From contig OZ116700.1 in assembly GCA_964199315.1 (NCBI GenBank), forward strand, positions 10,106,001 through 10,170,000: a DNA stretch of 64,000 nucleotides, given 5' to 3'. Origin of the DNA: Orbicella franksi (lineage: Eukaryota). The position numbers and the translations under genes are program-made. Each line of letters starts with the position of its first letter. The stretch's first letter is position 1. The notes below the pieces were generated by a model that worked only from the letters and a program-made list of their open reading frames with translations, did no database searches and had not been told where the DNA came from. Below are positions 1-64,000 of the stretch, in pieces.

Positions 1-10144: not shown

Positions 10145-13100
10145 CAGTGAGATCTGTGGTATCTTCTCGGTGCGAGGAGTAATGCTTCTTTGCCTTCGTA
10201 TACGTGGCTTTTAAAACAGCTCTGCCACTCCTATAGCTAATAAGCTGTCAGTATACATAATTTATCACAATGATAGACGTGAAGGTCCATTTACCCATAT
10301 AATACTACTACGCAATTAGACAGGTCACGGGGTATAAGGTGACGGATATTTCTTGCTGTCCAATAAAATTTTCAAAAGAAATATTAAAAGAAAAATTAAG
10401 CAAAGCCTAGACAACATAGAATTTAACTTGATCTCATACAATATTTCGCCTCGCCACTACCAGTATTCTTCAGGCATACAGCCAGAGCAAGATAACAAAA
10501 TATTTTGCAAGCAAGCACTTTTTAGGGTATCGATCGCGAAATTACAGCGTAATAACATATACGTTGGATAAGTTGACAGGAGGTTGATTCAAGTGTTTTA
10601 GTCTAGCTGGTTAATTAGAGTGGTTTTCCAGACGTGCCTGGCTCAACAGAGTCTCTAGAAAAAAAATTTTTTCCAACAGGAATGAGTTGCATGTCGGTAG
10701 AACAATGATTAGGGGATAAAAGAAAGTGTTTTTCACGGTTGTATGATACCTCTTGATGTTAGAAAGACTAGTAGTGGGCAGGAAAGATTTTTCAGTTATT
10801 GAGCGAAGCAAAAAGACAAACATCATCCATAATTAATTCAATTCGTAAGTCAAGTCTGTTTTGACGTGCCTAAGCGTGTTGTATTATTCGAATTTCTTTC
10901 TTTCTGTTTTAAAACTAAGAAAACGATTTAATTTTTCCTTGAAATCTTTAGCTTACAGTCATATGAAAAACAAAATTAAAACTCCTTTTCTGTTTCATTA
11001 TGACATGTAATTAGGAGTAACTTTATATGAGTCAAATTGTGAATCTTCGTTTATTTAAAACCATTAACTAATTGAGTTCCTAAATTTATTCGAATATTGT
11101 TGATCACGACTAAATTTGAAAACACTAAGTCTTGAATCTTATAAGTGAATGACATTGAGATAAAACAACTTCGCTGTTATTATTTCTATCGATTTATACA
11201 CATTTGTATGGAAAGCAAAGGACGAGAACGATTTTGGGCTAAATCGTATTCATCATTTATAACCTCGTTTCGGCAAGCTATTAACAAATTTCGGTATATA
11301 AGGTTACGAACACATTTCAGGTGTAATTTTAATGCAGATATTCTTATTCGTAGAGAAGGACTTGGTTTTACTCTTAAAATCAACAGCACACCAGAGAGTT
11401 TGTTTAGTTTGACTTATTTCGAATTCAGCAAAAGAGCTTATGGAAATTTTCACTGAACTACTCGAAGTAGTTTCGACAGTAGGAAATATGAGCTTCCGGG
11501 AATATGAGCTGATGGCAGCTATCCCTTAAAATAAGTGCAGGCATTAGCATTTCTACTCAAGACACTTGCCACAGATTTTTTTTTTTTTACATGTGGCGTA
11601 ATTGAGGCCGTGTGGAAGTTTGCCTTCGTGAACGGCACTAAGCACCACTAACAAATGATTGCATTTGGACATTGTTACCGAGAGGTTCACATCTTTTCAT
11701 TATAGTTTATCTCAACAATTCATGAACTTTGTCCTTATAAGCAATCTATGAAGCTCACAAGACAGTTGCACCTGCTATGAAAAAGCTACCTGTGAGACTT
11801 TTTTTTCCCACTCAATCAGCTCTCTTTAAGCTACCAGCTCCCTAGCCCTCAGACAATACTAGAAGTCGTGTAAAAGTACACCGTTTTAACCCCCAGTAAA
11901 AGTGTACAACTTGAAACGCCCCTGTTTACAGCCACGACTATAGTTCTGAGCTTTTCAATGTTTGATTGCTCTTGTGTGGCTGCCTGTGACAGACTGTTGC
12001 AAAACATTCTGCACTGCATTACAAACCATCCACAACTCCCAATAAGATTTCATGTGATGGCATGTTTGACTTTCTCCTAGAAGAACGACTTTTTTCTTTT
12101 CAATGTGATCACTTCTGAAATTTCATTTTTGTCAGCGAACAGTCCCAGTGTCAATCACTTTCTTTAAAAATCCAAGGTGTTCGTCTTCGAGAGCTTTGAC
12201 TGTACCTTAAAAACAGGGAATCTTTACAAAAGCAGGCAAAGAGGGAAGCCTTAAACCCGGGAAGCTTAAAAACGAACAAACATAAAGACGACAACCTTTA
12301 AGGGGCGGAGATTGGCTTTACGACTCGGCGCATGTGCAAGCCATACGTACGCTCATTTGATTCCACTATTTATTAAACAATCGACAGCGAGCTGAAGACT
12401 AGTAGGAAAATTTCGAATTCCTTTAAAAATTGTGGCGGCCGTTCGTGGTAACGCTGCGGTCGTGATTATATTTCTCATCGCAATTCCCTTTTTTATGTTT
12501 TGAATTGCAAGCACCACTCAACTCCACAGTTTATGGACCAATCGGATGCGCGCAGATAAACTTGAGCACGTGTCCAGAATAAAGCCTCCAGCGCGAATAA
12601 CAGAAATTCGTTGGTCAAAACTAAATCCGTCGACATCTTTCGTTAGAATTGGCCATCCGTCATTCTGCCTGTACAAGCTATATAGTTTGTGATTGCTGAA
12701 CTACACGTGGTTCAGTAAGAAAGTCGAGAAAGTTAAATCAAGCTTACGGCATAGCTTGTACACTTGCGCCGAAACGTGAAATTATGCCTTCAAAACCCGG
12801 GGATTCTTTAAAGTGGGGAAACTTTAAAACGGGATATCATTGTAGTGAAAAGTCAAACAGGAAATCTTTTTCCTCGCAGCGAGGAAAGTAGAAAGTAGAT
12901 CCAATCAAATTTGTCGATGGCCTTTCCGCCAAAAAGAACTAACATGCAAGAAAAATATCCAGGGGGTGGGGAGTCTCGTGTCCCGTCCACACTCTAACGC
13001 AGGGCAGCTCGTAGTCTATTGGAATGGCGTATGCTGACTGCTTTAATTTATACCCCGAAAACTTCTCTCTGCAAGTGAGCGTTTGGACTCATTTGAAAAT

Positions 13101-14983
13101 CAGTATTGTAAAGGAGCTGGTGGTGCTAAGTATCCATGGAAACGATAAGAATGCGAGACAGCTAAAGTCCTGTAAATGGTCCTTTTTTTCTCTCCTTGGA
13201 AGCGCTATTTAAAAAGAAAAGGCTTCAACATCAACAAAAAATAAATATGTTTAGAAAAGTTTTCTATTCACGTGTATTTTGAAGAGGAATCGAAGGGATG
13301 TCACCTCAGCTTGGAATTGGAGTAGTCAGAGAAATAACAGTGAACGCATCCTTGATTTTAAAAACAGGTACCAAAAATTCACCTTCAACTCATAACTTAT
13401 TCATTGCTTGTGGATCGACGTTTGAAAGTCTCACTAAAACCGTGCGTCTTGCGATCGTAAGGGATATAATAACAAGTGAGTTTTGAAACAGGCAAATATT
13501 GAAAGAAGCCGTCTGCTGTTAGTCGATTCAACACTCAGGTGGGAGAGAGAGGCGAGACCAGTGTTTAGAACGATTCTTTATTTTGGTGTGAGATGAAAAG
13601 CCTGTGGTGGAAATAGATTTGCTAGTAAAGGGTAGGTAACGGGTTGAATAAGGAACTCTCCTCCGAAATCCCTAGCTTGTAATTACAAGGTAGGGATTTC
13701 GCATCAGAACATTGTTCAGTTTTACAACTGATAACTCTAGTCTGTTTTCCGGTCTTGTAATACAAAACGAAACGAGAAGTTTCTGTTAAACACACATTTT
13801 GGTGCTCCAAATTGTGAACACAAAAGAGAATGCGATACTCGGGAAGAGAAACCGAAAAGTCCTGATAACATAGCTTGCAAAAAGGGGAACCTCGGGGAAA
13901 TATGAACAAAATTTGACTGAAGATCAAACTTTGCAAGCTAACTTTCCTAAAAAACAAATCGAACATTACGATCAATGTGTCAGAAGCTTTAAAAACTTTA
14001 AAACCATCAACAGGTCATCTTTTCTCTGGTATATTCAAAGTGAATTTGAATTTTACCGGTACCACTGTCTGATGTTACTTGTGGTTTAATTTTTCTTTCT
14101 GCTAGTTTTCTAATTCGTTTGACGAGTGAAAACGCACACGAACAAGACTTAAACCAACTTTTTACTATAATTTTGGCGTCTCACTTCAAAATGTTTGATT
14201 TAAAAAATGAAACATGAATATTTTATACGCGGTAGATGTTATTCATGCAAGAATCAACGCTTTCTGAAAACGTTCAGTGAACCATTTTAAATTTTCGCTT
14301 GGCTATAAAATAATGGTAAAATAGCTGCAAAAGTAACAATAACCCCATCTACCATCATTTTTGTATTTGCCAAGCTTTTGAAACAGCTTAGAGGAAAATG
14401 CCAATGCAGAGATTCCACATAACGGTCAAATAAAACATTCTAATTGTCCTGATTTCAACATCATTTATCCACTTTGGTGTTCGCCTCTAATGGTTTGCAT
14501 TTTGGATATTATGAGATAAATTCTCACTGCACTAAAACATCTCAACGGGTAAATATAACGAAAGAACTGAAAAAAACTTAGTATTCAACTAATTCTAACA
14601 ACTGACAACTGAAAACGTGCGTTACAGTCCTCTACATCTTCGATAAAAAAAGTATTAGCTTGGTTTGTTGATCGCATGGGCGGGACTATTTAACATCACC
14701 AATAAACGTGGTAAATATCCTCTTTTATTCTACGATTAATTTCTGCTGAGCGAAAAAAAGGAAATTTGGGACGAAAAGTCAAAGCAGAAGAAAGACTATG
14801 TTTTATTCTTTATGATATTAGACATACATTTTAATAACATTATATTACTGTGGGTAAATGCGCGAATTAAGTCGTTAAAACACGATCATGATAATTATTT
14901 CATATACGGACTATAAGTTTACAGTTTTTTAAAATAGTCTAAATGCTGATATTACTTTTTTTCTTTATAGGGGACTTCGTATC

Positions 14984-17900
14984 ATGAACATTACCACAAC
15001 CTTGGCATGGCTAATTACAGCCCATTTTATCCATGGGCTCATAGGTGAGCTACACTCTGCAAGACCCTCCAAAAGGCCCTTTTGCACTGTGATGACCGAA
15101 TAACGGTATGAAATCCGAGCGGCAATGCCCTCAAAAGCGGAAGAAAAAGAGTAAACGCCTAGGAAAAAAAATGAAATTTCTTACTGAACTTAAGAGCATG
15201 ATATGGTAAATTAGATACATTCACCAAAATAATAATAATAAAAAAAGATGAATCTATGACTATTTCATTTTGTAAAAGAACGACATCTACCCTGTACAAG
15301 GTTACTCTCATTTTTACGTTTGCGGATGATGCCCCTAATGTCCAAATATATTTTTAATGAAAGCCATTGAACAGCACTAGCATGTGGTGATACTCGGCTC
15401 ATATCTGCAAAATTAAACTGGCTTGGGAATTTTTTTTTTTTTTTTTGTAACTCTTTGACATTTAGCTTTATTCTAACTAGCCACTCTCCCGCGTTCTTCT
15501 CCTTATTCAGGTCTTCCAATAGACCGAGAGCTTCTTCGTGTTAAAAGGAAGGGAGGAGGAGAGTTTGGCAACGGCGAGGAACTCATCAACAAAGTAAGAA
15601 GATCACAAGACGACAAAGAAACTGAGATCAGGCACAAAAGACGATTCTTTGCCATAGACACCACTGAACATGAATCACAGGAAAGTTACAAAACCAAAAT
15701 GGAGGCGAGATCGTCCCGTTCATCCCGCGAGGATAATGACATCACAGCAAAACGACCCGAGAGATTTCGACTCAGAATTCACAAGAGAAGCCAAGACGAA
15801 AGCTCTTCGATCAAAGGCGATACCATTTCTGGTTCCGGCCAACAACCAGAACCAGGCACTTCCGGTTCCGGGTTATGGAGCGGACCTTTGCTGCACTCAA
15901 AGAGAGACGATAAGCGAAGCATGAGTTCAAATTCGCTTGACAGCCTCATTGCAACATTACGGGCGATTAGCTCTCTCGCTCCAGAGGATAATGACAATTC
16001 AGATAAAGAGATCGAGTCCTCGGGATCTGGTTTATGGCTAAAACCAGACAATGCAATCGATGATAAACTGCCGCAGTTTTTCAACGAGGAAGCAAGCTCT
16101 GGGAGCGGAGAAGACGCCGAGAAAGCTCTGAACATGTTGAGCGAAACGGCGCAAATGGAACTAAGCAAAAATGGGGATGAAGTCAGCAGTGACTCAGCAG
16201 TAAGCGAACCAAGGGTTAGCGGCGAGGAGGAGAAGCCAGATAACGGCGGGAAATTGTTCCGACGTGACGTGAAGAGTGATTCACTGGCGGACGATTTAGT
16301 AGCTGCCGCTGAAAACGACGATAAAAGTGATGATTCTGAACAGGAGGATCATCTGTCTCCCTCATCAGGATCAGGAGATGAGAAGCAGGAAGCCGAAGAT
16401 GAAATGTCGCAACAGCCAGATGAAGACAAAATTAAAGAACAACCGGACATAAAGACAACACGAGCGTTAGCGGATGCCCTGCTCCCTAACGCGTTTTTTC
16501 GCGTGAAGAGATCGTCTCAAGAAGACGCCATGCTGCTGTCTGAGAGCAACCTAGGTGAAAATGACGCCTTGGTTAGCAACAGTCTTGTAGCGCGCTTTTA
16601 CCGCGACCAAGACGCCCTCGCCGACGCACCGGACATTACGGAAGCTTCGGTGGCATCCCTTCCTAGCGAGACCGAAGCTGTTTCCAGCCTCGATAAAAAA
16701 GTAAAGCCTGCAAAACGAGAATCGTATTACGATCACTCCGGAGACTTCTCAGAACCGAGAGTTGTGTACACAAGGGAGATAACTGAGGCCCGCGATCCAA
16801 TCATAGAGCGGCCAGCAGTCTACTCACAGAGTATGGACGAGAGCGAAATGGATTCGAGTTTTGGAGGCGATGATGATGATGACGATGACGCTACTCTGAC
16901 GATTCATGAAAGAGAGATTAGAGAAGATGGTACGGTGAATAAAATAGAATATTCAGTGATTGTTTGTACAAGCAAAGAAAAATAAGGGACAATAAGGGAA
17001 TTTAAAGATGCGGGAATGTTTGTGAAAATGTAAACTTAGATTGTTCACCATAAAAAATAATCGATGGACTTCGCAAAGCGTCTGTGAAGACCAAGTGATT
17101 TTTGTCTGTGGGTCGCCTGTTTGGTGGGCATTCGTTAAGTCAATGATTAACCCTTAGTATTTTGACAAACTATTATAGCTTGTCAAAGTAATAAGCCTCA
17201 CTATTCGTACAAATGTATAGCAAGAATAACAACTATAACATACTACCGTCAAATTTCTATTTTTACAAAAGGGAAATTGTCAGCATTCAGGGGCGAAGCC
17301 ATGATATTTTTTTAAAAGGGGGGGGGGGGGTCACTCTGTGTGAAAGTGAGGGTACTCACCGGATTGTCGTGTCGTTTTCGCCACCTGTTGTAGGTTGTTT
17401 GCTTAAAAAAGGCATACAAAGGGGGGAGGGGTCACGGGGAAACTCCAGGACCCCCCTAGCTACGGCCCTGGTAGTGGAGTGGAAACAGTGCCTCAGTACA
17501 AAAGGGCACTCACTTACATATTTGTTATACATGGATATCTTATATCTATATAGGATATGTTGGTTGCTACGAAGACAAGTCTCCTGACCGCGATCTTCCC
17601 ACAATTCTTTCGGTGCCAAACCTGACTCCTGACTCGTGCCGCAGTGCATGCCAGGGAGCTGGTCACGCGTATGCCGGAGTGCAGTATGGGTATTTGTGCC
17701 GGTGTGGTGACTCGTACGGTAAATACACCAAGGTATCGGATGAGGAGTGCAATGCGCTGTGTGTTGGGGATCGTGCTCAGAAATGTGGTGGATTCTGGAG
17801 GAGTGCAGTATTCACGACCGGTAAGTGGGATCTACCGCTTTTCAACACTTATGTAGAGCTCCATCGGGTCAGGAAAAATACAGCAACAACAAGCTAAGAT

Positions 17901-19449
17901 TCTGCAACTTGGAATGGTTCTTGGTAAACCAAATACCCTCCACCTCCATGATTAATAAATTATGATCCTTCCCTAATTTAAGTTATCAACGGGTTTAACT
18001 ATTGACCACAACATGCCAACCGAAAAATGGGATTAATATTTACTGTGAAACATCAGTCTGAATAGGTGTTAGCGTCGAGGGTTCCATGGATAAAGTTTAA
18101 ACTTAAACCCGAAAATTGCCAAATGAAGGGCGTTTAATTGTCACTTTTAAATGAGGGTCTCAACGAGTTGAAATGTTAAGGGTTCAATGGACTGTCAACC
18201 TTTATAAGGTCGCCACCTTAATGTGACCTACTTAAGGACAGCAAACCATCTTTTTTTCCCCGGGTAATGTTCTTTGCGGTTGCGATGAATACCATAATGC
18301 TATAACATATCTTCCCCTCATTTTCCAATACACAGCCGGAGCAATGCAACCCTCAAAGCGCGGAAACTTCTTCCACATTGAAAGCGTTCAGCCAATGACA
18401 GAAGGTATGGTGCTGACATTTCAAATCTTTTGTCCACAAACTAGAAATTACTAGGTTTATAAAATTTATTTTTTCTGCGACGTTCGGTTTTCATTTTAGA
18501 TATCTTCGACATACCCCGAAGTGAAATCGCCTCAGGGGTGCACGACGCACAGGAACACCAGTCATCAACCATACTAACAGAAACCTCGCATGTGACAGCC
18601 TCAGCACCCCTAGCTCCTGAGCTATCAGCATCACCTGCCTCGGAAGCTACCACACCCGAGTCATCTGGAGCATATATTCAGGAGATACACCGTGAAACAT
18701 CCCTACAAGAATCTCCAGTGCCATCAACTCCGGCGCAAACCGCCAAACAGGAAGATTCTGCTGCGCATGCCTCTGGTGACTCTACTCCGCTGACTCCTGA
18801 GTCCGAACCTGCAAATGACCCTACAACTGCGCATACTCCCGACGTCGTATCTGCGCCAGCGATCTCATCTAAGTCTCCTTCTCAAGCCTCTCTCTCATCA
18901 GAGTCTAAACCGTCTCTAGATCCGCCCACTGTAACCAACGACCAGCCACCGAAAATTGTTCGCCCTGGGAACAATCAAGCACCCCAAGGTACCCATGTGA
19001 GTCAGCTTGTGTATCTGCATCAGCAACAAGACATTTTATCCAAGCCGACCCCGAAAGCAGTCATCGCTGTGGCTCCTGGGAGGGTGAAAGCGGGAAGTAA
19101 GTTCGTAAAGTCTTAGATGTTAGCAAAAGCTGAACCACATGTGTAACCAAACTGTACCAGACTTCCGTGTGGGCTAATTTGCAAACCTCTATTCCAAAGG
19201 TCTTAGAAGGAAGAATGTTGACTGAACAATAAATTCTCTCGTGCCATTTTGTTTTGTTTTGTTTTGTTTTTTTGGTTTTTTTTTCAATTAAATCTTTGTT
19301 TTTGTTTCACTTCCAGCTATAGCATACACAGGAACAATCAAGCTAAAACAGAGCTGGCTGGATCAGTTTGAGGATGGAAATAGTGCGGAGTCAAAAATTC
19401 TAACGGGGAATATCGAGCAGGCGGTAAGATTGACCGTTTCAATTCCTTC

Positions 19450-19518
<69 letters not shown>

Positions 19519-22281
19519 GATACCCTCAAACACCATTTGTTTCACAAACATTACGCATCTTATTTTCATCTCCTGCAGATGTTTCGCATTTTATATTTCA
19601 TATCATTTTTATAATTCCTTGGTACGTTGATTTATTTCATTTTCATTTTAATGTAACTTATTTAGTAGTATTAGTACCGAAAAGCCCCCATGGGGAGTGC
19701 TAATAAAATTTGTATTGTATTGCATTACATTGCATTGTATGTTGATTAATTGATTAGGCCAAGAACAAACGTCAACCTTTAAATGAGCCGCAACGTATGA
19801 AAATGCGCAAAAACACGTTTTTGCTCATAAGTTCAACGAGTGACCACGGGCAAAATGTCATTCATCTTAGCGCCAATCAGTAACACAACCATCACCAATT
19901 TCTGTTGCCCATGGCTAGGCGTGCTGCCTTTCACAGCAAAAAATTCATCTGAGCTAATTTTTTTAATTTGAATTCGTAGCGGGATTCACGAGTGTTGTGT
20001 GGTTTCTGTCTGGTGATTAGCAGTTTTTCCCTGACGATAGAAAAACTCCAAAGTCTATTAATGCCAAGGGTGTTGGTTACGTACAAGTAAACTAATGACA
20101 TTCATTTTGCTCCACAGTTTAAGCGTATTTTCAAGAATGAGCCCAAATTTGTTAATGCTGAGGTGGTAGGCTTTAGGTAAGACACTACTGAGAAAATCGA
20201 TAGAGTTTGCATGAAATGAAATACCATATGTAATGCTGCGTGGTGCGGCGATGTAGTGTAATGAGACCACTTCATTGCAGTGCCTTGTATTAATTTCATG
20301 TGTTGTTGGATGTTTACTAAAATCGTAGAGCTGAAAAAAAAAAAAAAAAAAGAAACACCCTGCATTTTGATTAGCGACATGCTACTCGGTTGAGAGAACT
20401 GACAACAAGTCACCACAAAAAAAAAAAAAAACCTTGAGATTGGGTTACTAAATACGGGAATTAAAATCTATCTCATATTCGGAGATCCAGGTATCCGAGT
20501 TAGGGGAAAGTCAAACGGATGAAAGCAATGAGAATAAAAGTTGGTAAACGTTTGTTCGCACCGCTTTCGCCCGTTTAACGTTTACATACTTAGTTGTAAA
20601 GCTGATAAGACGTTAATCATCAGAATCAATGGGAACGCATTCGGATTCTCATTCGATTTACAGGAATCAGCTATTTATTTTCAATTTGCTCCATGCCTTA
20701 AAAGCAAACAAATCAACAAACCACAACAACAACCTCTATGTATAAGTTCAAGTTTGAGATCGTTTGACAACTGTACTTCAGCTTACTGTCGTGTTTATGG
20801 AGATTGCTCGCGCACATAAACCAACGCAACGTCTTAAAACAACTACATTTCTACACTTATCCATTCTATTCTTTAGGGAGGGGCTGGTGAAGCACAACCC
20901 TAACACTATTCGAAAAGTCATAGCACCTTTCATCTTAACGTTCAAGAATGGCGTCAAAGGCATCGAAGAAAAGTTGAAGAACATGGTACAGAACTTGGGA
21001 AAACTGGACGACATGCCAGTCTACAAAGATTCCCTTCAAATAGCTGGTAAGTAAACAACAGATCGTGATATTAGAACGCAAGTAAATTCAGTTTCATTGG
21101 AAGCCCTTTTTCGATCACTTCTTGAGCCTACGGGTTTAGTCAGTTGATAAGAAACATGACATATATTGTAGCGACATGCTCACATGGCAAATTTTCCGAG
21201 TCAACAATCTTTAAAGCAGGATTTCTTTAAGCTAGCGTTGCAAAATGTTCCACTGAATGAACGAAAGGAGGCAGAGGGCGAGGCCGAAAAAGCCTTTTTA
21301 GACCCAGTGTTAGTACCTACAAGTTTCTTTACTTTTTGGAGATATTAATGGAAAATAATTTTCTTTTGGTTTGAAGAATACGGCCATTCACCAGCTGCAG
21401 AGAAGGCAAAGACTGTAAACGAGATGAGCAAAGCTAAACACGAAGACCAGGATGAGAAGCGAAGTGCTGTGAACGTTCCAAGTAAGAAATGATTAGTTTA
21501 AAGAACGTCAGCAACCAGTTTTGTTAATCAAAAATTGACGAAACAGCGTAACGGTGCTACTTTCAAAACATGGATTCTTGCTGTGAGGCAAAATGCCAGA
21601 TTTCCACTTAATTTCCAACAAATGTCTAGTCCTCGTTGGTTCAAGGTTTGAAACGTTTTGGGGTTACCTTTTCCCTACACCTTAGTCACTCTAGCTCCAA
21701 ATATTCGTGTAGACAGACCGATTCCTATCAAAGGTATAATTCTAGTAATATATCAAACACGAAAGACCGTGTTTGACCACATTTCCAAACACCGAGGAGA
21801 GAGTCGAAAATACGACGCGCAGCAGAGTTGACGAACTTTGATGTGTTTGGATATGTGGTCAAACACGGTCTTTCGTGTTTGATATATCTTCTCAATCGAA
21901 ACTAAAACTAAGGAGTAAATGGAGAATCAAAATCGTAAAAATGTATGTTAATTAAGATCAGATATCCAAACACCGTCAAGGTCCTGATTTCCTGAGTTTG
22001 AGAATGTAATTGCAAAACCTCATAACACCCTGTCGTATGAGCTTCTGGCGCACGCCTGACGTTGCCTGGTCATCCTCCACCGTCTGAAACAGATCGTGCA
22101 GTTAGTTAGTGTTTCGGAACAAATGAATTTAGGGTCCGTCCACACGTATCCGGATATGTTGGAATCTGCAACTTTTTCTTTCCGGATACGGCTTCTGTCT
22201 ACACACATCCGGCAAAAAAGTTGCGGATTCAAAAATATTCGGCAGCGATCCGGATATTTCTGGATCCGCTCTCCAGAGTGG

Positions 22282-22316
<35 letters not shown>

Positions 22317-22571
22317 GCAACGAATCCGATAACGTATGGACGGTGAATCCGGATATTTTTGAATCCGATGACGTAGCAAAATCGTGTCTAGTCTCTTACC
22401 GAACAATAAACCAATATGGCGGTACAACGTGTAGGCCTAGTTTCTCCAGAGTGATTTCGGATAGCATTGGATGCGTGTGGACGGGGCCTTAGACTAATTT
22501 CAGATCTCTCTTTTTCAGACGGTGGCGTTGATCCATTTCTTAAAGGCATCTTTAGTCAAATTTCGACGTGA
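14984..22571 (+). CDS. Secreted acidic Ser-Gly-rich protein with WSC domain, mucin-like Pro/Thr/Ser stretch and SEA domain, 9 coding exons, about 974 aa
   Basis: Exons 14984-15044 (MNITTTLAWLITAHFIHGLI signal), 15511-16929 (acidic, SGSG motifs, KR/RR sites), 17554-17820 (WSC: YVGCYED..CRSAC..YAGVQYG..CRCG..C...C.G...KCGG), 18336-18404, 18500-19096 (PTS-rich), 19317-19423 and 20782-21046 (SEA: YTGTIKLKQSW..D.NS..IEQALTVVF..FREG..FILTF..GKLDDMPV), 21395-21481 and 22519-22571 (stop). Joined length is 2925 nt and all phases match. The last two exons are less certain. Confidence 0.82.
17288..17469. mobile_element. Short MITE in intron 2 of the WSC-SEA gene
   Basis: Imperfect TIR caggggcgaagcca ... 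tagctacggccctg around a G-rich interior. Confidence 0.55.
19450..19517 (+). repeat. (AAT)n microsatellite
   Basis: About 22 uninterrupted AAT units in the intron that splits the SEA domain. Confidence 0.95.
21748..21887. mobile_element. Foldback MITE segment
   Basis: Approximately 45-bp inverted arms: atatatcaaacacgaaagaccgtgtttgaccacatttccaaacac and its reverse complement. Confidence 0.8.
22132..22488. mobile_element. PIF/Harbinger-type MITE
   Basis: TIR gggtccgtccacacg ... cgtgtggacggggcc, flanked by TTA on both sides (3-bp TSD typical of Harbinger). Confidence 0.8.
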
Positions 22572-49632: not shown

Positions 49633-51404
49633 ATGCCGCTGAAAGTGAGTAGATGTAAGTTAGGTTAGTCACAGCTGTAGGTAAATAATGCCAAATGAGC
49701 TTGATCTAATTTTGTATACATAACTAAGTAAAGAAATTTCCCTTAAATTTGCTCAGAAAGCTTCTTACAGTAGTTCTATTGAATTTGCCGCAAATGATAA
49801 ATTTAGCAAAAAATGATCAATTTCTTCGTTTGCAAACTGACTCGTTTCAAGTCATTCATACCAATACTAACTTTGGCAAATCATTCACTGTCCAATAACT
49901 ATAGCTTGTTCTGTGGTGAAGTGATTTCGGAACGATTAATACTGAACTTAGTATTAGCAGTGATTATAAAGAATTCTTGACCACATCAATTTACATTTTT
50001 TTTACTGCGTTGAGCTAAAACCGCCTATGTCAGGACCGTTCTGTCTGTTATTTCTGCTTGCCTCACACAGACCACCCGCCGCGTGACAGATCAGAGTAAC
50101 CAGACCTGCCTGCCTATCCTGTACATCAAACTGTCATCAGTAATGGGATTTACCTGGATATTAGGCTTTATCGAACCATTCACGAAAGTCGAATTTCTTG
50201 CTTATCTCTTCGTCATTTTAAACAGTCTTCAAGGTAAGTTCTAGCACTGTGGTGAAAGAGGTCTACTGCATTAAACTGTATTTTTTAAATCAGTCTACTC
50301 AGATAATACTAAGATAGAGCATCTTTCATTTGAGCTTGCAAAGTAATTTATGTTCGTTTGCTTTTGTTCTGTACATCGTGCGATTAGCTTAAAAAAAGAT
50401 ACTCGCGCCACTTTGTTATCCAATCATCAGAAGTAAAACCAAAACCAATCTTAACTATAGAGTAGTTTAATTTTCATTGAGTTTCGCAAAGGAATTCGCT
50501 TTGCATTACTACTGTACCCAATAGAGGTTTTGCTCGGCAGCCATGTCGCATGGCAGGAACAATAGATTCTTTTTCCTTTGGGAAAAAATGTTCTTTCTAA
50601 TTCAAAACATTTTTATTGTTTCTGCAATGCAACGTGGCTGTTCTATAAAACCTCTATTGGCTTACAAAACTCGCGCCACTTTTTCATCCAATTAGAAGTA
50701 AAACCACAATCGTGACTTGTTCGCACACCTTTTCCCGCGCCTCGCGTCAGCTACATGTAATTACTTCGAGTTTTGATTGGTTGACTTGTCTGTGTCCTTT
50801 GTGATTGGCCAGAGTGATTACTTTGGTTTTGGGTTTACGACACTCAATTGAAAACCACTTTGTTCAGTGCTACACTCAATTGAAAACCACTCTACTGATG
50901 CTGGTTTTGACCTACATACCTACTGCTACTATAAATTACACAATAGACTTCATCGTCTCATCAAATGATTAATTATAGTGATTAATTATAGCTTTCATAA
51001 CTAAGTCCCATACAGCAAAATGACCATTATACAATGCAGCTACCTCATTGGCTAATAATTATTTCTTTATTAATTCATGTGTTCATTTATTTATTTATTT
51101 ATTTATTTATTTAGTTCGTTAATTGGTTAGTTAGTTATTTTTATTTCCTGTTTATGTATGAAAAAATATCTGTCCACAATAGGTAAGGAAACATATGAAA
51201 CTGTCCACTTTGCTAGTGTGTTTACTCGGATGAACATTTCTTTCAGGGTTCTTTATCTTCCTCGCTTTTGTGGCAAACAAAAGGACGTTGAACAAAGTGA
51301 GAGCTGGCTGGATGGCACGATTTCATCGATTGGGAAATACAGATACGGCCACACCCCAGTCCAGAGAGACCCGCCCCAGCGAGCTCGTCACGTCGACTTT
51401 GTAG
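43206..51404 (+). CDS. Secretin-class/adhesion-like 7TM receptor with somatomedin-B-like Cys-rich ectodomain, 7 exons, about 738 aa if repaired; frameshifted in exon 5 (pseudogene, null allele or assembly error)
   Basis: Exons 43206-43269 (signal MKLAFVALFLLLTDYMES), 45345-45588 (C.CD.LC..LGDCCFDY), 46792-48116 (YKNVFCASCN; TM1-3, LHYFLLSSFCWMGVMAFD), 48496-48630 (TM4), 49443-49569 (CWIS, TM5), 50071-50233 (IKLSSVMGFTWILG..LNSLQG) and 51247-51404. Exon 5 is 1 nt short of phase-compatible length, giving TGA at 49538-49540. Confidence 0.88.
44803..44990. repeat. Approximately 190-bp imperfect palindrome (foldback element)
   Basis: Arms of about 73 bp: aacaaattgacgtcagttt..cataacattgtcaaagt and actttgacaatgttatg..aagctgaagtcaatttgtt. 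Confidence 0.8.
45700..46077 (+). mobile_element. Two Penelope-like retroelement 3' remnants (C-terminal GIY-YIG endonuclease segments)
   Basis: About 45708-45851 reads KWDHFEILATGKSDLRCKIEETLLISDLKPSLNENIGSDEKLFL*. About 45960-46077 reads EEETIRKAREAFLIQKGRTIYPDGLNIRK. Both resemble PLE GIY-YIG C-termini and are followed by hammerhead motifs. Confidence 0.75.
46205..46250 (+). ncRNA. Minimal type I hammerhead ribozyme motif 1 (Penelope-associated)
   Basis: CTGAAGA (46212-46218) + extra A + stem II GGCTGG/CCAACC (one mismatch) + GAAA (46237-46240) + TATA palindromic stem III. Stem I is gtac/gtaa and partly decayed. Confidence 0.6.
46384..46435 (+). ncRNA. Minimal type I hammerhead ribozyme motif 2
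   Basis: CTGAAGA (46395-46401) + extra T + perfect stem II GTATGTT/AACATAC + GAAA (46419-46422) + TGTC with a GUC cleavage triplet. Stem I is interrupted: tattgtcctt against aaactaata. Confidence 0.65.
46504..46540 (+). ncRNA. Minimal type I hammerhead ribozyme motif 3 with U3-A8 core variant
   Basis: TTGAAAA (46507-46513) + extra T + perfect stem II GATCTC/GAGATC + GAAA (46530-46533) + CGTC (ACGT palindrome, GUC triplet). Stem I is aac/gtt. Confidence 0.6.
50518..50660. mobile_element. MITE nested in another interspersed repeat
   Basis: 14-bp TIR ccaatagaggtttt ... aaaacctctattgg. The surrounding sequence ctcgcgccacttt..atccaat..agaagtaaaacca is repeated at about 50400 and 50670. Confidence 0.65.
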
Positions 51405-52639
51405 TTTATTTGTGACAATTGAGTTTTGCACGTTTGTAAATTTAACGGCGTCGAAAGGAAAAATTGTTGGTAACGTTCCCTAAAATTTAACTGAGAACAA
51501 TTTGGCGTAAACTCGATTTTCCAATGGCAAGTTAATGCTAAGCTCGGAGCAGTTGAATAAGAAAAGAATGAGATTTTGAGGCCGTTTTTGAACGCCCCAG
51601 ACAAAAATAATAATATGCTTATTCAAACCTCTCGCAGTACATAAGTAAGTACTGGATTACAGGTTTGGTCAGCAGTAAATAATACCAATAATTATACTTC
51701 AATATAAATATGAAAGTCACGGATGTCAAGCAGTAGTGTCACAACCGAGGCACACTTGTTTGTGACGAAGTCACCAAACCTATTGGCGGCACGGACAGTT
51801 AATTAAATTGCTAGGTCTCAAAGAAAAAGAAAAAAGAAAAAAAAAAAAAAAAACAGTCATGCGGAAGATTTGTGAAAGCTGTGACTGAATTTTTTGAGGT
51901 TAGAAAATCATTTATAAATAGCTAGGTTACCATGGTAATACAAAATAATCTCGTCCAAATTGTTAAAAGAATTACCACCAAAATGTTTTTTCAGGATTTC
52001 GGATCTCACGCACATAGAGATGTGTTTAGTCTGTCTTTTTAAGCTACATGCAACCGCTAACAGAATTGTAGAGGCTCTGCTACAAGAATTATGTTCTTCC
52101 TAAAAAAAAGGCATCGTCATGTACTCGTTTTGTAATGATTCTCTCGTCAGTAGGGTTGTTAGTTCAGTTACCGATTGCGAATGGATATTTACATGAAGAA
52201 AGACCAGAATACCTCTAATGAAAAGACAAACAATTGATATTTTACTGAACGAAGAGTAACCATTTGCAGTCTCAAACCAGTGTAGGTATAGCTGAGATCC
52301 TTCAATTTACATAATTTTACCTTAAGCTAGAACTTGCGCTGATTATCAATTAAATCTCTGTTGCTATTCGTTTCATTTGCTTTTTGTTTTGTTAGTGGTG
52401 CGCATGCGTTCAGACTGAAAAATCAGGCGTACACATGCTAGATGATCATGACGTCATTCTTGTGACCAAATATCCTCGCTAGACTGAAATAGAGAATTTT
52501 ACCATTGATTGTACGTAAATTTTGTCTGATCCAAACTGAGCTCTCAGTATGACATAAATTGCTTCTCCGAGAATAAAGAAAGAAGACGAAAACGTCTTAA
52601 TGAATGAACCAACGCGAGATCATATGAATCAATAAATAG

Positions 52640-52770
52640 ATGGATGTCTCCACCCACCAACCAGCCATCACACCCACCCACCATAAACCAACCTGCCAAA
52701 CCACCCACCCACACAACAACCAACCAGACCCAGTTAAGACCCAGACCCAGCCCACCATTCGATTTTCTCG
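52640..52770 (+). repeat. Degenerate (CCAN)n low-complexity tract
   Basis: A run of ccac/ccaa/ccag units. Confidence 0.75.
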
Positions 52771-53735
52771 GGTAGGTTTGACAACGATAACTGAAATAGC
52801 TGTAAACGAAACAAGAAAAATCACTAACTCGAATTAACCTGGTTTCTCTTTCAGACTGTAATGTCTGCAAAATGTGATAAGCGCGCGCCATTACTTAATC
52901 GCTAGCTAAATGGGGTTCAGCCAAGACTATCCGTCAAAAAGACCTCGCGGTTGGGTATGGGGCGGGGATGGCATTGTATAAGTAATCTAATGCAGTGGCA
53001 TTGTCAAGTGAACACTTGCGCATTAAGCTCTTCCTCTTTTCAGTATACACCTTTACAGCTTTTCAACTTCTAATCAAACTAGCACTCAATTCTTGCTCTG
53101 TGCCTTGCTAGAGCTTGGAGGGTAGCTTTCCTCAAAGCACTAGCCAGTTTCAGAGGATTTCTTTAGAGAAGTTGCTGTGTAGTATTCTTAAAGTTCTATT
53201 TTATTAAGGTTTTGCATCATTTCCTTGCCCTTCCTTGTCTCCGTTGGCAGTTTTCTTGCAAATTACACCATATTAACATTAAGGTATATATTAATTAACT
53301 TTTCTCGCTTTCGACTTCCATTTCTCCAACCTACTTGTTGGGACCAAAGTTTACTACCCCTCTCATGGCTAATAAATGGTTCAGCAATCTTCCTAATCAT
53401 CTTAAGCCAGTTGTACCTCTCAACCAAAAGCCATAGGTTCAATATCGAGCGAGGAAATCACAATAATTTATTTCCTCATCTTAATCAGTCATTCCTGGTT
53501 GGCCTAAAACCCCCTTAAACAATCATGTCACTTTCAAAACACTGTCAAAACCCAAATTATTGAAAGAATTTTTTTTTTCGGAAATGCGTGTGCTTTTCAT
53601 CGTTCGTGAAATACAAAGAATGTCAAATTACTTCTTTGACATGAATTTGTGTTGGCAAACATAAATGTTGGCCAACATAAGTTGCATATGGTCAGGAAAC
53701 TTTCAAATGCGATTAACTTGTATGAAAAAGAACTA

Positions 53736-54337
53736 TACCGCAAACTGCTGCTTATAAGCCCTGCCGCTTATAAGGCCCATCTACCTGTAAACAAAATATC
53801 ACTTCCGATTATAAGCCCCACCCTTCAAGATATAAACCCTCCTCTATTTTAAAATGAAGGTATTCGATTTATTACGATGTTTTAAAAAACAATTAAAAAC
53901 CCGTACATGAAAAATGTATTTCAATCAACATTGCTGTAGCCAATTGCAAAACGTTTCTTAATTCCGATTATAAGCCCCCTGGATTTAAAGGTTCCTAGTC
54001 AGCCTCTCCCATTTTCGATGCCATCAAAATTATTGATATTGCATGGTGAAGCAAAATTGATATTGCATGGTGATTATTGATATTGCATGGTGAAGCGAAA
54101 TCTTATTGCTTTACCATAAGTTGTGTTCCTGAAAGTATGTTTAACTGTCTTCAGCAGCTTCACAGTGATTTCCTTCGTTTCGAGATGCTCCGAATAAAAT
54201 TTAATAGCCAAACTCTCCCAAACAAAAACAAAGGTGTGGCTGACTAGGATCCCGTTAAGCCCCTTCGTTTATTAGCCCTTTCAAAATCCCTCACAAAGTT
54301 TCATAAGCCCAGGGCTTTTAAGCTGCAGTTTACGGTA
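53736..54337. mobile_element. TACCG-ended non-autonomous DNA transposon
   Basis: TIR taccgcaaactgctgcttataagccc ... gggcttttaagctgcagtttacggta, with repeated ataagccc units and an internal tattgatattgcatggtga tandem. A similar-style fragment lies at about 39640-39747. Confidence 0.8.
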
Positions 54338-54888
54338 TCTTAACTTGTCAAAGGTTCTACAACAACACTGGCTCGCTTTGAAACAACTGCAGATAACTCA
54401 GCAGTGACTCGTCACAAAGTTGGAGCCAAATTAAGCCAGCTAAGTTATTGTTGACTTACTTTAAATTCAAATATGAAAACTTTTCTTGAACGCAGTACGA
54501 AAGTCTTTAAATCGTTGCTCGTCTCTCAAGTTTAAACCCTTAAGTTGGATAATTACATTCTCTTTAAATTTGCTTTAAACAGCTGACTGCTAGGAACCAC
54601 GCTATCCCTTCAGGTTGGATTGGGAGTCCGAAACGTGTACGTCACGCGCGTTAGCCACGCACCAAACTGAACTACTACCGGAAGCGAGATTTACTCTGTA
54701 GACGATACACTTGCTCTTTCCTTTAACGTATACCCTTATACCCATTTGTTTCTTTACAAGCTAAGATGGCAAGGCTACAAAATACAAAATACACTCCTTT
54801 TGTCCGGCCTACAAAATCAGCCAGTTGATTGCCAGGTATTACAGAATCGTTCCCTGAAACAACTAGCGAACAAAGCTTAGCAATACTT

Positions 54889-57800
54889 CTAAAATTCATC
54901 GTGTAGATATCCAACATAGTTAGCCATGGTGCTCCCAGTAAAAAGCTGGTAGTTCATAAGCATTTCTTTTTCTGACAAGTGGTCGTCACGATTTCTGTCC
55001 GCCATTGATATCAGATAGTTGCCTTCGTTAATCGCTCGCTGCTCGTGGGTTGGGTCCAAGTACTTGGTTAATTCGTCAACCGTCACTATACCGTCTCCGT
55101 TTTCATCCATGGATGTGAATTCTTTTTCACGTCTGAAAAAGATGAAAGTAGAAAACTTATAGGAGGGTCTCATTTCTCTTGTGAGTAATAGACATCTTAG
55201 AACTGAATTACCATTGCTTTTTTTTTTTTTTTTTAAACTTAAAAATAAATTCTCATTGTTTAAAAAGTTACAAATTTATTTTGATGACATTACTTGACGA
55301 AATTCATAAACAATAACATGACAGATGCATAAAAATCTGACGTCAATTTGCTAAATTGATAACAACTCCCCACCCCCCCCCCCCTCCCCACTCTACCGAA
55401 ACCCCTTACATCAAGAATTGTACCCCTCTCAGAAACATTGTAATCACCCTGGCTAACAGTTGACTAATAGAATGGTCAACATTCTTACATCTGCAGCATC
55501 TGTACAGCACAAGTTGCTTTGTCAGTAGAACTCAAACCAATAATATGTGAAAACTAAATGTGCATACATATATACATGTCTATATACATCCAAAATTTGT
55601 ATTAATAGCAAACATGTATGCTCAGCCACACACACACACACATCATATTCTAAGCAGGTTGCATCACTGCAACAGTTGTTAGCAAAAGTTATCCCTAACC
55701 AAGAACAGCTGGCGACAGTCAATGGAGGGGGAGATGATGGAAGCAGGCTTCGACTAGCAACAGTTAAAGAGACATTCCTAAAGGACCTGCATGTGCATGC
55801 CCCCCACGGGGTGAAAGGGTTTAAGTCAAGTAAGTCAGGAACAAATACATGAAGGAAACCTACTCTTGAATGTATTCATTGTCCTGCTCTGCATCTTCCT
55901 GTGTATCCACTTCCCCTGGAGGTAAGTGAACAAACTCTTCCTTTGTGAGTACCTGTGTGTAGGATTTACAACAGAGTTGAAAGGCTCTTCATTATACAGT
56001 CGAAGCTCTCCTTGTGACCACTCGCATAAGCAACAAGCTCTAGTGACCACCTCTTTTTCAAAGTTTCTGAGGGGGTCGCTTACGAGAGTATTTAGATATG
56101 GGGTTATTTTGGTGTAAAAAACTGAACGTAAAGTTAGGCCATGTATATCAGATAGAAAGACACTCATTACACATAAATTTCTTTTGTTTTTTCCCCATGA
56201 ATTATTAATGAGTTTCTGAAGCTCTCGTAAACGACCACCCTCTATTATTTTACAATGCAGTCGCTTGTGAGCAACCAGCTCTAGTCACAATCTTTTTTTC
56301 GAATTTCTGAGGAGATCGCTTACAAGAGCTTTGACTGTCTAGTAGACTGTTACCTTGAAATGCTTACAAATACCCATTTAGCTACAAAGCCAACACTGTA
56401 CAACATACAACATACAACATATACATGTACAATGTAGCCAAGCCAGCCACACAGTATCTATGCACACATACATGTATATGAGAAGCAGTGAAAACATTTT
56501 TGGATCTAACTGCCAAATTCTCGGTGGGCTGAATTCATGCAAGTTGGATTACAGGTTTCCCACTAGTATACAGTCATGTAGGGTGCAAAGAAAATCATTT
56601 TGAATTCCACGTTGTCCTTTAAACTAGCATAATCAGTTGTTCAAAAGCTAAAATTAAAACTGAAATAATTTTATCTCTTACAATATGGCAATCCCCCCAC
56701 CAATGAGTTTTCTCACACTTTACTCCAAAAACATTCACTTGCCCACTAGGCAAGAATCCAGTTACCCGACCAGTCAGTCACCAGTCACCAGCCCTGGAAT
56801 ATTTGCAGGCTTCTAATAGTGATTCAGAGACCCAGAGTGATGTCTCACTGGTGTGTGGACTAAACTTTAGTTCCTCACTGTGACATGAAGCAACTAGTGC
56901 TACTGTTACTATACACTGTAGTGCTGTCAGTGGGATGTTATTCCTTCACCCTCTCCTCCCCTCTCTCGCTAACATTCCCACATCAGAAACTACATGTATA
57001 AAGGAAGTATGAAGCTGTAATTAAACAGAATTTCCAGTTTCTCCTTTTCACATTTGAAATTAACTTTTGTTGCAAACAACCTTCCTAGGGAGGGTATGGA
57101 TATTTTCTGGAACAACACAATGTGACAATTCATAAATGTAGGTGCGAAGTCCTACGTTGGGATGGAGAGACAGAGAGGGGCACGGTGATCAGTGAAGAAA
57201 AAGCTTCTCTTGTCCAAGAACACTACCTAACTACACGACCAGCGCTTTCCAATTTGAAATCAAACACAGTCATTAGGCCAAAGCACCTAGCAGTCTCTTT
57301 AACTAAATGACACCTGAACATAATACAAGATAATTTTTTTACCTTATCCTGGTTTTTGTCAAAATTTGAAATCATGTCTTCCACCAAATCCTTGATGCTC
57401 TGTGGATTGTGCTCAGGGTGTTCAAAGTACAGGAACTCTGTCTCCTCAAGTTTATCATCGAGATTCATGTCTCCTCTTCTAAACTTACTGTAATATTCTG
57501 AAATTAATTCCTCTGGATTGGCGATGTCATCTACAAATGGGTAAGAAAAAGGTCCAAGATTACTGCTCTGTAACTTTCCATGCATTTTATTAGCTTGGAT
57601 GATACATGTATATGGAACAGTGAGATCCAACAGTGAAACAATAATCATTCTGATAATTTTTCTTCAAGAGTTCCATCGATTTTGGGATGACAAAAGGATA
57701 TTCACCAAATTTTCACAAGCTACATTTACATGTAAACCAGGTCTATGTTAGTTTTGGGACGTATTAATAAATTACAGACTCATTCACAAACCCCTTAACT

Positions 57801-60800
57801 TTTTTAATAATATTGCATGCCCTTCTCCCTTGAGAGCAACCAAGAATACAACAAGGTAGTCCAGTTGTTTACACACACAATTAAATAGCCAATCTTTTTT
57901 GTTTCATCTGTGATAGCCCTTTGCCTTTTACAGTGCAGGAAAGTAATGCTTGCCTACTCACCAATGCAAGTGTGAAATGCATCGGGCAAGTACAAATCAT
58001 TGATCATTCGCCTGTTTGGCGAGCATGATTTTCTTTTTTGGGAAATTGTAAAACATATGGTTTGTGAATCATTGGGAGATTTTTTTGGAGAGGGGAGGCA
58101 TTTTCTGGGTAAGTGAAATTACACTGGGCGACTGCATTTTGAGAGTTGCTCACCTGAATGGCGAGTGCTGTCAAAATTTAGTTTCCAACACTGCTTTTAG
58201 AGCAATTGGTTGATCATTTACGAAATATCAAGCCCTTGCATTTGGAAAGAAATTTTACCCTGGAACACCAAGTTAAAAAAATGAACTTTGCAACTTTGTC
58301 AACTAGATAATGGTCAAACAATATCATGTAGCATGCATGAATGATTTCAAGAGTTCAGACGATTTCTGTATTTTGTTTCTCCTTTCCATCATTTTTAAAT
58401 GAAAATTAATCAAATTACAATGCTTTGCACATGCTCCTGAAGAGGAAACTAGTGCCAACTGAAACAGATATCACTTTTGAAAAATTATCCATTCACTAGG
58501 AGTTCTTGATTTCTGGTGTGGTTGTTCTGAGTTTGAGCCAGATGATCATTCCGTGCTCGTTGGTTAATAAAGCAAGTAAAAATTGTCAATGCCCATGTTT
58601 TCACGAGAGATGTCTACCTTGGTTTTGTTTTAACTTTACTGAAGTGAAATTTTTAATCATGTAAACACAGTAGCAAACCTCGGTAAATGGCAGCAAAATC
58701 AAAAGTAAGCCAACCTAGGTTTGTTGACAGTTGAACGCCTCATCAGGCATGGTATAACTCAGAGACCAACGGTAACCGAGGAAAAGCCAGCTGAAAAGCA
58801 GACATTGTCGCAATATCTTGGCACTAAGTGTTCACGCGAGCAGCACGTACCGTAAAGAGGAGAAAAATAGACAAAGATTCCTCTTAATGTAAGTAGGTTT
58901 CAAGTCAACCGGCAAAAAATGCTTAATAAACTCAGGTTTAGGCAAAACCTGAAAAAACCTGAAAGAGCCATCAGTGAAGAATGCCTTCATCTCTCAACTC
59001 AGAAATTGATTTCAATCCTTGGCGGTTCTGTCTGATGAGCCCGAACCTGATGAAGTCAACAATATATGGAAGCAAGTGTCATTCACTTTGACAGAGAGCA
59101 GCAAGGCATGTCTAGGTTTTAAGAAGGCAGTAAAGAAGAAGAAGTGGATAAAGCCAGCAACCTTAAGGTTGCTAGAACGCTATAAGATCCAGTACAGAGA
59201 GGCTGACCAAAGTGTTAAGAGAATGGCAAGAGCCGACAAATGCGCATATATTGATGAACTTGCTAGGCAGGCAGAGAATGCAGCTAACAGAGGAGAGCAG
59301 GGAAAGGTTTACAAAATCACAAAACTGGTATGTGGCAAGTATGGGGGCAGAAAGGTAGCCCCTGTTAAGAATTTTCAGGGTAGACTGCTTACCACTGAAA
59401 GAGAGCAGGAGGCTTGTTGGGCAGAGCACTTTAAGGATGTCCTCAACACACCCCCACCCACAGTTGAAGCTGACATTCAAGAGGCTGAGACCGACCTGGA
59501 TGTGAACACAGATCCTCCAAACAAGCAGGAAATCATTGCAGCCATAAAAACCTTAAAAAAACAACAAAGCTTCTGGCCAAGACAACCTGAATGCAGAGCT
59601 TTTCAAGGCTGACCCTGAACTTTCAGCAAGGATTCTACAGCCCCTGTTTACTGCAGTGTGGGAGCAGGAGAGAGTGCCAGATGACTGGACCAAAGGTACC
59701 ATCATAAAGATCCACAAAAAAGGTCCACTAAGCGACTGCAATAACTGGCATGGCATCACCCTCCTATCCACCCCAAGTAAAATCCTGGCAAAGATTATCA
59801 TCCAACGAATCTCCAGTGCAGTAGATCAGCAGCTCAGGCAAGAACAGGCTGGATTCTGCAGGGGTAGGGGTTGTGCAGATCAGCTATTCACACTGCGTAA
59901 CATCATTGAGCAATGTACCGAATGGCAGAGGCAGCTGTACATAAGCTTTGTAGATTTCCAAAAGGCTTTCGACAGTATACACAGAGACAGCTTGTGGCAC
60001 ATACTTCGAGCCTATGGTGTTCCTCAGAAGATTGTCCAACTTATACAGAGCTTCTATGAAGCCTTCACTTGTAGCGTAGAGAACAGTGATATCAGTTTTG
60101 AGGTAAAGACTGGTGTCAGACAGGGTCTGCACATGTCTGCACTGCTATTCAACTTAGCCATTGATTGGGTGATGCGCCGCGCTATGGAAGACCATCGCAG
60201 GGGCATCAGGTGGACCCTCTTCTCCACCTTAGAGGATCTAGATTTTGCGGATGATTTAGCTCTGCTTTCTCACACCCACAGCCACATGCAAGAGAAGACC
60301 AGCCTTTTAAGTAAATATGCACACCAGGTGGGACCAAACATCAGCCTCACCAAAACAGAGGTCATGACCCTTAACATCTCTAACCCTCAGCCCATCAAGG
60401 TGAATGGAAAAGACCTCCCAATGACCGATCAGTTTAAATACTTGGGCAGCATCATCAGGCAAGATGGTGGTGCAGGCTTAGACATCCAGAGCCAGCTAAA
60501 CAAAGCCAGAAACACCTTCAGGATGCTGAACAATGTGTGGCAGTCGTCACAGTACAGTACACATACCAAGCTCAAGATCTATCAGAGCTGCGTTCTGTCT
60601 ACCCTTTTGTATGGGTCAGAATGTTGGCAAATGTTAGAAAGTGATCTGGGAAAGCTGTCAACCTTTCACACCAAAGGTCTGTGAAAAATACTTCGCACCT
60701 TCTGGCCTCAGACCATTTCCAACAAGGATCTGCTTTCGCAGTGCAAACAGGAGGACATGGGCACTATTTTTATGCAACGACGCTGGAGGTGGATTGGCCA

Positions 60801-64000: not shown

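Follow-up and report, generated by a model that had tools for sequence, protein, structure and literature searches.

A single forward-strand transcript in Orbicella franksi unites all exons of a gene that encodes an acidic region, a WSC domain, a Pro/Thr/Ser-rich stalk and a SEA domain. It lies in a window of 64,000 nucleotides (contig OZ116700.1, positions 10,106,001 to 10,170,000), whose own numbering is used throughout. The locus is one single-copy, expressed gene for a secretory-pathway protein of 968 aa or 978 aa which lacks a membrane anchor. On balance, and by slightly better than even chances, we read the protein as released from the cell and as a hybrid of proteoglycan and mucin-like glycoprotein, processed by convertases, of the extracellular matrix, glycocalyx or mucus. 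The post-translational steps in this reading, namely the glycans and the cleavages, are proposed from sequence features.

Transcript and isoforms

Two metatranscriptome contigs, L008 (4071 nt) and L009 (7611 nt), each carry all exons on a single molecule, including the joint 15044|15511, which is also found in RefSeq and JGI proteins (P0020, P0080, P0084). Joints with GT..AG borders were seen at 16929|17554, 17820|18336, 18404|18500, 19096|19317, 19423|20118, 20176|20877, 21046|21377 and 21481|22519, in poly(A) RNA contigs of two runs and in raw reads of a third. All internal joints are thus seen in RNA, confirming the original prediction that one gene spans the acidic, WSC, stalk and SEA exons.

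The transcript extends from a 5′UTR exon at 13414, a lower bound for the transcription start, to a 3′UTR beyond 23695. Its non-coding first exon (13414 to 13631, the 3′ boundary being approximate) is matched at 100% identity by L008/L009 at 13414/13430-13632, after which both jump to ~14971, and in the window sequence the first intron is flanked by GT at 13632-33 and AG at 14969-70. The first coding exon (14971 to 15044, ending in phase 1) holds the ATG at 14984 and a signal peptide of 20-21 aa; position 14984, originally given as the start, holds for the ATG but not for the gene, which has its 5′UTR exon upstream. There are 10 coding exons giving 968 aa in the cassette-including form. Every element listed in the earlier estimate of nine exons and ~974 aa is present, but that estimate missed the exon of 69 nt at 18336-18404. 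Phase 1-1 holds for the acidic, WSC, linker and stalk exons individually and for the SEA exons taken as a set of three, which was counted in favour of module shuffling. The O. franksi genome has one copy of the gene, with paralogues there for the WSC exons only, and many other WSC genes occur in corals.

Which C-terminal tail the protein receives depends on a conserved cassette exon. Upstream of it lies a phase 1-1 tail exon (21377 to 21481, aa 917-952) with a conserved KRS dibasic site, which is predicted to be disordered (pLDDT <50). One unspliced RNA contig (21376-21773) continues past the donor of this exon into the intron. When the cassette exon (22519 to 22607) is included the protein ends NGGVDPFLKGIFSQIST, with the stop at 22569-22571 and a length of 968 aa; L009 has 22513-22607 joined to 22710 onward, and another RNA contig ceases matching at 22607. 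When it is skipped, as in L008, which joins 21481 to ~22713 and extends to 23695, the last exon (22713 to 23695, the latter a lower bound for the 3′UTR end) encodes KKPYTLQLFLMKDFFGKKKRAAQVLTH, with the stop at 22793-22795 and a length of 978 aa, the remainder being 3′UTR. The predicted end at 22571 is accordingly the stop of the 968-aa isoform, and not that of the 978-aa isoform, which ends at 22795. The 978-aa translation of the window differs from P0078 by 28 mismatches, and its tail motif is common to Montipora and both anemones; the 978-aa form carries the ancestral tail. Orbicella, Oculina and Stylophora each have an isoform pair, and the Montipora proteins include both types of tail.

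Architecture of the encoded protein

The protein was predicted to be secreted without a membrane anchor, and the hydropathy supports this. The sole strong Kyte-Doolittle peak is N-terminal, in exon 14971-15044, where the structure model places a helix at residues 4-17, within the signal peptide region; a hydropathy scan of the whole protein found no transmembrane-level hydrophobic window outside the signal peptide. The signal peptides of orthologues are canonical, ending G|LP, and none of six species has a transmembrane helix.

The exon that follows (15511 to 16929, aa 21-494, phase 1-1) encodes an acidic region predicted to be disordered (pLDDT <50), characterised here by composition, shuffles, islands of conservation and its relatives. 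Its 472 aa, with a pI of 4.5, 23% Asp+Glu and 14% Ser, agree with the acidic low-complexity stretch of ~470 aa first described. Ser-Gly dipeptides number 13 against 3.65 expected and include five SGSG sequons of glycosaminoglycan type, either count being reached in 0/20,000 shuffles, and every orthologue covering the region has 8-12 Ser-Gly there. The SGSG contexts in the window are SGSGED, SGSGDEKQEAEDE and SGSGLW, with few acidic neighbours at two of the five sites. A glycosaminoglycan chain requires a Ser-Gly sequon, but the sequon by itself does not ensure that one is added. Xylosyltransferases act at such sequons within unstructured regions (sequon logic per PMC10570366). The region also holds three R-x-[KR]-R furin-type sites (0.31 expected; P = 0.004, shuffle test) and, in the N-terminal 470 aa, 13 dibasic pairs. 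Short motifs of this exon are conserved (LLRVKRKG, RHKRRF, KMEARSSRSSREDNDIT, DDKLPQFF, RFYRDQ, EPRVVY, IERPAVY and IHEREIREDG), LLRVKRKG being identical in all five full-length sequences aligned, from corals and anemones. The term polyprotein, used in the original prediction, may be apt on account of the conserved dibasic sites, the one feature that points to it. A DDDDDDD run directly precedes the WSC domain.

The WSC domain (aa 494-583) occupies one symmetrical phase 1-1 exon (17554 to 17820), scores 68.7 bits with Pfam PF01822 (cut-off 27.8) and contains all eight cysteines of the protein. Among PDB sequences the closest is the WSC domain of Kremen-1 (E 2.8e-12). We know of no ligand of a WSC domain in any animal. 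Next comes the linker exon of 69 nt (aa 583-606), which both L008 and L009 contain and which a direct splice from 17820 to 18500 would leave out; it carries a motif kept in anemones (GNFFHIESVQP) and leads to the stalk (18500 to 19096, aa 606-805, phase 1-1). The stalk, foreseen as ~200 aa, comprises 199 aa of which 37% are Pro+Thr+Ser, a modest proportion which, with the lack of any tandem repeats when these were looked for, makes it unlike classical mucins; it is predicted to be disordered and is little conserved except for a YLHQQ motif.

Three exons make up the SEA domain, as judged from the joints, Pfam and the structure model. The first (19317 to 19423, phase 1 in, 0 out) encodes strand 1 and the start of helix 1, the second (20118 to 20176, phase 0 in, 2 out) ends at VVGFR, immediately ahead of the position at which certain SEA domains cleave themselves, and the third (20877 to 21046, phase 2 in, 1 out) has EGLVKHNP where cleaving SEA domains have G-SVVV. 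The Pfam score of 36.3 bits (cut-off 26.4) was taken on the Orbicella faveolata protein, which has no mismatches to the window protein from residue 800 to the 968-aa end, and SEA was detected in 7/7 orthologues scanned; Pfam thus bears out both domains originally named. In the alignment of all seven orthologues the self-cleavage Ser is absent, the site reading EGLVKH with Leu in place of the nucleophile. A model of the SEA domain (pLDDT 76) has the order beta-alpha-beta-beta-alpha-beta, and the structures that it matches best are SEA domains from MUC16, TMPRSS11, IMPG1/2, MUC1, enteropeptidase and agrin. The full-length model is poor (mean pLDDT 39, from a shallow alignment), with even the WSC domain badly folded.

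Processing, distribution and rival explanations

As a secreted proteoglycan and mucin-like glycoprotein, the product would lose its signal peptide on secretion and be cut by furin-type convertases at the conserved RVKR, RHKRR and RVKR sites, with a possible extra cut at KKKR in the tail of the 978-aa form. Heparan or chondroitin sulfate chains would be attached at the five tandem Ser-Gly sequons within the disordered acidic stretch, and O-glycans would be added to the stalk. The WSC domain may bind a carbohydrate partner, and the SEA domain would serve as a stable, non-cleaving module beside the stalk and its glycans, an arrangement comparable to that in agrin, perlecan and the interphotoreceptor matrix proteoglycans.

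A precursor packed into granules would account for the many conserved dibasic sites no less well than a matrix protein does, and the protein could instead be such a precursor, of granin or prohormone type, in the regulated secretory granules of gland or neurosecretory cells. Its N-terminal half, acidic and calcium-binding, would then drive condensation in the granules, convertases would cleave the precursor into pieces, WSC, stalk and SEA would form a carrier, and the active product would be a conserved C-terminal peptide, PYTL-x-LFLM-K/R-D. The acidity and dibasic pairs of the N-terminal half fit this, as do the enriched R-x-K/R-R sites kept across the coral-anemone split. The 978-aa tail motif is flanked by conserved KR/RR and by conserved KKKR, KIKR or REKR; in 4/4 corals the basic run has a Gly in front of it (FFGKKKR), a classical amidation-type signal, and the conserved cassette exon takes out exactly the tail with the candidate peptide. 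However, repeated peptide copies are absent, the Gly-dibasic signal is missing from anemone tails and from the rest of the protein, and peptide precursors do not typically carry WSC and SEA domains and a stalk of 199 aa. The five conserved SGSG sequons would also be left unexplained, and the peptide itself is a prediction from sequence. We therefore regard such a precursor as unlikely, if worth keeping in view.

The gene is already predicted in databases, RefSeq having both isoforms in O. faveolata and other corals. The protein is 97% identical to O. faveolata RefSeq proteins misnamed 'KAT6A-like', and is collinear and gap-free with XP_020607296.1 (27 mismatches over 968 aa). Full-length orthologues with WSC and SEA occur in the corals Oculina, Stylophora and Montipora and the anemones Actinia and Exaiptasia, and Actinostola has one with the same motifs. 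In RefSeq and UniProt they are called 'KAT6A-like', 'uro-adherence factor A-like', 'Xylosyltransferase oxt' or 'uncharacterized', although WSC and SEA are the only domains that Pfam detects in these proteins. Every named match is scleractinian or actiniarian, a sequence-library search without species names returned 13 relatives only, and database searches found no orthologue outside Hexacorallia. As far as these searches could see, the family appears restricted to stony corals and sea anemones, in keeping with the lineage specificity first suggested; no named or described family matched the combination, as had been expected, and our searches found no literature on the gene or its function.

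This distribution bears on two further explanations. Hexacorallia is the group having spirocysts, and a glycoprotein or proteoglycan specific to it might belong to stinging or adhesive capsules (cnidocysts or spirocysts) or be released together with venom and mucus. Cnidocyst morphogenesis is known to involve chondroitin proteoglycans. A review (PMC6627431) reports 'WSC domain proteins' of unknown function in milked venom of the anemone Stichodactyla haddoni, but nothing connects these with the WSC-SEA family, and WSC genes outside it are numerous in corals. Cysteine-rich or minicollagen-type capsule motifs are absent, the sole cysteines being those of the WSC domain, and we hold this explanation to be very improbable.

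The other explanation, included in the original prediction, is a skeletal organic matrix protein whose Asp/Glu-rich half and poly-Asp run would bind calcium carbonate and take part in controlling how aragonite is deposited, much as envisaged for coral acid-rich and secreted acidic proteins. The protein is secreted and acidic, the gene is in every scleractinian examined, and SEA and mucin-like modules occur in biomineral matrices, but highly Asp-rich coral skeletal proteins lie well above its Asp+Glu content. In the available parts of the S. pistillata skeletal-proteome paper and supplements, Stylophora accessions, WSC, xylosyltransferase and proteoglycan are absent, as are Stylophora accessions and 'WSC' from those of the Stylophora/Oculina comparison supplements. 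The Desmophyllum skeletal proteome text lacks 'WSC', 'SEA domain' and OS493 tags, and the Orbicella skeletal protein paper lacks 'KAT6A', 'WSC', 'SEA domain' and the O. faveolata accession stem; within the portions of these four sources at hand, the negatives count against the idea. A skeleton-specific role is unlikely because anemones also possess the gene, and with the whole architecture and motifs present in the skeleton-less Actinia, Exaiptasia and Actinostola this is the least probable of the explanations.

Comparison with known systems

The N-terminal half, acidic (pI about 4.5), disordered, dibasic-rich and cysteine-free, resembles granins (chromogranin A/B, secretogranins), but sequence similarity, a granin motif and a Pfam match are all absent, and granins are without WSC, stalk and SEA. 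Kremen-1, WSCD1/2 and arthropod oxt have in common with the coral protein a WSC domain with eight cysteines, whereas the coral protein lacks the kringle or CUB of Kremen, the sulfotransferase of WSCD and the GT14 Branch or Xylo_C of oxt. In the structural-neighbour listing arthropod oxt clusters carry WSC, and therefore the Stylophora orthologue bears the UniProt name 'Xylosyltransferase oxt'.

MUC1, MUC16 and TMPRSS11-type proteases have the SEA fold as well, and SEA domains of MUC16 are the top PDB structural matches (E 3e-5 to 5e-4); those of TMPRSS6 and a mouse transmembrane protease are also among the top matches, and a TMPRSS11D SEA chain was matched in a profile search of PDB sequences (E 0.02). 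All of these proteins are anchored in the membrane, and the SEA domain of MUC1 cleaves itself at G|SVVV, whereas the coral protein has EGLVKH and no transmembrane helix.

The interphotoreceptor matrix proteoglycans IMPG1 and IMPG2 are secreted or shed glycoproteins which likewise combine mucin-like stretches with SEA. Their SEA domains are among the best structural matches (ranks 2, 14, 16, 21 and 26), and an IMPG1 cluster is among the ESM Atlas structural neighbours. These vertebrate proteins have two SEA domains and EGF-like modules, and IMPG2 a transmembrane helix, whereas the coral protein has one SEA, one WSC and no EGF, and the SEA identity is just 13-15%. Agrin and perlecan domain I, of the basement-membrane heparan sulfate proteoglycans, differ in having follistatin, laminin-G, LDL-receptor, Ig and EGF modules and no WSC, and in placing their sequons adjacent to SEA rather than ~500 aa upstream; sequence homology outside the SEA fold was not detected. 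Like the coral protein, they are secreted and join Ser-Gly clusters in acidic unstructured sequence and Ser/Thr-rich stretches to a non-cleaving SEA domain, and the structural matches of the coral SEA domain include that of agrin (rank 24).

Transcript structure and setting of the gene

The window is low-GC eukaryotic DNA, and the RNA runs that match it are labelled as coral metagenome or metatranscriptome. The starting model for the WSC-SEA gene was a chain of GT-AG exons assembled from open frames on the + strand, over which RNA was mapped from 16800 to 22700. The proposed joints 16929|17554, 19096|19317, 19423|20118, 20176|20877, 21046|21377 and 21481|22519 were all confirmed in RNA, by assembled poly(A) RNA contigs from two runs together with raw reads from a third. 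A direct splice from 17820 to 18500, which would give a 945 aa model, was rejected, as the RNA shows a 69-nt exon (18336-18404) spliced between the WSC exon and 18500. Two metatranscriptome contigs, L008 (4071 nt) and L009 (7611 nt), which are the source of proteins of the same 90% cluster, align exon by exon to the window at 95-100% identity. They supply the joint 15044|15511 as well as a non-coding first exon from 13414 to ~13631. With each joint supported by RNA and all exons present on two contigs, this is a single gene and not a fusion of separate genes; the exon chain of the original prediction is borne out, with the 69-nt exon added to it.

The transcripts have two 3′ forms. L009 contains 22519-22607, followed by 22713 onward, and in L008 position 21481 is joined directly to 22713 and the transcript extends to 23695. 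Evidence for the joint 21481|22713, which defines the 978-aa isoform, consists of contig L008 together with the RefSeq models, as RNA was mapped up to 22700. The window sequence translates cleanly in both forms, to 968 aa and 978 aa. In one RNA contig the donor at 21481 is left unspliced and the intron is read, which reflects a retained intron or else a minor third end. Phase 1-1 is shared by the exons of the acidic region, WSC domain, linker and stalk and, jointly, by the three SEA exons, the pattern classically left by shuffling of extracellular modules.

The last long intron contains a 140-nt near-perfect hairpin (21748-21887), whose 45-nt arms show 98% complementarity and are separated by 50 nt. 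At 21725-22118 the RNA word depth reaches hundreds to thousands, compared with tens over the exons of the gene, and many loose ends of this RNA lead to unrelated sequence; the hairpin has the look of a MITE-type repeat of very high copy number, transcribed at many loci. The same intron holds a short element (22131-22489) with 21-nt inverted repeats at its ends and a 33-nt poly(A) at 22282-22314, and RNA depth is raised (~590) at 22316-22512. Between SEA exons 1 and 2, a perfect (ATA)x22.7 microsatellite (19450-19517) gives rise to spurious open frames of poly-Ile, poly-Asn and poly-Tyr. Immediately downstream of the gene lies a convergent WD40-repeat gene (24875-34060, - strand), and contig L009 passes from the 3′UTR of the WSC-SEA gene into WD40 gene exons, owing to either overlapping 3′ ends or chimeric assembly. 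A WD40 gene has the same position and orientation in Actinostola (contig L001, 35076-36416), and this microsynteny may be conserved. Five other large open frames are without evident link to the WSC-SEA gene, and match a folate-receptor family protein (3115-3855, - strand), a fibrinogen C-terminal domain (7773-8309, - strand), a secretin-type 7TM receptor (46898-48124, + strand), a reverse transcriptase of a retroelement (59656-60684, + strand) and an EF-hand protein (63066-63635, - strand).

Orthologues, public names and distribution

Aligned to Orbicella faveolata XP_020607296.1, the 968-aa translation runs collinearly and without gaps, with 27 mismatches, and the 978-aa form differs from XP_020607295.1 at 28 positions; this places the window in Orbicella or something very closely related. 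In a comparison with transcript contigs resembling O. faveolata, DNA identity is 97.7% over the acidic exon (15511-16929), which accounts for 19/27 amino-acid differences, and 100% over the SEA and tail exons (19317-21481), a strong rate difference inside one gene. Full-length orthologues with Pfam WSC and SEA annotated are found in five further entries, from Oculina patagonica (81% identity), Stylophora pistillata (70%), Montipora (M. foliosa and M. capricornis), Actinia tenebrosa (38%) and Exaiptasia diaphana (37%), and there are partial models in Actinostola and Desmophyllum. The gene is single-copy in its own genome, where paralogues exist for the WSC exon only (best 46% identity).

These proteins carry misleading names. 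Those of O. faveolata are called 'histone acetyltransferase KAT6A-like' in RefSeq, an identity that was rejected, there being no MYST acetyltransferase or PHD domain and only Pfam WSC and SEA in the orthologues. The acidic exon has no Pfam match, and the KAT6A name probably stems from low-complexity acidic similarity. The Stylophora orthologue is 'Xylosyltransferase oxt' in UniProt because arthropod oxt carries a WSC domain, the sole element they have in common; neither GT14 'Branch' nor Xylo_C is present, only Pfam WSC and SEA, and this identity was also rejected. The name 'uro-adherence factor A-like' given to the Montipora proteins is rejected by Pfam on the same ground. As Pfam sees only WSC and SEA, all three names are artefacts, and enrichment analyses of coral transcriptomes will be misled by 'KAT6A-like', 'xylosyltransferase oxt' and 'uro-adherence factor A-like'.

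A search of 1.84 billion representatives with the acidic exon gave 13 matches, none outside Hexacorallia, and a search with the SEA and tail region gave 4 matches, all orthologues. No homologue outside Hexacorallia was found with the acidic exon, an anemone partial protein, the SEA/tail region or a 17-sequence profile, although absence beyond Hexacorallia, or from Nematostella, octocorals or medusozoans, is not proven by these word-indexed, length-limited protein searches. The original prediction did not recognise the combination from any named gene, and no other protein with both WSC and SEA was found by SEA-region search, profile search or ESM Atlas clusters. No mention of the gene was found in the literature, including by accessions, locus names and the spurious names. 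Models of the gene can already be found in public databases, and the WSC and SEA domains, as well as the logic of sequons, stalk and SEA, are well known. The gene is thus classed as encoding a lineage-restricted modular proteoglycan-like protein and not as categorically new.

Domain organisation of the protein

The signal peptide (aa 1-21) is the sole strong hydrophobic peak of the protein. Orthologue signal peptides are more canonical, and all stop right before a conserved LP-I/V-D/E-R/K-ELLRVKRKG. The acidic region that follows (aa 22-493) is encoded by one exon. It has a pI of 4.5, lacks Cys, and consists of Asp+Glu to 23% and of Ser to 14%. Except for four short helices, disorder is predicted along it, with pLDDT <50 in a full-length AlphaFold model that is usable as a disorder profile only (mean pLDDT 39, WSC poorly modelled). 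Within its 472 aa there are 13 Ser-Gly, compared with 3.65 expected, and five SGSG, and neither count was reached in 20,000 shuffles. The SGSG sites read SGSGED-AEK, SGSGDEKQEAEDE and SGSGLW (x2), and the Ser-Gly count is 8-12 in every orthologue spanning the region. Three R-x-K/R-R sites are also present (0.31 expected, P = 0.004). Although the acidic region is fast-evolving, islands are very highly conserved between corals and anemones, namely LLRVKRKG, R-x-K/R-R-F, KM-x-ARSSRSSRED-x-D-x-TA, S-G-x-W, DD-x-LP-x-FF, RFYRDQ, E-x-RVV, IIE-x-PA-x-Y and IHER-x-IREDG, the last of which directly abuts the WSC domain.

The WSC domain (aa 494-583, one exon, Pfam PF01822) scores 68.7 bits against a cut-off of 27.8 and covers profile positions 1-82 of 82. 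All 8 Cys of the protein lie within it, at residues 498-571, and the nearest solved sequence is the WSC domain of Kremen-1 (E 2.8e-12). A linker (aa 584-606) with a conserved G-x-F-x-H-x-ESV-x-P motif leads to the stalk (aa 607-805), which is 37% Pro+Thr+Ser, non-repetitive and poorly conserved; no tandem repeats were found in the DNA of these 199 aa.

The SEA domain (aa 806-917, Pfam PF01390) scores 36.3 bits against a cut-off of 26.4 over residues 790-930 of the O. faveolata protein, on which the score was taken, and this protein shows zero mismatches to that of the window between residue 800 and the C-terminus of the 968-aa form. The profile is matched by all 7 orthologues. Alone, the first SEA exon of the window scores 13.9 bits, a low value because the domain is divided over three exons. 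A dedicated model of the domain (pLDDT 76, pTM 0.76) has the strand/helix order b-a-b-b-a-b-b. Its best Foldseek matches are the MUC16 SEA domains 1ivz and 7sa9 (TM 0.58-0.69), and nearly all of the best 30 Swiss-Prot structural matches are known SEA-domain proteins; the model resembles the SEA domains of MUC16, TMPRSS6/7/11, IMPG1/2, MUC1, enteropeptidase and agrin. Self-cleaving SEA domains of the MUC1 type have a G|S-V-V-V motif, in which the Ser that follows Gly is the nucleophile. The aligned site here reads GF-R/N/S-E/K-G-L-V-K/R-H in 7/7 sequences, with Leu instead of Ser (EGLVKH). Membership of the self-cleaving subclass is ruled out by this Leu, and as it occupies the nucleophile position in every orthologue, autoproteolysis is not expected.

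The tail (aa 918 to the end) is predicted to be disordered and has neither a transmembrane helix nor a GPI-like hydrophobic end. A membrane-tethered mucin or type I/II membrane protein was rejected, since the six highest 19-residue hydropathy windows are all in the signal peptide. A missing transmembrane exon was likewise rejected, as both isoforms end in a stop codon followed by 3′UTR and no hydrophobic stretch beyond the signal peptide occurs in the full-length orthologues inspected. The lack of a membrane anchor, as originally predicted, therefore holds on hydropathy and at both transcript ends.

The cassette exon (22519-22607) has its own stop. When it is included the tail ends ...NGGVDPFLKGIFSQIST, and when it is skipped ...KR-SAVNVPKKPYTLQLFLMKDFF-G-KKKR-AAQVLTH. 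Montipora and both anemones have PYT-L/M-E/Q-LFLM-K/R-D, preceded by a KR or RR site and followed by KKKR, KIKR or REKR; judged from these sequences, the cassette-skipping tail is the ancestral form. Annotations of both tails exist for Orbicella, Oculina, Stylophora and Montipora, and the switch is therefore older than the split between complex and robust corals. A Gly ahead of the basic run is present in coral tails and absent in anemone tails, and is the usual amidation-type signal.

Proposed function and alternatives

Taken together, we moderately favour a secreted, processed proteoglycan or mucin-like protein. Xylosyltransferases act on Ser-Gly sequons of unstructured, acidic context (PMC10570366), and the acidic region offers such sequons in such a context, as a proteoglycan core would. 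Because the sequons are conserved and set in disordered acidic sequence, the N-terminal half is read as a glycosaminoglycan-bearing core, whose SGSG sequons xylosyltransferases would modify. The stalk would be O-glycosylatable, with SEA as a non-cleaving module beside it. The conserved furin-type sites suggest that a 12-residue propeptide is cut off, and may also split a fragment with the five SGSG (residues 65-354) from a WSC-stalk-SEA fragment.

Processing sites of this kind could also belong to a precursor resembling granins or prohormones. The enriched, conserved dibasic sites and the tail peptide match that reading, which nevertheless leaves the sequons and modules unexplained; there are no repeated peptide copies and one Gly-KKKR signal, in the coral tail only. 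We consider it unlikely. Less likely still is a dual-purpose precursor exclusive to hexacorals, from which furin-type cleavage would yield a glycosaminoglycan-bearing acidic product, a lectin-stalk-SEA product and a C-terminal peptide. The acidic product, with all five SGSG, would span from RHKRR to the second RVKR site. The peptide, of ~20 aa (PYTL-x-LFLM-K/R-D), would be made from one isoform only and amidated in corals, the cassette exon turning it on or off in Montipora (complex) as in Orbicella, Oculina and Stylophora (robust). If this were true, a matrix or mucus glycoprotein would in addition give rise to a secreted signal.

A cnidocyst, spirocyst or venom-associated component is a lead only, and a distinctly improbable one; the distribution is confined to Hexacorallia in our searches, and 'WSC domain proteins' are reported from anemone venom (PMC6627431). 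The skeletal-organic-matrix role, one of those originally suggested, is now disfavoured and the least probable reading. Coral acid-rich skeletal matrix proteins would be located in the skeleton and confined to calcifying lineages, whereas three anemone genera have orthologues here, and the accessions and domain names are missing from the skeletal-proteome papers' text and supplements examined (an absence from text, not from spectra).

Corals and anemones need secreted glycoconjugates for the mucus layer, the mesoglea, contact with microbes and symbionts, and adhesion of tissue to skeleton. To our knowledge, very few of their glycoconjugate core proteins are known. Several studies have poly(A) RNA runs in which transcripts of the present gene occur. 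Being single-copy, expressed and of an architecture kept since the split of corals and anemones, it is a concrete candidate core protein of a lineage-specific proteoglycan or mucin. Features open to testing are its five SGSG sequons, its three or four convertase sites, the lectin-type WSC domain and the C-terminal isoform switch. The proteoglycan or mucin-like reading places it beside agrin, perlecan domain I and the IMPG proteoglycans, which follow the same module logic of glycosaminoglycan core, stalk and non-cleaving SEA; unlike these, it has an extra WSC domain of carbohydrate-binding type.
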